A stretch of 64,000 bases of DNA from a virus (taxonomy: Duplodnaviria > Caudoviricetes): the IMG/VR virus record IMGVR_UViG_3300020049_006942. The stretch is one strand, 5' to 3'. This document shows positions 1-64,000 of the stretch, piece after piece; positions within the stretch are counted from its first letter, which is position 1; every line of letters begins with the position of its first letter. The notes under the pieces were generated by a model. The model had not been told where the DNA came from and ran no database searches. It worked only from the letters and a program-made list of their open reading frames with translations. The position numbers and the translations under genes are program-made.

Positions 1-255
1 AACTTCGTTGCAAGCTATCCCGAAATCCATTGTAAATTACAGCTTCAACTTGTGCCAATGGTTGATGGTGGTGCATATGATAGATGGGGTGCATACTGGG
101 GAATCGGAACACCTTTGTACTGTGCATGGGGATTCCCTGATTCCGAACCCTCAGACGTTGAACCGGAATTTATTCAAATCTTTATTCGTGCAGAGTCTCG
201 AAGTGATGCAAAGGCAAAGGTCCGTGAGATTCAACCATTTGCACGTTTTTATTAA
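1..255 (+). CDS. Conserved phage hypothetical protein (5'-partial; frame open from base 1)
   Basis: Frame 1 has no stop from 1 to TAA at 253-255; GAYDRWGAYWGIGTPLY motif resembles a recurrent phage small-protein family. Confidence 0.6.
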   Translation, partial: NFVASYPEIHCKLQLQLVPMVDGGAYDRWGAYWGIGTPLYCAWGFPDSEPSDVEPEFIQIFIRAESRSDAKAKVREIQPFARFY

Positions 256-258
256 AGA

Positions 259-891
259 TCATTCATCTTTTAACGGTGGAACGATTGAGAATCCTTTAGA
301 CCAATTTTCTGATGCCCATAAAGGTTGTAAATTAGAGAAATGAAAACATTTTCTAATTTCGGATTCTAATGTTAAATCAAAAGACCTGCATGGTAAGATA
401 TGATCAATGTGCCATCCATGTTTTCCGTAATTATCCCAATTCATATTTTGTTTAAATTTCGATTCGATATGTTGTTTTAAACTCATATGATCACATCCAA
501 CAATATCAATTATTCTTTTTGATGGGTTTAGGTTTCTAATAAGACTCCTGAGCTGTGTTCGGAGACTTGTTGCACGTCTCCACTGCATAGTCTTTTTGAC
601 ATCTTTTCTTTCTCGTTTCTTGGTGAATTCTTCGACTGCTTTCTTTCTAATATCGTTTTTATATTCTGTATATGCATCTTTGGAACTGAATTGTTTTCGG
701 TTTAGACCATTTAGACGCTCTTGCTGGAATACGATAGAAGCATATTTTTTCTTTTCATTTTCTAGTTTTTTAGATGCTTTGTTATTACAGGTTCGACACA
801 CTAAAGAATAACCATCACGATTTGATTTTTGAATTCGATACTGATCGAGTAGTTTTACATTTCCACACTTTTTACATTGTCTATCACACAT
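259..891 (-). CDS. HNH-family (EndoVII-like) endonuclease, probably free-standing homing type
   Basis: N-terminal CxxC..CxxC; C-terminal WDNYG..WHIDHILP..CFHFSNLQPLW..EN..K; opposite strand to neighbours; TATAAGTA 5 nt upstream of ATG. Confidence 0.8.
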   Translation of the reverse strand: MCDRQCKKCGNVKLLDQYRIQKSNRDGYSLVCRTCNNKASKKLENEKKKYASIVFQQERLNGLNRKQFSSKDAYTEYKNDIRKKAVEEFTKKRERKDVKKTMQWRRATSLRTQLRSLIRNLNPSKRIIDIVGCDHMSLKQHIESKFKQNMNWDNYGKHGWHIDHILPCRSFDLTLESEIRKCFHFSNLQPLWASENWSKGFSIVPPLKDE

Positions 892-1021
892 CTATATACT
901 TATAAATAAAGGCTGATTTTTGTATGCGTCATAAGATCAGCCCTTCAACAATTTTTCCCTTCGCAGGGACATTTTCTCTACATTTCAAATTTTCCCAACT
1001 CTCGAAATCTCCAACAATCTC

Positions 1022-1049
1022 TTGACTTCCCCTCAATTCTCGCCATATT
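1022..1049 (+). promoter_or_regulatory. sigma70-type promoter for a leaderless small-ORF operon
   Basis: TTGACT-16nt-CATATT, then 6 nt to ATG 1056. Confidence 0.55.
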
Positions 1050-1055
1050 CCCTGT

Positions 1056-1223
1056 ATGCCCCCGACTATCACAGAACTCACCGAAAAGATCAAATCCACG
1101 AATAATGGATACCTCTTTGCTCCTTCCGAGTCTGAAATCAAGGTCGCAAAAGAAAATCCAAGTGTGTTTAATCATACATTCAATCTAAGCGCGATCTTCC
1201 CTCATAAAATCTCTTTGAAATGA
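1056..1223 (+). CDS. Small hypothetical protein, 55 aa (not in ORF track)
   Basis: MPPTITELTEKIKS...HKISLK*; promoter directly upstream; ATGA overlap with next ORF. Confidence 0.6.
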   Translation: MPPTITELTEKIKSTNNGYLFAPSESEIKVAKENPSVFNHTFNLSAIFPHKISLK

Positions 1224-1312
1224 AATATGTCCACAATCTTTTGGTTTTGATTCTTTTCCTAATCATCGGATTGATCTGGAACTACTTGACAACTCTCCTT
1301 GATTCTGAGTAA
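1220..1312 (+). CDS. Small single-TM membrane peptide, 30 aa
   Basis: MKYVHNLLVLILFLIIGLIWNYLTTLLDSE*; translationally coupled (ATGA) to the upstream ORF. Confidence 0.55.
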   Translation: MKYVHNLLVLILFLIIGLIWNYLTTLLDSE

Positions 1313-1316
1313 CATC

Positions 1317-1457
1317 ATGAAAACACTATCTTTCTATTTCTCTCTGATTCGCCGATATAAAGAACTCAAAAGATTAATCGGCCATCTTCAACCAGTCGGA
1401 AAAATCGGAGAAATCCAAAAAATCTTTGATCTGAAATATGAACCGATTTCGGATTAA
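1317..1457 (+). CDS. Small hypothetical protein, 46 aa
   Basis: MKTLSFYFSLIRRYKELKRLIGH...EPISD*; starts 4 nt after the previous stop. Confidence 0.5.
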   Translation: MKTLSFYFSLIRRYKELKRLIGHLQPVGKIGEIQKIFDLKYEPISD

Positions 1458-1463
1458 AAGAAC

Positions 1464-1491
1464 TTGACAACTCCTTGATTCTGAGTATGTT
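1464..1491 (+). promoter_or_regulatory. sigma70-type promoter
   Basis: TTGACA-16nt-TATGTT; near-identical copy at 1286-1311. Confidence 0.5.
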
Positions 1492-1676
1492 ACCCTTTCC
1501 CAGACGCCTGTTAAAAGACAGGAAAGCATTGCAATGTTCAAACTAATAATCTGAAGTCTTTTGCTAGCCGTTTGGAATCCTCTGAGAACAAATTGAAAAG
1601 TTTGCAGCCTCTATAGCTTTCTACAATCTATTATATTATTAGATAGATAACCGTTCAATATTTCCAACAATTCGTC

Positions 1677-1703
1677 AAACACGGAACAATTCCCGTGTTT
1701 TTT
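1677..1703 (+). terminator. Rho-independent terminator
   Basis: AAACACGG-loop-CCGTGTTT followed by a T run. Confidence 0.7.
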
Positions 1704-2191
1704 TATTGCTCGTATTAGGTGATCTTTTGAAACTGAAAGATTTGAACCTTTTTGATCATTTTCCTGTTTAGAAATAAACGGGTTTTTGCATAAGTAGAAT
1801 AGTCAGTCAGATTTAATACATTTCAAAAGCATTGGCTATTCCGAGTATCCCTGTCATGGGACCGATACAGAGACGAATAGAGTGCCTCTAAAACAGATGA
1901 AATAGAAAAGAATTTGAAGGACAAAACGAATTGAAGAATATTAGATGAAGAATAGGGGAAGAACGAGGAATATATCCATTTTAAAAAATGATCGTCGCAA
2001 GTGCCCGACGTAAAAGTAGTGATTCAGGTATTGGAATCCTCTGTGATAAACAAAACACATATAAAAGAATAAAAGTTGTATTCAGAAAAGAATGAAAATC
2101 AAGACAGTTCAGTTTAAAGATGATCCCCGATATTTTCATATCGGTTTTTGTGTTTACATTTTGAATGATGAAAAGAAATGTGAAACAGTGC

Positions 2192-2220
2192 TTGCACAAA
2201 GCCAGTGACGCTGCTATTGT
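2192..2220 (+). promoter_or_regulatory. sigma70-type promoter for ORF 2273 and tRNAs
   Basis: TTGCAC-17nt-TATTGT. Confidence 0.55.
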
Positions 2221-2272
2221 TCAGGGTTGTCACAAACGACATCAAACAACAAACCTCATTGACTCCATTGAT

Positions 2273-2452
2273 ATGACACGCACGCCCCGCCTCGGAATGA
2301 TCGAAACCCTTGCCCACATGGACACCATCGAAAAATTGGATGCCGCCGTGGCGGTGTTCGATGCCACATGCACAGGTGCCTCGGAAAAAACCAAACGCCG
2401 TTTCCGCCGGAAGGCAAATCTTCGTGCAAAGATTCTTTTGGCCGATAAGTAA
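2273..2452 (+). CDS. Small basic hypothetical protein (start reassigned from 2165)
   Basis: MTRTPRLGMIETL...KRRFRRKANLRAK; promoter lies inside the longer ORF call, so ATG 2273 is preferred. Confidence 0.55.
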   Translation: MTRTPRLGMIETLAHMDTIEKLDAAVAVFDATCTGASEKTKRRFRRKANLRAKILLADK

Positions 2453-2462
2453 TCAAACACAT

Positions 2463-2539
2463 GGTTCTGTAGCTCAGTGGAATAGAGCAAAAGATTTCTA
2501 ATCTTTAGGTCGTTGGTTCGAGTCCAACCTGAATCACCA
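2463..2539 (+). tRNA. tRNA-Arg (anticodon TCT)
   Basis: Cloverleaf: AGCTCAGTGG D-arm, AAAGA-TTTCTAA-TCTTT anticodon arm, GGTTCGAGTCC T-arm, encoded CCA; one U:U mismatch in the acceptor stem. Confidence 0.93.
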
Positions 2540-2559
2540 AAAACAATTTCAGATAAAAT

Positions 2560-2635
2560 GCTTCTGTAGCTTAATGGTTAAAGCAGCGAACTCATAATTC
2601 GTTGAGTGCAGGTTCAAGTCCTGCCGGAAGCACCA
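2560..2635 (+). tRNA. tRNA with CAT anticodon (elongator Met or Ile2; not initiator)
   Basis: GCTTCTG/CGGAAGC acceptor stem, GCGAA-CTCATAA-TTCGT, GGTTCAAGTCC, CCA; lacks the C1:A72 mismatch and GGG:CCC pairs of fMet. Confidence 0.93.
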
Positions 2636-2682
2636 ATTTCAAATCTTTTTCTTTCAATTTGAAAATAGTTGAAGAAAGTTAC

Positions 2683-2711
2683 TTGACATGTTGAAAAAAC
2701 TCGAATAAGTA
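2683..2711 (+). promoter_or_regulatory. sigma70-type promoter
   Basis: TTGACA-17nt-TAAGTA. Confidence 0.5.
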
Positions 2712-2802
2712 TTCAACAATCTTAGTAAAGGTTTGAAACCCTCCCCCAAAGAAAAAATCTGTTAATCCATATTTAAACATCTTTTTGGAAGAAAACTGGA
2801 AT

Positions 2803-3186
2803 ATGACTTTTCAATTGCTAAAAGCCGAATCCCGTGCAAGGGGAGAAAAGAACGATTGTTCTGTTATTGCCCTTGCTGCATCGTGCGATCTGTCCTATAA
2901 AGATGCACATGAAATTCTTCGTAAGAAGGGTCGGAAAGCAGGAAGAGGAATGTTGACACATGAAATTCTTTCTGCCGTGAAAGATGCCGGAAAGACCTAT
3001 CAGGATGTCACAGAAATTTTCAAACGGAATTACGGCAAGACCGTTAGCAATATCGAAAATGCCGGATTGAAGGAAACCTATCTGGTCATCACTTCTGGAC
3101 ACGTTTTGACGATGAAAGATGGAAAAGCACTTGACTGGACCTCTGGAAGGATGCATCGTGTGCAATCAGTTTACAGAATCCGTTAA
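2803..3186 (+). CDS. Putative papain-fold/C39-like cysteine peptidase-domain protein
   Basis: NDCSVIALA (Cys) ... GHV (His) ... DW pattern; ATG 2803 preferred to TTG 2785. Confidence 0.55.
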   Translation: MTFQLLKAESRARGEKNDCSVIALAASCDLSYKDAHEILRKKGRKAGRGMLTHEILSAVKDAGKTYQDVTEIFKRNYGKTVSNIENAGLKETYLVITSGHVLTMKDGKALDWTSGRMHRVQSVYRIR

Positions 3187-3198
3187 CAACATAAACAC

Positions 3199-3507
3199 AT
3201 GAAAAAGACTCCATTCAAAAAGATTTGGACGAAAGAATTTCTTTTGAAACTCAAAGAGAAGTTCGTTGAACAACCTCTATATACGTTTTTTTGCGTCGTG
3301 TGTAAAGAGTTTGAAGCACTCTGGGACGATCCCTACTATCGCCGCCACATCCGCAAGGTTGCAAAAAACTATCTGAAAACTAATGCTGGTGAACTTGATC
3401 TATCCGAGAGCAAATATTCGACACTGTTCAATGCTACATATGATCGTGATCGTCGAGAAATCCGTTTGAGTTTTCTTGACCATGAGATTGCCAGACTGAC
3501 CAAATAG
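3199..3507 (+). CDS. Hypothetical protein
   Basis: 102-aa ORF, co-oriented, 12 nt after the previous stop. Confidence 0.7.
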   Translation: MKKTPFKKIWTKEFLLKLKEKFVEQPLYTFFCVVCKEFEALWDDPYYRRHIRKVAKNYLKTNAGELDLSESKYSTLFNATYDRDRREIRLSFLDHEIARLTK

Positions 3508-3514
3508 TTTTTTT

Positions 3515-3574
3515 ATGGAAGTCTTCGTCCTCATTATTATCTTCTTTATCCTCTGGGAGATTTTTTTCAATTAA
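3515..3574 (+). CDS. Possible 19-aa hydrophobic peptide
   Basis: MEVFVLIIIFFILWEIFFN*, 7 nt after the previous stop. Confidence 0.3.
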   Translation: MEVFVLIIIFFILWEIFFN

Positions 3575-3618
3575 ACATTTTTTTCTTTCGATTCTTTTTT
3601 TTTCTTTTTTTTTCGGTG

Positions 3619-3646
3619 TTGACAATTCTTTTTTTTTCTGTAAACT
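3619..3646 (+). promoter_or_regulatory. sigma70-type promoter, near-leaderless
   Basis: TTGACA-16nt-TAAACT, 8 nt to ATG 3655. Confidence 0.6.
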
Positions 3647-3654
3647 CTACTCCT

Positions 3655-3915
3655 ATGCCAGACAAAACCCAAACCACACTCCCGGTGCTGCGTGCAGTAC
3701 CAACGTTTTACACCAGTGATCGCACCGCCTTCACTCAGCGAAAGGACGCGACCATCTACGAACTCGGTCTTGAGTTTCGGAAACTGCTCCTTGATGAAGG
3801 TTTCCAAGATAACGGCGAATTGAAAAAGATTTGTCTCACCTTGGCAAAAAAGAAACAGAAATTTCAAATTACCTGGGATAAGCTGGGACGTGCTCACCGG
3901 ATGGTGAATGCATAA
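3655..3915 (+). CDS. Hypothetical protein (start reassigned from TTG 3616)
   Basis: MPDKTQTTLP...; the promoter overlaps the longer call. Confidence 0.65.
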   Translation: MPDKTQTTLPVLRAVPTFYTSDRTAFTQRKDATIYELGLEFRKLLLDEGFQDNGELKKICLTLAKKKQKFQITWDKLGRAHRMVNA

Positions 3916-3934
3916 AAACACAAACAGAAAGAAA

Positions 3935-3970
3935 ACCCGGTTTGTCAAAAAGGATTTGACAAACCGGGTT
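3935..3970. repeat. Perfect inverted repeat carrying back-to-back TTGACA hexamers
   Basis: AACCCGGTTTGTCAAA-spacer-TTTGACAAACCGGGTT; the right arm serves as TTGACA-16nt-TAAAGT (3956-3983). Confidence 0.75.
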
Positions 3971-4582
3971 AAATCGTTAAAGTGAAAAGAAGCCAGCAGT
4001 AGCCAATCTGTAGAGGATAAATTCTAAGGGAATCTACCTAAGCGTTCTTAGGAAATGTGCTTAGGTTCTTAGGTAAAATGCCTAAGAAATCGTGTCCAGG
4101 TTCCCTTAGAATTAGTCGGCTGGGAGTGGCTTTCGATGCCCGTCCTTCGGTAGAGACACAGTGGAGAGAATCCCCGACTTGTCAAATAAAAGATTTCAAA
4201 CTGTCCCGACCTTGCGCAAGGTTCCAAATCACACTGCGAACGTTTATCGACTGAATTAGAAAAAGATTCAAACTGAATCTATCTCGGCATCCCCGTCCGA
4301 AAACGTTACCAGTGACACACAATAATCGGGCGGGACTGATCTATAAACTATCATGGCAGAGATGCAAGCGATAAAATGAAATGAATCGAAAAAGAATCAA
4401 GCTGCATCTATCCGACTAGGTACTGCGCATATCCTGCACAGAGACGCACAGCGAGCAGAAGGGCACGTTTTAGACGCTTTTGCCGGTCCTGAGTGTCGCG
4501 GAATACCCGGAAGCACTAAAGACCGCTTAAAACGCCTTTAAACGGGCAAAAAAGAAAATGAACTGAAAAGATAAAAAAGAGC

Positions 4583-4610
4583 TTGCATAATGAAATCTAT
4601 AAAGTAAGAT
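4583..4610 (+). promoter_or_regulatory. sigma70-type promoter for the structured leader + DUF932 gene
   Basis: TTGCAT-16nt-TAAGAT preceded by an A-rich tract. Confidence 0.55.
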
Positions 4611-4616
4611 GCTCAT

Positions 4617-4776
4617 ACCGAAAGGGATCGCCCCTAACGGATGCAGTGAAACCGCTTCACTCTATGGCTTGCAAAGTCTGCATTGGTGCCAGTGCGAAGC
4701 TGACCAGAATTAGCTTCAAAAGGTCGTAATGGAGGAAGTCCGGCCCCTCTCCTAATTTACGGGATCGTAAAAGATT
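4617..4776 (+). ncRNA. Candidate structured RNA upstream of the twister cleavage site
   Basis: Dense hairpins: ATGCAG/CTGCAT enclosing GTGAA/TTCAC and GGCTT/AAGTC; GAAGCT/AGCTTC with loop GACC able to pair with downstream GGTC; TTTACG/CGTAAA; no credible ORF. Confidence 0.45.
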
Positions 4777-4828
4777 AATGCAGCCTCATTCTGAGACAGT
4801 TACAAGCCTGTTAAAATGCAGAGTAATC
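4773..4828 (+). ncRNA. Twister self-cleaving ribozyme (type-P1-like)
   Basis: GAUU^AAUGCAGC-CUCA(UUC)UGAG-ACAG UUACAAGC CUGU-UAAAA-UGCAGAGUAAUC: P2 UGCA/UGCA, P3, P4, T1 UUAC:GUAA, T2 GC:GC; carries the UAAUGCAGC, GUUACAAGC and GCAGAGUAA blocks of the env9 twister; P1 is short. Confidence 0.8.
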
Positions 4829-4856
4829 CACACCAAAAAATAGAAAATACAAAGTT

Positions 4857-6035
4857 ATGTCACACGAAATCGAAAAACCAATCGACAAAGTTCTCAGCAC
4901 TCGCGGTACCGAATGGCACGGCCTCGCCGAGCATCTGGAAACCATCGACAAGGAAACCATCCGCCAGAAAGGTCTTTTCTTCCCTATCGGCAAAAGTCAG
5001 GTTGTGAACTGGCACGGGGAATCTGCAATGCAGGAAAGCATTGCGAGCCTCGAAACCCTGCTGACAACGCCAGGAACGACGAAAGCAGGCATTCTGAAAG
5101 CCTTTCAGGAATACAGCCGCAATCTGGCATTCATCGGCACGCATCAAAGCGTTACGGCTGATCTGACTGATTGCCGCCCTGATCTGGTCGAAGCTGGCGA
5201 GGAAACCCGCATCCCTCTCGGCATTCCGAAAAATTCGTATGAAATCATCACGAATGAGCAAGCCTTCGACGTGGTGGGCAGGGTTTTCCCTAACTGCAAC
5301 GTCTCGACTGCTGGCACCTTGCGCGGCGGGAAGGTGTTTTTCCTTAGTCTCGACATGGATGGAAAGACCGAGTACACCGGCCCCCGTGGTGATAAGTACC
5401 TGCAATTCTGGGATGTCGTCACCTCTCACGATGGTACGATTGCCTTCCGCATCTACGATTCCGGTACGCGTATCGTGTGCATGAACACGCTCCGCGCCTC
5501 ACTCAGCAACAAAGGCGACCTTAATATGGTCGTATATCACTCTAAGAATGCACTTGAAGCTCTTAATCGGGTTTCTGTGAATCTCTCTGAGCTTGTGGCA
5601 GGGCGGGAATCTTACTTCGATTCCCTAGGCTACCTCGACACCGTTTCCTGCTCCATCGAAGATGCCCGGTACCTTGCCAGTGCATTCCTCAACAATCGCG
5701 GCAGCAAAGAGGGTGAAGAGCCTAAAGAACTTTCTACGCAGATTTTCAATCGTGCGGAAGAAATCGGAAACCTCTTCAAAACCGGACAGGGGAACCGTGG
5801 GGCAAATTACTATGATCTGCTCAACGGCATGACTGAGTGCTTCACCTGGGGAATGGGAACGGGTGCGAAACTTTCCAAGGCTGAAAAGCTGATGAAATCC
5901 CGCGACGGCACCGCTGCCGAAGTTAAGGAAGAATTCTACAACTTCCTAATTTCCGGTCCCGAAATCCTCGAACGTGCGCGGCTCCAAGGTGAGAAACTTT
6001 TCCGTGAAAAGGAACTTGCCAAGGCTTCCAAGTAA
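4857..6035 (+). CDS. DUF932 (DUF945)-family phage protein
   Basis: WHGL N-terminus, TAGTLRGGK, SHDG...RIVCMNTL motifs; visibly GC-richer than the late region. Confidence 0.8.
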   Translation: MSHEIEKPIDKVLSTRGTEWHGLAEHLETIDKETIRQKGLFFPIGKSQVVNWHGESAMQESIASLETLLTTPGTTKAGILKAFQEYSRNLAFIGTHQSVTADLTDCRPDLVEAGEETRIPLGIPKNSYEIITNEQAFDVVGRVFPNCNVSTAGTLRGGKVFFLSLDMDGKTEYTGPRGDKYLQFWDVVTSHDGTIAFRIYDSGTRIVCMNTLRASLSNKGDLNMVVYHSKNALEALNRVSVNLSELVAGRESYFDSLGYLDTVSCSIEDARYLASAFLNNRGSKEGEEPKELSTQIFNRAEEIGNLFKTGQGNRGANYYDLLNGMTECFTWGMGTGAKLSKAEKLMKSRDGTAAEVKEEFYNFLISGPEILERARLQGEKLFREKELAKASK

Positions 6036-6047
6036 GTGATCCATGAA

Positions 6048-6078
6048 GGAGGGCATAGGGAAATACTCTATGCCCTCC
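6048..6078 (+). terminator. Strong 3' hairpin (terminator or stability hairpin) after DUF932
   Basis: GGAGGGCATAGGG-AAATA-CTCTATGCCCTCC, no U-tail. Confidence 0.5.
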
Positions 6079-6631
6079 GATGGGTTACTAACTTTCTAAA
6101 TCAATTTTCTTATGTTCACGCTCATCTTCCGTGCTGATGCAACCATCCATGATTCTCCTAGTGATGCACTGATGCACATACTGGGTCTGATAGGTGATGC
6201 ACCTATTCCATCCTTCCACATCTTCCCTACTGATACATAATACCTTTCCCGTGGTGTGGGATAGGGGAGACACCTATGACATAGATGAGAGTCTGTGTAT
6301 AGCTAGGCGAGAGTCTGCTATAACAATAGGTGTTTCCCTAACCGGGGAGAGTGGTGGGACTAGGAAAGATAGGAAAAATGATTACGACTCGTAGAAAATT
6401 CGGTATAGGGGATATGCTTAGGGATACCCGCCCTCCGGCAAATGCAGACTCTTAATATCTTTCTTATAATTTCTATAATTTAAAATTTTTTATATACCCG
6501 ATAAAGTCATGTTATTCTTTTTCTAATAATCTTTTCGACATTTACTAAAATCGATTTTTAAAAAATTTTTTATAATTTTTTTGTACACATACATGTACAT
6601 GGGAAAATTCTCAAATTTGAGAAAGTATCTT

Positions 6632-7342
6632 TTAGTCTCCTTGACGTTGTTGTTGTTTCTGTCTTATATCGACAGGTGCTTTTGGTCTTGCACCCATTTT
6701 CAATAATTGTTGCTTCTTTACTTCGGGACTGGCAAGATGGATTTTATCGAGGTCGAAGTCGTTTTCGGGAACGGGTTCTTCGGATTTATATAAATCGTTT
6801 AGATTTACTGTACTTCTATCCTGACCAAGTTCTATATAAATCTTATCGGGATCGGCCTTGAGCTTTTGTGCCAGTTGTTTTATAAGAGATACATCTTTAG
6901 GTTTGAGGCGTCCTATTTGATTCCATATAGATAATACAGTTAGTTTCTTATCGGGCCATATACGACCTTGAATAGCATCGGGATGTTTTTTCAGTGTGCT
7001 TCCTCTACTATAGTAACCTGTTTCATCCCCGAAATTATCCAAATATTCTTGGCGGTCTTCTTCGGATATTTCTCCGATAGAATAGATACTGGAACTGTTA
7101 GAATTGTCTCTTAAAAGGTATTGATAATGGATTGCAGTCATCAAGGTTCCGTGGTAGAATTCTGTAGTGTAAAATATTGCATCCTTGAATGTAATGAATG
7201 TGACTGCATTTTTATCATCATATCCGGTTTTTATTTCAAAGTCTTCACCCTCTGGAGTCTTTATTTGTATATATGCACTGTCAGGGTCTTCCTTGATAAT
7301 AGAAAGCTTGTTCAATTTATTATAGAGTTCATTAAATTTCAT
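6632..7342 (-). CDS. Putative internal head (ejected) protein with MKFNELY tag
   Basis: N-term MKFNELYNKLNKLSIIKE^; shares RIW..K..S.W and C-terminal GD* with 8723-9397. Confidence 0.7.
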   Translation of the reverse strand: MKFNELYNKLNKLSIIKEDPDSAYIQIKTPEGEDFEIKTGYDDKNAVTFITFKDAIFYTTEFYHGTLMTAIHYQYLLRDNSNSSSIYSIGEISEEDRQEYLDNFGDETGYYSRGSTLKKHPDAIQGRIWPDKKLTVLSIWNQIGRLKPKDVSLIKQLAQKLKADPDKIYIELGQDRSTVNLNDLYKSEEPVPENDFDLDKIHLASPEVKKQQLLKMGARPKAPVDIRQKQQQRQGD

Positions 7343-7364
7343 AATTAGGTTAATCTTAAAGTTT

Positions 7365-8714
7365 CTACGATATTATTCTATATAAACGTTCAATAGATTC
7401 GGAATACTTATCTGCTATATGTTTAATATAATTTTTTACATCGGATAGGTTTATTAGGTTTGTGTTGGTTAACACATTCATCAATATATCCATGAGAGGC
7501 AGATCATGTTTGGCACAAAAATCTTTTATAGTTTCATCTTTAAAATTTGAGTAGTAATAAACCGAGAGAATCTGATTTAATTTATAGGAATTGACCTCGG
7601 ACACTTTATATATTGATGTATCATATAATGCCGTATAGATCAAGTAATATGCATATGCACGGGTATTTAATTCATTGCCGTGTTCTATTAATATTTTTTC
7701 CATGCCTATATCTCTATTCTGTGTATGGAGAGACATTATCGTTGTCAGATATTTGTAGGTTAGATTAGAAGATTTACTAATTGATTTTTTTAATTCTCTT
7801 TTACCGAGCGAACCAATCGATGCTATTTTTTTTGTTTTATATAAAATGTTAAATGCTTTTTGAGGCTCATAGAATTTTTCTAGAATTTCCTTATCAGTTC
7901 CTTTTGCAATATTTTTCACTAAGAATATTTCAAAATCTCCAATTCCTTCTTCGAAATTAAATTTGGCATGTTTGAAGGAGTTTTGTATCAAAGGATATAC
8001 TGCACTGGCGGCATCCGCCTCAATCTCCGAATCGTATTCATCTTTGATTTGAGCAGTAGGAAAGTGAATCAATATGATTGGTTTTGGATTAGGATGGATT
8101 TTATGTGAGTTATAATTAGGGTAATTGTTTGGAGATGGATTGCCATTTATATCTTTATAAATTATTTCTTCATCTCCTTGTTCATAGATTACGAAATATG
8201 GTCCTTTTTTGAGATAATCACTGGCATAAGGTTCTTCTCTAACACACCATTCGGTTCCTTCTGCAATCCGCATTATTGCCTTAGCAGTGGTAACTTTGTA
8301 CAATTTATATCGACCAAGTTCCTTTATTTTATGGCGGTCTTGCCAGTCTTCGTCGGTCATAGGTTCCACATTAGTTATATCGGAATTAACTTCTATCTGT
8401 TGCACCAATTCTTTATAGGACTTGTATGAGTTTAAATCTTTATTCCCTTGCCATTTTTTTGTTTTTGATTGGTTTAAAAATTTTTCCAGTGTGGATTTTA
8501 TTTTATTTATATCTTCGGGGATGCGGAATTGGTTTGAATTTTTAATGATCCAATCTATATATTTTTTATTCGGAGTTGGGTCTGCATCGGCCAACTGTGT
8601 GATGGATTGCTCTGTTTGATTTTCGTATTTTTTAAGCAGGAAAGGGATGCGAGATGATATATCTTCTAGAATAAAAAACGAATCAAGTATAGAATATAGT
8701 TCATTAAATTTCAT
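7365..8714 (-). CDS. Putative internal head protein with MKFNELY tag; PcfJ-like GTxWC domain
   Basis: MKFNELYSILDSFFILE^; DPT..KKYIDWI, DLNSYKS, GTEWCVR..Y...GP motifs common in large phages. Confidence 0.65.
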   Translation of the reverse strand: MKFNELYSILDSFFILEDISSRIPFLLKKYENQTEQSITQLADADPTPNKKYIDWIIKNSNQFRIPEDINKIKSTLEKFLNQSKTKKWQGNKDLNSYKSYKELVQQIEVNSDITNVEPMTDEDWQDRHKIKELGRYKLYKVTTAKAIMRIAEGTEWCVREEPYASDYLKKGPYFVIYEQGDEEIIYKDINGNPSPNNYPNYNSHKIHPNPKPIILIHFPTAQIKDEYDSEIEADAASAVYPLIQNSFKHAKFNFEEGIGDFEIFLVKNIAKGTDKEILEKFYEPQKAFNILYKTKKIASIGSLGKRELKKSISKSSNLTYKYLTTIMSLHTQNRDIGMEKILIEHGNELNTRAYAYYLIYTALYDTSIYKVSEVNSYKLNQILSVYYYSNFKDETIKDFCAKHDLPLMDILMNVLTNTNLINLSDVKNYIKHIADKYSESIERLYRIIS

Positions 8715-8722
8715 AATTAGGT

Positions 8723-9397
8723 TTAATCACCGTCTCTAGCCACTCTCTTATTAAGAGTAGGTTTCTCTCCCATTTTTATTTTTGCAAGGAGAAGAGCATC
8801 TTCTTTTCGTTTTGCCTCTTGTTCGTCTTGATTGTTGTTTATATTTTCTTGTGTGTTTTTGGTGGGAAGTTTTTTATTATTATGTAGACCTTTCCAATCA
8901 TAACAACTATAGTCACTATGTTCTCTGTTATATGTTGCCCCGTCGAATTCAAATATATATTCTTCGGGTTTTTGGCGAAGGCGTGTAAATATTTCCTCGA
9001 TAATAGGAATCATCTTGGGATGGAATTCTTTCCATACAGAGAATATCTTGTTTGTTGTCCATATACGTGCGTCATATATACGTAATGCATTCGTGCGAAT
9101 ATCTCTTACTTCATACACAGGAATATTAGAAATCAGTTGTTTCGACATTTCCTCATGGTCGTCATCGGAAAGTATTCTTCGTAATCCGGCATGTCCAGGA
9201 AACTGTGTCTCGTCTTTTCTGGCAACATACTTAAATATACCACCAGTACATTCATATATCAGTATAGAATATTGAGTATCTCTACAATAATGAAAGGATA
9301 TGCGTTCATCGCGAGAACTTCTCGATATTATCGTATCAGGATTTTCCTTGATAATATCTAACTTGTTTAGTTTATTATATAGTTCATTAAATTTCAT
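8723..9397 (-). CDS. Putative internal head protein, paralogue of 6632-7342
   Basis: MKFNELYNKLNKLDIIKE^NPD; ARIWTTNKIFSVW; ends DGD*. Confidence 0.7.
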   Translation of the reverse strand: MKFNELYNKLNKLDIIKENPDTIISRSSRDERISFHYCRDTQYSILIYECTGGIFKYVARKDETQFPGHAGLRRILSDDDHEEMSKQLISNIPVYEVRDIRTNALRIYDARIWTTNKIFSVWKEFHPKMIPIIEEIFTRLRQKPEEYIFEFDGATYNREHSDYSCYDWKGLHNNKKLPTKNTQENINNNQDEQEAKRKEDALLLAKIKMGEKPTLNKRVARDGD

Positions 9398-9403
9398 AGT
9401 ATT

Positions 9404-10255
9404 TTACATTACAAATATGTGTCCGATATTGGATGTGAATATTGTATCAATATCATTGTTGAGCATATTCTCATATAGTTCAAATGTATATTCCAATTCG
9501 TCCTTTTGATCCTGAGATAGATTTCTTCTTAAAGGATAACCGTCTACACGGCCCCATGCAGTTTTTATAGGAAGAATATTCGGAAGTTTGGTATTCAATG
9601 TAATCTTTCCGTTTATAATATATTGTGCAATTAACTCATTAATGAATTCATCATCATTTCTTATATTTTTGTCTCTTGCAGATTTAAATGTTCCGAGTGC
9701 ATGGCCGAGTTCTCTTTTTATCTTTTGATTTGTTCTAGAGTAAGGATCGCTGATGCTTAGTTTTTGACCATATGCAATACCAAGTATTTCGTCGAATAGC
9801 TTATTCACTGTTTTTTTTATCTCCCTCCAGAAATAATCTGAACCATTCCTTGTAACTGTATCACGGGAAAATGCATGGCCGAATCTGTGTGCCATAATCC
9901 AAGGGGTGAGAGGTACCTTTTCATCTCCCATATTGTTTGTAAATATTAGGGTGATGTTATCTTCATTGTACGGAATATCAAGTTTCATCTTATCGCGAAC
10001 AAAATAGGAATCAACACGACCAAGTTCATAGAATTTGGATATCTCTGGTCCTTTGGCAATATAGATGTCAATAGGATGTTCGAGCTTTGACCATTTATTT
10101 TTTATGCGTTCCAAGGAATTCTTATTTTTGAGAATACCCACAGATGCACGATCATATTTATGGAGTTTAGAAGATTCCCAATCGCCCTTGAGTTCGATAT
10201 TCTCGATCCCATCATCTTCTTTTATGAGAAATTTATAAAGCTCTTGGAATGTCAT
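9404..10255 (-). CDS. Putative internal head protein, degenerate zincin-like (HRxxH) domain
   Basis: MTFQELYKFLIKE^; PWIMAHRFGHA...NELIAQY. Confidence 0.65.
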   Translation of the reverse strand: MTFQELYKFLIKEDDGIENIELKGDWESSKLHKYDRASVGILKNKNSLERIKNKWSKLEHPIDIYIAKGPEISKFYELGRVDSYFVRDKMKLDIPYNEDNITLIFTNNMGDEKVPLTPWIMAHRFGHAFSRDTVTRNGSDYFWREIKKTVNKLFDEILGIAYGQKLSISDPYSRTNQKIKRELGHALGTFKSARDKNIRNDDEFINELIAQYIINGKITLNTKLPNILPIKTAWGRVDGYPLRRNLSQDQKDELEYTFELYENMLNNDIDTIFTSNIGHIFVM

Positions 10256-10269
10256 ATATTTTACTTATG

Positions 10270-10992
10270 TCAACTAAGTTGAATATATGTATAATCTCGT
10301 TCCAGTGCCCATTCGCAAATAGCTTTAAGATTATCGAGTACCTGTTTTATACGTTCTTTGGAAAGACCTCCCTGATAGTGATTACCATCCTGTGTTTCGG
10401 GGCGAACGGCTTTATCAAGTTGATAATCATTGTCTTCGATTTGTTCAATCTTCATTAATAATTCATTTGCCTGAATGGATGGATATTCCGTCATCACATC
10501 ATCAGAATAGTTGAGAATATCACACATCAATGTTCTTGCATTTAGATTAGAGAGGTTCATTTCAGGAGGATTATCCGTAACTGGATTTACCTTTACACGA
10601 AGCCTCCATACATCTCCTTTACGACTACCCGAAGTTTCCACATATGGTTTATTAAGAACTTCGGCATTGTTTTCCCCGACATAGTAAGAAATCATTTGAA
10701 TCAATTTAGTTGTGAGTTCTTCGGGCACCTTATCTGTATATATGCTCAGGACTCCTTCGGGGCCGAAATAGTCACTATCACCATCAACCACGATCTTTTC
10801 ACCCCGAAGTTCGTCAGGATATTTTTCAAGAGGTATGTTCAAGTTTTTCAACATGAACTGGTGAAATTGATTATTAAGAATCCATGCCAAGTCTCCAAGG
10901 GTTGCAACAGTTGTTGTACTATCTGCAACGGAAAATGTCACACTTTCTTGAACAACAATATGGGATATAAATTTATCAAACAAGGGAGTCAT
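10270..10992 (-). CDS. Putative internal head protein
   Basis: MTPLFDKFISHIVVQE^S tag; PEMNLSNLNARTL motif. Confidence 0.65.
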   Translation of the reverse strand: MTPLFDKFISHIVVQESVTFSVADSTTTVATLGDLAWILNNQFHQFMLKNLNIPLEKYPDELRGEKIVVDGDSDYFGPEGVLSIYTDKVPEELTTKLIQMISYYVGENNAEVLNKPYVETSGSRKGDVWRLRVKVNPVTDNPPEMNLSNLNARTLMCDILNYSDDVMTEYPSIQANELLMKIEQIEDNDYQLDKAVRPETQDGNHYQGGLSKERIKQVLDNLKAICEWALERDYTYIQLS

Positions 10993-10997
10993 ATGTA

Positions 10998-11318
10998 TTA
11001 ATATTTAGCAAAACCATCAAGAGCACCGGGATATTCACGGACAAGTCGTTTCACATCTTGGACATTTTTAAATAATAAAAGACGTGCAGGATCATTGACA
11101 GGATATTCATAGAAACAAATCACCTTTGAATTTTTCAATGCTTTTAAAACCTTTGGTGCATCCGTTCTCGACAAGGTTACTTGAGTTACAAGATTGAATT
11201 TTTCCAATTTAACCTTGGTTCCTGAGATTGCATTATTAACTTTATTTTGAAAGTCAGGTTCGGCAATAAAGTATTCCTGTAATATATTATTTATAAATGT
11301 ATCAAATTCTGTTGTCAT
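10998..11318 (-). CDS. Putative internal head protein
   Basis: MTTEFDTFINNILQE^ tag; own late promoter TGTAAATA 6 nt upstream. Confidence 0.65.
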   Translation of the reverse strand: MTTEFDTFINNILQEYFIAEPDFQNKVNNAISGTKVKLEKFNLVTQVTLSRTDAPKVLKALKNSKVICFYEYPVNDPARLLLFKNVQDVKRLVREYPGALDGFAKY

Positions 11319-11335
11319 ATTTAATATTTACACTT

Positions 11336-14300
11336 TTAAATGTTGAGATTGTTGGGAGGTATAATACCGAACAGTGCGGTCCAATCGGTGGCAGTTATAA
11401 AATAGTCTTTTTTTCTATTATCACCCGACCAGTGACCCGATAAAATATAATAACCCTCAACCGTTTTAGTATCGGATGCGATTGCATAAATGTTATAGTA
11501 GATGTTTGTATTTGGTAGCCCCTTCTCTCCTATCGGTCCTTTTCCGATATAAATCAGGTTATCACCCTGTTGATTTTTGTAGTGTCCTTTTTTATATCCT
11601 TCTCTTGCCAAGTTACTAAATTGTAACAACACTTCGCCCGACACCTTGATATTAGATTTAGAATCGTCTTCTTTAGTTGTTGTAGGTGGTTCCTCGTCAA
11701 ATATTTCCTTCCATTTCTTTGCAGTTATAAAATAATGGTATGATGTGGATGTTCCAAGCATATTGTTTGAAAATTCAGAAGCCCCCGAAGAACCACCATA
11801 TATATCTTTCGGTTTCACAGACTTCATAGGAAATCCACTATCTCGAAGGCTACCCTTTCCGATATAAATTAATTGTTCCCCGTCTTTTGTTTTACTGTCC
11901 TTGAGATACGGGAGTGCATTTTCAATTTTTGCCAACTTTTTAAATTTGCGTTTAATGCCAGGAGATATGTCCGAAGTTGTAGAGTCTATTAAATTTTTGA
12001 TAGGACCGAACAATTCGGTCCATGCATAATCTTTCATCCATATAGTAGTCCCAGGACTTAAATCGACCTCAAGTTTTTTCATGCTTGATACTCCCGACCA
12101 ATTATCGCCCGTCATCCAAGTCCCGAACATATAATCTTCTACTAATTCTTGTGTAAATATGCCGTCTTTTATTGCACCGAGAACATCAACAGCGGTTCCA
12201 ACATATAATACTATATATTCTTTTACGTTAGGAATCGAAGCTAACTGTTTATGCCCACTTTTTGCAAGATTTTGATATTTTTTTATTACTTCTGGAGTAA
12301 TAACATTTTTCTTCTCTGCAACAACGGGTTTATGCTCACCGAAATATTTTTTCCAGATGTCTATCCACATGATAACGGGTTGATCTAGATCAGTCACATT
12401 ATCAAACGATCTGAGTTTAATCCATAAATCACCGCCTTTTTTCATTGTATACATCATGGGAGATGATACTAGTGCAGGTTTGACAAAAATATCTTTTTTA
12501 AATTTACCAGACTCGTACAATTGTTTGACATCTCTTATCGTTCCTACATACGGCCAATTCGTTCCTACTCCCCCGTAATGACTCTCACCATATTCTAATA
12601 AGGCATGGAAATCTGATATTTCCTTTTCGGTAAATTCCTTTGATTTGGTCTTACTTTCTCTAGTCTTTTTCTTATCACCGAATAGCTCTTGCCAATATTT
12701 ATCTTTCATCCAAACACGATATGCGAACGATACATCATCCTCATTGTTGAGGGTTTCCCATGATCCACTATTATATATTTTACCGAACGCCTCTTTATCG
12801 AATAGGCTCTTGGGAAATACCCCGGCATGTATATCCTCTGCAACGTTCTGTCCAAATCCTAAGTGATGAGCATTAAGAAGAGATGGGATAGCAAACTTAT
12901 GAGTTGCCACGGTATAACCAACATTATCATTGTCTCTATACTTCTTTATAATTTCAGGAGTTATTTTATCATTTTTCGGTAACTTATCATCTTCGATGTC
13001 TTCGGATGGTTTAAATTTTCCAAATAAACTTTCCCACAATGTTTTTTTCATGACATATTGATAACCTTCTTTTGCTCCTAATATGCCATCACCACCCCAA
13101 TCACTTATACAATAACCACTATTAGAATGTTCGATGCGTCCAATATTTTTCGATATCTTTTTTATAAGAGAGAGATCATCTCCTCCAATAATATTAGATA
13201 ATGTGATTGTAGCACCATTTTGTATATCTTCTGGGTCTGCCAGATGTTTAGGTATAGAGTTTCCCAATGAAACCCAAAAATCTGGAGAGCCAGCAGTCGC
13301 TTCCTCAAACGACGATTCATCTTTAAATTCTTTCGCAACCTTTATAAAATATTTTTTAACGGCTTCAAACTTATTAGCTTTCTCTTTATAGCCTGTTATT
13401 TCTTCAAATGGTCCAAAGATATCTTCCCAATGCGATTTTTTTAAATAATATTTATTACTAGGCGCATTTCCGTACAAATTAGGACAGCCCGTTTTTTCGA
13501 CCATACTAAGTTCATCATCTAGATATCCACTACAATTGTTAATACTTGATACTCCTATCTCTTTTACCAACCCTTCACCCGAAACACCATTACCAATAAA
13601 TATAAATCCTTTTTTATATATGTCAGAATCGGTTTGTTTTGCCGCCGCTATAAACTTGGAAACATATGTGGAATTAGGAGTATATTTTGTTTTATCAGAA
13701 GAATCAAATTCTTTAGGAAGTTTTCCGAATTTTTTTATCCAAATATCTTTAGGGATTGCATAATCGTGTGAGGGGGATGACCCCTCATTGCCACCGCTCC
13801 ACGATCCTGAATCAAGACGCATAAACAGATCAAAAGAATCTATGTCTAACAAGTGCATTAAATGTGGTGGTGTATTTACTCCTGGTCCCACAGCTATCAA
13901 TTCGTTCCCGCTGCTATTGTATATTTTACCAAATTTTTTAAACCCTTCCTTTGCCATCTTATTCCAATGTGGACGATTCATCTCAATGTTGGAAGATGTA
14001 TCTTGATATTGTACTTTTCCAGGCATCATGTGCTGTGGAAATTGGAAAGATTTCCCTAAATCGTGGAATATTTCTTTTGGTTCTTTTTTCGGTTTCACCT
14101 CTTCTTTTGGAGGAGCCTTCTCAACTTTATAATATTGTTCCCATGTTCTATCTCCAGAGGCTTTCAGCATTTCAATATACATCCGATCTATACTTCTAAG
14201 TGCAGGCACTTCTTTTGTTACATTTCCAGAGGCATCTTTTATTTTTATTGTTGCAACTTCTTTTATTTTTTTTATTCTATCCCAATTATCTTTAACATCT

Positions 14301-15160
14301 GCCTTAAAGTTTAATGCATTTAATACCCAACGATAACCCGCATTTGATTTATAATATGACTGGAGTTTATTAAAAACCGTATCGGTATTATGTTGCTGGT
14401 GATACATATTATCTATGTAGATAATCTGGTCTACTTCACGCTTTGCATAATATAGTTTGATGTATGCGTCACATATACTTGCCCATGGCTTTCCACCATA
14501 AGAAGCGCCCCATTGCAGGGATAAAAACGATTTTCGACCAATTTCTGCGACCTCTACTTCTGATATATTAAGTTTAGCTATCGTCTGTTTGAGTGCTTTA
14601 TAAGATATTCTGTAGTCGGTATTACGTGATGCGCCCCCCTCCTTCATTTTAATATTATATTTTTTATTAAATTTACGGCGACGTTTATTAATTAAATCTT
14701 TGATAGTACTATCCCCATCCCGTTTTATCTGGGATACTTTCTTCAATTTTTCATAATTATATTTTAAATTAGTATAAAACTCGGCAATCTGCGGGCCTAG
14801 CGTTGCCGTTATATTTAATGGTGAATTATTATCAAAAACATGTCGTAGCTCACATGATATAGAAAACAAACTTGCTTCCAGTAACTCTGGTTGAAGATAG
14901 CCTATTAATTGTTTTTTAATTTCTTCAAACGAAAACTCTGTCGAGTGGTCCAATCCCATCGAATGTGTAGTTGTCTGCGATACTTGTCCGAAATGATCCT
15001 TCTTATCTCCTGGCTGAAACTTTCCTTCTTTCTTTAATGCATTAAGATGCACCAACATATAGAAATCATAAAGAATTAATTCTTTATCTTGGGGAATTGA
15101 ATATGAATAGTTTTTCTCCAGAATAACTTTAGAGAAAATATCAAATGTTGATGACAGCAT
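11336..15160 (-). CDS. Large putative internal head protein: N-terminal YGGxPW/HN domain + 8 diverged ~105-aa repeats
   Basis: MLSSTFDIFSKVILE^; CELRH, YGGKPWASI, ID...HNTDTVFNK; repeats each end in W-x3-F-[GD]; CATAAATA 5 nt upstream. Confidence 0.75.
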   Translation of the reverse strand: MLSSTFDIFSKVILEKNYSYSIPQDKELILYDFYMLVHLNALKKEGKFQPGDKKDHFGQVSQTTTHSMGLDHSTEFSFEEIKKQLIGYLQPELLEASLFSISCELRHVFDNNSPLNITATLGPQIAEFYTNLKYNYEKLKKVSQIKRDGDSTIKDLINKRRRKFNKKYNIKMKEGGASRNTDYRISYKALKQTIAKLNISEVEVAEIGRKSFLSLQWGASYGGKPWASICDAYIKLYYAKREVDQIIYIDNMYHQQHNTDTVFNKLQSYYKSNAGYRWVLNALNFKADVKDNWDRIKKIKEVATIKIKDASGNVTKEVPALRSIDRMYIEMLKASGDRTWEQYYKVEKAPPKEEVKPKKEPKEIFHDLGKSFQFPQHMMPGKVQYQDTSSNIEMNRPHWNKMAKEGFKKFGKIYNSSGNELIAVGPGVNTPPHLMHLLDIDSFDLFMRLDSGSWSGGNEGSSPSHDYAIPKDIWIKKFGKLPKEFDSSDKTKYTPNSTYVSKFIAAAKQTDSDIYKKGFIFIGNGVSGEGLVKEIGVSSINNCSGYLDDELSMVEKTGCPNLYGNAPSNKYYLKKSHWEDIFGPFEEITGYKEKANKFEAVKKYFIKVAKEFKDESSFEEATAGSPDFWVSLGNSIPKHLADPEDIQNGATITLSNIIGGDDLSLIKKISKNIGRIEHSNSGYCISDWGGDGILGAKEGYQYVMKKTLWESLFGKFKPSEDIEDDKLPKNDKITPEIIKKYRDNDNVGYTVATHKFAIPSLLNAHHLGFGQNVAEDIHAGVFPKSLFDKEAFGKIYNSGSWETLNNEDDVSFAYRVWMKDKYWQELFGDKKKTRESKTKSKEFTEKEISDFHALLEYGESHYGGVGTNWPYVGTIRDVKQLYESGKFKKDIFVKPALVSSPMMYTMKKGGDLWIKLRSFDNVTDLDQPVIMWIDIWKKYFGEHKPVVAEKKNVITPEVIKKYQNLAKSGHKQLASIPNVKEYIVLYVGTAVDVLGAIKDGIFTQELVEDYMFGTWMTGDNWSGVSSMKKLEVDLSPGTTIWMKDYAWTELFGPIKNLIDSTTSDISPGIKRKFKKLAKIENALPYLKDSKTKDGEQLIYIGKGSLRDSGFPMKSVKPKDIYGGSSGASEFSNNMLGTSTSYHYFITAKKWKEIFDEEPPTTTKEDDSKSNIKVSGEVLLQFSNLAREGYKKGHYKNQQGDNLIYIGKGPIGEKGLPNTNIYYNIYAIASDTKTVEGYYILSGHWSGDNRKKDYFITATDWTALFGIIPPNNLNI

Positions 15161-17038
15161 TTAACTATTTATGAGATTTTTTGTTAGTATATAGTTAAAC
15201 ATTTCCTCGATTACACCGTTATCACTATACCAATCATCATTGGATGATAGTGATGGAGATAGTGCATTTCGAGAATCTTTGTAATTGATGACGCTTTCTA
15301 CCGGATTGTTTTGAGGAGATTTGTCCCATGTATAAAAGCAATAGTTGTCTATTCCTCTGGTTAAAAACGGTTCTGCTGATAATGTCTGCAACATGAATAC
15401 ATTGGTGATCTGAGGAGATACTGTGTGAAAATTGAATATCGTTCCTCCGTCTTCTTTGTACAGAACGGTTACTCCAGCGGTTATATAGTCGGTTAGTGTT
15501 ATTTTATTTCCTAAATTACTTCTTTTGTCGAATTTACATATAGTACATATATTAGAATTGTTACAACCGATACATCCGACAAAATTAGTATTGCATACGC
15601 ATCGTGATCCGATAAGTTTTTGTAAAGGTATTGTTGAAAAATTGAATATGCGTCTAAGTTCTTCTGGCAATTCTAATCCGAAATCGTCCATAGGATCATC
15701 CAACATAATTGATTTATCTATTAATGCATCAACTGTACATATATCGATATCAGAATGATCATCAGAAAAATTATGTATTTTATCATACAGCTTTCCAAAA
15801 GAATCACCCGACCCCGCAATCGTATCTAAATATGTGTCGAAATTGCTATATTGTTCTATATCAAATGGCAATGATTGTTTCAACACATCATAGATAGTCG
15901 TATCTTCCCCTTTTCTGAAAAATTCATGACGATTCTCTAGCGCGACAATATCAAAAGGTGAGGAGGTACCAGATAGTGTATAATCAATACCATTATAATT
16001 AAATACACCAGTCGCTGATAGAATTATGCTTCTCGGTGTGTTACGAGTTCGTGTATATTCGATTTTATCATATTCAGGATTACAGGAATCTATATTATTT
16101 GTTATCGTTTGCACTGCTAATGATGATGCGGGGAGATTGAAATTAGTTAATATATATCCACCAGTTTTCTTACAATTTGAATCTAATAAATTCATTGCAC
16201 AAGTCGGATAGACAAATGATGAGGTATCAACGCCGAAACAATTTGATAAAAATTTGATATCTGTTAAATTACCGGAGACATAATGAAGTATGTTAGTGGA
16301 TGAATTTTGTGAACTACCTACACTTATAACATAAGGAATATCAATACCTGCCCACTGTATTCGATTTATATCGTTTATGCCATCTGCTGTTATGATTAGT
16401 TTATCAGGCGTACTGGCACATACAGAGTGTTGAACTGTAGAAAATACACGGGAATTTATGGGAACATTTTTATCGGTTTGTTTGACAGTGAACCATAGAT
16501 TTCTATGTCCTGGCATATCATCGGAATAGTTTACAGAGGATGTTGCTGAATATCCCAGAACAGATGTTCCAGAATAAACAGGCGATCCAGTTATTTCTAA
16601 TTCAGATATATTTTCATCATCAAACGTAAATGACCACTCAGGTTGAAGATGTGTCCAGAAACCTCTGACATCTGAATATGGCACCGAATCGCTTCCACTG
16701 GAATATAATACAACGGTATTCATTTCGTTCCTTGAGGAAAGATTTATTGTAAATGTGTGGATATTTGATACGATGGATGATGTTGCAGGACTCGTTACTA
16801 ATATCTTATCCGTAAAATATGCCCCATTATAAACACTTAATTGAAATGCGGAAGTTGTAGAACATCCTCCACCATATATATTATAAAGACCAATGCTGGA
16901 GTAAATATGCGATGCTGTATTGGTGTGTGAAAATGTCCCATCACCCCAATTTATCAAGGGAGCTTCTGCGGAAGGCGAAATCTGAAATGTAAAAGTTGTT
17001 ACATTTTTAATACCAGATAATTGAGAGACGGTGATCAT
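15161..17038 (-). CDS. Baseplate-associated structural protein with PKD-like N-terminus and Cys cluster
   Basis: INWGDGT...SHIYSSIGLY (PKD-like); CxC-x6-CxxC-x5-CxxC; next to gp25. Confidence 0.6.
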   Translation of the reverse strand: MITVSQLSGIKNVTTFTFQISPSAEAPLINWGDGTFSHTNTASHIYSSIGLYNIYGGGCSTTSAFQLSVYNGAYFTDKILVTSPATSSIVSNIHTFTINLSSRNEMNTVVLYSSGSDSVPYSDVRGFWTHLQPEWSFTFDDENISELEITGSPVYSGTSVLGYSATSSVNYSDDMPGHRNLWFTVKQTDKNVPINSRVFSTVQHSVCASTPDKLIITADGINDINRIQWAGIDIPYVISVGSSQNSSTNILHYVSGNLTDIKFLSNCFGVDTSSFVYPTCAMNLLDSNCKKTGGYILTNFNLPASSLAVQTITNNIDSCNPEYDKIEYTRTRNTPRSIILSATGVFNYNGIDYTLSGTSSPFDIVALENRHEFFRKGEDTTIYDVLKQSLPFDIEQYSNFDTYLDTIAGSGDSFGKLYDKIHNFSDDHSDIDICTVDALIDKSIMLDDPMDDFGLELPEELRRIFNFSTIPLQKLIGSRCVCNTNFVGCIGCNNSNICTICKFDKRSNLGNKITLTDYITAGVTVLYKEDGGTIFNFHTVSPQITNVFMLQTLSAEPFLTRGIDNYCFYTWDKSPQNNPVESVINYKDSRNALSPSLSSNDDWYSDNGVIEEMFNYILTKNLINS

Positions 17039-17040
17039 TG

Positions 17041-17511
17041 TTACCTATTTATAAATGTGAACTCACCAGTATTTGTAAATGCTGCATTTAGTATCGTCAA
17101 CGATTCAGAGAAATTGACCAAATCTAACCGCATCTCAATAAAGTATGTCATTTGGTCAATATTGTATCGCACTATTATTTTATTAACTTTAACCCGTGGT
17201 TCGTATAGAACGATTGCTCGTTCGATTTCTTCTCCTATCGACTGTGCTCGCATTTCGGAGATTGGTTGACCTATGTATTTCCGCAAATTGATGCCGACTG
17301 TGGGGGAAAGATGTCTTTTCTGAAAAAGTATATTTCTTATCGAATTTTTTATAGCCTCAATATCAGTTGCAACTACTAGATCATTTCCCGCAACAATATT
17401 ATTGTTTCTAGTATTCGATGATACTTGTTTTTCTTCAAAATTCAAATCTAAATCAGAATATGTATAAGTCTTTCCTGTTTTTTTACTGGAAAGATTTGAA
17501 ATAGTTATCAT
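17041..17511 (-). CDS. gp25: Baseplate wedge subunit, T4 gp25-like (start reassigned to ATG 17511)
   Basis: YSDLDL...DIEAIKNSIRNIL...YEPRV motifs; CATAAATA 5 nt before ATG 17511. Confidence 0.88.
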   Translation of the reverse strand: MITISNLSSKKTGKTYTYSDLDLNFEEKQVSSNTRNNNIVAGNDLVVATDIEAIKNSIRNILFQKRHLSPTVGINLRKYIGQPISEMRAQSIGEEIERAIVLYEPRVKVNKIIVRYNIDQMTYFIEMRLDLVNFSESLTILNAAFTNTGEFTFINR

Positions 17512-17547
17512 GTAATTATTTATGGGGTAAATATATAAATACATATT

Positions 17548-18066
17548 ATGAACGACAAAATTAAAGAACTTCTTGAAAAATATAATCCAGAATCACTTTT
17601 CCAAACAGTTTTGGAAAACTATGATTCTTCTAAAATACATCCAGGAAGTTTCGTAGTTCTTGATCCTGAGTTGCTTAAAAACCAAGATATTCGTCGAGAA
17701 CTAACAGTTAAGAAAGGTGCTACATATTTGGCCCAATTAGATAAAATGGCAGCAGATAAACATGTAATGTTTGTGTCTGCACTTAAAACTCTCAGATCAA
17801 CTTCGGGATTTCTTTCTGAGGCACCATCTAGTCACCCAGAAGAAGCCGATCTAGTTAATCACAAGGTTCCGGGTCTATACACTGGAATAATTACGGTTCC
17901 TTGTTCTATTCTGAAAACCGTAACCGAAGCTGGAGACATTATGCAACATCCGATTGATGATCAGTTTGTTGCTAAAATTAAACACGAAAAAGGTGCAACG
18001 CTTGAAAACGAATATAATAAAGGTAAGCAACCTAAAGGCACAGTAAACAACGGCGGAAATAACTAG
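17548..18066 (+). CDS. Late hypothetical protein, possibly head-internal
   Basis: TATAAATA 6 nt upstream; N-terminal LLE/VLE sites. Confidence 0.7.
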   Translation: MNDKIKELLEKYNPESLFQTVLENYDSSKIHPGSFVVLDPELLKNQDIRRELTVKKGATYLAQLDKMAADKHVMFVSALKTLRSTSGFLSEAPSSHPEEADLVNHKVPGLYTGIITVPCSILKTVTEAGDIMQHPIDDQFVAKIKHEKGATLENEYNKGKQPKGTVNNGGNN

Positions 18067-18077
18067 TAAATAGTTAG

Positions 18078-19832
18078 ATGAACGATTTTCCTGTAGCAAA
18101 AAATTCCTATGTAGCCTTTGATGGTCTTACCATTAAGGAGAAAATACGCGAACGCTTAAACCAAACAGGGATATTCACGGATCAGAACTTTGAAGGTTCT
18201 AATCTTGCTGGTATAAACGATGCTATTTCGATGAGTTTTTCGTTGCTTTTATATTATCTAAATCAAAACTCTGTCAATGGACAATTTTCACAAACGACAA
18301 TTTATGAAAACATCAACAAGATAGTAAAAGAATTAGGATATAATCCGGTTGGACATCAGACTGCCAGTGTCAATTTTACCCTGACCGCTAACGGAGATAT
18401 GGATGTCGGAGTGTATACCATTCCCAGATATTCATCTGTGAATGTTGCAGGGATAACGTATAGTTTTTCCGAAGATATACCATTTACGAAATCAACTAGT
18501 GGTTCCGAAGAAATAACAGGGATAGAAGATTTATCAACTCTCTATCAAGGAGATTATACAGAATTCCCTATAGTATTTCCTGCGGGGAATACTAATGAAA
18601 CTATAATTTTAACCGTAGAAGATTCTGATATATTAGACTCTTTTAATATTGATGTATATGTTAAGTCGAATAATGTATGGGAAAAATGGAAGCGTTCTCA
18701 GTCGTTGTTTCTCAACAGTTATCTAGATAAGGTATATGAAATAAGGTTTAACGAAAATAAGAGATATGAAATAAAATTTGGAGATGATATTAATGGAAAA
18801 AAATTATCAAGTTCTGATGAGGTTGCAATATACTATCTTCGATCATTAGGTAAATCAGGGGAAATAGGTGCATCAACACTCATTAATAAAAAGGTGAATG
18901 TTTTTAACACCGATAGATTGAACGAGATATTAGCAGATGTGTCGTCCGAAGTATATCTTTCCAGTTCTTCTTTAACTAAAATAGCCATAAATAATAAATT
19001 TTCAAGTACATATTACACAGAGCCAGAGTCTGTAAATTCTATAAAATCCAGTGCTATTGGATCATTTAGATCGCAGTTAAGTCTGACCACTGCAAAATCT
19101 TTCGAGACTTTTGTGAAGTCTAATTTCTCAAATATAATACATGATGTTAAGGTTAAAAATAATTCCGAATATCAAGATTCTTATTTCAAATATTTCTATG
19201 ATCTTGGACTAACCCAACCACAATTTGAAAGTCGCGCATTATTCAATCAATTGAGATTTTCAGATGCATGTAATTTTAACAATGTATACATATTCATAGT
19301 TCCGAAAATAATAGGCGATTCATTAGGTTATCTATCACCATCACAAAAAACAGCAATAGTAAAAAGTATGGATGAAGAGAAGGTGTTAACATGTGATGTT
19401 ATTCCTGTCGATCCTGTTTATATATTATTCGACATATGTTTACCAGAGTCTTCTACGATAAATCCATATGATATAGATAATAGTGAATTGGTTGTAGAAC
19501 GGTCATCTGGTTCGAGGATAAACGAATCTTCTATAAAAAAGAGTATAGAATCCCTCATCGTAGAGTTTTTCAAGAAAGAAAATAATACACTAGGTCAATC
19601 TATTAATATTCAAAAATTATATACAGATATTTTACAACTAGATGGTGTTGAAAAACTATACACTAAAAATACCACAACTGGTATTTCGGTGGAAGGCTTG
19701 AAGATGGTGGCATGGAACTCTGTATATTTTGATCAGAGTGTTGAAGAAATCGGTTCAGTTCGTTTGCTACAAGATTTTCAATTCCCTCATCTCAACAATA
19801 AAATTTTTACTGATAGAATCACTATCCAGTAA
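18078..19832 (+). CDS. gp6: Baseplate wedge protein, T4 gp6-like
   Basis: FTDQNFEGSNL, LGYNP, YEIKFGDDINGKKL, ESVNSIK motifs. Confidence 0.9.
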   Translation: MNDFPVAKNSYVAFDGLTIKEKIRERLNQTGIFTDQNFEGSNLAGINDAISMSFSLLLYYLNQNSVNGQFSQTTIYENINKIVKELGYNPVGHQTASVNFTLTANGDMDVGVYTIPRYSSVNVAGITYSFSEDIPFTKSTSGSEEITGIEDLSTLYQGDYTEFPIVFPAGNTNETIILTVEDSDILDSFNIDVYVKSNNVWEKWKRSQSLFLNSYLDKVYEIRFNENKRYEIKFGDDINGKKLSSSDEVAIYYLRSLGKSGEIGASTLINKKVNVFNTDRLNEILADVSSEVYLSSSSLTKIAINNKFSSTYYTEPESVNSIKSSAIGSFRSQLSLTTAKSFETFVKSNFSNIIHDVKVKNNSEYQDSYFKYFYDLGLTQPQFESRALFNQLRFSDACNFNNVYIFIVPKIIGDSLGYLSPSQKTAIVKSMDEEKVLTCDVIPVDPVYILFDICLPESSTINPYDIDNSELVVERSSGSRINESSIKKSIESLIVEFFKKENNTLGQSINIQKLYTDILQLDGVEKLYTKNTTTGISVEGLKMVAWNSVYFDQSVEEIGSVRLLQDFQFPHLNNKIFTDRITIQ

Positions 19833-19841
19833 ATAGTTTGA

Positions 19842-22800
19842 ATGCCTTCTATATCTTTAAATACGATCTCAAAACCAGAAAAGATTTCAAACGGATATAA
19901 TCCTGTTCCGTTGTCTTTCGCAGAATGGCAGAGAAGACACATCGGCATTGCATTTAATGATGCACAGGATCAGTATAAAAATTATTTAAATAATTTTTAT
20001 ACTGATCTTGATACAAAAACTCAGACTGCATCTACCAAGATAAAAGATGATTATGTATTATTACTAAAAAAACTATCTGTCATTTTTGAAAATGATGAGG
20101 CATTTGAGAGATATAAAAATTCCGATTTAACTTCGGAAACAGACCTCAAATTAGTAATTCCTGCATATGCAAAAAAATTGAAGGAGATAGCACTTCTATA
20201 TGCCAAAAAGAGAAATGAACTTAAATATAAAAAATTAGAATATAATTTAATAGGTTCGTCAGAAGGATTGGAGCGATTGATATATAATAAATTGGTATCA
20301 GTGTTCACTAAAAATGGTATCAGTAGTTTTAATAACGAAAATCCATTAATATCACAATCTCCAGAATTTTCTGCAATAAGAACTGATTTTGAAATAGAGA
20401 TCGAAGAGTTATATGACACAACAGATTACTTTGATAAGTCTGATGGAATAGACCCGCTTACTTGTATATTCAACAATATCTGTGATAGTGTGGTTTTACC
20501 TCCTACATCTGCATTGGCAGACCCGTTAGAACAAAACTATATATGCAACCCGACCAATGAAACAGTCGATGAACTTATTAGAAAAGCATATGGGAAATAT
20601 TTAGGAACTGATATAAATTACATATCGGGTGGTTTCTATATGGAAAATTGGCAGGAGTATACTCATACTTTTACAACAGGTGACAATTATTTTTATTGGT
20701 TTCGTGGTAAAAATGTGTACGATATACCGGATGGTATGTATAAAGATGTTGATATAAATGATATCGACTGGTCTTTTGCAACTGGTGGTGAGAATATGTA
20801 TGAATCTGATATTATATTTGTTAATATCGGAAGTTCCGATGTTTATGGTGCATGGTTGCAAAAGACTGACTATATTACGGTCAATGCAACAATGTCAGCT
20901 ATAATGAAGGATGGAAAGATATTCAAATTTCCGTACTGTAATTATGGACTTTCGGCATTTGGTGGAGAATGGAACGGCCCAAATATTGATGATACCGCCG
21001 AAAAAACAAGGATATTCTTCCCAACAGAGGAGGACTTTACTAATAACCAAAAAGATGTGGTAGATAAATATTGGACAGATTTTTCATTAATATCTACTGT
21101 TCAGTCTATAAATTTACAAAATACAAATATAGGTTCATATGGCAATGCAAGTAATATGTACAAAAATGCAGATAAAATAATAATCACATATGATAATGGT
21201 GCCTCGCGATCAATTTACAACGACAACTATCAGATAGCATGGTTGTATAAGTTTCAACAATCACAACTCCCTATTAAATCAGGAGTTAATAATATACTCT
21301 TTCCTATTACGAGATATGACGACCCCGAAGAATTATTCTTCAATTACGACACGGGTGATTCTATAAATTTATCATCCTTAGATGTTGGAGAATGTTTTGT
21401 TGGAGCGGTTGCATCCGAAACATTAGACACGTCTGATATGTTGATAAAAAAACAAAGTATATGTGGGCCAGAAATAGAAGCCGCATGGCTAAAGGCTGTA
21501 CCTCTAAAATATTTTGGTGCATCTGACAAAACACAATGTTCATGTGATGATATTGTTCAACATTTTTCAACCGATTGGATATTTGTTAGTGGTGGAGCAC
21601 AGGCAGGACTTTCGTTTAAATGTGAGTCTGGAGATTTTTTCAGATTTGTATGGACTGGTAATACGGTAGATATAAACACAGTTAACGGATTTAGAGGATT
21701 TTCACACGACGACTCCTGTCCATATAAACAACTAGATCATAGTGTTTCTCTAGTTGATAAGAATAGATTGGATGATTTAAACAAACCCCTCTTTGAAAAA
21801 TGGAAAAAATGTTCATGTCAAGCTATTCATTATTCTCCGATGGGACATACACAGAGTTCATTGGAGCATTTTTCCATAACTCCCGATTTTATCGTCAAAG
21901 ATACTGTATACCCTAACCTATTTAATAAAAAAACATGGGTAGGTAGTGATGGGAATAATTATACAAACAGTGTAGATTCGGCAAGATTTATACCAGAAAT
22001 AATCGAAACTGATATCGGTTGGGGTGCGGGTACATGGGAGACGCAGTTAGGAACATCTTTTATTTTAGAAAAGGGAACCACATACATCTATTATAGATCA
22101 AAAATAAACAACTGTGCATTTGATGCTCCTCCGTTCATAATAAATCAAAAATATGATGAAGGAACTATGAAAGATATAGATTGTGAAAAGATGTCATTTA
22201 TTCCACAATGGACCAAGGCTACTCAGGATGCGGACGGTGTATGGGTGGACAGTGGTATTGTATCGGATATGGTGCTAAATTTTGGAGACATATTAACATA
22301 TAACCACAAAGAAAATTATACAGAGATAAGAAAAAAATTATTATATAATGGTTTGGATTCAAAACAGCTTAGTGGCGATTTTATAACACTAAGTCCATCC
22401 GATTCTGCGATATCATTCGTAAACATAGAGAGAACCGTACCATCTATAAACTTCTTATTGAAGATACCACTGAATGGTGCATCTAATTATTGGGCTACTA
22501 AATATCCAGATTCGTCTCGAATAGTATTTGAATACTTGCATGTTACTCAACCAGCACCTATCAACATAACTATTAGTGATAAAAATATATTAGAATATAA
22601 GTTTGGTGATTGTGGTTCTACCTGTTTCGTGTGGGACGAACCGTTAACTTTCCAAGTATATAATCCCATTTTCCAATGGAATAAAATAGACATAAACAAC
22701 TGTGTTGAAAGTGACATATTAAATTATCTTAATAGTGAAAGTGTAAATTGTAATCGTCCGGTTGCGAGATGTCTATCGGATTGTGACTCATCTAGAATAT

Positions 22801-23696
22801 GTGGATGTGAGTATTTCTGTAATACAACCAAAATAGGAACAACACCTACATACGAAAAATCCACTATATCATTTAATACAGAAGTTAGTGGAATGCCTGT
22901 GTTTGTTAATTATTTTGCTCGGTCAGAGTTCAATCAAACGTTTAATGTACATAACATAACTGATGGAGAAGAATCCTTATATGTTCCTGTAGTAACGGGA
23001 TTGGCTAATACTGCATCAGAACCTTGGAAAAATATTCTAAACCAGTTTACTACCAACTTTGTATGGGAGGAATCTTCTGATGCCTTATTAACCAATAAAG
23101 AGGTAGCATTCTATAATCCTAAAAAAATAGGAATGGGTAGATATGAAACACATAATTCTTCTCATTTGATATCTTCTAATAACAATGATATACAATTTTT
23201 CAAATCGGATAATTTTTTCAACAAACCATTTTATAAAAATGATATAGATTCTTCGTATGTAGTAAATAAATCGCTAGGGTATGATGATGGGCATATACAG
23301 ACTCCTATTCAAACTTTCTACCCTTATACTACAACAAATGAGAGAGGTAAATCGTTTGTTTATGGTTTGTATGATAGTGGTGCATTGTCAAGTGTACAGT
23401 ACACAAATGCGTGGTCGGATGATGTGTGGAGTTGGGATACTGATATTTTCGGAAATCAATATTTTATAACATTACCAGAAACCATAGATTATAAATCATT
23501 ACCAACTACATTCGGAGGAGGTTTTATAAAATTATCTGATAACCGTTTATTATCATTCCAGAACGGGTTGAGTAGTGTATTTTCTAAATATATCAACCTG
23601 TATTTTGGAACGTCGAATACTTCTGATGACATATACATAACCGATGAGATAGGAAATTATATTTCTATAGAAAATGGACTGCTTTTACTCTTGTGA
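19842..23696 (+). CDS. Large Cys-rich baseplate/virion structural protein
   Basis: Follows gp6, own late promoter; WDTDIFGNQY; C-terminal ITDExG motif. Confidence 0.7.
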   Translation: MPSISLNTISKPEKISNGYNPVPLSFAEWQRRHIGIAFNDAQDQYKNYLNNFYTDLDTKTQTASTKIKDDYVLLLKKLSVIFENDEAFERYKNSDLTSETDLKLVIPAYAKKLKEIALLYAKKRNELKYKKLEYNLIGSSEGLERLIYNKLVSVFTKNGISSFNNENPLISQSPEFSAIRTDFEIEIEELYDTTDYFDKSDGIDPLTCIFNNICDSVVLPPTSALADPLEQNYICNPTNETVDELIRKAYGKYLGTDINYISGGFYMENWQEYTHTFTTGDNYFYWFRGKNVYDIPDGMYKDVDINDIDWSFATGGENMYESDIIFVNIGSSDVYGAWLQKTDYITVNATMSAIMKDGKIFKFPYCNYGLSAFGGEWNGPNIDDTAEKTRIFFPTEEDFTNNQKDVVDKYWTDFSLISTVQSINLQNTNIGSYGNASNMYKNADKIIITYDNGASRSIYNDNYQIAWLYKFQQSQLPIKSGVNNILFPITRYDDPEELFFNYDTGDSINLSSLDVGECFVGAVASETLDTSDMLIKKQSICGPEIEAAWLKAVPLKYFGASDKTQCSCDDIVQHFSTDWIFVSGGAQAGLSFKCESGDFFRFVWTGNTVDINTVNGFRGFSHDDSCPYKQLDHSVSLVDKNRLDDLNKPLFEKWKKCSCQAIHYSPMGHTQSSLEHFSITPDFIVKDTVYPNLFNKKTWVGSDGNNYTNSVDSARFIPEIIETDIGWGAGTWETQLGTSFILEKGTTYIYYRSKINNCAFDAPPFIINQKYDEGTMKDIDCEKMSFIPQWTKATQDADGVWVDSGIVSDMVLNFGDILTYNHKENYTEIRKKLLYNGLDSKQLSGDFITLSPSDSAISFVNIERTVPSINFLLKIPLNGASNYWATKYPDSSRIVFEYLHVTQPAPINITISDKNILEYKFGDCGSTCFVWDEPLTFQVYNPIFQWNKIDINNCVESDILNYLNSESVNCNRPVARCLSDCDSSRICGCEYFCNTTKIGTTPTYEKSTISFNTEVSGMPVFVNYFARSEFNQTFNVHNITDGEESLYVPVVTGLANTASEPWKNILNQFTTNFVWEESSDALLTNKEVAFYNPKKIGMGRYETHNSSHLISSNNNDIQFFKSDNFFNKPFYKNDIDSSYVVNKSLGYDDGHIQTPIQTFYPYTTTNERGKSFVYGLYDSGALSSVQYTNAWSDDVWSWDTDIFGNQYFITLPETIDYKSLPTTFGGGFIKLSDNRLLSFQNGLSSVFSKYINLYFGTSNTSDDIYITDEIGNYISIENGLLLLL

Positions 23697-23708
23697 TAAG
23701 TAAATAAT

Positions 23709-24425
23709 ATGTCCACCATTAAAGTTTCTGCATTATCATCATTTGACACTACTGTTGATAATGTCGATTTTTCGTATGTTCTAGTATTAGATACCTCTAA
23801 TACCGTTCAAGATGCGGTAGGGAGTGTTGTGATATCGCCTATATCCTCTATACAAGCAGAATTTTGGTCAACATCATCAAATACTCTAACATCCCTTTAT
23901 TCAACAGTACAGTCGAATTCATCAATCACTTGGAATTATCAAGGCGTGGACGTGAAGACGTTATCTAGTAATTGGCAGTCTACATATACAACTGTTAATA
24001 CAAATTCAGCAAGTGCATGGGTGGCACCAGACGGAACTAAGCTTCCTCTATCGGGTGGAGATATAACTGGTCCTGTATCCATCTCAGCAGGAACCATAAT
24101 AAATATTCCTCTTACACAAATAGTGTTGTCCGCAGATATGGTTTCTGTATTATCGGATGCTGGAAAGCATTTTTATCATCCAGTGTCAGATAATAATCCA
24201 CGAACATTCACCATTGCATCTAATGCTTCCGTGCCTTATACAATAGGGACAACTTTGACAATAGTTAATGATATGAATGTAGTTACTATTTCTATAAATG
24301 ATGATACTATGGTACTTGCGGGGGGGATAAGTACAGGAAGTAGATTATTATCTACAACAGGAATAGCCACAGCAATGAAAGTCACAAGTACTAGATGGGT
24401 TATTGGTGGTTCGAATATTACATAA
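23709..24425 (+). CDS. Short tail-fibre-like protein
   Basis: MSTIKVSAL N-terminus; LPLSGG; C-terminal ASVPYTIGT...MKVTSTRWVIGG; shares TWNYQG..NWQS module with 37061-39319. Confidence 0.7.
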   Translation: MSTIKVSALSSFDTTVDNVDFSYVLVLDTSNTVQDAVGSVVISPISSIQAEFWSTSSNTLTSLYSTVQSNSSITWNYQGVDVKTLSSNWQSTYTTVNTNSASAWVAPDGTKLPLSGGDITGPVSISAGTIINIPLTQIVLSADMVSVLSDAGKHFYHPVSDNNPRTFTIASNASVPYTIGTTLTIVNDMNVVTISINDDTMVLAGGISTGSRLLSTTGIATAMKVTSTRWVIGGSNIT

Positions 24426-24426
24426 C

Positions 24427-25317
24427 ATGTCTCTACCAGTCGTTCCATTGATATTATCCATAAGTGATACTTCAACTATTGTATACAATAGTACTGAACT
24501 TATTGGTACAGTTTCTTGTAATGATCTCACCCCGAGAACAGTTTATACGACAATTGGTGCAGTTTTGGCCGAAGGAACTCCATTATACACAGATGCAGGT
24601 CTAACTTCACTTCTGGTATCTTCGACATTTAATTATGGATATCAGTTTACGACTGATATTAATGGCGAAATACAATCTGGAACCATTACATGTGCTGATT
24701 CTATTACAGTTTATTCGGATTGTAATAACGGTGGCACGGAAGAGGTTTACCCTTATAGTTACACCAATCCATTTCCTAATGGAACAGCAATATACATAAA
24801 TTCTGATCGAACAACTGAACACACTTCATTCTCTTTTGTATATCTCGATGAACAATATGATTATGTAGCAACCAGTTCATTTACTACACACGTTGGAAAA
24901 TGTCGAGATGAGTATACAGGTACTATTTCTTGTTCAGATGGAACACCCCTATCAATTTTTGTATCTAAAGACACTGCACTACAAGTTGGAATATATCTCT
25001 ATACTGATACATTCTTAACTACCACTTTAAATTCTACAACATTTTCATATGGAGGGGTAAGGTACACAACCGGAGTTACTGGACTTGTAACATCTGTATT
25101 CACATGTTTAGGACAATATACTATATATGCAAATTGTGCATTAGATGATCCAATGGTTGTTTTTGCTTCTGCACCTCCTAGTGTCGATGGAACACATTTA
25201 TATCTAGATGCTGACCAAAGTACTGAAAAGGCTGGTGGTGGATTTGTATTTGGTGGTGCTAATTACAGTTATTCTCAGGGCGGTGGCACCACATATAGCT
25301 CGGATTGTGGAACTTAA
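24427..25317 (+). CDS. Repeat-containing fibre-associated protein (start reassigned to ATG 24427)
   Basis: Four ~70-aa Thr/Tyr-rich modules (GTxLYTD-like core), each bounded by Cys. Confidence 0.6.
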   Translation: MSLPVVPLILSISDTSTIVYNSTELIGTVSCNDLTPRTVYTTIGAVLAEGTPLYTDAGLTSLLVSSTFNYGYQFTTDINGEIQSGTITCADSITVYSDCNNGGTEEVYPYSYTNPFPNGTAIYINSDRTTEHTSFSFVYLDEQYDYVATSSFTTHVGKCRDEYTGTISCSDGTPLSIFVSKDTALQVGIYLYTDTFLTTTLNSTTFSYGGVRYTTGVTGLVTSVFTCLGQYTIYANCALDDPMVVFASAPPSVDGTHLYLDADQSTEKAGGGFVFGGANYSYSQGGGTTYSSDCGT

Positions 25318-25320
25318 TTT

Positions 25321-26511
25321 ATGAAAATCTCAATATTAAAAACTCTTTTGGATGACAGTGTTCTTATAAATACTGTCGATCTTGTATTGTACACCGCGAA
25401 TAAGACAAAGACTATTTCATTAAATATAGATCATCTGAAATCATGTAAACAAAATAATGTTTTCGGGTTAGAGATTTCTGATAATCTATATAATTCTTAT
25501 GATTCTATAAAATATGAAGTGTTGTTTAAAAATGGAATAAAACAGGAATTCGATTTTCCAAATAAAGAAGATGCACTGTTTACAGTTCCTAAAAGAAAGA
25601 AAGAGATACCTAATACTAAAATAAATACAAAATCACCGTACTACTTAAATAATGATGTGGATAAAGCTATCATTATACATAAGATGATGAGTGATATCTC
25701 AAATATATATAACACTTCGGAAATTAATTTAGGATCGAAAAACTTAATATACTATAGTGTGTTCGGCGGGGGGTATGCAGATTTATTTAAAACTTCACTA
25801 GAGACTATAAAAAACAACAGTGTAATAAATTTTGATGTATTGGTTATAACAGATTTAGTTACTGAGGGATATATTAAAGAACTAGTCCTACCTGTGGAAT
25901 TTAATATTTCATATCATATAATTGATACCCCCGAAGATGGTATTGCTGCATCTATGGCTAAAACAAGGATATTCGAATGGGACATTATAAATGAATATCG
26001 TAAGATTTTATTCTTAGACTGTGATATCATATGTATCAATGATGTTGCCCCTATTTTTGATGGGGTATTAGATACCAATAAAATATATACAGTATATAAT
26101 CCAACAGTTAATACTGGTAGTTTTTTAACACTTTATCATGGTTTAAAGTATAGAGCACAGGATATTAAAGATAAAGCTGATTTGAAGGGTTATAGGCCAT
26201 TTAATGCTGGGCAGTTCGCATTCTTAAATAGCACATATATACAAGAACATTTCAAGATTTTGAACGATACGATGGTTGTGTGGCCGGGGGAATATTTTGC
26301 AGAACAATCATTTATGAACAACTATGCGGTTATTGCGGATATAATCGATCAGTCGATTAGTGATAGATTTGTCATAGGTAATGCAACTGTCGTCAATCCG
26401 GCGAAGATACATGATGATGATGATATCTTCATCCATTTTACTGCACCTTTTTTAGATAGTAGCGTTAAAATTCCGTTTATAGAAAATTACATGATAAATT
26501 TTGTTCAATAA
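25321..26511 (+). CDS. Glycosyltransferase, GT8-like
   Basis: KILFLDCDII (DxD), FNAGQF, EQSFMN, FIHF motifs. Confidence 0.8.
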   Translation: MKISILKTLLDDSVLINTVDLVLYTANKTKTISLNIDHLKSCKQNNVFGLEISDNLYNSYDSIKYEVLFKNGIKQEFDFPNKEDALFTVPKRKKEIPNTKINTKSPYYLNNDVDKAIIIHKMMSDISNIYNTSEINLGSKNLIYYSVFGGGYADLFKTSLETIKNNSVINFDVLVITDLVTEGYIKELVLPVEFNISYHIIDTPEDGIAASMAKTRIFEWDIINEYRKILFLDCDIICINDVAPIFDGVLDTNKIYTVYNPTVNTGSFLTLYHGLKYRAQDIKDKADLKGYRPFNAGQFAFLNSTYIQEHFKILNDTMVVWPGEYFAEQSFMNNYAVIADIIDQSISDRFVIGNATVVNPAKIHDDDDIFIHFTAPFLDSSVKIPFIENYMINFVQ

Positions 26512-26548
26512 AAATTGATTATCTAATAGGTTGATAATAGATATAGAC

Positions 26549-27226
26549 ATGCCTATCTGTAATGATAAGAAAATTATATTTGTTCACATTCCGAAGACGG
26601 GTGGTTCTTCTATAGAACAATCGCTCGGAATGAATTCAGAGAATAATATATATTCATTATCACCGATGAAGTATACCAATATTCCAGTGGATCGATCAAA
26701 ATTCATGTACACCAAAGGCGCATTAGAATCTATGTGGTATAGGACACCACAACATCTAACTATAACCCAACTGTTTAAGATTATTCCTGATGCATTTACT
26801 GATGAATATAAGATATTTTGTGTAGTTAGAAATCCGTTTGAACGATTGGTAAGTGAGTGGGCATATATTCAGAATCATCCAGTAACACTTCCAAAAGATT
26901 ATAAAAAAATGAATTTTGAAGAATTTGTATATAGTGTGTTTAAACTTCCCACATTTGCCAGATTGGTGTTATTCGACTCTCACTTAGAAACACAAAAATC
27001 ATTTATAACCAACGAGACAAACGATATTGATTTTGATATTAATATATTCAGATTTGAGAAAATAGATGAATGTTTTAAATGGCTAGGTGTTGAGCCTGTT
27101 CAGACTATGACAAGTCATCACAGTTTATATAAAGAATATTACACACCAGCATTGGAAAAGTTTGTAGCAGGTATATATAAAGAGGATTTCGATTATTTTG
27201 GTTACTCGCCTACTATAGAAAGATGA
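26549..27226 (+). CDS. Sulfotransferase (Sulfotransfer_2-like); start reassigned to ATG 26549
   Basis: FVHIPKTGGSSI (5'-PSB) and VRNPFERLVS (3'-PB) motifs; YKEDFDYFGY end. Confidence 0.85.
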   Translation: MPICNDKKIIFVHIPKTGGSSIEQSLGMNSENNIYSLSPMKYTNIPVDRSKFMYTKGALESMWYRTPQHLTITQLFKIIPDAFTDEYKIFCVVRNPFERLVSEWAYIQNHPVTLPKDYKKMNFEEFVYSVFKLPTFARLVLFDSHLETQKSFITNETNDIDFDINIFRFEKIDECFKWLGVEPVQTMTSHHSLYKEYYTPALEKFVAGIYKEDFDYFGYSPTIER

Positions 27227-27242
27227 ATACATAAGTATCTCT

Positions 27243-27911
27243 ATGTTCAATATATATAATTCAATTTTTACTTCAAGTGGTGAAGGGATTCAAAGTTTGG
27301 AGGTATTTTTCGATAGTCTATTTTTCAACCTAAAGGTACAAGACGATAACACAAATCCTAATATATTATTAATAGAAAAAGTAAAAACCGATTATGATAT
27401 TGGTTCTATAACAAATCCAAAACCTGGAATATTAATAAACTTTGGTGATACTGGAAGTAATTCTCCATATTGTACCGAAGGAAATGTATATATAAAGTCA
27501 TTTATAAATCACACAAATAAAGAAGTTTATGTAGTCGGATTGTCATCATTTTCTGATTATACCATTCCGGTGGTGTATAATTACAATATAAATAATCACC
27601 GTGCATCACTTAAATTTCCACTAGATGCCCATTTAAGTGATTGGGTTGGATTCACCAACTTTATATTTAATTCTGCACAGTTTCCGGTGGCAAGTAAACA
27701 TGATGACGAAATAAATATATGTTTTAATAGTGTGACGGGTGATGCTAATTTTATAAACATATTATCTCTAGATACAAAAACAGACAATATAACCATAACC
27801 AATTACAGTATGATATCATCGATGCCAACCGATATAGTCGTTGAAGGTATTGACAATCATAATTGCTATTGTAAGATCGGTGATTATCGCGGCTCTTTTC
27901 TATATAAATAG
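27243..27911 (+). CDS. Late structural hypothetical protein
   Basis: CATAAGTA 5 nt upstream; lies in the baseplate cluster. Confidence 0.6.
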   Translation: MFNIYNSIFTSSGEGIQSLEVFFDSLFFNLKVQDDNTNPNILLIEKVKTDYDIGSITNPKPGILINFGDTGSNSPYCTEGNVYIKSFINHTNKEVYVVGLSSFSDYTIPVVYNYNINNHRASLKFPLDAHLSDWVGFTNFIFNSAQFPVASKHDDEINICFNSVTGDANFINILSLDTKTDNITITNYSMISSMPTDIVVEGIDNHNCYCKIGDYRGSFLYK

Positions 27912-27916
27912 ATGTA

Positions 27917-30673
27917 ATGTTCGTCGTTAATACAGATACAACCATAAATCCACTAAGTTCTTTTATATGGAACCAAGTATCATTTATAAACCGAGATAGA
28001 TTGGTAACAGATACGTGTGTTACATCTTCGATAGATGGGTCTGATATTAAATTTTTAAATTTTTCAGATAAGACAACAAATTTATCAATAGATGATAATT
28101 ATTATTGTTTTTTAACTAATGCTTGTAGTATATCATCTATATTTTCAACGTTAACATCTGTGAATACAAAAGATTATGGATTATCAGCATCACAAGAAAG
28201 TGTTAAATACTCTACTATAAATAATGAATTTTCTTCGGTTTATCACAATAATAATATAATAAACATGCTAGGTGTTGTGACTAGTGGGGTGGAGTTAAAC
28301 ATTATTCCTCTAAAAAATCGATATTCTGTAGATGGAATATCCTATAGGAATGATGTTAATCATAAGAACTATCAAAAGATTTATATCAACGATAATAATT
28401 TTCTACAATTTAAAATATCAGATATACCGATTACATTACAATCTGACGTAACTACCGATATAATACGGTCATATGGTGTATCGTCTACCACCATAACGAA
28501 TATGAACTTCGTAGAATTTGGTGCAATTGGTGGAAACTGTCCAGCAAATTCTGATAATATCTTATTCAACACATCAGAATATTCTCTGTCGTGCGATGAC
28601 TACTCGGATAGATTTGATTTCAATAACGGAACGATGTTATGTGCATGGTTGTCATCCCAAACACACGAAGCATCTTCTAGTAAAATTTGGATGGAGAGGT
28701 GGTATGATCCAAATACGGTTACGCAAGGAGATGCCTTTATAGTTTCAAATAATATATTATCGGCATCATTATCCCATATAGTGGATATACCCTCATCTAA
28801 AACAATACACGAAAATGAAACAATGTCGTATATCCATTATGGACCGATACGTAATGAGAATTTCATAAATTCTCTGGATAATAATTTAATTATGTATCTA
28901 TCTGCATGGAACCGCAACATATCATCGTCCGTAGGTGGTATATCTGGGGTACTATTAGGAAATTTCGATGGTATAGCAGAAGAACTCAATTTGGACGGAA
29001 ATACTCATGTTCATATACCACCAGTGGATAACCTTATTATTGAAAACGGTTTAACTGTTTCTTTATGGGCATATTCTGATAATTGGAATACGTGTAACGA
29101 TACTCAGTTTTTTGGAAATTTCTATAATGGAAACGGATATAGCTTGGGTTATAATACTGGTAAACATAATTCTCTAATAACCGTACCCACTCTGTCGGGG
29201 AATTGTGTATCTATAAATACTAGAGGCTTTAAGGTGTTTGATAAAAATATAATAGCAGATTTAGGATTGTCTGCGAGTTCTATAACATATATAAAGAATG
29301 ACATATTTGATAATAAATGGTTATATGATAATCATAATAAATCCATCTATAAATTGGAAAATGACGATATTGTAAACTATATAGTTGATCTTCCGGTTTC
29401 TTCGAATATTATTAAAATGGAATGTAATTCTAGGAATGAATTGTTTGTTCTAGATAGTGTGTCCAATAATATATCATCATTTGATTCGACTGGTATATTA
29501 CTGTCTTCTGGCGCTATGTCGTCATATTATGATAATTTTGAAATAGACTTATCAGATTCGATAGTTTATGATAATGCAGATTTCCTCATTGTAGATAACA
29601 ATAATAATGTTATAAAACTTATAGGTTCTACCCTATATAATAATAACAATAGAATTTTACACCTTACTGATAAACCCTCTTCGATAAAGGTGGATATAGA
29701 TAATTACATATGGATTCTTCTTGAAGATAGAATAATAAAGACAGATAACACTGGTAACATATTATTTATGAAGCATCTCGACATAACATTGACGGATTAT
29801 TCGGCAGAAATCGGGTTTGTGTCAATATTGAAGAACGGCAGAAGTGTCGTTCAATTATGGATAATATACAATACTAGTAAGAAATTATTGATACTAGATT
29901 TGGCAGGAAATATTATTAAACGTATAGATATAAACAACATGTTAACTTCTAACAACTGTGGTAGTTTTGACCTTAATATAAAAGGGGATTTTACAGGATT
30001 TGATAATAAGAGAAAGTTCCAACAGCTAAATGAATACCCAATATCTCCTACCAATCCATCCATATGTTTGAAACTTGGCTTGAAGTGCGGAAGTGCTACG
30101 AGATATGTGGAGTTTAACACTTCTATAACGGATATATCTGGATGGACACACTTAGCATTTAATATCATAAATGATCAAGATATTACAGAAATTAATCTAT
30201 TTGTAAACGGTATTCTTAAACAATCTGAAACATTAGTTGGTAACTATTCCATATCATATGATTCAGATACTTCCCCGTTTATTATCGGAGGGGTAAGTGG
30301 AAAACTGGGTGCAAAGAATCTAGAAAAATCAGTAACCACCGGGGAATTTTTTGTGGGTAAGGTAGATGATATTAGAATATATTCTACGTCTCTTGATAAT
30401 TTTGCGATATCGCGGCTATCGAGACATGATCATTTCATAGAATGGAGTGATATGAACTATTTTGTTGAAGTGTCTCCAATTACTCTAATAGAAGAGATGG
30501 AACAATTACACATTAATAGATACAAAGGATTTAAAAGTAATTTATTTAATATACGAATTAAAAATTTCACAGATAATACCGATCTTCGAAACATCATAAT
30601 ACAGTACATAAATAACATGATAAACAAAATCAAACCCGTAAACACTGTTTTGAATAATATAGAATTTGAATAA
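27917..30673 (+). CDS. LamG/ConA-domain virion protein with beta-propeller-like insert
   Basis: LTVSLW ... WTHLAF..LFVNG..IIGG..FVGKVDDIRIY; intervening repetitive beta-strand region. Confidence 0.72.
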   Translation: MFVVNTDTTINPLSSFIWNQVSFINRDRLVTDTCVTSSIDGSDIKFLNFSDKTTNLSIDDNYYCFLTNACSISSIFSTLTSVNTKDYGLSASQESVKYSTINNEFSSVYHNNNIINMLGVVTSGVELNIIPLKNRYSVDGISYRNDVNHKNYQKIYINDNNFLQFKISDIPITLQSDVTTDIIRSYGVSSTTITNMNFVEFGAIGGNCPANSDNILFNTSEYSLSCDDYSDRFDFNNGTMLCAWLSSQTHEASSSKIWMERWYDPNTVTQGDAFIVSNNILSASLSHIVDIPSSKTIHENETMSYIHYGPIRNENFINSLDNNLIMYLSAWNRNISSSVGGISGVLLGNFDGIAEELNLDGNTHVHIPPVDNLIIENGLTVSLWAYSDNWNTCNDTQFFGNFYNGNGYSLGYNTGKHNSLITVPTLSGNCVSINTRGFKVFDKNIIADLGLSASSITYIKNDIFDNKWLYDNHNKSIYKLENDDIVNYIVDLPVSSNIIKMECNSRNELFVLDSVSNNISSFDSTGILLSSGAMSSYYDNFEIDLSDSIVYDNADFLIVDNNNNVIKLIGSTLYNNNNRILHLTDKPSSIKVDIDNYIWILLEDRIIKTDNTGNILFMKHLDITLTDYSAEIGFVSILKNGRSVVQLWIIYNTSKKLLILDLAGNIIKRIDINNMLTSNNCGSFDLNIKGDFTGFDNKRKFQQLNEYPISPTNPSICLKLGLKCGSATRYVEFNTSITDISGWTHLAFNIINDQDITEINLFVNGILKQSETLVGNYSISYDSDTSPFIIGGVSGKLGAKNLEKSVTTGEFFVGKVDDIRIYSTSLDNFAISRLSRHDHFIEWSDMNYFVEVSPITLIEEMEQLHINRYKGFKSNLFNIRIKNFTDNTDLRNIIIQYINNMINKIKPVNTVLNNIEFE

Positions 30674-30698
30674 TTGATGCACTGTTATAAATAATTCT

Positions 30699-32924
30699 AT
30701 GAATTCATCGGATAAATTGCTCAAAAAATTACCATATATTAGAGGTATGTTCGGAGACGACGATCTCCAGAAGATAAACAACAAGTATGAAATTTTTGAT
30801 ACAGCTTCTATATCAAAGGATAAAAAAATTCAGCGTCTGTCTGTAACAAATAAGTACGATTATGATATGGAGAACTCCACAGGAGGTTCTCGTATATCGA
30901 ATATGTACTATCATCAACTGATGTATAATTCTACGTCAGATGATAAAAAACGAAGAATAGATGATTATAGGTCAATGGCTAATTTCTCCGAGGTAGAGCG
31001 TGCATTGCGTGAAATATGTGGAGAATTCTTCGAGGTGGATGATAAGGGATTGACTATGCGGATTAAACTGCGTGGTGATCATAATGAAGAGGTACAAACT
31101 CTAATCGAGGAAGAATTCCAGACATTTTTAGAAATATTCAAAATAGAAGATAAGGGTAGAAAAATGATATGGGATTGGCTTATAGAAGGAGAGTTGTTTT
31201 TTGAAAACATAATATCTGTCCAAAAACCTGAATTAGGAATCATAGGATTGACACGAATTGCTGCCGAAAGATGTGATCCATTGTATTACGACTTAGATAA
31301 CGAGCTTATTGATTGCTTTCTTCTACGAAACAAAGCCCCTGACATGTATCCGTTTCAATGGGGAAAGTTTACAGCACAGGCTTCGTACGGGACAAATCAC
31401 AAACATCAAATATTATTTCTTAATGAAAAACAGATAACATATATATCAAATGATCAGTGGTCGGACGGAAAAAAATATAAACTTCCGGTATTGGCTCATG
31501 CCCATCGTCCCTATCGTCAGTTATCGTTAATAGAAGATGCAACTATCATTTATATGTTAGTCCGAGCACCTGAAAGATTAGTGTTTAATGTCGATGTGGG
31601 AAATATGCAACCATCCAAAGCTGATCAATACATGAAGCGCATGATGGCACAATTTTGGTCAAAGAAGACCGTTACTCAGGATGGAAGAACTGAAAATGTG
31701 TACGATCCACAGGGAATGATGGAGAATTTTTGGTTTCCTATGCGTCAAGATGGAAAGGGATCAACAGTTGACTCAATCGGTGGTGGTAAGGCAAGTCCAG
31801 ACAATTTAGAAATTCTCAATTTCTTTGTCCAAAAGCTATATCTTTCATTAAAAGTTCCACTATCACGTTTAAACTCAGATACTGCATTTTCTGATGGTGA
31901 AGGCATAACCCGTGAAGAATTAGGATTTGCTGAATATATTATAGATATTCAAAAACTATGGGCATCTGCAATACGTAGAACATTCATCGTTCATCTCAAA
32001 TTAAAGGGCAAGAAACTTCTAGAATCGGCTAAGAAAACAAATGTAACAGATGTTGTAAAAACCGATTCAAACGGAAAGGTAAATGCTTTCCAAGTATCCC
32101 AAGTATTTAAGGACAATTTCAACGAAAAATGTTGGGATTATTACGATGTATTAACCGAAGCAATCAATGATAAACTATCTATCATGGAACGCTCTTGCGA
32201 CGAACGATATGATCAATTATTAGAAGAATTTAACGATACATCGCAAACCCTCAACAGAATGAAGGGTGGTTTATTACTCGAATCTGAAAACTACAGCTTA
32301 CAAACACTATCCGAAAGTTTATCTCATATCGAAGAAGAGATGAATAATATCAAAGATAAGCAAGCTGATATATCTGATACTAAATCCGACATGCAATCGT
32401 GGTGGGAACAATATGATATACGCGAAGAAGATTTAGATATTAAATTCGTCGAACCAAGTCAATTCTTTGCATTGAGACAACAACAATTATTCCAGTTGAA
32501 ATTTGACAACTTTAATAATATGTCACAGAATGATTTCATTTCAAATACATTTGCCCAAAAATTATATCTGGGATGGAACGATAAAGAAATTCTTGCAAAT
32601 AGAGAATTCTTATTGAAAGATTCTGCATTTAGATGGGAACTTGCACAGATTGAACAAAATGGTCCCGATTTCCGTGAGAAAGCCCTTGAAGAAATGCAGG
32701 CTGCTACTGGGGAAGGTGGTGGAATGCCAGAAGGTATCGGAGCAATGGGAAGTCCTGGTGGAGGAGGCGGTCCAAGTCTTCCAAGTCCTGGCGGTGGGGG
32801 AGGAGCATCAGACACTAGTTTACCAAGTTTCGGAAAACCTTTGGAAGATGATTCAACAGAAGATGAACAACCGGAAGAAGACGATAGTACAGATGTTCCG
32901 AAGCCACCAACTCCTAAAGAATAA
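30699..32924 (+). CDS. gp20: Portal protein, T4 gp20-like, with 130-aa insertion
   Basis: YRSMA..EV, QLSLIEDATIIY.LVRAPERLVFNVDVGNM, ENFWFP, LYLSLKVPLSRL, ITREEL.F. Confidence 0.95.
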   Translation: MNSSDKLLKKLPYIRGMFGDDDLQKINNKYEIFDTASISKDKKIQRLSVTNKYDYDMENSTGGSRISNMYYHQLMYNSTSDDKKRRIDDYRSMANFSEVERALREICGEFFEVDDKGLTMRIKLRGDHNEEVQTLIEEEFQTFLEIFKIEDKGRKMIWDWLIEGELFFENIISVQKPELGIIGLTRIAAERCDPLYYDLDNELIDCFLLRNKAPDMYPFQWGKFTAQASYGTNHKHQILFLNEKQITYISNDQWSDGKKYKLPVLAHAHRPYRQLSLIEDATIIYMLVRAPERLVFNVDVGNMQPSKADQYMKRMMAQFWSKKTVTQDGRTENVYDPQGMMENFWFPMRQDGKGSTVDSIGGGKASPDNLEILNFFVQKLYLSLKVPLSRLNSDTAFSDGEGITREELGFAEYIIDIQKLWASAIRRTFIVHLKLKGKKLLESAKKTNVTDVVKTDSNGKVNAFQVSQVFKDNFNEKCWDYYDVLTEAINDKLSIMERSCDERYDQLLEEFNDTSQTLNRMKGGLLLESENYSLQTLSESLSHIEEEMNNIKDKQADISDTKSDMQSWWEQYDIREEDLDIKFVEPSQFFALRQQQLFQLKFDNFNNMSQNDFISNTFAQKLYLGWNDKEILANREFLLKDSAFRWELAQIEQNGPDFREKALEEMQAATGEGGGMPEGIGAMGSPGGGGGPSLPSPGGGGGASDTSLPSFGKPLEDDSTEDEQPEEDDSTDVPKPPTPKE

Positions 32925-32952
32925 CTAATTTCTCAATTCAATAAATAAGAAT

Positions 32953-35112
32953 ATGAGTAATATTATCCCAGAAGGATTTGGGTCAACAGCATTAAATGGC
33001 AGAATAGAAACATACGGAGATTTAGTTTACAGAACTAAATCTCTTTTAGGCTGGCCCTCTGTACCGATTGAACTGACTGATGTTCAGTGGGCACATATTA
33101 TTGATAAAGCAATCGAAGATTTTACCGAATTTGAAGGAAATCGGGAAGAAGAGTATCTTGTTTTTTGTTCCAATCTTTATAAAAGAGGATGCGGAGTAAA
33201 GCTTGATGATCTCCTACCAGTTGCATGTAATACTCAACATTGTTTTCAAACTATTGCAACAGAAACAATAACTTCGACATATTTAGAATGTGAAGATATA
33301 CAAACAACAACTGCATATTTATCAGTTACTCCGTTTGAATATCCAACAGAATTTAATTATTTAGACCCATTATCTGTCGCATATTCAGGAACAAGTGGAC
33401 AGGATTTTTTCCTGTACTTCGATCCAAAAAATCCATGGGATGCAATAAATGTATGCGAAGCCAACTGTGTTACAATAAATCCGGTAAGTTCTCAATATTT
33501 TCAAATTTCAGCAAATATAAATTTGTCTTCACATGTATTTGATTTCATAGGATCGGAGATACTTTCTACAGTATTGTCAACTATTTCAAGTGACATTTCA
33601 AGCTATTCTTTTGATTCTGTGCCGATTTCTGGTTTAGGTAATTTATTATCCGCTATTCCAATTGAATACTATGATTTATCAGCATTTTATTCTGGTGATA
33701 TTATGTTCGGTCCTCCTATGTCTGCATGTATTGATATAGGAAGAGGACGTGGATTTGTATATCCTAATTGTGATACTGCTAGTGTATTAGCATGTAATCC
33801 GCTGACCGCCCAATACGGTGTATCCCCATTAGAGAATTATATATTAACATCAGTACTATTAACCGCATTTACCACAACCGCAATAGCGATATTATCATCA
33901 TATTTTGATATATGCGAAACCGATGTATCCTATTCTTGTATTAGCTCATATATATTCAGTGCGTGTGATTTAGGCACAGAGGATGATCTATCTATAACTA
34001 CAGAAGATGGTAATATTTTAACTATAAATTGTTCATCATCTTCTGTCAGCGGATATTACTTCGAATTATTTAAACCGATTCTTTCTAGTTATAACTTAGT
34101 CTATGATCTATCGGCATTGGATATATCAGATGCAACGCATTTAAGGCTGTATGGTGTGCCGTCCTGCACAACAGATGGTTCGATACCACTCGACTCAAAC
34201 AACGGCATTCTAGGCACCTTTACGCTATGTAATACGGCATTCTCTACAAATGGTCCAATGACATTAGAGAAGATTCAGTTTTTCAAAGATAATAAACCAC
34301 CTATCGAAGTTCTTTATGAACAAAATTGTGCATGGACTAATAACGGATTTACTTTCTCGTATCATAATTCATCTTATACAGAGTGTGTTCGTGCAACGCC
34401 TAGTAAGGTTAAAGTAGATGTAACATTTAGTAATTGTTCAACTATAACCGAAGTTGGTGTAGTCAGCACCGTTACTGATTCTGGTTTAGACGAAGTTCTT
34501 AATAGACGGCGTAAGGTTCTTGGTGTATTCGCAGCAGATAATGCGGGTCAAGGCGGATATTTCGGTGGTGGTGGAGATTTATTATTTAATTTCGATTATG
34601 CATTAATGGCAAATACCTTTGGTTACGATTTGATGGGAAATCGGAACATGCTCGGAAAACAAGGATATGATTTATTAACATATCACATGGCACGGGATTT
34701 TGTGGATCATTCTAAGAAGATGCTCCGATATGTGTCATATCAGTTTAACCCAAGAACACAATATCTCAAGGTTACACCAGAACCAGCCGGAACAACATTT
34801 GCATTTGAATCTTCTTGTTGTGAAAATAATGTTATGCGGGCGGGCAGTCAGTGTTATGTTTTAGGGGTTTATATAGAACCATCAGTCGAAACATTGTTGA
34901 GTACATATTTCATTAAAGAATATGTGATGGCACTTGCTATGATCACACTTGGTCGAATTCGTTCGACATTTGGCGGCGTAACACTCTATGGCGGTGCAAC
35001 ATTGGATGGAACACAGCTTGCTGCAAAGGGAGAAGAAAAAGCTGAGAAATTATTAGTTGAGCTTAGGGATGAGTTCAGATATTCTAGTCCTAGTGGATTT
35101 CTAATAGGATAA
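32953..35112 (+). CDS. gp13: Neck protein, T4 gp13-like, with large Cys-rich insertion
   Basis: LLGWPSVPIEL..Q...IDKAI; C-terminal FIKEYVMALA...GRIRSTF.GVTL.GGATLDG...FLIG. Confidence 0.85.
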   Translation: MSNIIPEGFGSTALNGRIETYGDLVYRTKSLLGWPSVPIELTDVQWAHIIDKAIEDFTEFEGNREEEYLVFCSNLYKRGCGVKLDDLLPVACNTQHCFQTIATETITSTYLECEDIQTTTAYLSVTPFEYPTEFNYLDPLSVAYSGTSGQDFFLYFDPKNPWDAINVCEANCVTINPVSSQYFQISANINLSSHVFDFIGSEILSTVLSTISSDISSYSFDSVPISGLGNLLSAIPIEYYDLSAFYSGDIMFGPPMSACIDIGRGRGFVYPNCDTASVLACNPLTAQYGVSPLENYILTSVLLTAFTTTAIAILSSYFDICETDVSYSCISSYIFSACDLGTEDDLSITTEDGNILTINCSSSSVSGYYFELFKPILSSYNLVYDLSALDISDATHLRLYGVPSCTTDGSIPLDSNNGILGTFTLCNTAFSTNGPMTLEKIQFFKDNKPPIEVLYEQNCAWTNNGFTFSYHNSSYTECVRATPSKVKVDVTFSNCSTITEVGVVSTVTDSGLDEVLNRRRKVLGVFAADNAGQGGYFGGGGDLLFNFDYALMANTFGYDLMGNRNMLGKQGYDLLTYHMARDFVDHSKKMLRYVSYQFNPRTQYLKVTPEPAGTTFAFESSCCENNVMRAGSQCYVLGVYIEPSVETLLSTYFIKEYVMALAMITLGRIRSTFGGVTLYGGATLDGTQLAAKGEEKAEKLLVELRDEFRYSSPSGFLIG

Positions 35113-35142
35113 ATTAATATAATAAAACGTATAAATACTATT

Positions 35143-35541
35143 ATGACAGAAAAATTTGATTTGTTTATTGAACAACTACTATCCAAATTTGACGAATTAC
35201 CGAATGATATGCCGTATGGATTCTGGATAAGTCCTCTCGGAAAAATGTATTCTGTTAGTTATATGCAACATAATAGGGTTGCAGTTAATATTATTACAAA
35301 ATTTGAATCATATTTAAATAATCTATATGAAAGTGATGATAATATTATTAAAAATAGGGGCGATTTCTTAATCAGTAAAGGGTATTTACGATTGAATACC
35401 GATAAATACGGTTGTTATATAGATTGTACATATTATCCTGATTCGTCGAATGTTACTAAGCGAAAAACCCCCACCAGAATAGCAGAACAAACGGCTAAAG
35501 ATATAGCTACTTTTTATAATATTCCTGTCAAATACATATAA
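35143..35541 (+). CDS. Putative internal head protein (MTEKFD tag)
   Basis: TATAAATA 5 nt upstream; YGFWISPLG..H..A..KGYLR motif. Confidence 0.7.
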   Translation: MTEKFDLFIEQLLSKFDELPNDMPYGFWISPLGKMYSVSYMQHNRVAVNIITKFESYLNNLYESDDNIIKNRGDFLISKGYLRLNTDKYGCYIDCTYYPDSSNVTKRKTPTRIAEQTAKDIATFYNIPVKYI

Positions 35542-35549
35542 ATACTACT

Positions 35550-35846
35550 ATGACGGAAAAATTTGATGATTTTATAAAAAAACTATTACAAGAATCGGGG
35601 AGAAAACCCCGCTGTACTGGCCCTACATTGCCACAATTATCAGATAATCCTAGATATGTCTTTAGTAGATGTGCTCCTAATCCATATACTTCGGGATATA
35701 AACGAATTTATTATATACGTCGCGGAGAGAAACTAACTCTTGCAAAATGTAAGAATGATCCTAGATACGGTACTTCTAAATACGAAGAATGTCGTATTGC
35801 TCGTAGAGCATATGCGAATAGAATGAAACGTAGAAAACGTGGATAA
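35550..35846 (+). CDS. Basic Cys/Arg-rich putative internal head protein (MTEKFD tag)
   Basis: MTEKFDDFIKKLLQE^S; four Cys; very basic C-terminus. Confidence 0.7.
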   Translation: MTEKFDDFIKKLLQESGRKPRCTGPTLPQLSDNPRYVFSRCAPNPYTSGYKRIYYIRRGEKLTLAKCKNDPRYGTSKYEECRIARRAYANRMKRRKRG

Positions 35847-35848
35847 TT

Positions 35849-36490
35849 TTATTCTGTGTCTATAACTGTTCCGTGATAACCTAAAATAGACCCATCTACG
35901 GATTTATGCGGATATATAGTACATTTCACTGTTCTCATATTGCTGGTTATCTGATGTTTGATTACAAATTCCGATTCAAATGGAATATTATACTGGATGC
36001 TCGACTTCCAGAGATTCCATACTTTATCTCGAAAATCTTCTTCGACACTTACTATCCAAGAGTTAGCAGAAAGACTTTCTATATCCAATCCTGTCATATT
36101 TATAAATGCTTTATTAGCCCATACTAGATTTCCCGATTTATCAAATTCTAACATCCCTGTTGTAACAAGAGTTGATGCAATAAGTTTTGTTCTCAACTCT
36201 GCTAGACGAGTATTATCATCGATTCGAAGAATTCGATCCATGATGGATTTGCCGCTGTTTTTGGAGAACTCTCTACTTAATGATTGTATGACAGGAAGTA
36301 TCTCAGTATTGATGACATCAACTGTTTCCGCCATTCTATTAACTTTAGTTAAGTGATCGCGAACAGGATCGGATATGAGGCGTTTAAATACTCTTTTTAC
36401 GAATAACTTCCATATCGCCACGACAAACCCGAAAACTGTAGCGGATGCAACAATAAATTCCAATACATCTTTTAAATTAGTAAAATCCAT
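35849..36490 (-). CDS. Single-TM + PAS-domain protein, holin candidate
   Basis: N-terminal TM helix, NSGKSIMDRILRI linker, PAS signature FDKSGNLVWANKAF..TG....W...V...R; TATAAATA 5 nt upstream. Confidence 0.7.
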   Translation of the reverse strand: MDFTNLKDVLEFIVASATVFGFVVAIWKLFVKRVFKRLISDPVRDHLTKVNRMAETVDVINTEILPVIQSLSREFSKNSGKSIMDRILRIDDNTRLAELRTKLIASTLVTTGMLEFDKSGNLVWANKAFINMTGLDIESLSANSWIVSVEEDFRDKVWNLWKSSIQYNIPFESEFVIKHQITSNMRTVKCTIYPHKSVDGSILGYHGTVIDTE

Positions 36491-36548
36491 ATCAATATTT
36501 ATAAAATTATAATTGTTCCCAGTTGTGTTTATTATAAAAACAATTCGT

Positions 36549-37067
36549 TTAATAAATCTTAAACTCTAGTTCATATATATATGGTATACTGCTAGATGGT
36601 CCAGTAACTAAATAAATTCTATAATATCTATATGCAGTAGTATTTGATGATATTTCTGTAATGGTTTGAGTTGTAAATCCTCCTAATAAAAATGTAGACC
36701 CAATATCAAACCAACTTAAATTGTCTATGCTTCCTTGTAATTTCCATGTTCCGTGAGTTGCTGAAGTTTGTTGATACCATTTCATTTCATCTATAATTCT
36801 ATTGGTGCCGAAATCGAAGGATAACCACCAACCATCATACATATAACCAACTGCATATGAGTTGAAATATGATGCACCGAAATCTATTAAACCATCGATC
36901 ATCACGGGCGTATTAACCATCCCTGGAATACCAGAAAAGAACGGGGCTTGGTCTATTGTTATAATGCCCGTACGGTCCCCCGATCCACCAGAATTAGAAT
37001 AGGAGGTTGTTATTCCAGGAACAGTGTATTGCCGAAAGGCTTTGCGTCTATTTTGTAAGATTACCAT
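36549..37067 (-). CDS. Discoidin/F5-8 type C-like carbohydrate-binding protein
   Basis: WLSFDFG...WKLQGSID...W...AYRYYRI...ELEF. Confidence 0.75.
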   Translation of the reverse strand: MVILQNRRKAFRQYTVPGITTSYSNSGGSGDRTGIITIDQAPFFSGIPGMVNTPVMIDGLIDFGASYFNSYAVGYMYDGWWLSFDFGTNRIIDEMKWYQQTSATHGTWKLQGSIDNLSWFDIGSTFLLGGFTTQTITEISSNTTAYRYYRIYLVTGPSSSIPYIYELEFKIY

Positions 37068-39319
37068 GCGGATGAAAGTGGATTCGTTAATAGATATTGT
37101 AGTTTTACACCAAGAAGGGATGCGTCCGCTGCGACGGTATCTCCGCCCGCACCGGGATTTCTATATACCCGAAATAATATAATACCATCATCTGATGTTG
37201 ATCCTGATGGAACTACATAAGACGATGCACTACTTAATTGGAAATAAGTGTCTCCCGAGGTTGAATCGGTAACTTCTTGTGCGGTTCCCCAAGCACCATC
37301 GACAGCATTAGTATCATTTAATGATCTGCATTGTATCCCCCAAACAACTCCACCCGTTGTGCTGACAGTACTCCAAGAAAATTTGGCTTTTATGCTTTGT
37401 TTATTGCAATTATTTGGTAATGATATATTAAACTGAGTATATTCAAGTGATCCTGCATCGAAATTGAAACAATCAGAATATATATCATATCCGCCTCCTG
37501 TTATAGGCACTGTCACGGATTGTGCTCCTGATAATGTAGGCGATAACATTGCCCCTGCGCCTATCCATACTTCCTCTACCGTAGGCGGAAGTATGGCCCA
37601 CGATGCCGAAGAAGAATAGACAGTATTATGCGTGTCGTTCCATTGCGTAGAGTTTCCCCCAGTTGCACTAATAACACCGACTACTGTTAATTTTGTATTA
37701 GGGGTAGTTGTTCCAATTCCTATATCACCAGCAGTGGTTATTGCCATCTGGGTAACTCCACCTGTTATAAGTTCCATAGGACGTGCCAATCCGCCCGCAG
37801 AACCGAATGATGTACCGAATCGGAACGTGTTCGCAGTTGTTTTCCAATCTAAAATAGCTGATTCGTAGTTTGTTGTAGAAGTATATGTGTTTGCAACTCT
37901 TAAACGTGTTGCACTCGTTGCACCCGCTTGTAACATAATATCACATGCGGAAATACGTTTAAATGATGTTTCCATAGGTACAATACTATATGAGGCGGTA
38001 TGCCCTGTCCAACCAAGATCGACATTTGATGATATTTTCACCGCATTAGCCTGTAATCCCATTATATATGTGTCACTTGCCAATAATACTAAACCATTGT
38101 TATCATGTCCTATACGAGCCTGATAACCCGCCCCGCCCCCCGTGAATAATACATGGTTACATACATTTACATATTGTCCAAACCATAGTACTGCTCCACC
38201 CATATATGTATTACTACTGTATCCTCCGAAGAATCTCGGAGGATTTCCAAAGTTCGTTGTTGCCGTTGCAACAACATTGACTTTAATCGCATCAAAAGCA
38301 ACTGATGCATTATTCCATTCTTGATGTAGTGTGATGACAGGGGAATATGCTGAAACTGGTCCCGATGATAATGTTATACATCCCGCACCGGTCCCAAGTG
38401 TCGTTCCTACAGAGCTTCCCCGAATTCCGCCAAATTCCGTAGAGTTTAGACGGTATTGTATCTCTGTCGAATTCCCTGATGGTGTGGACGTTGCGAGATA
38501 GGATGCACTATTAGATAATAAATTTGTATATGACGATTGCCAGTTTCCAGATATATCTTTAATATCGGTTCCTTGATAATTCCATGTAACAGAAGAATTC
38601 GAATTTACAGTGTTATATGCCTCTGACCAATTCGAAGACGCACTGTTTAATAATGTCATATCAGGGGACGATAGATATGCTGCACTATTTGATATTAAAT
38701 TCGTATATGCTAAATTATGATTTGCAGAATATGTATTGGCCCATGTTGTGAAAATTGGATCGCTTTCGGTAATTGGTTCGGAACCAGATAATATCCATAA
38801 TGCACTGTAATTTTGTACAGTATTAGATATAACGAGGTTGTTTGCACTGTTGGTGTTAACGTGGTTGTATGTGGCATTCCAGTTAGATGATAAACTGTTT
38901 ACCGTATTATAATCGGATTTGAAGCGGGTAACGTCGGCAGATTGTAAGTTTTCAATTACAATATTGTTATCGTTTAGAAAATTAATTGTGCTGGCCCCGA
39001 CATATAGAGTTCCTGTTGATAATGAGGGTGCGCTCAGACCTCCAAGCATCGTATCACCACTCAGATTGACATATCGAATATCGCCGTTTTGTATGGTCAA
39101 ATAATACCCACTATTAGAACTGTAGGCATTATATGTTGCATTATGATTAGCACTGTATGTGTTAGCCCATGTTGTAAAGATTGGATCAGTCTCAGCAGAA
39201 GCAAACCCTGATAATTCTTCTGCAACAATAGCACTTACTCCTGAAACAAAATCGGTAATATCATCTGTCGTGTGAGTATGGGATACGGTTCGTACTGTTA
39301 GTTTTTGGCAATTGGACAC
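37061..39319 (-). CDS. Tail fibre protein (GTG start)
   Basis: HTHTTDDITDF, YVNLSGDTM, repeated NW..Y..V..NS helices, GDIGIGTTTP..KLTV; TATAAATA 5 nt before GTG. Confidence 0.8.
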   Translation of the reverse strand: MSNCQKLTVRTVSHTHTTDDITDFVSGVSAIVAEELSGFASAETDPIFTTWANTYSANHNATYNAYSSNSGYYLTIQNGDIRYVNLSGDTMLGGLSAPSLSTGTLYVGASTINFLNDNNIVIENLQSADVTRFKSDYNTVNSLSSNWNATYNHVNTNSANNLVISNTVQNYSALWILSGSEPITESDPIFTTWANTYSANHNLAYTNLISNSAAYLSSPDMTLLNSASSNWSEAYNTVNSNSSVTWNYQGTDIKDISGNWQSSYTNLLSNSASYLATSTPSGNSTEIQYRLNSTEFGGIRGSSVGTTLGTGAGCITLSSGPVSAYSPVITLHQEWNNASVAFDAIKVNVVATATTNFGNPPRFFGGYSSNTYMGGAVLWFGQYVNVCNHVLFTGGGAGYQARIGHDNNGLVLLASDTYIMGLQANAVKISSNVDLGWTGHTASYSIVPMETSFKRISACDIMLQAGATSATRLRVANTYTSTTNYESAILDWKTTANTFRFGTSFGSAGGLARPMELITGGVTQMAITTAGDIGIGTTTPNTKLTVVGVISATGGNSTQWNDTHNTVYSSSASWAILPPTVEEVWIGAGAMLSPTLSGAQSVTVPITGGGYDIYSDCFNFDAGSLEYTQFNISLPNNCNKQSIKAKFSWSTVSTTGGVVWGIQCRSLNDTNAVDGAWGTAQEVTDSTSGDTYFQLSSASSYVVPSGSTSDDGIILFRVYRNPGAGGDTVAADASLLGVKLQYLLTNPLSSAW

Positions 39320-39354
39320 AATTATATTTATACAATATAATTGTAAATAATTAT

Positions 39355-39558
39355 ATGAAATACATTACCATACTTCTTGATTTGTTTAAAGGACTTGGTG
39401 TTCTGATTGACTTTTTTATTGCAAAGAAAAATAAAAGTGCCAGAATCAAGGAAGTTGCCCAGATCGAAGAACTTAAAAAAGAAACAATCGCAATTATCGA
39501 AAAGAAAGAGTTAAAATCAGATGATATCAATAAACTAAACGAAGGATTGAAATTTTAA
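39355..39558 (+). CDS. Small N-anchored coiled-coil protein, possible i-spanin
   Basis: Hydrophobic N-terminus then charged helix; own late promoter. Confidence 0.45.
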   Translation: MKYITILLDLFKGLGVLIDFFIAKKNKSARIKEVAQIEELKKETIAIIEKKELKSDDINKLNEGLKF

Positions 39559-40806
39559 TTATTCAAAATCAGATAGTTTAAATACCTTCGATTTCTGTGG
39601 TATACATGTTGTATAATCAGAGGAAAGAAACCAATACCACTTTTCAGGTTTTTCGGGAGTAACCGCATTTCCATAGCCATCCGTGATTATCCACACAGCA
39701 TGTGGATATTTTATTCCATCACTTTTAATTATCTGTTGAATTTTATTTTCAATAATGTTAAAGACCGTTCCACCGCCCCCATAAACTCGGTTCGATTTAA
39801 TATCTAATTCCTCAACCCTTGTGTCAAAACAGAACAATCTTATATTAAACTTTTTAGGATTCAAACTACGGGCAGCAGAGAAAAACCTATTTTTTAAGCT
39901 ATAACATGACCCCGACGTGTCTAAGAAAAAGAAAACATCTAATTTATCTTTTACCAGATATTCGTCCATAACCTTGTGCTCGGTGGGAAGATGAATATTA
40001 TTTGAAATTATGTGTGAATAACGCGGATTTACTCTTTCCCATCTCTCCGAAGATTCGACAGTATCCTTTCGATGTAATGATTCCCATTTCTTTATAACAG
40101 TTTCCCATTTCGATTTAACCTTTCGAACAGCATCGACGGTGCTCCAACTACCATCGCCTGAACCGGCTGGCAGATCGTCCTTCATCGATTGTGGAATTTT
40201 ATTTAAAAAATCAGAACAAATATTTCCAAGTACTCCAGAATCTATAAGATGTTTTTGAATTTTCTGTGCATCATCAGGGGTTAGAATAGTATGTTTATCT
40301 ATAGAGAAATATCCACCAGTGTCAATATTATCATCTTTCAATCGATTAAAGTAATATTCTGTACTCTCATCGCGTAAAACATCAGAACGGTTTTTGAAAA
40401 TAGTGTCCATCCAACAACCATTATCATCTAATCGTTGCAACAATTCACTACGATTGAAATCAAAAGAATTGACCAATGTCTCGTTTATAACAACATCGGC
40501 AGCAGTATTCATTTTGGAAAAATGTTCTGTATTGTAATATTCACGAAACCGAACACCATGTTGAAGTATTATATGCAGCATTTCGTGACATATCAGGAAT
40601 AATCTAGTATGTTCATTTAGACTATTCCAGAAGCTTCGATTAATTAATAGGTTTAATGCATTTCCATCGGAATCAAATGTGATTGCGGCAGTGTCTAAAT
40701 CGGGGAAATCATCGACTATCGGATTACCTATATCCCAAAAACTTCTAAAGAAATAATGATGTTTTTGGAGTTTTTGCGCAATATCAAGTTTTTCTAGAAT
40801 ATCCAT
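39559..40806 (-). CDS. DUF2201 metallopeptidase + VWA domain protein
   Basis: CHEMLH (HExxH), N.AAD..IN, DTSGS MIDAS, GGGT, ITDGYG. Confidence 0.85.
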   Translation of the reverse strand: MDILEKLDIAQKLQKHHYFFRSFWDIGNPIVDDFPDLDTAAITFDSDGNALNLLINRSFWNSLNEHTRLFLICHEMLHIILQHGVRFREYYNTEHFSKMNTAADVVINETLVNSFDFNRSELLQRLDDNGCWMDTIFKNRSDVLRDESTEYYFNRLKDDNIDTGGYFSIDKHTILTPDDAQKIQKHLIDSGVLGNICSDFLNKIPQSMKDDLPAGSGDGSWSTVDAVRKVKSKWETVIKKWESLHRKDTVESSERWERVNPRYSHIISNNIHLPTEHKVMDEYLVKDKLDVFFFLDTSGSCYSLKNRFFSAARSLNPKKFNIRLFCFDTRVEELDIKSNRVYGGGGTVFNIIENKIQQIIKSDGIKYPHAVWIITDGYGNAVTPEKPEKWYWFLSSDYTTCIPQKSKVFKLSDFE

Positions 40807-40807
40807 T

Positions 40808-42418
40808 TTAAATTATTTGTTTGAGTGTGTTATCCGAAGAAAATACACTTATCATTGCTCTAATATCTTTTAACTTTTTCAAGAACTCTTCTGGAACAGG
40901 TGTTTGATTATTTTGGGAAGATTTACCTAAAAGAAATTCGGTAAAATCTTCAATACGATTAATTGATAATTTATCTTTATATTTAGATATATCTTGAATA
41001 AAGGTTTGTAGCTCCGATTTGGATAAAGTTTCTTTTGCCATCACACATGCAGTACCAAATATTGGTAGAAATTGTTTGGTTGATGAAATTGTTCCTTTTT
41101 GCATAGAACTCAAACAACTGATTACAAAGGTAATAACTTGGCGCTTGTTTTTAATAACATGAATACATTTTCCCAAAATATCAATTAATTTTCGGCGTTC
41201 CTGTGTATTCATATTTATGTTGGTAGTGGTGCTATATGTGTTTATATTGATGAAGCTGGATATCGGATAAACATTACTGAAATTATCCACACCAGACCCA
41301 TATCCAGATAATATATCGATTGTAGGGAACGGTGCTGCATTACCGATGAAACTGGAAATTGATTCTTCTTTTGGTGGAATATACTTCTGTTCTTTTAAGA
41401 CCTTTATAAGCTTTATCATCTCCATGTTGGGGTTGGACGATGCGATTTCAAGCACTTGATCTATATAGTATTTCTCGTTCTTACATACTTGATAGATTGT
41501 ATAGTTTGAAAAGTTCTCATTTGTTTTGATTTCATCTGCAACAAACTCCTTTTTAGCATGTTTCCAATATTTCCAATATCTAGGTTCTTTCAACTTACTC
41601 TTATATTTTAGGAAATTCTTATCATTTTTGATAAAATCAATCATGTCGTCATCGTTTGGATTTTCAAACATTCTCTTGATCATTTCCTCTGTTTCATCAG
41701 AAGATAGTTTTTTAATTAAGTCAACTGGATTGGCTGAAACAGGTAGAAGAAACTTAACATCCAATCCTTTTCTAAATGATTGACCTATGTAATCCAGTCG
41801 GCGTGGACTTAGAATCTTCTTTGATTCCTTTGATTGCTCTTTCCACCAATCTACTAGTACTTTTCCATGATATTCGCCGAACTGACTTTTAAAATATTTT
41901 AAATCTGGTTCGTTTGGAAGTTCTACTATGATATGAAATCGATCCAATTGGGCAGGATCAAGTTCATCCACATCATAATCCAAAGAATCAGCCTCATTTT
42001 CGTCTTTTGGCGGATTGACTGCTCCCCATACTATCTTCAAATTCGGAAATTTTCTTCCATTTATAGACTTAAATTGCTGTAATTCAAGTAATGCATTGCG
42101 AACAACCTTGTTTGTTCTGTTCCACTCGTCGCAGAATATGGCCTGCACATCATTATCAAGATTCTCTGGAAGAATAAATTCCATTTTCTCTGTCCCGTCT
42201 TCTTGCACTTTAGCCTTTGGAATGCCTAATAAATGAATCCACGGGTCTAGGGTGGCACCGGAAAAATAGGCATATTTAAGATTATTACGATCAAATGCAT
42301 TTAAGATTTGCGCAGATTTACCAACACCTTTCTCACCAATAAGAAGAACATTGACATCTGCACTAATCCACTGGTCTAAGAGTGAATCATTTAACTTACA
42401 TTTATGGAATTTTAACAT
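40808..42418 (-). CDS. MoxR-like AAA+ ATPase
   Basis: GEKGVGKS Walker A, FCDEWNR Walker B, AVNP, LDPAQLDRF, SPRR. Confidence 0.88.
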   Translation of the reverse strand: MLKFHKCKLNDSLLDQWISADVNVLLIGEKGVGKSAQILNAFDRNNLKYAYFSGATLDPWIHLLGIPKAKVQEDGTEKMEFILPENLDNDVQAIFCDEWNRTNKVVRNALLELQQFKSINGRKFPNLKIVWGAVNPPKDENEADSLDYDVDELDPAQLDRFHIIVELPNEPDLKYFKSQFGEYHGKVLVDWWKEQSKESKKILSPRRLDYIGQSFRKGLDVKFLLPVSANPVDLIKKLSSDETEEMIKRMFENPNDDDMIDFIKNDKNFLKYKSKLKEPRYWKYWKHAKKEFVADEIKTNENFSNYTIYQVCKNEKYYIDQVLEIASSNPNMEMIKLIKVLKEQKYIPPKEESISSFIGNAAPFPTIDILSGYGSGVDNFSNVYPISSFININTYSTTTNINMNTQERRKLIDILGKCIHVIKNKRQVITFVISCLSSMQKGTISSTKQFLPIFGTACVMAKETLSKSELQTFIQDISKYKDKLSINRIEDFTEFLLGKSSQNNQTPVPEEFLKKLKDIRAMISVFSSDNTLKQII

Positions 42419-42425
42419 ACTCCAT

Positions 42426-42454
42426 ACTATAGAGGGTTAATTACAGATCGTCAA
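42426..42454 (-). promoter_or_regulatory. sigma70-type leaderless promoter of the AAA-VWA operon
   Basis: TTGACG-17nt-TATAGT-7nt-ATG. Confidence 0.7.
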
Positions 42455-43694
42455 CAGTTATCTCTCCAAGTTCCATCAATTCCCGTATTCTTTCGATAAT
42501 AGTATCCCTATCTAAGATTGGTTCATCTTCTATTTGAATTATCTGTATAGTTTCGTCAAAAACAGCAGTATTTAAATCTTCTGTAGATATAAGGCCATTT
42601 AAATAAGGAAATTGTAATACACACCAATTATAATGTTCAGGGTCGGTTATAGGATATGGATTTTCGACACGGTTACATCTATTAGCATCTTCCGTAAGTC
42701 TACCCCATCCACATTTATTAACCGCAATAATATCAACAAATCCTAATCCTGATGGTGCTGGTATAGAAAAGGTTAGTTCGTTTGGTGTTTTATTAAATTC
42801 GTCCACCATAAGCCCGTTAAATGCAACATTTCCCGTTGATAAAGGATCGTACTCGGTTAAATTATACATTCCGTTGGATGCGGACACATATAAACTTTCT
42901 ACCGATTCGAAATTATATCCTTGAAGTGTTATACTCGAACTGGTACCAGATTTGATAAAATATGGCGCAACATATCGAAGTATAGGTCTTCCTGATAATG
43001 TATATGAATCGGTTTCGGTTGCAGAAGTATGACTTAGTAATGAATCATAATTACAATAAAAATTATCTGTGAAAATGTAATCAGTATCTATCTTGCATAT
43101 AGTTCCAACAGGAGATAATACTGATCTAAATAGCCATGTTTTTATTATAAAGTTTGCTTTTGCAGTAATTCTGTAGGATTTTGTGTTGTCTAACTCAGTT
43201 GGATATTCGACGGCAATATTATTATCCCACAACACCTCTGTTCTCATCTCTCTGCCGGTCTTAGGTTCTTTCCAAGAATATATAATATATGGATCACTAT
43301 GAACAGCAAAGTTTTGTAAAATTTGGTCTAAATCTGTCTGATATTTGGCTAAGATATTCATTTCGATATTGATATTCCAGGGGATAGATTTTAGATTTAC
43401 ATGCGATCCATCTGACTTTTTATAAACCATATCGTCAAGTTTATTTTTAACACGCTCATTATCTCTTCCCATACCAGTAACGGTAACAGCAACTATCGGA
43501 AATTTGACGGTATCAGTTTGCCCCTGCAAATCTTGTAATATTCGTGTCTTTGGTCCATATATATAGTTTACTTTTATCGAATCTTTAATAGCACCCGAAA
43601 CATCATCATACCGTTTAATAATAGTATCATCAAATGCAGATGCAAACATCTTCAAGTTAGTCGCTATTTCATTATGGAAGTTGTAATCATTCAT
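42441..43694 (-). CDS. gp15: Tail terminator/sheath stabiliser, T4 gp15-like, with C-terminal Ig-like extension
   Basis: F...F....IKR, IKV..YGPK, PW.I..M.I.AK...D.DQI.QN...PY. Confidence 0.8.
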   Translation of the reverse strand: MNDYNFHNEIATNLKMFASAFDDTIIKRYDDVSGAIKDSIKVNYIYGPKTRILQDLQGQTDTVKFPIVAVTVTGMGRDNERVKNKLDDMVYKKSDGSHVNLKSIPWNINIEMNILAKYQTDLDQILQNFAVHSDPYIIYSWKEPKTGREMRTEVLWDNNIAVEYPTELDNTKSYRITAKANFIIKTWLFRSVLSPVGTICKIDTDYIFTDNFYCNYDSLLSHTSATETDSYTLSGRPILRYVAPYFIKSGTSSSITLQGYNFESVESLYVSASNGMYNLTEYDPLSTGNVAFNGLMVDEFNKTPNELTFSIPAPSGLGFVDIIAVNKCGWGRLTEDANRCNRVENPYPITDPEHYNWCVLQFPYLNGLISTEDLNTAVFDETIQIIQIEDEPILDRDTIIERIRELMELGEITVDDL

Positions 43695-43700
43695 TTACTA

Positions 43701-43714
43701 CTATTTATAAATAG
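43701..43714. promoter_or_regulatory. Palindromic bidirectional late promoter
   Basis: CTATTTATAAATAG is a perfect palindrome giving TATAAATA on both strands, 7 nt from the gp15 ATG and 5 nt from the gp14 GTG. Confidence 0.75.
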
Positions 43715-43718
43715 ATGT

Positions 43719-44504
43719 GTGGCATACAATATTCCTACAGCTTTCAATCCGCAGAGAAGTTTTTCTTTCGACCCTAGTAATGAACGAAACAATTCAAGTG
43801 GAAATATATCACCAAATAATGTTGTTGATAATCCATATGTCCCTACCTGCGCAGATAATCAATCTGTAATGATTAGTAATCATCATCAACAAGTTCAGAG
43901 CTATGTCAACCAATTCGGTCAAACCATATCATATCAACCAGTAAAATATAATTTCAATACGCATAATTTCTTGTACGGCGAAGACCCTACCAGTGGTTAT
44001 CATTATGCAAGGAAAATGAAGGCTATAGTCGATTTTAAAAGTTATACCACATTCTTGACTAAATTTGGAATAATGAGCGATGCCGAATTAATCATCTATA
44101 TACCCATTGCAGCATTTGAGAGTGTGTGGGGACCGTCGAAAGGCGTAGTGTTTCCACTTGCAGGTGATATATTTACCATCGACAATTCTTCATGTGATAG
44201 ACCATTGGGCCAAACTCCGATGTGCTGGGAAGTTTTAGAAAAAGAGGATAAAATAAATCCAACTGATTTCATGGGTCGGCATTTCTATTGGAGATTGACA
44301 TGTAAACGTTTAGACTATTCATACGAACCAGGAGTAACACCAGAACGATTCTTAGATGAATCTACAGGTGATTCTGGTGAATTCGGAAGACTTGCTGGAG
44401 GAGATAATCCAGAAGAACTCGGAACAGGGTCGGGCGATGCAGATAAATTTGCAAAAACCGAGTTCGAATCGCCTAATACAGGAGTATATGGAAATTATCT
44501 ATAA
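43719..44504 (+). CDS. gp14: Neck protein, T4 gp14-like (start reassigned to GTG 43719)
   Basis: FG..I.Y, LYGED, LTKFGI..D.E, P.AGDI, WRLTCKRLDYS.E. Confidence 0.8.
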   Translation: MAYNIPTAFNPQRSFSFDPSNERNNSSGNISPNNVVDNPYVPTCADNQSVMISNHHQQVQSYVNQFGQTISYQPVKYNFNTHNFLYGEDPTSGYHYARKMKAIVDFKSYTTFLTKFGIMSDAELIIYIPIAAFESVWGPSKGVVFPLAGDIFTIDNSSCDRPLGQTPMCWEVLEKEDKINPTDFMGRHFYWRLTCKRLDYSYEPGVTPERFLDESTGDSGEFGRLAGGDNPEELGTGSGDADKFAKTEFESPNTGVYGNYL

Positions 44505-44522
44505 ATATATCTAAGTAAATAT

Positions 44523-45203
44523 ATGATAATTGAAAGAAAACTTATTGTTGAACAGCCTAATTACGATCTTGAGTTTGCATTTGAACAAACCAATCGCGAT
44601 GAGTCTAAAAGACTGTACATCAAAGGCCAATATATAATGATGAACCGGGGAAATAAGAATCGTCGAATTTATGAAGAAGACGAGATGATTCCTGCGGTCA
44701 ATACTTATATAAAAGAATATGTGTCCCAGAACAGAGGTGGCGGAGAATTGAACCACAGTTCCAATCCAGATGTGGATTTATCTAAATTAGCGGATAAGAT
44801 AATATCTCTTGAACGAGATGCACATGATCCTGATTATTATATAGGAAAATCTATGATTTTATCTACACCGTCTGGTAAAATACTTGAAAGCTTGGTACAT
44901 GATGGTGTAAAGTTTGGTAAAAGTTCTAAATGTTTAGGACAGATTTCAGAAAGTTCTGATGGATTTAATAGAGTAAAATCTCCCCTTATATTATTGGTCG
45001 ATAATGTTTTTGACCCTAGCGTTAGTACAGCTTTTGTAAATGGCATACTTGAAAATAAATCGTACATCATTGCGGATGATGGACATATCGCAGAAGCATA
45101 TGCCTCGCTTGAGAAGAAATTGTCTAAGTATCCATCACATCACAGAGATGATATTAAGAAACACATCCTAGAAAGTTTACAACAATTCCTTAAAAATATA
45201 TAA
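44523..45203 (+). CDS. gp21: Prohead core protease, T4 gp21-like
   Basis: LYIKG....N.NRRIY, GELNH, STPSGKI, GKSSKCLG, D.V.DPS...AFVNGILE. Confidence 0.93.
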   Translation: MIIERKLIVEQPNYDLEFAFEQTNRDESKRLYIKGQYIMMNRGNKNRRIYEEDEMIPAVNTYIKEYVSQNRGGGELNHSSNPDVDLSKLADKIISLERDAHDPDYYIGKSMILSTPSGKILESLVHDGVKFGKSSKCLGQISESSDGFNRVKSPLILLVDNVFDPSVSTAFVNGILENKSYIIADDGHIAEAYASLEKKLSKYPSHHRDDIKKHILESLQQFLKNI

Positions 45204-45204
45204 T

Positions 45205-45435
45205 ATGCGAGATTTAGAAACTATATACGAAAATATGACAGCAGATTTTTATTCATCTGGGCAAGATTCGCTAGAATTGCAGAATACAAAAAGTATAGCC
45301 AGTCACATAACAACTGTAGAAAGTTTAATAGAGAATATTCAAGATAAAAGATTAAGAGGACAACTCCGATTCGAAATAAAGTTCGTAAAGGATTATCTAA
45401 ACGATATAATCAATACAAAACATTCTAATGTATGA
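45205..45435 (+). CDS. Small putative head-internal protein
   Basis: MRDLETIYE^N tag, similar to 52305. Confidence 0.6.
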   Translation: MRDLETIYENMTADFYSSGQDSLELQNTKSIASHITTVESLIENIQDKRLRGQLRFEIKFVKDYLNDIINTKHSNV

Positions 45436-45632
45436 CACCACAATTTGATAAAATAGTTTCTAAACTTACTAAGAAGTATGGTCCGAAAGAAGTCAAGATA
45501 GGATTAGAAGTCGAAAAAGAACATGACGATGTTACTCATGGAAATCCTATTATGCGGGCCAAAATAGCAAAGGCTCATCTAAAAGAAGAGCCTCACTATT
45601 ATAAAAAGTTAAAGAAATTTGTTGAAAATTAA
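45432..45632 (+). CDS. DUF5661-like small protein
   Basis: GLEVEKEH...AKIAKAHLKE.P.YY.KL; MTPQFD tag. Confidence 0.7.
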   Translation: MTPQFDKIVSKLTKKYGPKEVKIGLEVEKEHDDVTHGNPIMRAKIAKAHLKEEPHYYKKLKKFVEN

Positions 45633-46123
45633 GTAAATTTTCTACGTTTATCAATCACCACAATAGGTGACATATCGTATTGTGCATTATGATTATTATA
45701 AAGCTTCCATTCATTTACTAGTCCGTTATATATATAATCATTTGGAACTGCACGTTGTTTATCATATGCATTCCATTCATGACCTAAATAATCTGCACAA
45801 AACTGTGCAATTGCACCGCTTCGGGAAATACCTGCTTTACAGTTAATTATTATGTTTTTATTCTTATGCTCTATAAGAAATGTGAATATTTCGTGTATAT
45901 CTTTTTCAGTCGCAGGGTGTGCATGTTCGTACTCTTCGCCTATAATAGGCACCGGCTCAGTTACATCCCAAAATTTTAATTTTATATTTGGACACGAATC
46001 CAATGATACACTCGATATATGGTCAAACCCCGGTTCATGGATAGAAATCCATGCATATTCATTCGGGTCTGCCTCCGCCCAATTTCGGGCAATAACTCTA
46101 GGAATATTATATACTGTTTTCAT
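45629..46123 (-). CDS. Cys-based (tyrosine/dual-specificity) phosphatase
   Basis: INCKAGISRS (CX5R) motif, F.D loop, PN motif. Confidence 0.85.
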   Translation of the reverse strand: MKTVYNIPRVIARNWAEADPNEYAWISIHEPGFDHISSVSLDSCPNIKLKFWDVTEPVPIIGEEYEHAHPATEKDIHEIFTFLIEHKNKNIIINCKAGISRSGAIAQFCADYLGHEWNAYDKQRAVPNDYIYNGLVNEWKLYNNHNAQYDMSPIVVIDKRRKFT

Positions 46124-46395
46124 TTATTAAACGATTCTACGGTTTGCATAAGTGTTGCCTTGGATATTACACCTACATGTCTCCATACTTCTTGATCGTC
46201 TTTATATAAAATAGTGGTAGGGACGGCATGAATTCCTAATTCATGTAAATCTTCTGGCTTCTCGTTATATGTGTTTTTTTCTTCATAAACTAAGGTATCA
46301 GATAATTCTGTAGAAATTTCTTTCAACACGGGGGATAGCATTTTACACGGTCCACAATAATCATGTCCATATTTTACTAATTTAAGTTTGTTCAT
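46120..46395 (-). CDS. trxA: Thioredoxin
   Basis: CGPC active site, cis-Pro AVPT; promoter TTGATT-17nt-TAATAT-6nt-ATG. Confidence 0.88.
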   Translation of the reverse strand: MNKLKLVKYGHDYCGPCKMLSPVLKEISTELSDTLVYEEKNTYNEKPEDLHELGIHAVPTTILYKDDQEVWRHVGVISKATLMQTVESFNK

Positions 46396-46462
46396 ATATC
46401 TATATTACAACACGTATCGAGGAAAATCAAATATTATCATAGCAACAGTAAATACATACATT

Positions 46463-46630
46463 ATGACTAATGAAGCACAGGCCAAAATTCAAAAATTGAT
46501 CTATAATGTGACTACCGAAAACCGTGCAGCGGCTGGTAGAGAATTAAAAGATATACTAGACACAAAGATTCGCGAGGCATTTCGTAGAGAATATGAGCAG
46601 ATAACCCAATCTTTCAAGGAAAATAAATAA
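46463..46630 (+). CDS. Small prohead core protein candidate (start reassigned to ATG 46463)
   Basis: Directly upstream of the scaffold; helical; AGTAAATA 8 nt upstream. Confidence 0.5.
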   Translation: MTNEAQAKIQKLIYNVTTENRAAAGRELKDILDTKIREAFRREYEQITQSFKENK

Positions 46631-46649
46631 TTTTATATAAATAACTAAT

Positions 46650-47540
46650 ATGATAAACGAATTAAAAACTATATTCGAAAAGGTAGATTCTGAGATTCTT
46701 TCTGAGGATGTGCTTACAAAGATTGCTTCTCTTGTGGAAGAAAAAGTCAACTCGAAACTCGACGAACGCGCCACTCTCGAAGTAGAGAATGCTCTTAAAC
46801 TTCAATTAGAAAAATTTGAAAAAGCTAGCAAAATCGTTCTTGAAAGAATCGACAAAGATCACTTAGCCAAAGTTCAACAAGCTGTGAAATTTATTAATGA
46901 AGATCACACTGCTAAACTTGTCCAGCTAAAAGAGGGACATGATAAACTTCTTAAAGAGACTGCTGTTAAGCATCGCGATTTTGTTGTGGAAGGTGTTAAT
47001 GAATTTATTGACATGTATATCGAGAAGAACCTTCCTCGCGAACAAATCGCCGAAGCTGCAAAAAATCAATATGCAATGAAGCAGATCGAAGAGGCTCGTA
47101 AGATTCTAGGGATTGATGAGAAATATATCAAGACCAATATTAAGGAAGCATTTGTCGATGGTAAGAAACAAGTTGACCAACTTATCAAAGAAAATACACA
47201 ACTCAAGAAAGAGCGTATTATCGAAGAAAGTCAAAATGTTTTAGCCAAGAAGGTTTCAAATCTTCCAGCCAATGTTGCAAAATTCGTTAAAAGTCGCTTA
47301 GAAGGTAAATCACCAGAATTTATCAAAGAAAATTTCCAATATGTCATTGACATGTATAAACGCTCTCAGAAAAATGAGAAACGTTCTGCACTAATCAATG
47401 AAGGTAAAAATCTCAACGTTGATCGGACTAGGGTAGCCGATGAAATCTTAAAAGAAAACACTGATCATAACCAATCACATTCAAATGTCTCAAACGACCC
47501 AATGGATATGTATGTAGAAGGTATGAAATTCAGAAAATAA
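46650..47540 (+). CDS. gp22: Prohead scaffold protein, T4 gp22-like
   Basis: Coiled-coil, ILSED N-terminus, multiple (I/L)xE sites, DPMDMY C-terminus, directly upstream of the major capsid gene. Confidence 0.82.
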   Translation: MINELKTIFEKVDSEILSEDVLTKIASLVEEKVNSKLDERATLEVENALKLQLEKFEKASKIVLERIDKDHLAKVQQAVKFINEDHTAKLVQLKEGHDKLLKETAVKHRDFVVEGVNEFIDMYIEKNLPREQIAEAAKNQYAMKQIEEARKILGIDEKYIKTNIKEAFVDGKKQVDQLIKENTQLKKERIIEESQNVLAKKVSNLPANVAKFVKSRLEGKSPEFIKENFQYVIDMYKRSQKNEKRSALINEGKNLNVDRTRVADEILKENTDHNQSHSNVSNDPMDMYVEGMKFRK

Positions 47541-47562
47541 ACAAAAACAATAAATAACTATT

Positions 47563-49173
47563 ATGCAATCACTAGCTTCAAACTACGTAGACGCGGCTCC
47601 CTCAATGATCAACAAAGAGAGAGGTCGCTCACTTATCGGTAAATGGGGAAAAATCCTTAATTTCACCGACTCACAAACTAAGCCTATCGAAGGCTATCAA
47701 AAACGTCTGGCTACCGCGCTTATGTGCGAAAACCAGGAAACATGGCTCCGCCAAAACGGTCTTATGCCGCGCTCACTCTTGCAGGAAGCACCAGTAAATG
47801 GTTCTGCTCCTCTAGGTGGTCCTGCTAATACCCCATTTGTTGCGGGTGGAAATGACACTGTATGGGGCGGTACTGCTACTAATGGTGCATACGGCGCACA
47901 ATACGGTCCTGGAACTGGTGGAAACCAAGATTTCTATGCTCCTGGTGATGCTCGTCTTCCTAAGACACTCATTCCGATGATTCGTCGTACATTCCCTGAG
48001 TTAATCACTCATGAAATCGTCGGTGTTCAACCTATGAGCGGTCCTGTCGGTCTTGCTTTCGCCCTCCGTTATTTCTATGACGAATCTCCTCTTGCATGTT
48101 CCCCTTGGAACGATAAGGGTTGTGCAGTCGGTAGCAAAACTTTCCCAACCGGTCATCTTGGTACCTCCAACGATGAAGCTGGTTTCCAAAAGCTCTTTAC
48201 TGGTCACACTGGTATTTCTGCTGCTGGTCTTTCTGGTGCAGGTTCTACAACTTCCACAACTACTTCTGGTTCGGTCTTTGACTTTACTCCACAAGATTCT
48301 GGTGTTGCACAACTTCTAAGTCACTTTGAAGCATCAAGCAACATTCCTACGATGTCCCTAAGAATCGAGAAGCAAGCCGTTGAAGCTGGTACTCGTCGTC
48401 TCGGAACATCCTGGTCCATGGAACTTGAACAAGACCTTATGAATATGAACGGTATTGACATTGACTCAGAAATGACCAATGCAATGTCCTATGAAATTCA
48501 GGCCGAAATCGACCGTGAAATGGTTATCCGTATGATCCAAGTTTCTCTTAATAGTGGATTTGGTACTGGATACTCTATCTGGAAACCACAGCTTGCTGAT
48601 GGTCGCTGGTTCGCAGAACGTGGTGTGGACTTCTATGCAAAGATTGTTGTAGAAGCAAACCGTATCGCTATCAAGAATCGTCGTGGTCCTGCTAATTTCA
48701 TCATTGCAACTCCGAAGGTTTGTACAATTCTTCAATTGCTTCCTGAATTCCGCGCATTTGAAATTTCCTCAAATATCCAAGTTCACCCAAATGGTGTTGC
48801 TCGCGTAGGAACTCTTGCTGGTCAGTTCAATATCTATCGTGATACAAGAACAGAAGCTCAATATCTTGCAGGTGTTCGCGCCGAGCCGATTGAGTATGCT
48901 CTTCTAGGTTACAAAGGTTCTGAATTCTGGGACACTGGTATCGTCTATTGTCCTTACATCCCAGTTCTTGTTCAAAGAACTATCTCTCCTCATACATTCA
49001 CACCAAATGTGGGTATGATGACAAGATACGGTGTTATTGATCATCTCTTCGGTTCCGGTAATTTCTACCACTTAATCATCGCTCGCGATCTTAACAATGG
49101 TCATCTTACTACTGCTGGTGCTGCTCAAACAGCTACTAACCCAAGCACTCTCAACTACACTTACCTAAGTTAA
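47563..49173 (+). CDS. gp23: Major capsid protein, T4 gp23-like
   Basis: KW..IL, TA...ENQ, IPMIRRTFP, GVQPMSGPVGLAFALR, WSMELEQDL, EIQAEIDRE, YCPYIP, TRYG. Confidence 0.98.
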   Translation: MQSLASNYVDAAPSMINKERGRSLIGKWGKILNFTDSQTKPIEGYQKRLATALMCENQETWLRQNGLMPRSLLQEAPVNGSAPLGGPANTPFVAGGNDTVWGGTATNGAYGAQYGPGTGGNQDFYAPGDARLPKTLIPMIRRTFPELITHEIVGVQPMSGPVGLAFALRYFYDESPLACSPWNDKGCAVGSKTFPTGHLGTSNDEAGFQKLFTGHTGISAAGLSGAGSTTSTTTSGSVFDFTPQDSGVAQLLSHFEASSNIPTMSLRIEKQAVEAGTRRLGTSWSMELEQDLMNMNGIDIDSEMTNAMSYEIQAEIDREMVIRMIQVSLNSGFGTGYSIWKPQLADGRWFAERGVDFYAKIVVEANRIAIKNRRGPANFIIATPKVCTILQLLPEFRAFEISSNIQVHPNGVARVGTLAGQFNIYRDTRTEAQYLAGVRAEPIEYALLGYKGSEFWDTGIVYCPYIPVLVQRTISPHTFTPNVGMMTRYGVIDHLFGSGNFYHLIIARDLNNGHLTTAGAAQTATNPSTLNYTYLS

Positions 49174-49188
49174 TCCTTAGATAGGAAG

Positions 49189-49219
49189 AAAAACCCGCTA
49201 GGCAACTAGCGGGTTTTTT
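49189..49219 (+). terminator. Rho-independent terminator after the major capsid gene
   Basis: AAAAACCCGCTAG-GCAA-CTAGCGGGTTTTTT. Confidence 0.9.
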
Positions 49220-49267
49220 ATTTAGGAAAACGGTTGAAATGATCATGTTTATGGTGTAAATTATGTA

Positions 49268-50755
49268 ATGGCAAATAAGAAAATGTCTTTCGATTCATTT
49301 AGAGATAAAGCGAATGCAGTACACAACAACAAGTATAATTATGATAAAACTGAGTTCAAAACTCTTCGCGATTATATTATAATATCATGTCCAGAACATG
49401 GGGAATTTACTCAAAGGGCAAATGCTCATTTAGATAAACAGGGGTGTAGAAAGTGTCGAAATGTGGGGATTGGAAACAGACTCCGTTCCAACAAAGAAGA
49501 GTTTATAAAGCAAGTAAACATCTTACACGATAATAAATATGATTACAGCAAATTTCTCTATGTTACTGATAAAATATCTGGCATTATATACTGTCCTATT
49601 CATGATTTAGAATTCTCTCAGACACCAAGTAATCATAAAAAAACCAAAGAGGGATGTCCTAAATGTTCTAGAGAATTACATGCTAAATTAAAGAGAAATT
49701 CCTTAGAAAGGACTATAGAATTGTGCGAACATATACATGGGGAGGGAGCGTTTAATTACTCCAAAATACCAGAAAATGTTCATAGTCACGACAGAGTTAC
49801 TATTACATGTAATACATGTGGCGGAACATTTGAACAGTTGATGTATTCGCATTCCAATATAGGCAACGGCTGTCCTATTTGTAAAGTTTCTAAAGATGAG
49901 ATTCAATTAGGTCGATTTATAGAGGACGAATTAGGTATATCTATCAATAGAAGTGATCGAGCGATATTAGAAGGTAAAGAAATAGATATATTAATTCCTT
50001 CTCATAATATAGGTATTGAGATAAACGGAAATTACTGGCATTCTGATATAATCGCAAAACATGATAAACAGTATCATCTGGACAAGACTTTAGGAGCATA
50101 TACCAAAGGAGTACAACTGTTGCAGTTTTTTGGAGATGAGTTGTTCTATAAGGAAGCGATATGTAAATCTATTGTACGTAATAAGTTGGGTCTTGCTAGT
50201 AGATTGTATGCAAGGAAGTGTCTAATTAAAGAGGTATCTGTAGATGATAAGAATGTATTTCTGGATAATAATCATATACAAGGGAAAGATCATTCTAAAA
50301 TAAAGCTGGGATTATATTATAATGATGAATTGGTTTCTCTTATGACTTTCGGTTCTCCTAGATATAATAAAGAAGTTGAGTGGGAACTGATACGGTTTTG
50401 TTCTAAATTGAACACATGTATTGTGGGGGCGGCATCCAAACTATTTCAACACTTTATAAAAAATTATGATCCAAAATCTATAATATCATATGCAGACAGA
50501 AGAATAAGTGATGGTAACTTATATGACGTTTTAGGGTTTATACATACTCATGATGCCGCACCTAGATACTATTACATGCATCGCAAAAACTATTTAAAAA
50601 GATTTCACCGTTCCAATTTCACAAAGGACCGAATTAAAAAACTGTATCCAGAAGTAGATATAGTTAATAATGACGAATGGACTTTGATGCAATCCTTAAA
50701 CTATGATCGAATATGGGACTGTGGAAATAAAGTATATGTATGGAGAAACAATTAA
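49268..50755 (+). CDS. Hef-like homing endonuclease (zinc-ribbon repeats + Vsr-like nuclease + C-terminal domain)
   Basis: Three C..HG.F...H....GCP.C repeats; EIDI....IGIE.NG.YWH; YARKC..FL..NH.QG; IWDCG. Confidence 0.8.
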   Translation: MANKKMSFDSFRDKANAVHNNKYNYDKTEFKTLRDYIIISCPEHGEFTQRANAHLDKQGCRKCRNVGIGNRLRSNKEEFIKQVNILHDNKYDYSKFLYVTDKISGIIYCPIHDLEFSQTPSNHKKTKEGCPKCSRELHAKLKRNSLERTIELCEHIHGEGAFNYSKIPENVHSHDRVTITCNTCGGTFEQLMYSHSNIGNGCPICKVSKDEIQLGRFIEDELGISINRSDRAILEGKEIDILIPSHNIGIEINGNYWHSDIIAKHDKQYHLDKTLGAYTKGVQLLQFFGDELFYKEAICKSIVRNKLGLASRLYARKCLIKEVSVDDKNVFLDNNHIQGKDHSKIKLGLYYNDELVSLMTFGSPRYNKEVEWELIRFCSKLNTCIVGAASKLFQHFIKNYDPKSIISYADRRISDGNLYDVLGFIHTHDAAPRYYYMHRKNYLKRFHRSNFTKDRIKKLYPEVDIVNNDEWTLMQSLNYDRIWDCGNKVYVWRNN

Positions 50756-51288
50756 ATTGTTTCTATATCAATAACCTCTTCATCCTTTCGCTCCTGTTCA
50801 ATCATCTGCATCTTTTTGATGAACTCTAATGCTTCTTCGCGACTTCCTGACATTATTACATTTGTTTGATTCAATGTTGCACCTGCGGGTAATGCACCAC
50901 GCTTATGTTCCAATTCGCCAATTTGGAAATCGACAAGTTTTTCTTTAACTTCAATTTCTTTATTCTTGGTATCTCGGAAATCTTTGTTTTTCTCTTTATC
51001 GGTTATTAATTTCAATTTCATTTTAACCGCTTCTGCTTGCGATTTACTGATACTTGCATACGTTTCGAAATATTCAACATCCCCTGTAGATTCGACTAGA
51101 CGTTTATTTTCTTCCAATATATCACTATTAGATGCAATTAATTCATCTACCATAAGAAGTGCTTCTTCTAATACATCATCTTCGATATAGGGTTTAGGAG
51201 TTTTAGTAGTTTTCTTAGGCGGAGTTGGGATATTTGCAACTGATAATGCTTTTATTACATCATCTAGTGAATCTTGGTCGTTATTCAT
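50752..51288 (-). CDS. gp16: Terminase small subunit, T4 gp16-like (start reassigned to ATG 51288)
   Basis: Helical ETYASI...AVKM.L.L segment and TNVIMSGSREE motif; TTAAATA 5 nt upstream. Confidence 0.55.
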   Translation of the reverse strand: MNNDQDSLDDVIKALSVANIPTPPKKTTKTPKPYIEDDVLEEALLMVDELIASNSDILEENKRLVESTGDVEYFETYASISKSQAEAVKMKLKLITDKEKNKDFRDTKNKEIEVKEKLVDFQIGELEHKRGALPAGATLNQTNVIMSGSREEALEFIKKMQMIEQERKDEEVIDIETI

Positions 51289-51303
51289 ATAAATATTTAA
51301 CAT

Positions 51304-51543
51304 ATGAACAGAAAACTTTCAATCTTAATAGTGTTCTTGATGATAGGATGTGCATCACCTAAACCACCACCTGTATCGGATTTTCCAGCCAAACCAGAAC
51401 TTAAACAATATACGATTCCACCAGTTATTAGAAAGATAGATAATAATTTTGAAGTTACTGGAGAGTTAATACTGAATTCTACTCTTCTCACTGATTATTA
51501 CAAAAGAATAGATTCTTGGAAACTAAATAATAACATACGATAA
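51304..51543 (+). CDS. Lipoprotein, possible o-spanin
   Basis: Signal II lipobox LMIG-C followed by a Pro-rich segment; late promoter. Confidence 0.6.
   Translation: MNRKLSILIVFLMIGCASPKPPPVSDFPAKPELKQYTIPPVIRKIDNNFEVTGELILNSTLLTDYYKRIDSWKLNNNIR
51496..51541 (+). repeat. 46-bp direct repeat, copy 1
   Basis: TATTACAAAAGAATAGATTCTTGGAAACTAAATAATAACATACGAT, identical to 52261-52306. Confidence 0.92.
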
Positions 51544-51546
51544 TAT

Positions 51547-52260
51547 ATGATTAGTAGATTTGATAACTATTATAAATGGATAGTAGAAAGAACTGGCAAC
51601 GAGAAACAGCGAATTGTATCAGAAGGACTTATAACATCATATCCTGTAGATGTTCTACTCGCTGATCTTAAAAAAAGATACGATAATATCGAATATGATA
51701 ATAAGCGGGGAACATTTATAATTGATCAAATACCTTTAACACACCGAGCTAGTTTGGTTAAAAAACTTGAACTTTATGGATATTTCATCTCGGACGAAAT
51801 GATAGATGATGTTGATTCTAGTTTATTCGCTGTCAGTGTTGAGCCTAAATTCCCTACAGAAATCCCCCACAATATGTTACATGACAAAATACAGTATTGT
51901 TACCATATTACCACTGATAAATATATTGATAAAATTAAAAAAATAGGGTTAGTTCCGAAGGAATCAGTCAGAGAGTTTTATAAACATAGTGGGAGTAGAA
52001 TCTATTTTCTTATAAGCGACAACATAAAGAAAGATATTCCATTATTAAAAAATATGCTAATGGCGGATAATAATCGAAAATTTATACTGAAAAATGCTAC
52101 TAAGTACTATTTGTTACGTGTAAATTTTCAATCATTGAACAAAGACATGGTATTTTATCGTGATCCTCGTTTAACCATTGATAAAGAGTTCAAAGGTTTG
52201 GGTATATTCACATTAGGAAATGTGCCACCAAACAAAATAGAATTTTTGGGACAAATATAA
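51547..52260 (+). CDS. ADP-ribosyltransferase-like (Tpt1/KptA/DarT-like HxT) protein with head-targeting-like N-terminus
   Basis: YHITT...I.KIGL.PK, G.RIYF, YLLRV, DP, VPP..I motifs; MISRFDNYYKWIVE^. Confidence 0.65.
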   Translation: MISRFDNYYKWIVERTGNEKQRIVSEGLITSYPVDVLLADLKKRYDNIEYDNKRGTFIIDQIPLTHRASLVKKLELYGYFISDEMIDDVDSSLFAVSVEPKFPTEIPHNMLHDKIQYCYHITTDKYIDKIKKIGLVPKESVREFYKHSGSRIYFLISDNIKKDIPLLKNMLMADNNRKFILKNATKYYLLRVNFQSLNKDMVFYRDPRLTIDKEFKGLGIFTLGNVPPNKIEFLGQI

Positions 52261-52306
52261 TATTACAAAAGAATAGATTCTTGGAAACTAAATAATAACA
52301 TACGAT
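52261..52306 (+). repeat. 46-bp direct repeat, copy 2
   Basis: Identical to 51496-51541; begins right after the ART-like stop codon. Confidence 0.92.
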
Positions 52307-52595
52307 GAAAGATTTAGAAGATATATACTTGGAGAATTATTTAGCCCATAATTTTATGGGGGCTGACCGCAATCCTCCGATTCGCCCCAAGACTTCAATT
52401 AAACAACATATAGATAAAGTTCAAGGATTGTTTAATTCTTTAAAAATTGAAATCGGACAACTTAAAGATGCACTCGGCGAAAGAGAAGACGATGACAACG
52501 GATTTACCAGTACTTTAGAAACTATTGATGGTTCGATGGAAACTCCCTTTGCAATATTCGACTCTACATTCTTTCAGAATAAGAATAAATTTTAA
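52305..52595 (+). CDS. Small putative head-internal protein
   Basis: MKDLEDIYLE^N tag. Confidence 0.6.
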   Translation: MKDLEDIYLENYLAHNFMGADRNPPIRPKTSIKQHIDKVQGLFNSLKIEIGQLKDALGEREDDDNGFTSTLETIDGSMETPFAIFDSTFFQNKNKF

Positions 52596-52600
52596 ATTAT

Positions 52601-52915
52601 ATGCCAGTATTCCCTCCACCTATCACACAGCCCGTTGCCCCGATAACCGATTATACGGAAGTGCCTTACATACTTAGACAGGCATTGTGGGAAGAACTCG
52701 ATCATCTTAGAGATATTCTAATGGACCAATCGATAAATGTATATGATATTATCATAACTCGACCAGATGGTATATATTTCTTCATAATGGTTAGTTCTGA
52801 TGAGATCACGATGAGGACGAACATATTTTTGCCTGATGAAATTACTGGAGAATTAACCAATAGCCAACCAGTTCTTTTAACACTTGACAGAGATAATTTC
52901 GATTATCTAGTGTAA
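52601..52915 (+). CDS. Hypothetical protein
   Basis: 104-aa acidic ORF, co-oriented. Confidence 0.6.
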   Translation: MPVFPPPITQPVAPITDYTEVPYILRQALWEELDHLRDILMDQSINVYDIIITRPDGIYFFIMVSSDEITMRTNIFLPDEITGELTNSQPVLLTLDRDNFDYLV

Positions 52916-52918
52916 TTG

Positions 52919-54694
52919 TTATTTGGTCCAGACAAATACTAAATTTCCGCAGTCATATATCACTCTATAGTTATTACGAAACATATTTTCAAATTCAGTA
53001 AGAGACTCGTCGTAAACTTCTAATTTATCTTTCAGAAGATGTTTTTGAAAATTATTGCGTGAGTATAAATTGTCTCCGCTCTTAAAGTAAAAATAATTAG
53101 GAGGAGATGTGTGACTTTTCTCGAATCCTAATGTTTTATAAATCTCGCCGGTAGAATATCTAAGATTTGCATATGTTATTATTGATACTGGTGTATAATT
53201 ATTTTTAAAATAAGTTAATAATCTGTTCGCGCCTCCTACCACGGTAGTTTCCAACACGGAGCATAGCCGCGATAATTCCCATTCATAATTCTTATTAAAT
53301 CTGGATTTGCAGAATGTCATTATCTCAACCAACTCCCCACAATACCACAGCCCTATTCGAATGGATGATCGATCTTTTCCTTGTAGATGGTTATTGTTTA
53401 AAAATATTTCAGATTCTTCGGCGGTTACTTCTTTTATAGTACATTTTCGTGCATATATCTTTCTATTTCTTCCATACCTATTGGCTATAATCGATTTCCA
53501 TATTTTTTGCTTTGTCGTATTTTTCCACTCGTTTGAAAATATTTGAAGAAGATTAATGTTATTGGAAATTGCCCATAGAGTTTTATCCAGATGTTTTACT
53601 TTATATTTATGGACCATATCCATATCTCCTGTTGAATGCCAGTACACTCCGTTATATTCGATGGCTAATGATTTTGTTTCATCGTATATGTCTAATTCGC
53701 CGTTAACATTTATTCTTTTCGATTGAATAGCAGTTTTATTAAGTTTATATACAAACGAAAATACTTCGTTCTCTTCCATAGATACACCGACTTCGCCACC
53801 ATCACAGGTCGGACAGTATATGTCTTTCCATCGCGCATTAGTCAGTTCTCGGGAGTGAACCACACCACATCTAGAACACTTCAAATCGAATAGATTATTC
53901 TTTAAAACTGAAAAATCTTTATCTATAAATTCATATCCATTATTTGCTACCTCTTCTACTATACATCGCGTATTATATTTGAACCAGCATAATTTATCAC
54001 ACGCCCTACCATACCCTTTGACAAATGATATAAATTTTTTATTACCTTTATTGCAGCATATACACTTAGGAATTTCAGACAAAGAATTTTTTAATATAAA
54101 CATTCTTTCGCTAAAACAAAAATCTTCAAATTTGTTAATATATTTATAATCTATGGGTTTTTGTTGTTTGGTACGATTTAATATAGTGCGTAGTATGTTT
54201 GAATGCGATGTGTAATAATTTATAGAAATCATCTGATGTTTTCGACCACTATCAGTTTGAGATATTCTACTGTCGATGAAATCTTCAACAGTATTGGTGG
54301 TTTCTTCTATATCATTGGTGGTTTCTATGAATTTTATAAATGTGTCCAATACATTTATAAAATTCTGTTTCTTCTTTTCGGATGATGACTTCCATGTGTT
54401 GACTATTCTCTTACACTTTGAATTACTACAGCATTTGGAATATCCTTGATTTATAGACATGAATCTTAGATATTCTCCGCATATGCACTTGGGAATACTT
54501 GTTATATTTTTAAGTATATGATAAAGACGCTCCGTTATTTTCCCATCTTTTATGTATGATGTTCTGTGTATTATTTGTTGGTATTCATCTGTAGAGTCAA
54601 ACCCCCATCTAACTTTTGCACTGTTCAAGGTATTGGTCTTTTCTATTATAAGATTATTGTTTATATACTCTATGAGTCTGTTATCATGTGTCAT
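52919..54694 (-). CDS. Hef-like homing endonuclease
   Basis: PKC.C repeats, CPTC, ELDIY....AIEYNGVYWH, IYARKC, NHLQG, IYDCG; paralogous C-terminal half with 49268-50755. Confidence 0.8.
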   Translation of the reverse strand: MTHDNRLIEYINNNLIIEKTNTLNSAKVRWGFDSTDEYQQIIHRTSYIKDGKITERLYHILKNITSIPKCICGEYLRFMSINQGYSKCCSNSKCKRIVNTWKSSSEKKKQNFINVLDTFIKFIETTNDIEETTNTVEDFIDSRISQTDSGRKHQMISINYYTSHSNILRTILNRTKQQKPIDYKYINKFEDFCFSERMFILKNSLSEIPKCICCNKGNKKFISFVKGYGRACDKLCWFKYNTRCIVEEVANNGYEFIDKDFSVLKNNLFDLKCSRCGVVHSRELTNARWKDIYCPTCDGGEVGVSMEENEVFSFVYKLNKTAIQSKRINVNGELDIYDETKSLAIEYNGVYWHSTGDMDMVHKYKVKHLDKTLWAISNNINLLQIFSNEWKNTTKQKIWKSIIANRYGRNRKIYARKCTIKEVTAEESEIFLNNNHLQGKDRSSIRIGLWYCGELVEIMTFCKSRFNKNYEWELSRLCSVLETTVVGGANRLLTYFKNNYTPVSIITYANLRYSTGEIYKTLGFEKSHTSPPNYFYFKSGDNLYSRNNFQKHLLKDKLEVYDESLTEFENMFRNNYRVIYDCGNLVFVWTK

Positions 54695-54719
54695 TGATTT
54701 AATTTACTTATAGTAAAAT

Positions 54720-54749
54720 AAAAAAGCAATAGATATCTATTGCTTTTTT
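54720..54749. terminator. Bidirectional terminator after the tail sheath gene
   Basis: AAAAAAGCAATAGATATCTATTGCTTTTTT perfect palindrome. Confidence 0.8.
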
Positions 54750-54758
54750 ATTTATAGA

Positions 54759-57700
54759 TTAGAGTAATTCGTTGAAGTCAACTCCAGAACCAGTAATAAC
54801 CAAATCTACTAAAATAAATTTGACATTTCTTGTTGGTTTAACGTACACTGCTATATTAAGAACACCTTGATCAATTGAATCAGAATTATTATTTCTATCA
54901 TCACATACAATCAAGTAGTCATACAATCCGCCATTATCTTTCATGTATTGAAGGATTGGACGAAGAGTGTTTACAATTCGTGTTCTTGTGATAACATTAT
55001 TCGGAAGACCGATAAACTGTGAAAGATTGCCTTGAATGCTCTTTGCAAGCCACAATGCACCACGACGAACAGATATTTCATTCAATGCAGAACTTTCTTT
55101 GAGAAGTGTAACTGAATTGTATGCAAATGTTCCAGATGGTTCACGAACAATAGGGTTTAGTGCAATTCTAGAAAGAATGTCACGTTCACGTTGATTAGGA
55201 TTGATTGCAAGATCGTTAACATTTGCGAAAACACCATTTGCAAGACCTAATTGAGATGTCCAAGGATATTGATCACGGTCATTTCGTGAATAAAGTGCAG
55301 CAGCAAATGCGGATGGTCCGAACCAACTGTAGCTATCTGTGTTAGAATCATAGGATTTGATCCAGTTTGCATAAGATATACTGTATGATGAACTAATGCC
55401 CTGATATAGGTTTCTCAAGTATGAGTAGATATTACGTCCAAATGTTGCATACTTTTCAGTAGGTTGATTTGTAACAGGATCGAGTGTCATTTGTTTCTGA
55501 CGTTGAACTATTTTATAATCTTTACCATTGACAAATATTTGACGAAGTGGGTCTTGAATATGAACGTGCGGTGTTCCACCAGCAGACTTGCGTGTATAAC
55601 GTGCAAAGCTATCGAATATGTTATAGATAACTTCCCATGCATCTTGAATAGAACTGTTCATAAGAGTTCCGTCGTATGGACTTAAGGAGTCAGTGTTCAC
55701 ATAATATGTATCATCATAGTTATAACAGATGCTTGTACTTGTAACACATGAATCGCTATTTACTGCTTGTCTGGTTGCCCAAATAGTAGAAAGACCATTA
55801 TCAATAGTTATATCAATCGGGAACTCGATAGGATTTTCGACATTTCTAAGTGCTCTTTCGAGTTTAGACGGAAGATTACCCACATCCTTTTTGTAACAGA
55901 GATCGTACAATGCATCACGGCAATATCCGGTATATGCTCCTGCACCATATAGTTTATCGCTATATGCTTGAAGAGTTGCCTCTGCATCGAAATTATCAAA
56001 CACACCTGCTGTTTTTTCACGGAACATACGCACAGTTTTTTGTGGTTTTCCGGTATTATCCGTCCAACAGTTATTCTTTGCCAAGTAAGGATTTACAAGA
56101 ACTTTGAGATAATTGCTAGAATTATTAACAGTGTTCTCTAAGAAGTATGATCTTGCAGGACCGCCGAAGCTGTCATTGATCTTACGATCTGCATTAAGCG
56201 AACCGACAAATTGTTCAACACGAACTTGGTCAAGTTTATTGATAGTTTTAGTTAAGCGTGTAGGACGAAGTTTGAACAAGGACATTATGAGTGAATCGTT
56301 GTAGTCCGAATTTCCAAACTCGACACCCGCATTTTGATGCACTATTTCTGTGATAGAACCAGCGGTTCCGTCGAATGTTTCAGATACTTTGAAGTTCCAA
56401 CGTTCTTCGGGGACAGTTACCCATTCACCCGAAACACCAGGGCATACTTCTTGATAATATCCGGCAACGCCAGTTATATCATCAAAGTTAGTAGCAGGAT
56501 TTACATTCAAGTTATCATTAAGCGCAAGATAGAATCCAGTGAAGTCTTCAAGCTGTGCAGTCTTTAATTTATTAACAACTACGATACCTGCACGAATGTC
56601 ATTATTAGTAACATCGAGGGTAGGCTCTACATTCGCATACGCACCGCATTTCCAGTTGAATTGTTCATTCTCTAGGAGTTGATACTCAGATGCATTTAAA
56701 GTCTTGGAAATAGGCTCTCCAAGCACATAGAAGTTTGCATCATTTAATTGTGCATCGCCACCAACAGGATAGAAATCATATTTATCTTTTTCAGGAATGG
56801 TAAGTCCTAGTGCGGTAATTGTTGCACAGGAAAGACCTGCTTCAACAGGAACACCACAGAATTCAATTAAGAAATCTTGTGTTGTAGCACCTATTGCAGT
56901 AGTAGTTACAGAGAATGTAGCACCTGCACTAATTGTTGAAAGGGTTGTAAGGGTTGTTTTGTAACTTGCTGCAACGTCTGTGTTTGCATTGAAATATTTC
57001 AGAACAGGATTGCTTGCAATAGAATATGTACCAAATACATCACCAGCAGATACTTGAATACCGCTTACAGAACTTCCCGAAAGAAGACCGCTTGTGATAC
57101 TAAATGATTGTGCATATGGTGAGCTTGAGACATTAACCAAGAGACGCTTCGAATCATTTGATAGATTGGTAGAATCTTCGTCAACACTTGCATAAATCGA
57201 AGACAAGTTAAGGGATGTCACAACATTATATGTTGTGGTAGTGCCGCTAACGGTAGGACGAAGTTGGAACACACGAAGTTGCTCCTGTGTGCTGTCGGCA
57301 TCGACAACAAATTTAAATCCTGTTAATATAGAATTGTATTCAAATGGATGATCGTGAATATATAGATATCCAGGGTCTTCGTCACTTGAATTCAGCGGAC
57401 ACTCCATATTAGAAGAACCATAACAAATAGAACTAGATACGAAATATGAATTATATAACCATGGGAAATCAACTCGGCAAGTCTCCTCATCGACACTTCT
57501 ATAGTAGTCACAAACATTTTTCTCAACTGCACTAAGTCCAATAACGGGGAAAATAAGAGTATTAACCATATCGGAATAACCCAATCCACCACCAGAACCA
57601 TATGGCATTCTTGTAAATGTTATGTTTGCATTGGAAGTTGTTAATATTTGTTTTACTGCATTATGGGAATATTTCTCCGCTGGTGTGGACGGAATTCCGA

Positions 57701-57878
57701 ATATTTCTTCGAACTCTGAGAGAGACGATACGTTTGTAGGTTCATCTGTTGGACCTTGTGGGGTAAATCCTGGTATAAATACATTTGTACCTACTGCATT
57801 AGTAGTGGATTGTGAAATGTCTCTTTCTTGGACTGCTATCCCTGGTGATTCCAATATAGAATTAAGTTTTGTTGCCAT
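54759..57878 (-). CDS. gp18: Tail sheath protein, T4 gp18-like (start reassigned to ATG 57878)
   Basis: SPGIAVQERDIS, GP..EP, FEEIFG.P, NPIV, ISVRR, NNVITR, VCDDRNN, VKPTR.VKFI. Confidence 0.95.
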   Translation of the reverse strand: MATKLNSILESPGIAVQERDISQSTTNAVGTNVFIPGFTPQGPTDEPTNVSSLSEFEEIFGIPSTPAEKYSHNAVKQILTTSNANITFTRMPYGSGGGLGYSDMVNTLIFPVIGLSAVEKNVCDYYRSVDEETCRVDFPWLYNSYFVSSSICYGSSNMECPLNSSDEDPGYLYIHDHPFEYNSILTGFKFVVDADSTQEQLRVFQLRPTVSGTTTTYNVVTSLNLSSIYASVDEDSTNLSNDSKRLLVNVSSSPYAQSFSITSGLLSGSSVSGIQVSAGDVFGTYSIASNPVLKYFNANTDVAASYKTTLTTLSTISAGATFSVTTTAIGATTQDFLIEFCGVPVEAGLSCATITALGLTIPEKDKYDFYPVGGDAQLNDANFYVLGEPISKTLNASEYQLLENEQFNWKCGAYANVEPTLDVTNNDIRAGIVVVNKLKTAQLEDFTGFYLALNDNLNVNPATNFDDITGVAGYYQEVCPGVSGEWVTVPEERWNFKVSETFDGTAGSITEIVHQNAGVEFGNSDYNDSLIMSLFKLRPTRLTKTINKLDQVRVEQFVGSLNADRKINDSFGGPARSYFLENTVNNSSNYLKVLVNPYLAKNNCWTDNTGKPQKTVRMFREKTAGVFDNFDAEATLQAYSDKLYGAGAYTGYCRDALYDLCYKKDVGNLPSKLERALRNVENPIEFPIDITIDNGLSTIWATRQAVNSDSCVTSTSICYNYDDTYYVNTDSLSPYDGTLMNSSIQDAWEVIYNIFDSFARYTRKSAGGTPHVHIQDPLRQIFVNGKDYKIVQRQKQMTLDPVTNQPTEKYATFGRNIYSYLRNLYQGISSSYSISYANWIKSYDSNTDSYSWFGPSAFAAALYSRNDRDQYPWTSQLGLANGVFANVNDLAINPNQRERDILSRIALNPIVREPSGTFAYNSVTLLKESSALNEISVRRGALWLAKSIQGNLSQFIGLPNNVITRTRIVNTLRPILQYMKDNGGLYDYLIVCDDRNNNSDSIDQGVLNIAVYVKPTRNVKFILVDLVITGSGVDFNELL

Positions 57879-57917
57879 ATAAGTAATACTTATATTTTTC
57901 AAGTAAAAACTAATTAA

Positions 57918-58556
57918 TTATAACAAACCCATTTTTATATAACTAAACTCAAAAGTAAAGTTTGACTCTAACTCTCCAGTGTCACGATAACTGGCGTTCA
58001 CACCGCCAAGAAGAGTCGGAAATGCATTGAAATAATCCCATTTGGCAACAGGATTCTCATATTCATCCAGTGCATATACAGTGCAGGTAGTAGAATAATC
58101 GCATAATTTACCTGATGAATCTCGGTTCAATTGTTTTCCGTCAAACTGTGAACTTTCGTCATCATTTTGAATATCCAGCCATTTATAAAGGATATAATAA
58201 TTATCAAATCTGTTATCTACTGTGAAATTTACATTCAGTGGTGGTAATGCGGGTCTTGACAGTCCTGAAAATTTCATAACTTGACCCGAATAAGGCACAT
58301 CAATTTTATTAATCTGTAACTCTGGAACTACAAATCCCCAAATACTCAGTTGTAGTCTATCTAAATTACCACCGTGACAAAATCTCGATTCTCTTCTTAA
58401 TAGAGGTTTGAGAATCGGTGGAACATCCATAATTAGACGGAATTTATCTTTCCGTGTTACGTTTAAATTACTCTGTTCGTCGGAATGATACCCAGGTACA
58501 ACCGTTACAGGTATAGGGCAAGATAGATCGGGAATAGTTGGTGGATTGTTTGCCAT
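57918..58556 (-). CDS. Tail tube-like protein (gp19/gp3 family)
   Basis: VVPE...I.VPY.G, LNVNFTVD..F.NY..LYKW, LDEYENP...F.NAFPT.L, FTF; upstream of the sheath. Confidence 0.75.
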   Translation of the reverse strand: MANNPPTIPDLSCPIPVTVVPGYHSDEQSNLNVTRKDKFRLIMDVPPILKPLLRRESRFCHGGNLDRLQLSIWGFVVPELQINKIDVPYSGQVMKFSGLSRPALPPLNVNFTVDNRFDNYYILYKWLDIQNDDESSQFDGKQLNRDSSGKLCDYSTTCTVYALDEYENPVAKWDYFNAFPTLLGGVNASYRDTGELESNFTFEFSYIKMGLL

Positions 58557-58565
58557 TTAATATAT

Positions 58566-60284
58566 TTATAAGAAATTCCACCCACCGTCGGCAACATGCA
58601 CTGGATAGTTACTATTAACTTTTACAGTACGATCATTTCCAAAATCAAATATGGCAGTATAAACATTGCCTCCGCCGATATCACGTATAGGTTTACTATC
58701 ACGTAATCCGTTTTTGAAATAACTGTCAGATAGGTATTGATTCGGGTCACTTATTTTGACTGGAGAACCTGCTTCATCATATTCTTCAACATCAAGATAG
58801 CGTTCGGCAATATCCTTTTTGAGAATAACCAGTGCCCACACTGTTGCCATAACCCTATCGTCATGATAACCTTTCTTTGCTGCCCATGTTTTATTTTCTT
58901 TTCGTGTAAATGATTCAAATTCTTGAACGGTGGGTAGATCATATATAGAAACTGTTTGTTTGGTTTCTACATAATATTTTAAGTTCTGAATACCACCATA
59001 TTTTGAATTTTGGTGACAGAAAATACCAGGGCTTTGATAAACACCGCGTTTATCATTTTGCATATTATAATTCACAATATTATCATAATTATGAACTTGT
59101 AGTAATGCATCAATAACTGTCCCGCCTTCCTTGTTTCGTTCAATACATAAAAACGGTCTTCCCCATGATCGTGCTGTTTGATTAAGCTTCTCTGCAAATA
59201 CCCAAGGTTGTATCTTATTAGATGCATAGGTTGCACAATGAAGAATATCTGTTGGATTGGTAATATCCATAACTTGTGCAACTGTGTAATCTTGTCCCAC
59301 ACCTTCTGAAATATCCACACCTATCGAGTAGATTCTCCCTGGTTCGGGATTTCTCCATATATAATAGGCACCATCATCAAATGAATATTCTGCCGGGGTA
59401 CACATCTCTTTTAGTTTATCAATAACCTGTTGGTTGATTGCTGCTGTTCCATTTTCTAAGAATTCAATCTCATATTCTTGCTTCCAAGTATCCATATCAT
59501 AGTTGATGGCTGCTAGATTGTCCTTAACCCATGCCTCACCACGGCCCGGTACATCTGAGTAATGGATTTTTATAGGACACCAGTTATTTTTCTTAGATTC
59601 TGCATCTTTCCATATTTCATAAAATTTTCCAACGGCTCCTTTAGGTGTTGAAACGAGAACTATCTTTGCTTCTGTAGAAGATGATACCGTAGGCATGACC
59701 GATTTGAAGAATCCTTCGACTATTTGTGTCTGAATGTGTGCAAACTCATCTACGAATAATAAATTAACAGATTTTCCACGAATACCGGACTCGGAAGTGG
59801 TTGAAATAAATATTTTTGAATTATTGGAAAATTTAACATTTTCATTGGTGAATACCGGGACACATGATTTTAACCAGTTAGGTAATTCTTCATAACCCAT
59901 TTTGATACGATCTAATAATTCTTTGGCCTGATCTTCTTTATTTGCTAAAATTGCTATTGTATAGTCTTCATTGAACAGTGCAGTCCATAAACATACTATA
60001 GTCATAAGGGTGGACTTGCCAATTTGACGGCTTGCACATATTATAGTTCTTTTGTTGTCTAATACTGCCTTGATTGCTCTTTTTTGTGCGGGATATAATT
60101 TTATCTTCTGTCTTGCAGGCTTCATATCCATCATAATGATGTGAAAGTAGTTTTCCGCGAAATAGATAATATCTTCCTCACATTTTTTCATCTCCATCAA
60201 TTGTTCAGCGGTATAGTCGTGAGTAATTTTAATCGGCAACGACTCATTATTATTCATGAACTTATCTGTATTCTTCTTTGCCAT
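58566..60284 (-). CDS. gp17: Terminase large subunit, T4 gp17-like
   Basis: KC..D..YFAENY, SRQIGKST, ILANK, RGKS..LLFVDEFAH, STPKG, QEYE..F, GVD.SEG.GQD, HDDRVMA. Confidence 0.96.
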   Translation of the reverse strand: MAKKNTDKFMNNNESLPIKITHDYTAEQLMEMKKCEEDIIYFAENYFHIIMMDMKPARQKIKLYPAQKRAIKAVLDNKRTIICASRQIGKSTLMTIVCLWTALFNEDYTIAILANKEDQAKELLDRIKMGYEELPNWLKSCVPVFTNENVKFSNNSKIFISTTSESGIRGKSVNLLFVDEFAHIQTQIVEGFFKSVMPTVSSSTEAKIVLVSTPKGAVGKFYEIWKDAESKKNNWCPIKIHYSDVPGRGEAWVKDNLAAINYDMDTWKQEYEIEFLENGTAAINQQVIDKLKEMCTPAEYSFDDGAYYIWRNPEPGRIYSIGVDISEGVGQDYTVAQVMDITNPTDILHCATYASNKIQPWVFAEKLNQTARSWGRPFLCIERNKEGGTVIDALLQVHNYDNIVNYNMQNDKRGVYQSPGIFCHQNSKYGGIQNLKYYVETKQTVSIYDLPTVQEFESFTRKENKTWAAKKGYHDDRVMATVWALVILKKDIAERYLDVEEYDEAGSPVKISDPNQYLSDSYFKNGLRDSKPIRDIGGGNVYTAIFDFGNDRTVKVNSNYPVHVADGGWNFL

Positions 60285-60338
60285 ATATAAAATACTTATA
60301 AAATAACAAAAATGTTAAAAGTTAAATAAATAAAAGAT

Positions 60339-61109
60339 ATGGAACAAGAAAACAATTTAACCGCAATTTATGAAGGCATGTACCGTACCCCTGGTGCTGT
60401 AATCAAGGAACAAGCAAATTCTCACGAAGTAATCGAAGAAGCACGTAAATCTAAGAAAAAGAAATTCAAAGGAAAGAAACGTTCCAGCGATGACTCTATG
60501 ATAGGTGCCATTGAACAAGTTAATAGTTCATATAGCTTTGACAACGTATTCGGCAAAGTTCTTCGCGAGATGGAAGAAATGGGCGGCGATTTCGGTGGTG
60601 AAGACGATGGAAATGTTTTCGATGCTGGTGAAGGATATGAAGATGATTTCACTGGTGGTGGCGATGCAGAAAGCATCCTAAGATCAATTTATGATCAGCT
60701 TGCAGAATATTTCGAAGGTGGTGATGAAGATGAATTTGGTGATGAAGAGGGTGATGACTTCGACTTTGAAGGAGATATCGACGAAGGTGACGACATCCCA
60801 CAAGAATCCTTCACATCTGGTGAAGGTAATCCAAAGGGTAATTTCGACGGAAAAGCTCGTAAACAGCCAAAAACTACTCATGTAAAAGATAATGGTGATG
60901 TTAAATTCGACCAGCAAGACACTGGATATGATCCAGAAGATGTCGAAGGTTCGGAAGGCTCCGAACACGGTGCCCAAGGTAATTATGATGGAAAGGCTCG
61001 TGCGCTTCCTAAAACTAACCACGTCAAGGGTAACGGTGATGCCGATTTCTCAAAAGCGAAAACAGGTATCAAAACCTCAACAGGTAAGAAAGATAAAAAC
61101 TACTTCTAA
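60339..61109 (+). CDS. Acidic prohead-core/internal protein with duplicated C-terminal motif
   Basis: LTAIYE^ tag, D/E-rich middle, two GN[FY]DGKAR..PKT.HVK.NGD..F repeats; own promoter and terminator. Confidence 0.65.
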   Translation: MEQENNLTAIYEGMYRTPGAVIKEQANSHEVIEEARKSKKKKFKGKKRSSDDSMIGAIEQVNSSYSFDNVFGKVLREMEEMGGDFGGEDDGNVFDAGEGYEDDFTGGGDAESILRSIYDQLAEYFEGGDEDEFGDEEGDDFDFEGDIDEGDDIPQESFTSGEGNPKGNFDGKARKQPKTTHVKDNGDVKFDQQDTGYDPEDVEGSEGSEHGAQGNYDGKARALPKTNHVKGNGDADFSKAKTGIKTSTGKKDKNYF

Positions 61110-61127
61110 TAAAATTTTAGAATAATC

Positions 61128-61160
61128 AAAAGGCCGAGATTTGTTTCTCGGCCTTTTTTT
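61128..61160 (+). terminator. Rho-independent terminator
   Basis: AAAAGGCCGAGA-loop-TCTCGGCCTTTTTTT. Confidence 0.88.
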
Positions 61161-61183
61161 ATTTTGTATATAAATACCACTAT

Positions 61184-61846
61184 ATGCCTTACTATATTCC
61201 TAATACTGTGTCCAAAACGACATGTTTAGGTAATTCTCTTTCAACGTTTAACATCAGCTTTACGGCATTGGATACAAATATCCATAATTTATCAGTATAC
61301 ACACCATTACCGATGAACTATCTAAGTTCTACTATGGTAAGTGTTAGTAGCGAATTAACTACAAAAATAAATTATTTAAGTTCTACTATGGTAAGTGTTA
61401 GTGGACAATTGAATACAATTGTATTCAATACCAGTTCTTCTATAATGAACGAAATGCTCTCTTTAAGTAATTATACATTGGTATTAAGTTCTTATGTAAG
61501 CTATGTTTCCGCTAACGTTATTAATGATTATGTTAGACAAGGAAATCTAAGAGTTCCTACCGGAGGAGGCACTGTTAATTGGGATTTTAGTACTGTTGGT
61601 ACGAATGCAAAACTTCCTTTAACAGCTAATGCAGTAATTGCAAATCCAACTTCTTTATCGGCTGGTCAAGCAGGAAATTTGGTTGTACAAATAGGCGGGG
61701 TAGCCGGAATGGATATAACGTCATACGGCTCTTTATGGACATTTACGGGATACGTGTCATCATTAAACACTGCTGCCAATGCCACAAACATAATATCATA
61801 TTATTATGATGGAATTAGCCTGTTTTCGAATGTAGTGAATTTTTAA
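61184..61846 (+). CDS. Fibre-like virion protein
   Basis: CLGNSL..FN N-terminus, coiled-coil with NYLSSTMVSVS duplication, C-terminal beta domain; late promoter. Confidence 0.65.
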   Translation: MPYYIPNTVSKTTCLGNSLSTFNISFTALDTNIHNLSVYTPLPMNYLSSTMVSVSSELTTKINYLSSTMVSVSGQLNTIVFNTSSSIMNEMLSLSNYTLVLSSYVSYVSANVINDYVRQGNLRVPTGGGTVNWDFSTVGTNAKLPLTANAVIANPTSLSAGQAGNLVVQIGGVAGMDITSYGSLWTFTGYVSSLNTAANATNIISYYYDGISLFSNVVNF

Positions 61847-61850
61847 ATAT

Positions 61851-63017
61851 ATGAGTTTACCCTTTCCATTTGCATCCAAGCCGACTTTCACAACTCCTAA
61901 GAATTATTTTGAAGTGGCCCCTGATATTAGTTACCCATATTTCGCACGTAATGGGGCGAAAATATTAATTCTTCCCAGCGGAGATTTTGTTTTATATGGG
62001 TCTAATAATCATAGGTGTCGTATGATGAAATTTCATATAAACGGGACAGTTGATGCTTCGTTTAGTTTATATAATCAAAACATGTCGTCTGAGATCACGG
62101 CGGCGGTGTTTGATTCTGTTAATAACCGATATATAATTGGGTGTACGGGTGGAAGTGCTTTAACTGTGCGTGTGTTAGATGTTAACGGTAATTTAATAGA
62201 TGAGGATTCGGCGCTTATATACTATGACGGTACAAATTATATAACAAAAATATTAATTATGCCAGATACTGATGTATTGGTATGTCATAGCGGTGGTTCG
62301 TTTGGAGCCAATTCTGCTGTTAGTAAACTAGAAGTTGATGTTGATGGGTTGTTGATTGGGCACAGGGCAGGTTTCACATGTCTTACTAGTTATGTGTATA
62401 GTGCTCATTTAGTTGATTCTGGTACTTTCGGAGGTGATGTGATATTCGTCGGGGGGTTTAACTCTACGAATGCTACGACTGCTCCCCGAGTAAATTTGAT
62501 ATCAAATACGGGTTCCCTTATAGGGGTCGGATCAGGCTTTACAGAAAATGTCAGAGTTGGGGCGGGAAATATGCCGGGGGATACAATATTTGATGTAGAT
62601 ATAGACGCCGATAATAAGATATTATTGGTTGGAAATTTCATAACAGAATCACCAGCAGTTGTTCGAAAGGGAATTATGAGATTGAACACTGATGGGACCA
62701 TTGACACATCGTTGGTTGATACAGATATAACTACAAGCATATCACAAGTACTATCATTATCAGGCGGTTCCATATTAATAACTGGAAATTCTATGCTATC
62801 AGGCGGATCGTCAACTATATCCAAAATAGTTAAATTAACATCTAATGGTGGGCATGATAATTCATTTATACCTTTCGGCAAAGTGTCACCTAATGCAATT
62901 ACACATTCTGCATATGATGATATTCATAATAGAATATATCTCATAGGATCGTTTACCGCCGTAAACAATATAAATATAACAAGTTTTGCAAAAATAAATA
63001 TCAGCGGTTTTTCGTAA
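61851..63017 (+). CDS. Delta-60 (DUF5122-like) beta-propeller protein
   Basis: DNKILLVGNF...IMRLNTDGTIDTS and related repeats. Confidence 0.75.
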   Translation: MSLPFPFASKPTFTTPKNYFEVAPDISYPYFARNGAKILILPSGDFVLYGSNNHRCRMMKFHINGTVDASFSLYNQNMSSEITAAVFDSVNNRYIIGCTGGSALTVRVLDVNGNLIDEDSALIYYDGTNYITKILIMPDTDVLVCHSGGSFGANSAVSKLEVDVDGLLIGHRAGFTCLTSYVYSAHLVDSGTFGGDVIFVGGFNSTNATTAPRVNLISNTGSLIGVGSGFTENVRVGAGNMPGDTIFDVDIDADNKILLVGNFITESPAVVRKGIMRLNTDGTIDTSLVDTDITTSISQVLSLSGGSILITGNSMLSGGSSTISKIVKLTSNGGHDNSFIPFGKVSPNAITHSAYDDIHNRIYLIGSFTAVNNINITSFAKINISGFS

Positions 63018-63294
63018 TCTCAATACATAGACTGTATACGGCCTTTATAAGGTCTTCGAATTCCATATTCTTTATACGAATACCTTGTTTATAGATGTTT
63101 TTGTATAACGGTATAACTACGCCGCCTTCTTCATTGGCAAGAATTATATGTTCCTCTGTTATTTTATAATCGTTTATAAATGGCTTGAATAGGTCTTTCT
63201 CATATTCTTCACGCTTCTCATTATACAATGAGTAGAATATCATGTCATCGTCATGAACATAACAGAATCCATTTATAATTTTATTTGGTTTCAT
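63001..63294 (-). CDS. Hypothetical protein (likely start MKPNKII)
   Basis: ORF overlapping the end of the upstream minus-strand gene; start uncertain. Confidence 0.5.
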   Translation of the reverse strand: MKPNKIINGFCYVHDDDMIFYSLYNEKREEYEKDLFKPFINDYKITEEHIILANEEGGVVIPLYKNIYKQGIRIKNMEFEDLIKAVYSLCIEITKNR

Positions 63295-63535
63295 TTTTCT
63301 TTTTGGCGAGAATCTTTTCAAAGTCCACGTACTTCTTGGCACATTTAGGACAGACTTCATAATGTTTATGCGTTAGATTATAATGAAGATAGAATCTCCC
63401 ATAACATTTTTTACACGAAGAGGGTGGTCGTTCTTTTAATGGTATTTGAAAAGCATCGAGAATTTTTTCTTCATCGGGGGTTGCTTCGTATATATTTCCA
63501 CCAAAAACAGAGAAGTATAATGAGGTATTGGTCAT
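63281..63535 (-). CDS. Zinc-ribbon hypothetical protein
   Basis: CKKCYGR...CPKC. Confidence 0.65.
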   Translation of the reverse strand: MTNTSLYFSVFGGNIYEATPDEEKILDAFQIPLKERPPSSCKKCYGRFYLHYNLTHKHYEVCPKCAKKYVDFEKILAKKKNETK

Positions 63536-63536
63536 A

Positions 63537-63770
63537 TTATTCAAATTTTATTTCTAATATATTATCAAAAAGTTTAGAAGGAAATATTTTATTAACTTCG
63601 ATTATATGTTTCACTTTTCGTAATTGTTCAGCTTGTGAATTTCTAAAGAATGTCTTCAATCTGTAGTCAAAGTATAATATACCATCGTCTTCGTGCTCTT
63701 CTATACCAAAGGGAAATGGTATTTTTATAATGTCAATCTTTTTAGTTTTTTCTATTAAGAATTCAAAATA
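63537..63770 (-). pseudogene. 5'-truncated gene fragment
   Basis: Open frame YFEFLIEKTKKIDIIKIPFPFGIEE...LYFDYRL...ILEIKFE* has no ATG and is preceded by in-frame TAA stops in an AT-only tract. Confidence 0.45.
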
Positions 63771-64000
63771 TTATTTTTATTTAATATTTATAATTAATTA
63801 AATAATTATTTTTCAGCTTTTCACTGAAAATACATAGTGAACAAAATTTTTAATGCTGCCTCGGTGGCAATTCCTTGTCCACCAAATGCAAGTTTTAAGG
63901 CAAAATGGGCACAATCCGAACCTGTCTTTGAGATCCAAGGATTTCGTTGAGGAGTATTAAATACAATTGTAAAGGCTATTCGATATTATATTATAACACT

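Follow-up and report, generated by a model that had tools for sequence, protein, structure and literature searches.

Twister ribozymes are built from three essential helices (P1, P2 and P4), with the termini in P1, from the optional stems P0, P3 and P5, and from two pseudoknots, T1 and T2; about ten nucleotides of loops L1 and L4 are strongly conserved and the cleavage dinucleotide is U-A (N-A) (PMC5408937). Thousands of twisters are known, yet what they do for bacteria and phages is an open question; for the intercistronic twisters and hammerheads of bacteria and DNA phages a role in mRNA or transcript processing has been suggested but is unproven (PMC6765202). Two precedents link self-cleavage within a 5'UTR to the gene that follows. 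In the glmS ribozyme, cleavage leaves a 5'-OH mRNA and sets the fate of that mRNA (summarised in PMC6765202), and in RNA viruses of fungi and plants cleavage by 5'UTR ribozymes, twisters included, affects expression of the downstream ORF (PMC13725137). The RAGATH candidates (named in PMC11061315) are structured RNAs from the neighbourhood of genes associated with twisters and hammerheads.

The locus described here lies in a 64-kb stretch of phage DNA, analysed as a whole and called the window below, and consists of a type-P1 twister in the leader of a gene that encodes a DUF932 protein. Like other type-P1 twisters (RF03160; PMC5408937) it has helices P1, P2 and P4, the optional P3, T1 and T2, the loop nucleotides and a U-A site by P1; it departs from their consensus in a P1 of only 3 bp and in the A-U pairs of T1, where the consensus has three G-C pairs. 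It resembles the intercistronic phage twisters in its P2 (UGCA), in its L4 loop, in lying on the same strand as the genes and in preceding a start codon by tens of nucleotides. However, the usual copies lie 10-40 nt after the stop codon of a protein gene, whereas the place of the upstream 'cistron' is taken here by a non-coding RNA that is conserved and promoter-proximal. With glmS the locus shares a self-cleaving RNA in a 5'UTR, cleavage being predicted in the present case, but the fold is unrelated, and glmS uses a GlcN6P cofactor and is tied to one gene, whereas here the link to the gene is sporadic. The RNA-virus ribozymes differ in belonging to eukaryotic RNA viruses and to cap-independent translation, rather than to a DNA phage and bacterial translation. 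As with the RAGATH RNAs, a conserved structured RNA stands beside a twister, but the leader of the window matches no RAGATH model (E up to 10). Several RAGATH motifs are included in Rfam. RiboJ-type insulators are engineered, hammerhead-based elements placed between promoter and RBS, which remove the leader and leave a hairpin-capped 5'-OH mRNA; unlike these, the window case would be natural and the part removed would be a conserved RNA. The ribozyme class and the kind of host are already known. What is new is a cassette composed of a promoter-proximal, constrained and unclassified RNA plus a twister, with natural variants that have or lack it.

The window is a portion of a large T4-like myovirus genome and encodes a portal protein, a tail sheath and a baseplate wedge. 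The phage is an environmental one, parts of the window being present in public wastewater, activated-sludge and freshwater metagenome runs. DNA relatives of the window were sought among 50,697 phage records with 0 matches, and a scan of IMG/VR with a single protein also gave 0 matches. Three wastewater runs labelled 'RNA-Seq' cover the region in fragments, as contigs only, and are probably DNA. On the + strand upstream of the DUF932 gene, a block of small genes extends to 4254 and is followed by about 600 nt of non-coding DNA; beyond the DUF932 stop codon come a hairpin and then convergent genes. The lack of a T run kept that hairpin off the list of the terminator scan. The features of the locus are collected in Table 1.

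Table 1 Features of the DUF932 locus (window coordinates; locus handles and leader forms are explained in the text)
Feature	Position	Strand	Basis or remark
Promoter-like motif CTTGCA, 17 nt, TAAGAT	4582-4610	+	Conserved across loci; putative promoter
5'-terminal hairpin H1	4617-4642	+	Fold prediction; kept in L140
Variable hairpin H2, first cassette element	4643-4662	+	Stem replaced in L139 and L142, pairing kept
Central leader domain	4664-4717	+	Alignment and consensus fold
H-type pseudoknot	4722-4752	+	S1 4722-4726 with 4741-4745; S2 4731-4735 with 4746-4750
Hairpin with GGAU(C) loop	4757-4770	+	Just 5' of P1; same loop motif in Forms A and B
Type-P1 twister ribozyme	4773-4828	+	Rfam RF03160, 49.3 bits; covariation in P1, P2, P3, P4, T1 and T2
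P1	4773-4775 with 4826-4828	+	3 bp
Predicted scissile bond (cleavage dinucleotide)	U4776/A4777	+	Adjoins P1
P2	4779-4782 with 4817-4820	+	
T2 pseudoknot	4783-4784 with 4806-4807	+	J2-3 with L4
P3	4785-4788 with 4792-4795	+	
P4	4797-4799 with 4808-4810	+	
T1 pseudoknot	4801-4803 with 4823-4825	+	L4 with L1
A-rich spacer before start codon, no Shine-Dalgarno sequence	4830-4856	+	Read from sequence; homologous to L140 5'UTR
DUF932 protein gene, 392 aa	4857-6035	+	PF06067; phrog_1221
11-bp hairpin, possible terminator	6048-6078	.	Read from sequence; between convergent genes

A preliminary description of this DNA, made from the letters alone, had named the twister elements and proposed a search with the Rfam twister models, an absence of any match being taken as evidence against the assignment. 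All of the named elements are where it had placed them, and RF03160 (twister-P1) matches 4772-4829 end to end with a score of 49.3 bits and E-values of 5e-10 in a 551-nt search and 6e-8 over the whole window. This score is below the Rfam gathering score of 67.2, which is a cut-off set by the curators and not a structural feature. The default Rfam scan of the window, which reports two tRNAs only, misses the twister for this reason, and we detected it by use of E-value thresholds in place of the gathering score. The shortfall has three sources: a minimal P3, a P1 of 3 bp and T1 triplets that are off-consensus on both strands, the last being a change that a covariance model cannot credit. Otherwise the upper-case loop positions of the RF03160 consensus are retained, and the two T1 strands have changed in a compensated manner. 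The nearest-neighbour model gives the isolated twister its correct fold, and 4773-4828 is the single twister of the window. The brevity of P1, which had been raised as a caveat, is answered by the finding that P1 is dispensable for twister cleavage (PMC5408937).

We fetched loci encoding DUF932 homologues, built two twister models of our own and searched the loci with them. The window twister scored 77-88 bits with these models, and seven more twisters were found, each upstream of a DUF932 homologue. They lie in six related loci, L139, L142, L143, L148, L050 and L047, the proteins of which are 95, 67, 67, 50, 31 and 35% identical to that of the window, respectively. L047 has two copies, of which that at 2897-2985 carries the optional P5. 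RF03160 matches all eight copies with 35-52 bits (E 1e-8 to 5e-4), in every case below 67.2. In the eight-copy alignment, 95.4% of the pair cells hold standard pairs and 14 of the 19 pairs have changed on both sides; none of 500 shuffles reached the observed pairing and covariation, and slid controls were 21-33% paired. P2 is fully paired with covariation in all four of its pairs, P4 is likewise 100% paired, and P1 and P3 are each 87.5% paired. The three pairs of T1 and the two of T2, which were not in the covariance model that produced the alignment, are 100% paired, and three of these five have changed on both sides. UAA at 4776-4778 is invariant in all eight copies. A chance resemblance with an inactive ribozyme could appeal to the score under the gathering threshold and to the 3-bp P1, but it is effectively refuted by the E-value of 6e-8 and by eight homologous copies that keep all the helices and both pseudoknots through compensatory changes. 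We conclude that 4773-4828 is confirmed at the level of sequence as a genuine type-P1 twister, which has the defining structural features of the class and is predicted to self-cleave.

Transcription of the locus would start near 4617, as judged from the position of the CTTGCA-N17-TAAGAT motif. This motif has its sole exact match in the window at this site and is found at the same distance in L139, L142, L143, L148, L260, L145 and L147, and a generic sigma-70 scan did not list it. The length of about 240 nt given for the DUF932 leader depends on this putative start, the start being placed by the motif. A small ORF at 4583-4729 was considered and discarded, since its start falls within the promoter motif and its frame is broken by indels in L142 and L139. 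Hairpin H1, the first element of the predicted transcript, is kept in a relative without the cassette (L140) and hence is part of the basic 5'UTR rather than of the cassette. The 5'UTRs of such cassette-free relatives consist of a 5' hairpin followed by an A-rich leader.

The cassette comprises about 190 nt (about 4643-4832), the structured leader RNA plus the twister, and sits between promoter-proximal H1 and the A-rich translation-initiation region. L140 and L141, the proteins of which are 68% identical to that of the window, can be aligned to the window, to L139 and to L142 over promoter, H1 and A-rich 5'UTR; what they lack is exactly the stretch of about 190 nt from H2 through the end of the twister. 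RNA and ribozyme are thus present or absent together and behave as one unit, which supports this side of the preliminary description. It had also proposed a check of whether DUF932 homologues retain the pair. The twister is present in only 7 of about 170 DUF932 loci and the distribution is sporadic, with close relatives that lack the cassette. Three forms of leader were distinguished. Form A (window, L139 and L142) and Form B (L143 and L148) precede a twister and are not alignable overall, but they have in common a core just upstream of it, formed by the pseudoknot and the GGAU(C)-loop hairpin. In Form C (L260, L262 and L282) the leader is long and ribozyme-free and its conserved core differs, from which it follows that a conserved leader need not be released to function. 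A hammerhead reading of the Form-C core was discarded, the conserved box lacking the essential G and A and there being no Rfam match.

The leader appears to be under stronger constraint than the adjacent DUF932 gene. Between the window and L142, identity is 89% in the leader and 91% in the twister versus 66% in the coding sequence, 42% at third codon positions and 65% upstream. The Form B pair, L143 and L148, gives 77.5% for the leader and 64.7% for the twister, versus 54% for coding sequence, 37% for third positions and 39% upstream. Against L139 the leader (80%) and the synonymous sites (79%) of the window have diverged at similar rates, and the leader changes are located in stems and are compensated. 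Conservation of the upstream RNA, the lack of which would have spoken against the preliminary description, is thus borne out together with its structure, which has covarying pairs. The leader of the window is nearest to that of L142, whereas its protein is nearest to that of L139, a discordance for which selection need not be the only cause, as the cassette may have been exchanged recently. More generally, the departure of leader form from the protein tree could be owing to very strong selection, cassette exchange or both.

Given this patchiness on the DUF932 tree, with Form A, Form B and cassette absence all within one protein clade of about 68% mutual identity and Form B common to proteins only 52% identical, we weighed whether recombination between phage genomes spreads the cassette as a selfish or neutral insertion, which the twister only renders harmless by excising it from the mRNA. 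The clean boundaries of insertion or deletion are in keeping with such an element. However, no repeats, target duplications or mobility genes were seen at the boundaries, the cassette is found only at one type of locus, and its non-ribozyme part is more constrained than the adjoining gene, which a passive passenger would not need. We therefore consider an insertion of this kind very improbable.

The leader was described at first as hairpin-dense. Covariation supports its helices, but its folding energy is ordinary for its composition (z -0.41). In H2, four pairs have changed on both sides among the window, L139 and L142, and indels of 1-3 nt in this hairpin exclude a conserved reading frame for the leader. 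The central domain contains a nearly invariant 36-nt block (4664-4699) and hairpins at 4680-4695 and 4696-4717. For the H-type pseudoknot, in which S1 and S2 are separated by a 4-nt UNAY loop, all ten pairs are standard in all five sequences of Forms A and B, and the first two positions of S1 and the third of S2 each show three pair types, this covariation being drawn from only about four independent lineages. As the MAFFT alignment mis-registers stem S2 of Form B, the pairs were counted by script. A generic descriptor of the pseudoknot matched 97 times in 1.9 Mb and a chance match is expected about once per 40 kb, so support for the pseudoknot comes from its conserved position and covariation and not from its existence. 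One match of this descriptor, in L012, is inside an ORF. The pseudoknot first proposed, GACC:GGUC, fits the three Form-A sequences, but it competes for the same bases with the pseudoknot of Table 1, which is better supported and recurs in Form B. An HDV-like reading of the latter was rejected, the element being too small and lacking P3 and P4. The GGAU(C)-loop hairpin has one compensatory pair between L143 and L148 and may be equivalent to P0, an optional stem of twisters (PMC5408937). Other than the twister, no Rfam family, RAGATH included, matched 4400-4950 at E up to 10, and none matched the 13 related loci at E up to 1. Exact-pattern scans of IMG/VR for the pseudoknot and for two conserved leader blocks gave 0 matches.

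The most likely mechanism, and one that we think probable, is that self-processing by the twister separates the leader RNA from the DUF932 mRNA. Transcription from near 4617 would proceed through leader, twister and DUF932, and the twister would fold once 4773-4828 had been made and cut between U4776 and A4777. One product would be a leader RNA of about 160 nt with a 2',3'-cyclic phosphate end. The other would be a DUF932 mRNA with its 5'-OH on the compact ribozyme body, followed by an unstructured A-rich stretch for ribosome loading; in this layout of folded 5' element and A-rich leader the cleaved mRNA would match that of the cassette-free relatives. The ribozyme would then be a built-in processing site or insulator, such that one promoter makes a constrained leader RNA and leaves the mRNA unburdened by it. 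For this scheme we infer the start site, cleavage in vivo and the fates of both products.

Cleavage may not be constitutive, since in the full-length folds of Form A the leader captures a strand of twister P2. The leader stretch 4666-4673 is complementary to 4779-4785 of the twister (the 5' strand of P2 together with T2), and each of the three Form-A precursors has this helix in its minimum-energy fold, the pair probability being 0.8-0.96. If the ribozyme were gated and allosteric, 4666-4673 would trap 4779-4785 during transcription until a signal refolded the leader, and DUF932 would be expressed only after regulated self-cleavage; release might be brought about by a ligand, by a protein of the phage or the host, or by the pseudoknot at 4722-4752 as it forms. 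The duplex energy of the blocking helix is -10 kcal/mol, the cost of imposing the twister fold is only about 5 kcal/mol (tertiary contacts not counted), and the leader strand of the helix lies within the nearly invariant block. Moreover, position 4722 can pair with either 4701 or 4745 but not with both at once, and in L139 both of these partners are changed with pairing kept, a hint of two conformations. However, nearest-neighbour folding takes no account of T1, T2 or the leader pseudoknot. The helix is found in only three closely related sequences, both of its strands are invariant and so show no covariation, and Form B, L050 and L047 lack a comparable long-range pairing. There was also no match to an aptamer family. 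We regard gating as distinctly unlikely.

The preliminary assignment of the 4857-6035 ORF to DUF932 is sound: PF06067 matches residues 120-330 with 75.4 bits (cut-off 23; 7.5e-21). The score of 78.9 bits with TIGR03299, a subfamily of phage/plasmid-like proteins, is below the NCBIfam cut-off of 110.7, indicating a related non-member. There are 105 DUF932 homologues. An AlphaFold model of the protein has a pLDDT of 88, and a PDB sequence search with the protein gave no match, Foldseek with the model gave none at E <= 0.001 and the best Z from VIA-align, 5.0, was at noise level; there was no convincing PDB fold match. PADLOC had no match for DUF932, and we found no biochemical function for DUF932 in the literature.

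These data bear on a further possibility, that the leader is a stand-alone trans-acting phage ncRNA (protein-binding, a decoy or a partner of DUF932) and the twister serves only to make its 3' end. Its strong conservation, which includes predicted single-stranded stretches such as the nearly invariant 36-nt block, gain or loss of the cassette as a unit, the pseudoknot and GGAUC-loop hairpin common to two leader forms and the lack of a matching Rfam family for the leader would all suit such an RNA. However, the analysis gave evidence of neither a target nor a partner, the fold of DUF932 offered no hint of RNA binding, and the motif was found only in front of DUF932 genes, the majority of which lack it. 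Form-C leaders, moreover, remain attached to the mRNA. The preliminary suggestion that the leader partners DUF932 or acts as an anti-defence decoy is unsupported: only 7 of about 170 loci have the twister, close relatives do not have the cassette and others have a different conserved leader that is ribozyme-free. We judge a trans-acting role to be unlikely, although deserving of some weight, and retain twister self-processing of the transcript as the preferred reading.

The locus is a tractable one for the question of twister role, having one ribozyme, one putative promoter and one downstream gene. Natural variants with the cassette, exactly without it, or with a different, ribozyme-free conserved leader aid such testing, and a non-ribozyme part more constrained than the adjacent gene adds to the tractability. 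The locus could discriminate among the twister as an insulator, as a means of maturing a new phage RNA and as a regulated switch.

Twisters of the same sequence type are widespread. A pattern scan of IMG/VR found at least 122, similar ones preceding other genes; none of the listed matches has DUF932 downstream. The listed twisters typically follow one ORF by 10-40 nt and precede the next by 20-50 nt, a placement that fits the general processing-site role suggested previously (PMC6765202). As twisters predicted to be functional score below the Rfam gathering threshold, default annotation probably under-counts those of phages.

Leaders of the type that lack the ribozyme (Form C), found in three of the related loci, L260, L262 and L282, share a core of about 73 nt that lies in the leader of the DUF932 gene. 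The cores are 79-84% identical, whereas the proteins encoded by these loci are only about 48-51% identical, and the closing stem has three compensatory pairs. The core contains no twister and has no match in Rfam, and we consider it a candidate new RNA motif.

In the related locus L047 two twisters lie on the same strand (2557-2639 and 2897-2985), and same-strand pairs are also present in eight other loci (L150, L154, L182, L209, L218, L223, L226 and L230), the spacing being 0.3-1.6 kb with one or two small ORFs enclosed. An RNA cut out between paired twisters would begin with a 5'-OH and end in a 2',3'-cyclic phosphate. As these are the ends joined by RtcB-type ligases, it is conceivable that such phage RNAs are circularised or re-ligated. 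Contigs from the wastewater sequencing runs (X1-X3) match the window only in the 31-nt twister core (4794-4825) and have unrelated flanks; they are evidently other twister ribozymes from the same communities.

Several leaders have GATC within or adjoining hairpin loops (window 4626-4629 and 4764-4767; L047 at about 2490), and a Dam-family methylase is encoded nearby in L145. These sites could be relevant to contacts between RNA loops or to methylation of the DNA. Start codons in the window (5'UTR 4830-4856), L143, L148 and L260 lack a Shine-Dalgarno sequence, and an A-rich AAAUAGAAAA-like motif recurs in these 5'UTRs about 10-15 nt 5' of the AUG, a combination that may indicate a host with Shine-Dalgarno-independent initiation.

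A second conserved non-coding unit (window 4385-4560) is located upstream of the DUF932 promoter. It gave zero Rfam matches and has counterparts in L142, L143 and L145. The window also encodes two phage tRNAs, and the related contigs L142, L144 and L148 have tRNAs 1-2 kb 5' of their respective DUF932 genes.

Coordinates of the Form C cores, non-coding unit segments and tRNA genes
Feature	Location	Remarks
Form C core	L260 1279-1351; L262 777-848; L282 348-420	In DUF932 leaders
A-rich box, then conserved motif	Window ~4400-4425	Part of unit 4385-4560
Segment containing GAGTGTC	Window ~4490-4510	Part of unit 4385-4560
Two phage tRNA genes	Window 2463-2536 and 2560-2632	74 and 68 bits

What the first reader, a model, noticed from the sequence alone, without database searches (positions are those of the whole stretch)
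11336..13980. Eight highly diverged tandem copies of an unrecognised ~105-aa domain in a 1274-aa tagged protein
Seen: repeats start with a helix (ITPE.IKKY..LAK.G-like), contain [LI].[YF][IV]G.G, and end WIKKFG, WEDIFG, WESLFG, WQELFG, WKKYFG, WTELFG, WKEIFD, WTALFG, joined by K/E/P-rich linkers. They follow a conserved-looking N-terminal domain (CELRH, YGGKPW, HNTDTVFNK). Inference: a beads-on-a-string array of diversified binding modules on an injected enzyme, such as multi-specificity sensors, decoys or nucleotide-signal sponges. I do not recognise the domain.
Basis: partly seen in the sequence, partly recalled or inferred. Interest (0 to 1): 0.75.

Follow-up and report, generated by a model that had tools for sequence, protein, structure and literature searches.

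The report
Tagged phage protein with eight-domain array
A 1274-residue late protein of an uncultured T4-like jumbo phage carries a T4-style head-packaging tag, a conserved new helical domain and eight fast-diverging copies of a small domain that matches no known family or fold, so it is probably a cargo protein delivered into the host, with its biochemical job still unknown.

Summary
ORF 11336-15160 (-) encodes 1274 aa with eight tandem ~100-130-aa units, each ending W-x3-[FL]-[GD]. A profile built without any window sequence finds seven of them significantly; R5 is marginal. Homologues carry 4-8 copies. An AlphaFold model of one unit is confident (pLDDT 82), alpha/beta, with a floppy linker. 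It has no convincing match in Pfam, PDB or BFVD. Only 24 of 1.84 billion cluster representatives carry the domain, nearly all (23) in 2-8 copies.

The conserved N-terminal domain (res 16-345) is all-helical and also unmatched. It defines a wider family of more than 60 unnamed phage proteins with different C-termini.

The "tag" is real. Seven consecutive genes, including this one, start with a T4 capsid-targeting-like helix ending [LIV]-x-E. The window encodes a gp21-type head protease. In three relatives the neighbouring tagged genes are fused in frame to this protein, and the tag is kept at every junction.

Best reading (about 0.5): a late, head-packaged, protease-trimmed, ejected protein whose array is a fast-evolving binding part. 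"Sensor, decoy or sponge" is untested. It is a new variant of a known kind (T4 internal proteins and Alt). Other notes of this scan on the same window had already flagged the tags.

The parts
11336..15160 (-). Whole gene, 1274 aa (P0001)
   Evidence: ORF list and translation. Homologues P0002-P0012.
15166..15173 (-). T4-type late-promoter-like box CATAAATA, 5 nt upstream of the ATG and inside the 3' end of the upstream gene
   Evidence: Upstream sequences. TAAATA lies within 25 nt upstream of 23 of 45 ORFs, against about 0.02 expected per such window.
15116..15160 (-). N-terminal tag, residues 1-15, ending I-L-E. Putative capsid-targeting propeptide and protease site.
   Evidence: The motif is shared by 7 consecutive genes and conserved in homologues. 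It is kept internally in the fusions P0007, P0008 and P0012. It resembles the T4 ipII/ipIII start. It is modelled as a separate helix 3-14 with low pLDDT.
14126..15115 (-). Conserved all-helical N-domain, residues 16-345, pI 9.4
   Evidence: Model pLDDT 83.9, pTM 0.79. No fold match. The family alignment has invariant E104 and at least 90% conserved R106, H107, D250, Q256, H257, N258, T261, N264 and K265. Partial phrog_20946 hit.
14024..14125 (-). K/E/P-rich linker, residues 346-379
   Evidence: Translation. It lies outside both profiles.
13724..14023 (-). Repeat R1, residues 380-479
   Evidence: External profile i-E 9.8e-18.
13412..13717 (-). Repeat R2, residues 482-583
   Evidence: External profile i-E 2.9e-13.
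13019..13411 (-). Repeat R3, residues 584-714, with a ~20-aa insertion
   Evidence: External profile i-E 8.6e-6. Alignment.
12677..13009 (-). Repeat R4, residues 718-828
   Evidence: External profile i-E 3.3e-5.
12338..12676 (-). Repeat R5, residues 829-941, the most diverged copy
   Evidence: Marginal: external profile i-E 0.038 over the full length, and leave-one-out score 2.5 bits, within the shuffle range. It keeps the conserved Gly in the VGT strand turn (second Gly displaced by an insertion) and the terminal W-x3-FG.
12005..12337 (-). Repeat R6, residues 942-1052. This is the unit that was modelled.
   Evidence: External profile i-E 5.5e-10. Model m3905ed6a7688, pLDDT 81.7.
11696..12004 (-). 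Repeat R7, residues 1053-1155
   Evidence: External profile i-E 2.2e-14.
11366..11686 (-). Repeat R8, residues 1159-1265
   Evidence: External profile i-E 1.8e-14.
6632..11318 (-). Six further tagged genes directly downstream (106, 240, 283, 224, 449 and 236 aa). They form one cassette array with this gene.
   Evidence: N-termini. The 236-aa and 224-aa proteins are fused in frame to the N-domain/repeat protein in P0007 and P0008.
44523..45203 (+). gp21-type head maturation protease, the presumed enzyme that removes the tag
   Evidence: phrog_207, E 4.3e-36.

Best explanation
This is a late-expressed virion cargo protein of a distant T4-like jumbo myovirus.

Proposed mechanism, step by step:
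1. The first 15 residues form an amphipathic helix ending I-L-E. They act like the T4 capsid-targeting sequence and dock the protein onto the scaffolding core of the prohead (inferred).
2. The phage's gp21-type protease cuts after Glu15 (inferred from T4's L/I-x-E rule).
3. The mature protein stays in the head with the DNA and leaves with it at infection (inferred).
4. The conserved, basic, all-helical N-domain is the constant working part. Its invariant polar residues suggest a catalytic or ligand site (inferred).
5. The eight small alpha/beta modules on flexible linkers are a fast-evolving, copy-number-variable binding part. A chain of ~12-kDa beads could also pass the tail channel more easily than one large globule (inferred).

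Shown directly: the domain architecture, the repeats, the tag motif and its distribution, the protease gene, the late-promoter boxes, the fusions, and the lack of any known family or fold.
For: Repeats and fold.

Phage type: the head protease, gp23-like capsid protein, portal and gp25/gp6-like baseplate genes are T4-type. Late-promoter boxes sit just before many start codons, including this gene's.

The tag:
- 10 of 45 ORF N-termini match the tag pattern, against 0.8% of internal positions. Seven of the ten are the consecutive genes 6632-15160.
- Homologous loci show the same tags on the repeat protein and on its downstream neighbours.
- The T4 ipII/ipIII start, read from the T4 record, is of the same type.
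- gp21 cuts after L/I-x-E. The 10-aa CTS is sufficient for packaging, and even beta-galactosidase fusions are packaged and delivered (PMC9026906). T-even internal proteins are diverse and share only the CTS (PMC3012670).

Fusions: P0007, P0008 and P0012 are in-frame fusions of neighbouring cassette proteins with the N-domain and repeats. A tag is retained at each junction, which argues that the tag works at the protein level, for example as a processing site.

Other tagged proteins: tagged neighbours in related loci include GNAT acetyltransferases scoring above the Pfam cut-off, so the tagged set includes enzymes.

Genomic position: distant N-domain proteins lie among non-structural genes, so the family is not a fixed baseplate part.

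Evolution: the repeats diverge much faster than the N-domain and vary from 4 to 8 copies in N-domain homologues (2-8 across all carriers).
Against: - There is no direct evidence of packaging, cleavage or ejection. The phage is uncultured.
- The gene sits right after a gp25-like gene and a conserved 625-aa gene in a baseplate module. That synteny is conserved in the closest relatives, which would also fit a tail protein.
- The tag pattern was defined after looking at the data, so its P-value is only indicative.
- In distant family members the residue three places before the Glu is often F or Y rather than L or I.
- [LI]-x-E sites inside the protein are neither depleted nor enriched.
- No partner, ligand or catalytic motif is identified for either domain.
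Confidence: 0.5

Rival explanations
1. It is a tail or baseplate structural protein, for example a hub-associated or peripheral decoration. The repeat array projects outward and binds the cell surface.
For: The gene lies immediately after the gp25-like gene and a conserved 625-aa gene, opposite gp6-like baseplate genes. The order gp25-like, then ~624 aa, then the repeat protein is conserved in L001 and L005. Variable C-termini on a conserved N-domain, such as a beta-solenoid in P0035 and SH3 in P0046, recall receptor-binding proteins.
Against: - The protein shares its N-terminal tag with a run of small unrelated proteins and with GNAT enzymes.
- T4 itself has alt beside its hub genes, so adjacency is weak evidence.
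- Distant N-domain proteins lie among nucleotide and RNA-metabolism genes.
- There is no fibre-like beta structure or trimerisation element in either model.
- In T4, tails assemble separately from the head protease (PMC9026906).
Confidence: 0.15
2. It is a structural component of the prohead core or of an inner-capsid body. It is targeted by the tag, but its job is assembly, head-size control or DNA organisation, not action in the host.
For: It has the same tag and protease logic as the T4 core proteins (PMC9026906). It is large, modular and moderately basic overall (pI 8.8). The gene is late.
Against: - The repeats evolve fast and vary from 4 to 8 copies between close relatives whose N-domains are 56-67% identical. 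That is unusual for an assembly scaffold.
- Internal [LI]-x-E sites are not enriched, unlike scaffold proteins that are degraded.
- Individual repeats range from pI 5.1 to 9.6, so they are not uniformly DNA-binding-like.
Confidence: 0.15
3. It is a cytoplasmic, non-virion late protein. The shared N-terminal motif serves something else, such as translation initiation, recombination between cassettes, or localisation.
For: The tags coincide with conserved DNA at cassette starts. This was noted by the scan on this window (e1-5754932, e1-5754938) and not re-tested at the DNA level here. There is no direct packaging evidence.
Against: The motif is kept as protein sequence at internal junctions of fusion proteins, where no promoter or start codon is needed. 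It ends in the protease-type [LIV]-x-E and resembles the experimentally defined T4 CTS (PMC9026906).
Confidence: 0.1
4. It is the tail tape-measure protein, with repeat number setting tail length.
For: The length is right for this role and the gene sits near hub genes, as gene 29 does in T4. The copy number varies.
Against: The units are modelled as globular alpha/beta domains on floppy linkers, not an extended helix. There is no similarity to T4 gp29. A head-type tag is present. Distant family members are as short as 294-350 aa and lie away from tail genes.
Confidence: 0.03

Closest known systems
T4 internal proteins IPI/IPII/IPIII and Alt (capsid-targeting-sequence cargo of T-even phages)
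   Same: - A short N-terminal amphipathic tag of the same type, ending in Glu after an aliphatic residue at -3.
- A gp21-type protease encoded by the phage.
- Late expression.
- A locus of several unrelated proteins that share only the tag.
- Alt likewise lies beside baseplate-hub genes (PMC9026906; PMC3012670).
   Different: - There is no sequence or profile similarity of either domain to IPI-III, Alt or gp2.
- It is far larger than the IPs.
- It has a new helical domain plus an eight-unit array.
- Relatives exist as in-frame multi-cassette fusions with internal tags. I know of no description of this for T-even IPs (from my own knowledge, not searched exhaustively).
Ejection proteins of giant phages (SPN3US/phiKZ) and large packaged anti-restriction proteins such as P1 DarB
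   Same: They are large proteins packaged in the head, trimmed by a gp21-like protease after Glu, and delivered to the host (PMC9026906, PMC7411985 and PMC9024508 abstracts).
   Different: No homology was detected. Those systems use other targeting logic and other domains. Membership was not tested beyond the lack of hits in the phage database.
PHROG phrog_20946 (unknown function)
   Same: Residues 209-277 match profile positions 157-223 of 336 at E 2.8e-7. This is the most conserved core of the N-domain.
   Different: Only a fifth of the profile is covered. The PHROG has no function and no repeats.
Rossmann-like strand-GxG-helix nucleotide-binding elements
   Same: The invariant Gly and the near-invariant second Gly sit at the end of the first strand, before a helix. 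The weak top structural rows include FAD monooxygenase N-termini and tetrapyrrole methylases.
   Different: All of those matches are at noise level (Foldseek E at least 0.44; Z at most 3.2). There is no sequence-family hit. This is a lead only.

Membership tests
T4-type CTS-tagged head cargo (internal proteins/Alt) | N-terminal ~10-20-residue targeting peptide resembling the T4 CTS | tested here: met
   Residues 1-15 belong to a motif shared by 10 of 45 ORF starts, against 0.8% background. They are of the same type as the T4 ipII/ipIII start read from NC_000866. This is similarity of pattern, not demonstrated homology.
T4-type CTS-tagged head cargo (internal proteins/Alt) | Tag ends in the prohead-protease site L/I-x-E | tested here: met
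   I-L-E at residues 13-15. Neighbours end I-K-E, I-L-E, L-Q-E and V-Q-E. The rule is taken from PMC9026906.
T4-type CTS-tagged head cargo (internal proteins/Alt) | Phage encodes a gp21-type prohead protease and T4-type head genes | tested here: met
   phrog_207 at E 4e-36, a gp23-like capsid protein and a portal.
T4-type CTS-tagged head cargo (internal proteins/Alt) | Protein is physically present in the mature head, N-terminally processed, and ejected | not testable with these tools
   Needs virion proteomics and infection assays. The phage is known only from metagenomes.
Any Pfam/PDB structural repeat (Ig-like, PKD, SH3, LysM, cell-wall binding and similar) | Significant sequence or fold match of the repeat unit | tested here: inconclusive
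   - No Pfam hit on the protein, and none that recurs across the 39 repeats.
- PDB sequence profile: best E 0.55.
- Foldseek against PDB: best E 0.44.
- VIA against 48,161 chains: best Z 3.2.
- BFVD: best E 0.097.
Absence of a match does not prove a new fold.
Tail tape-measure proteins | Long, mostly helical extended protein encoded with the tail/hub genes | tested here: not met
   The repeat unit is modelled as a compact alpha/beta domain with flexible linkers. There is no similarity to T4 gp29.
phrog_20946 | Match over most of the profile | tested here: inconclusive
   Only profile positions 157-223 of 336 match, at E 2.8e-7.

The most novel reading that the evidence does not exclude
The protein is an injected multi-specific counter-defence hub. 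A conserved enzymatic head (the N-domain) is joined to up to eight independently evolving modules of a previously unseen fold. Each module would bind a different host immune protein or signalling nucleotide. Related phages would make the same cargo as a polyprotein that the head protease cuts at internal targeting tags.
Probability: 0.15. Interest if true: 0.85.

Novelty: new variant of a known kind. Interest (0 to 1): 0.52.

Why it matters
Head-packaged proteins are the first phage molecules to meet the host, and in T-even phages they include anti-restriction factors and a host-RNA-polymerase modifier.

This locus shows that a very distant, uncultured T4-like jumbo lineage uses the same tag-and-protease logic for a much larger and more modular cargo. 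It defines two domain families with no known relatives or folds. One of them is confined to about two dozen sequence clusters out of 1.8 billion and occurs in tandem arrays in all but one of them.

The in-frame multi-cassette fusions that keep their tags suggest polyprotein-style processing of head cargo. They also give a natural "Rosetta stone" linking this protein to its neighbours.

If the modules prove to bind host defence components, the array would be a compact record of the host's immune repertoire.

Tried and rejected
- Self-BLASTP of the protein gave only the diagonal, so the repeats need profiles.
- Megablast against 50,697 phage records gave no hit. tblastn found only the N-domain, in one 595-kb uncultured phage.
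- Pfam gave nothing on the protein, its homologues or the 39 single repeats beyond scattered one-off weak hits. ATE_N in P0004 is below the cut-off.
- PDB sequence-profile searches with both domains gave nothing.
- Fold searches of both models in PDB (Foldseek and VIA wide), and of the repeat model in BFVD, gave only noise-level rows.
- The ESM Atlas fold library was not available. The Atlas feature search gave no usable hit.
- Profiles of both domains against T4 gp25-gp54, Alt, IPI-III and gp2 gave nothing significant.
- [LI]-x-E sites inside the protein and four homologues are neither enriched nor depleted.
- No whole genome is held for the window. The exact protein is not on record in the contig index. 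One distant locus had no DNA.
- The weak T7-kinase family marks on tagged genes of L008 were not reproduced with the Pfam copy at hand, so I do not rely on them.
- A Pfam scan of the tagged 237-aa protein at 51547-52260 gave no family, so the scan's "ADP-ribosyltransferase-like" note is unconfirmed.
- Complex prediction was not used because no specific partner could be proposed.

Full report
**What is there.** The minus-strand ORF 11336..15160 encodes 1274 aa. The eight W-x3-[FL]-[GD] ends lie at residues 474, 578, 709, 823, 936, 1047, 1150 and 1260. CELRH, YGGKPW and HNTDTVFNK lie in the N-terminal 265 residues.

**Are the repeats real?** BLASTP self-comparison shows nothing off the diagonal, so the copies are very diverged. 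Pairwise identity is 16-30%. Profiles settle the matter.
- A profile built from the window's eight units alone finds 4-7 units in each of seven metagenomic homologues.
- A leave-one-out test puts 7 of 8 units above all 200 shuffles.
- A profile built from 42 homologue repeats, with no window sequence, finds R1-R4 and R6-R8 at i-E 3e-5 to 1e-17, and R5 at 0.038 over its full length.

I therefore count seven robust units and one marginal unit (R5, 829-941). Across all 39 aligned units one Gly and the Trp are invariant, and a second Gly and the Phe are at least 90% conserved.

**Fold of the unit.** AlphaFold2 with the 39-repeat alignment gives a confident model for R6 (pLDDT 81.7, pTM 0.73; all five models 77-82).
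- It starts with a low-confidence ~14-residue linker.
- The order of elements is helix 15-32, strand 43-48, helices 49-57 and 63-69, strands 70-73, 80-82 and 98-102, and the terminal helix 103-110 that carries W..LFG.
- The G-x-G sits between the first strand and the following helix.

No search recognised it. The best results were Foldseek/PDB E 0.44, VIA against 48,161 chains Z 3.2, BFVD E 0.097, PDB sequence profile E 0.55, and no recurrent Pfam family over the 39 units. This does not prove a new fold, but nothing known was found.

**How common is the domain?** An exhaustive HMMER search of 1.84 billion cluster representatives with the repeat profile found only 24 proteins at E <= 1e-3, and 23 of them carry 2-8 copies. 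Copy numbers are:
- 8 in the window and in P0009
- 7 in P0002, P0003, P0005 and P0006
- 6 in P0004
- 5 in P0007
- 4 in P0008 and P0010

Orthologous units can be traced between close relatives: P0002 and P0005 share 56-73% identity unit by unit. P0004 has four recently duplicated units (44-55% identical to each other). The window's units are only 20-38% identical to their best match anywhere, while the N-domains of the same proteins are 56-67% identical. So the array evolves much faster than the N-domain, and it gains and loses units.

**The N-terminal domain.** Residues 16-345 are conserved (53% identity even to the 1685-aa P0007). The model is confident and all-helical (pLDDT 83.9, pTM 0.79). 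It has no fold match (Foldseek best E 0.6; VIA best Z 5.2, below the usual noise level for helical proteins) and no PDB sequence match.

The domain defines a wider family. There are 28 shorter proteins and 42 by profile. All are unnamed or "hypothetical", from metagenomes, on contigs up to 595 kb. Their C-terminal parts differ, for example a beta-solenoid in P0035 and SH3_15 in P0046. The 595-kb uncultured phage LR756511 has two adjacent paralogues without the repeats.

Across 32 family members, E104 is invariant. R106, H107, W217, G222, G223, W226, D250, Y253, Q256, H257, N258, T261, N264 and K265 are at least 90% conserved. This suggests an active or ligand site but identifies none. The only library hit is a partial one to phrog_20946, of unknown function.

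**Context and the tag.** The window is the late/structural region of a distant T4-like myovirus. The evidence is:
- gp25-like and gp6-like baseplate proteins
- portal and adaptor
- sheath stabiliser, gp21-type head protease and gp23-like capsid protein, the last about 30% identical to cyanophage gp23
- TAAATA boxes within 25 nt of 23 of 45 start codons, including CATAAATA before this gene

The protein was seen on a contig of 204 kb.

Seven consecutive minus-strand genes, 6632..15160, begin with a short amphipathic motif that ends [LIV]-x-E. Two or three genes elsewhere in the window have it too. This protein starts MLSSTFDIFSKVILE and its neighbours start MKFNELY...IIKE and similar. A pattern written after seeing them matches 10 of 45 N-termini, against 0.8% of internal positions (the P-value is indicative only).

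The T4 record gives MKTYQEFIAE for ipII and ipIII. In T4 those ten residues are sufficient for packaging into the prohead core. gp21 cuts after L/I-x-E, and fusions as large as beta-galactosidase are packaged and delivered (PMC9026906). T-even internal proteins are described as diverse defence-countering proteins that share only this tag (PMC3012670).

The same tags head the repeat protein and its downstream neighbours in five related loci. Two of those neighbours are GNAT acetyltransferases scoring above the Pfam cut-off.

**Fusion forms.** P0007, P0008 and P0012 are longer relatives.
- Their N-terminal extensions are one to three copies of the window's 236-aa tagged protein (6632-7342).
- The C-terminal extensions of P0007 and P0008 match the 224-aa tagged protein (8723-9397).
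- At every junction the preceding module ends ...RYAMGE and is followed by SFKDFF...[VI]-x-E and then the next module.

In other words, the tag is kept in frame without its Met. P0007 occurs on contigs from independent sources. Retention over three diverged clusters argues that the tag acts at the protein level, most simply as a processing site. It also argues that these cassette proteins work or travel together.

**Position in the genome.** The order gp25-like, then ~624 aa, then the repeat protein is conserved in the nearest relatives. However, distant N-domain proteins lie among Thg1, nucleotidyltransferase, poly(A)-polymerase-like and HD genes. T4 itself has alt next to its hub genes. Adjacency to baseplate genes is therefore weak evidence for a tail role.

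**Interpretation.** The best-supported reading is a late, tag-directed, protease-trimmed head cargo protein that is ejected with the DNA. It would have a constant N-domain and a rapidly evolving, flexible array of small binding modules. Packaging, cleavage, ejection, catalysis and binding are all inferred.

The rivals are a baseplate or tail protein, a prohead-core or inner-body structural protein, a non-virion protein whose tag has another role, and a tape measure. Each is listed with odds in the rival section.

The proposals of sensors, decoys or nucleotide sponges have no evidence beyond a generic strand-GxG-helix element.

**Novelty.** The kind of system, CTS-tagged head cargo in T4-type phages, is known. 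The two domain families, the eight-unit array and the tag-retaining fusions are not described in any library or paper I could search. I rate it a new variant of a known kind, of moderate interest.

Noticed in passing
L003:10001-15058 (P0007); also P0008 and P0012: Relatives encode in-frame fusions of the form [236-aa-protein-like] x1-3, then N-domain, then repeats, then [224-aa-protein-like]. A tag-like SFKDFF...[VI]-x-E motif sits at every junction, which suggests polyprotein-style head cargo cut by the prohead protease.
   Followed up: partly
window 15161-17038 (-): A conserved 625-aa protein lies between the gp25-like gene and the repeat protein. It has no tag and no Pfam or PHROG family. 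It is syntenic in L001, L005 and L003 (624, 624 and 615 aa).
   Followed up: no
L005:10943-11986 and L001:16382-17404: Tagged proteins a few genes downstream of the repeat-protein homologues carry a GNAT acetyltransferase domain above the Pfam cut-off. They are candidate packaged enzymes.
   Followed up: partly
window, whole: TAAATA lies within 25 nt upstream of 23 of 45 start codons, often only 5-8 nt before the ATG. T4-type late transcripts here would have very short leaders.
   Followed up: partly
L009:9086-14031 (LR756511.1, 595-kb uncultured phage): Two adjacent paralogues (949 and 694 aa) carry the N-domain (E 1e-39 and 6e-44) but not the repeat domain.
   Followed up: partly
L010:8001-10262 (P0061) and the P0075 locus: Distant N-domain proteins sit next to Thg1-like, NTP-transferase, PolyA_pol-like and HD genes. 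This may hint at a link with RNA or nucleotide metabolism.
   Followed up: no
window 49268-50755 (+): A 495-aa HNH/homing-endonuclease-like gene (phrog_559, E 2e-118) lies directly after the major capsid gene.
   Followed up: no
window 4857-6035 (+); L001, L003, L005, L008: A DUF932 gene lies a few genes beyond the tagged cassette array in every related locus, so the outer border of the array is conserved while its content varies.
   Followed up: no
P0015, P0020, P0021, P0026: A second architecture carries the repeat domain: a tag-like start (M-x-F...F-x-E-A-R-R), then about 800-1000 unrelated residues, then 2-4 C-terminal repeats. No N-domain is detected.
   Followed up: partly

Follow-up and report, generated by a model that had tools for sequence, protein, structure and literature searches.

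A predicted inner-membrane protein of a divergent T4-like phage joins a module of phage lysis cassettes to a PAS domain

A 213-aa protein encoded in a 64-kb window (the whole stretch of DNA that was analysed, 64,000 nucleotides of a contig of at least 190 kb) was found to be a fusion of two parts. The front half contains a transmembrane (TM) helix, a basic stretch and a conserved signature, and is a phage-only module (phrog_9869) that occurs alone as a 65-150 aa protein of lysis cassettes, whereas the rear half is a PAS domain. By its sequences, the PAS-fused form of ~200 aa is a large family of thousands of proteins, viral in the ESM Atlas. The protein may be a lysis-timing membrane protein of the kind with one transmembrane domain (TMD) and N-out/C-in topology, as LysF1b and Ms6 Gp5, with a sensor domain added, and this reading is held at somewhat under even confidence. 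Its role in lysis, its partner and its signal are as we infer them below.

The gene, its promoter and its setting in the window

The features of the gene, all on the minus strand, were assigned as follows.

36496-36503, minus strand: TATAAATA, a putative late promoter that agrees with the T4 consensus, 5 nt ahead of the ATG
35849-36490, minus strand: whole ORF of 213 aa, with a TM anchor (predicted N-out/C-in), a long motif-bearing helix and a C-terminal PAS domain
36398-36466, minus strand: TM helix, residues ~9-31, Kyte-Doolittle mean 2.17 over 19 residues
36380-36409, minus strand: basic juxtamembrane stretch K28-R37, with K28, K32, R33, K36 and R37
36215-36271, minus strand: family signature E-F-x-x-N-S-G-K-S-I-M-D-R-I-L-R-I-D-D, residues 74-92, in the most conserved part
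35858-36160, minus strand: PAS domain, residues 111-211, from PAS_3 and TIGR00229 over their cut-offs, AlphaFold2 and Foldseek

The octamer TATAAATA was found in 28 copies in the 64-kb window against 13.4 expected, and it was present 5-7 nt ahead of the portal gene, the gp15-like gene, the tail-tube-like gene and many other structural genes of the window, which upholds the late promoter placed before this ORF by an earlier note on the same DNA. With one TMD and the octamer 5 nt upstream, the protein has the form looked for in a holin: it is a small membrane protein, of a late gene and with one or more TMDs.

The window was found to be the structural region of a very divergent T4-like myovirus with a GC content of ~35% and a portal ~29% identical to that of any cultured phage. 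The recognised genes were those of the portal gp20, gp13, gp15, gp25- and gp6-like baseplate wedge proteins, the prohead protease and the tail tube. The PAS gene comes after two genes whose products are a fibre-like protein of 752 aa and an F5/8-type-C protein of 172 aa, and its neighbours were tail-fibre, neck and internal-protein-like genes. Endolysin, holin and spanin families gave no match among the 40 window ORFs scanned, with 12 large ORFs outside the scan, and no endolysin forming a lysis cassette with the gene was found among those 40. A TM scan of all ORFs of the window contained no other convincing holin candidate, as the earlier note had said.

Transmembrane helix, basic stretch and family signature

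The hydrophobic N-terminal helix and the basic stretch, both claimed earlier, were recovered, the latter with a net charge of +4 over residues 28-45. Across 159 small homologues the hydrophobic segment was found to start at about residue 11, its character being conserved and its sequence not. Its N-flank contained 0.6 K/R and 1.9 D/E residues, followed by the presence of 3.5 K/R and 1.0 D/E residues in the C-flank. From the acidic N-flank, the basic C-flank and the positive-inside rule the family is predicted to be N-out/C-in, with the helix that follows and the PAS domain cytoplasmic; for the 213-aa protein, too, the sequence predicts a cytoplasmic PAS domain and an outer N-terminus. A signal-peptide reading of the N-terminus was rejected, since the n-region is acidic and non-basic, which disfavours a cleavable signal peptide.

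The AlphaFold2 model, made from an alignment of 20 homologues, contained a single helix at residues 6-110 followed by a PAS fold at residues 112-211, with a mean pLDDT of 84. A coiled coil, as proposed in the earlier note, was not sustained for this helix: the heptad periodicity of residues 37-78 was equalled by 20% of shuffles.

The most conserved stretch of the family was found at residues 74-106, EFSKNSGKSIMDRILRIDDNTRLAELRSKLIAS, rather than in the PAS domain, and it contained the motif NSGKSIMDRILRI at residues 78-90. The likeness to the NxGxSxxD motif of small phage membrane proteins that had been pointed out proved real: N78, G80 and D85 were invariant in 23 divergent small homologues, and the same motif was present in the PAS-less phage proteins of phrog_9869. 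The signature E[FL]xxN[SG]GxS[ILM]xDx[IV]xR[IL][DE] was found in 156 of 160 small homologues but in just one of 48 large bacterial proteins with several PAS domains.

The PAS domain

The Pfam family PAS_3 (PF08447) was matched with 29.4 bits against a cut-off of 25.6, over model positions 3-89 of 89, and NCBIfam TIGR00229 with 23.3 against 22.9. A complete PAS domain without an output domain had been claimed, and this was confirmed: the protein ends 4 residues past the PAS_3 match, so an output domain is absent, and the fold was supported by structure comparison. The AlphaFold2 model had a pLDDT of 88-93 over residues 112-211, and Foldseek against the PDB returned PAS domains exclusively, among them NifL and LOV proteins (probability 1.00, TM-score by target 0.7-0.83, 15-21% identity); the five-stranded antiparallel sheet flanked by helices that defines the PAS fold was found in the model together with these matches. 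A Pfam scan of the 213-aa protein with E up to 1 contained PAS families alone, and Phage_holin_T (PF11031) was absent from it.

A flavin-binding LOV reading was rejected, as the cysteine motif GXNCRFLQ is absent, the equivalent place reads SANSWIVSVEEDFRD, and the LOV matches were 15-18% identical. No flavin or other known cofactor motif was found in the PAS domain of this protein. The residues C190 and H195 were invariant in the T4-like clade only.

The PAS-less module in phage lysis cassettes

A motif scan of IMG/VR contained 16 further PAS-fused loci and 44 loci with a stand-alone protein of 64-171 aa, in which the TM helix, the basic stretch and the motif were present and the PAS domain was absent. 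Ten of the ten small PAS-less proteins scanned matched phrog_9869, and none matched a Pfam family. Residues 9-97 of the 213-aa protein gave a weak match to the phrog_9869 HMM (E 0.017). With hhalign, the N-terminal halves (100-105 residues of the T4-like clade against 20 small PAS-less proteins) were aligned with a probability of 94.9% and an E of 4.5e-8 over 66 columns spanning the TM helix and the signature, and this profile-profile comparison of sequences settles the homology of the TM and signature half to the phrog_9869 proteins.

In cultured actinophages the module was found in the following gene orders.

Streptomyces phage mu1/6: endolysin gp50, holin gp51, module gp52
Streptomyces phage TurkishDelight: endolysin 35, holin 36, module 37
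Arthrobacter phage Sonali: module 22, endolysin 23, holin 24
Thermobifida phage P1312: module 040, overlapping amidase 041

The mu1/6 holin is said to have been reported by Farkasovska et al. in 2004. The annotation of P1312_040 reads 'sensory protein kinase CreC'. RefSeq labels the module itself 'holin' in the Arthrobacter phages LiSara (gene 70) and Wheelbite, and in LiSara an endolysin was found 3.4 kb downstream of it. A tblastn search with mu1/6 gp52 contained phages of Arthrobacter, Streptomyces, Thermobifida and Glutamicibacter only, those of Mycobacterium being absent.

Among 35 non-redundant metagenomic module loci, 14 contained a putative endolysin (LAS/M15-type peptidase) and/or a two-TM holin-like protein within four genes. 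Two types of neighbour were found, of which the first is a conserved protein of 141-174 aa with SxHxxGxAxD and HxH motifs and the second a two-TM holin-like protein of 62-96 aa. The first type fell under the Pfam M15_4 threshold, and a PDB sequence search with its cluster was empty; a later fold search identified it as a LAS/M15 zinc peptidoglycan peptidase, with matches that include VldE, MepA, LdcB and LysB4. The Pfam tally of module neighbours also contained GH25, SLT, SLT_3, NlpC/P60, VanY, Phage_r1t_holin and Phage_holin_9. The gene order in cultured actinophages and these 14 loci identify the PAS-less module as a component of lysis cassettes, usually found beside a separate small holin. 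As phrog_9869 has no assigned function, it is gene position that links the module to lysis.

The PAS-fused family and its gene neighbourhoods

Full-length homologues of the 213-aa protein numbered 61, with lengths of 197-219 aa and identities of 48-97%. An exhaustive search contained 2148 relatives, the best of which were mostly of ~180-230 aa and of the same build; the remaining ones were large bacterial multi-PAS kinases that matched the PAS part alone. The nearest ESM Atlas clusters, made up of proteins of ~185-230 aa (1142 of them in one cluster), were 99-100% viral. Megablast with the locus and tblastn with the 213-aa protein gave no match in 50,697 phage records, and tblastn with other members of the PAS family against phage records was likewise empty. 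Literature searches brought up no holin, lysis regulator or other phage membrane protein that bears a PAS domain.

In the T4-like clade the PAS gene follows gp6-like (583 aa) and gp7-like (1308 aa) baseplate genes and converges on gp14-, gp13- and portal-like genes. In all 14 T4-like relatives it is surrounded by genes of the baseplate (gp6/gp7-like), the neck (gp13) and the tail fibres, and neither an endolysin nor a canonical holin was detected within reach. Searches of these relatives with Phage_holin_T and Phage_lysozyme were empty, but in records that are only 19-29% complete this counts neither for nor against such genes.

This place between gp7-like and gp13/gp14-like genes, between baseplate and neck, is like that of wac in T4, and together with the late promoter and the predicted long helix followed by a globular domain it would suit a structural protein of the virion, such as a neck or collar whisker like T4 fibritin, with an N-terminal attachment segment, a helical shaft and a globular PAS domain. 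Such a protein is very improbable here. The N-terminal segment is conserved in hydrophobicity alone and has acidic and basic flanks, which marks it as a membrane anchor rather than as a surface for binding a particular protein; the PAS-less module lies beside lysins in siphovirus- and podovirus-like contigs; and the heptad signal is non-significant.

At 18 other PAS-fused viral loci the neighbours were mostly tail fibres and other structural genes, and further contigs were alike. Outside the T4-like clade 3 of ~28 PAS-fused contexts contained a recognisable lysin within four genes, and most of the genes end tail-fibre operons. The three lysin neighbours were as follows.

P0189 (PAS-fused): overlaps an Amidase_2 gene
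L089 (PAS-fused): GH108 muramidase two genes downstream, by PDB sequence match (E 1.5e-8)
L019 (PAS-fused): Peptidase_M15_3 1.1 kb downstream on the same strand

Three further PAS-fused genes (L024, L091 and L032) were flanked by holin-like TM proteins or lipoproteins. When seven lysin Pfam families were searched in 17-22 PAS-fused viral records, Amidase_2 gave one match 16 kb off and Peptidase_M15_3 one match, that of L019, and the other five families gave none; for GH108 and GH19 this negative is void, as the control genomes were unmatched as well. A 306-aa protein found two genes downstream in L029, L030 and L033 was suspected to be a cysteine-peptidase lysin and was rejected, as it is a very abundant, Pfam-less marine protein conserved at 75-91%; it is probably a capsid protein. 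A PDB sequence search with a 253-aa protein of L025 was empty.

A lysin in 3 of ~28 contexts is roughly what would be expected by chance in a phage with 60-80 genes, and because of this the link of the PAS-fused form with lysis comes mainly through the homology of its module. The neighbourhood of homologues, which the earlier note had named as a check with endolysins in mind, thus gave a divided answer: an endolysin or holin was found beside the PAS-less module in mu1/6, TurkishDelight, Sonali and P1312 and within four genes of it at the 14 metagenomic loci, and a lysin at a distance of 1-4 genes from the three PAS-fused relatives, but none was found beside the gene in the window or in the T4-like relatives. 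The lysis genes of T4-type genomes are dispersed. For this reason, and because LysA2b of phage D29 is encoded outside the lysis cassette, a missing lysin neighbour counts little against a role in lysis.

The same neighbourhoods may be read in terms of a membrane-tethered PAS protein with no part in lysis, which would act as a decoy or sensor for host PAS kinases or c-di-GMP enzymes, in superinfection exclusion at the inner face of the membrane, or in the assembly of tail, baseplate or fibres. Both in the T4-like clade and in most PAS-fused relatives, operons for the baseplate or the tail fibres consistently have the gene at their 3′ end. Lysins accompany the PAS-fused members no more often than chance, the PAS domain has its closest non-viral sequence relatives in bacterial multi-PAS kinases, and PAS domains commonly heterodimerise. 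However, only lysins and holins consistently accompany the module in genomes, and a periplasmic tail of just ~8 residues cannot block receptors or incoming DNA from the outside. We know of no assembly factor with such a TM-helix-PAS architecture. A role apart from lysis is considered rather unlikely on this balance.

Comparison with known lysis proteins

Single-TM N-out/C-in proteins of 79-145 aa were found to be common in the lysis cassettes of Gordonia phages (PMC9671378). LysF1b of phages Girr and NormanBulbieJr is a 124-aa protein whose TMD is followed by four basic residues and whose cytoplasmic part is an extended helix; its deletion leads to severe lysis defects, and the suppressors map to the two-TMD partner LysF1a (PMC13056207). 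The one-TMD regulator LysA2b of D29 is encoded downstream of the tape-measure gene, among tail genes and away from the lysis cassette (bioRxiv 10.64898/2026.08.27.747656). Gp5 of Ms6 interacts with the holin Gp4, and its loss delays lysis, but it does not complement lambda S- (PMC6116114).

LysF1b, LysA2b and Ms6 Gp5 share with the window protein a single N-terminal TMD, a predicted N-out/C-in topology, a basic cluster after the TMD and an extended cytoplasmic helix, and the likeness drawn is one of build. That they work with a separate two-TMD holin-like protein is counted as a further likeness, no partner of this kind having been identified in the 64-kb window, and LysA2b of D29 is encoded among tail genes, as is the window gene. 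In contrast, proteins of the LysF1b type measure ~124 aa, have a helical tail of high charge and contain no globular or PAS domain, whereas the window protein contains a PAS domain; their hosts are mycolata, whereas the window belongs to a T4-like phage. The proteins of phrog_9869 (mu1/6 gp52, Sonali gp22, P1312_040 and TurkishDelight gp37) are related by homology, with the TM helix, the basic stretch and the signature in common, and are phage-only. They differ in their length of 65-184 aa, with a short terminal helix and no PAS domain, and they adjoin an endolysin, to which an annotated holin is added in mu1/6, Sonali and TurkishDelight.

The holin T of T4 (class IIIa, with antiholins RI and RIII) was found to be like the window protein in its one TMD and large soluble domain, in a length of ~215 aa and in being a T4-type late gene, and its soluble domain receives a lysis-delaying signal. 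The analogy with T drawn in the earlier note nevertheless found no support in the topology: T is N-in/C-out with a periplasmic regulatory domain (PMC11413866), whereas the window protein and its family are predicted to be N-out/C-in, and Phage_holin_T was unmatched. The label 'GAF-like' given there to the soluble domain of T was likewise not confirmed, as PMC11413866 gives just a periplasmic C-terminal domain, and by the tests applied here the domain of T is no canonical PAS domain. In phiKZ, gp142 (class IIIb, with the cytoplasmic regulator gp143) also contains a single TMD and a large cytoplasmic regulatory domain through which its timing is modulated, but this domain is N-terminal (N-in/C-out), a helical bundle and unrelated in sequence, and the holin activity of gp142 is experimental (PMC12894885), whereas the window protein is known from its sequence.

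On the model of such class III holins, the protein might be a holin proper, in which the single TM helix would oligomerise into lethal holes that release the endolysin and the cytoplasmic PAS domain would gate or time them. Its one TMD, its late promoter, its length (213 aa against 218 aa for T4 T) and the lack of another convincing small TM protein in the 64-kb window agree with this, and gp142 of class IIIb sets the precedent of a holin whose large regulatory domain lies in the cytoplasm (PMC12894885). The overlap of P0189 with an amidase gene is the classic holin-endolysin arrangement, and RefSeq calls the module homologue of LiSara 'holin'. Weak matches over the whole architecture to T4-type holins of Proteus phages were found in BFVD (probability 0.57-0.84, TM-score ~0.25), but they are non-significant. 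A separate small holin is however annotated next to the module in mu1/6, TurkishDelight and Sonali, and a two-TM holin-like cluster is present in the metagenomic loci; the predicted topology is opposite to that of class IIIa and IIIb holins (PMC11413866; PMC12894885); Phage_holin_T is unmatched in Pfam; and one-TMD N-out/C-in proteins are not stand-alone holins in experiment, Ms6 Gp5 failing to complement lambda S- (PMC6116114). A holin proper is therefore judged improbable.

The PAS-gated holin of the earlier note is kept in part. A module of small phage membrane proteins is indeed fused to a PAS domain, and the module is linked to lysis cassettes elsewhere; it is the designation as a holin that is not supported. 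For the protein of this window the tie to lysis is an indirect one. An accessory or regulatory role, of the LysF1b and Ms6 Gp5 kind, fits better than that of a hole-former because a separate two-TMD holin is annotated beside the PAS-less module.

Proposed mode of action and meaning

As a lysis-timing protein of the LysF1b and Ms6 Gp5 kind, the 213-aa protein would be a late-expressed protein of the inner membrane, with a short acidic N-tail in the periplasm and everything after the TM helix in the cytoplasm, where the basic juxtamembrane stretch would be followed by a signature helix of ~75 residues and the PAS domain. Within the membrane the module would join a separate small protein of holin type in setting the moment of permeabilisation, by analogy with LysF1b, LysA2b and Ms6 Gp5. 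The PAS domain may tie this permeabilisation to a cytoplasmic cue, which could be a ligand, the redox or energy state or a partner protein, and its effect might be exerted through altered dimerisation or through the availability of the signature helix.

A wider proposal is put forward with considerable reserve, namely that tailed phages of many lineages carry a virus-only 'sensor-timer', a one-TMD lysis-control module with a captured cytoplasmic PAS domain that reads an intracellular signal and shifts the moment of permeabilisation. The cues of such a 'sensor-timer' could be the redox or energy state, oxygen, a metabolite or a partner protein of phage or host.

One-TMD lysis-control proteins were already known; new here are the homology of the module to phrog_9869, the association of the module with lysins and holins, the viral PAS-fused family and its predicted N-out/C-in topology. 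The phrog_9869 module gains a testable role, for which mu1/6, Sonali, TurkishDelight and P1312 are cultured carriers.

The timing of lysis sets phage fitness. To our knowledge, few cases are known in which lysis is tuned to conditions (RI/RIII of T4, the phiKZ regulator and the one-TMD regulators of mycobacteriophages), and none of them contains a classical sensor domain. If the 'sensor-timer' is true, it would be a cytoplasmic counterpart of T4 lysis inhibition within a single polypeptide, and phages would commonly couple bursting to an intracellular cue, through a PAS domain joined to a membrane module of lysis cassettes in thousands of viral proteins.

Late-promoter octamer and start codons

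In the window, many structural genes were found to carry TATAAATA, the octamer matching the T4 late-promoter consensus, just 5-7 nt upstream of their start codons. Copies placed in this way were present at the following positions:

17534-17541, 30686-30693, 35130-35137, 35537-35544, 46636-46643 and 61169-61176: TATAAATA
36496-36503, 39325-39332, 43702-43709 and 58563-58570, (-) strand: TATAAATA

These late mRNAs would be leaderless or almost leaderless if transcription started as at T4 late promoters, and such transcripts would contain no space for a Shine-Dalgarno sequence.

Genes of the window and of PAS-fused loci

The following genes of the window were considered:

26531-27226, + strand: galactose-3-O-sulfotransferase-like gene (phrog_3347, E 3e-20)
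35143-35541, + strand: ORF of 132 aa
35550-35846, + strand: ORF of 98 aa
39355-39558, + strand, opposite to its neighbours: ORF of 67 aa

The neighbouring ORFs of 132 and 98 aa were found to share the promoter and the N-terminus MTEKFD.FI..LL and to be unrelated in other respects. This N-terminus is reminiscent of the sequence by which T4 internal proteins are targeted to the capsid. The same position was occupied in 11 related loci by genes +1 to +3, which clustered with one another. The 67-aa ORF contained an amphipathic or hydrophobic N-terminus followed by a helical, highly charged tail, and was kept in length, start and end in the 71%-identical relative L006; the overlapping two-TM ORF (59 aa, - strand) was not conserved. 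The galactose-3-O-sulfotransferase-like gene was located inside the structural module, with baseplate genes on one side and fibre-like genes on the other.

In three PAS-fused loci, the second gene downstream from the PAS gene was found to encode a 306-aa protein (L029:5795-6715, L030:5735-6655 and L033:3776-4699). No Pfam domain was found in this protein, and its 1835 homologues, of 75-91% identity, came from metagenomes of marine origin, Tara among them. The protein probably serves as the major capsid protein in a group of marine phages that is abundant and uncultured.

Annotation and neighbours of the PAS-less module

The database labels of the PAS-less module were found to conflict from record to record. 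In Thermobifida phage P1312 (P1312_040) it was annotated as 'sensory protein kinase CreC'. For LiSara (gene 70), an Arthrobacter phage, and for Wheelbite, the label was 'membrane protein' in GenBank and 'holin' in RefSeq, and other records gave 'hypothetical protein'. Among the 109 neighbours scanned in loci L036-L078, KTSC-domain proteins (PF13619) were the commonest recognisable ones (seven), followed by WhiB (three).

A putative endolysin of 141-174 aa, containing SxHxxGxAxD and HxH motifs, was found to be conserved in L040 (5602-6105), L046 (5133-5579), L058 (4418-4930) and 10 further loci. It scored 13-15 bits against Pfam M15_4, under the cut-off, but its fold is that of a LAS/M15 zinc peptidase. 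In actinophage-like contigs from freshwater it may represent a subfamily of endolysins that has gone unrecognised.
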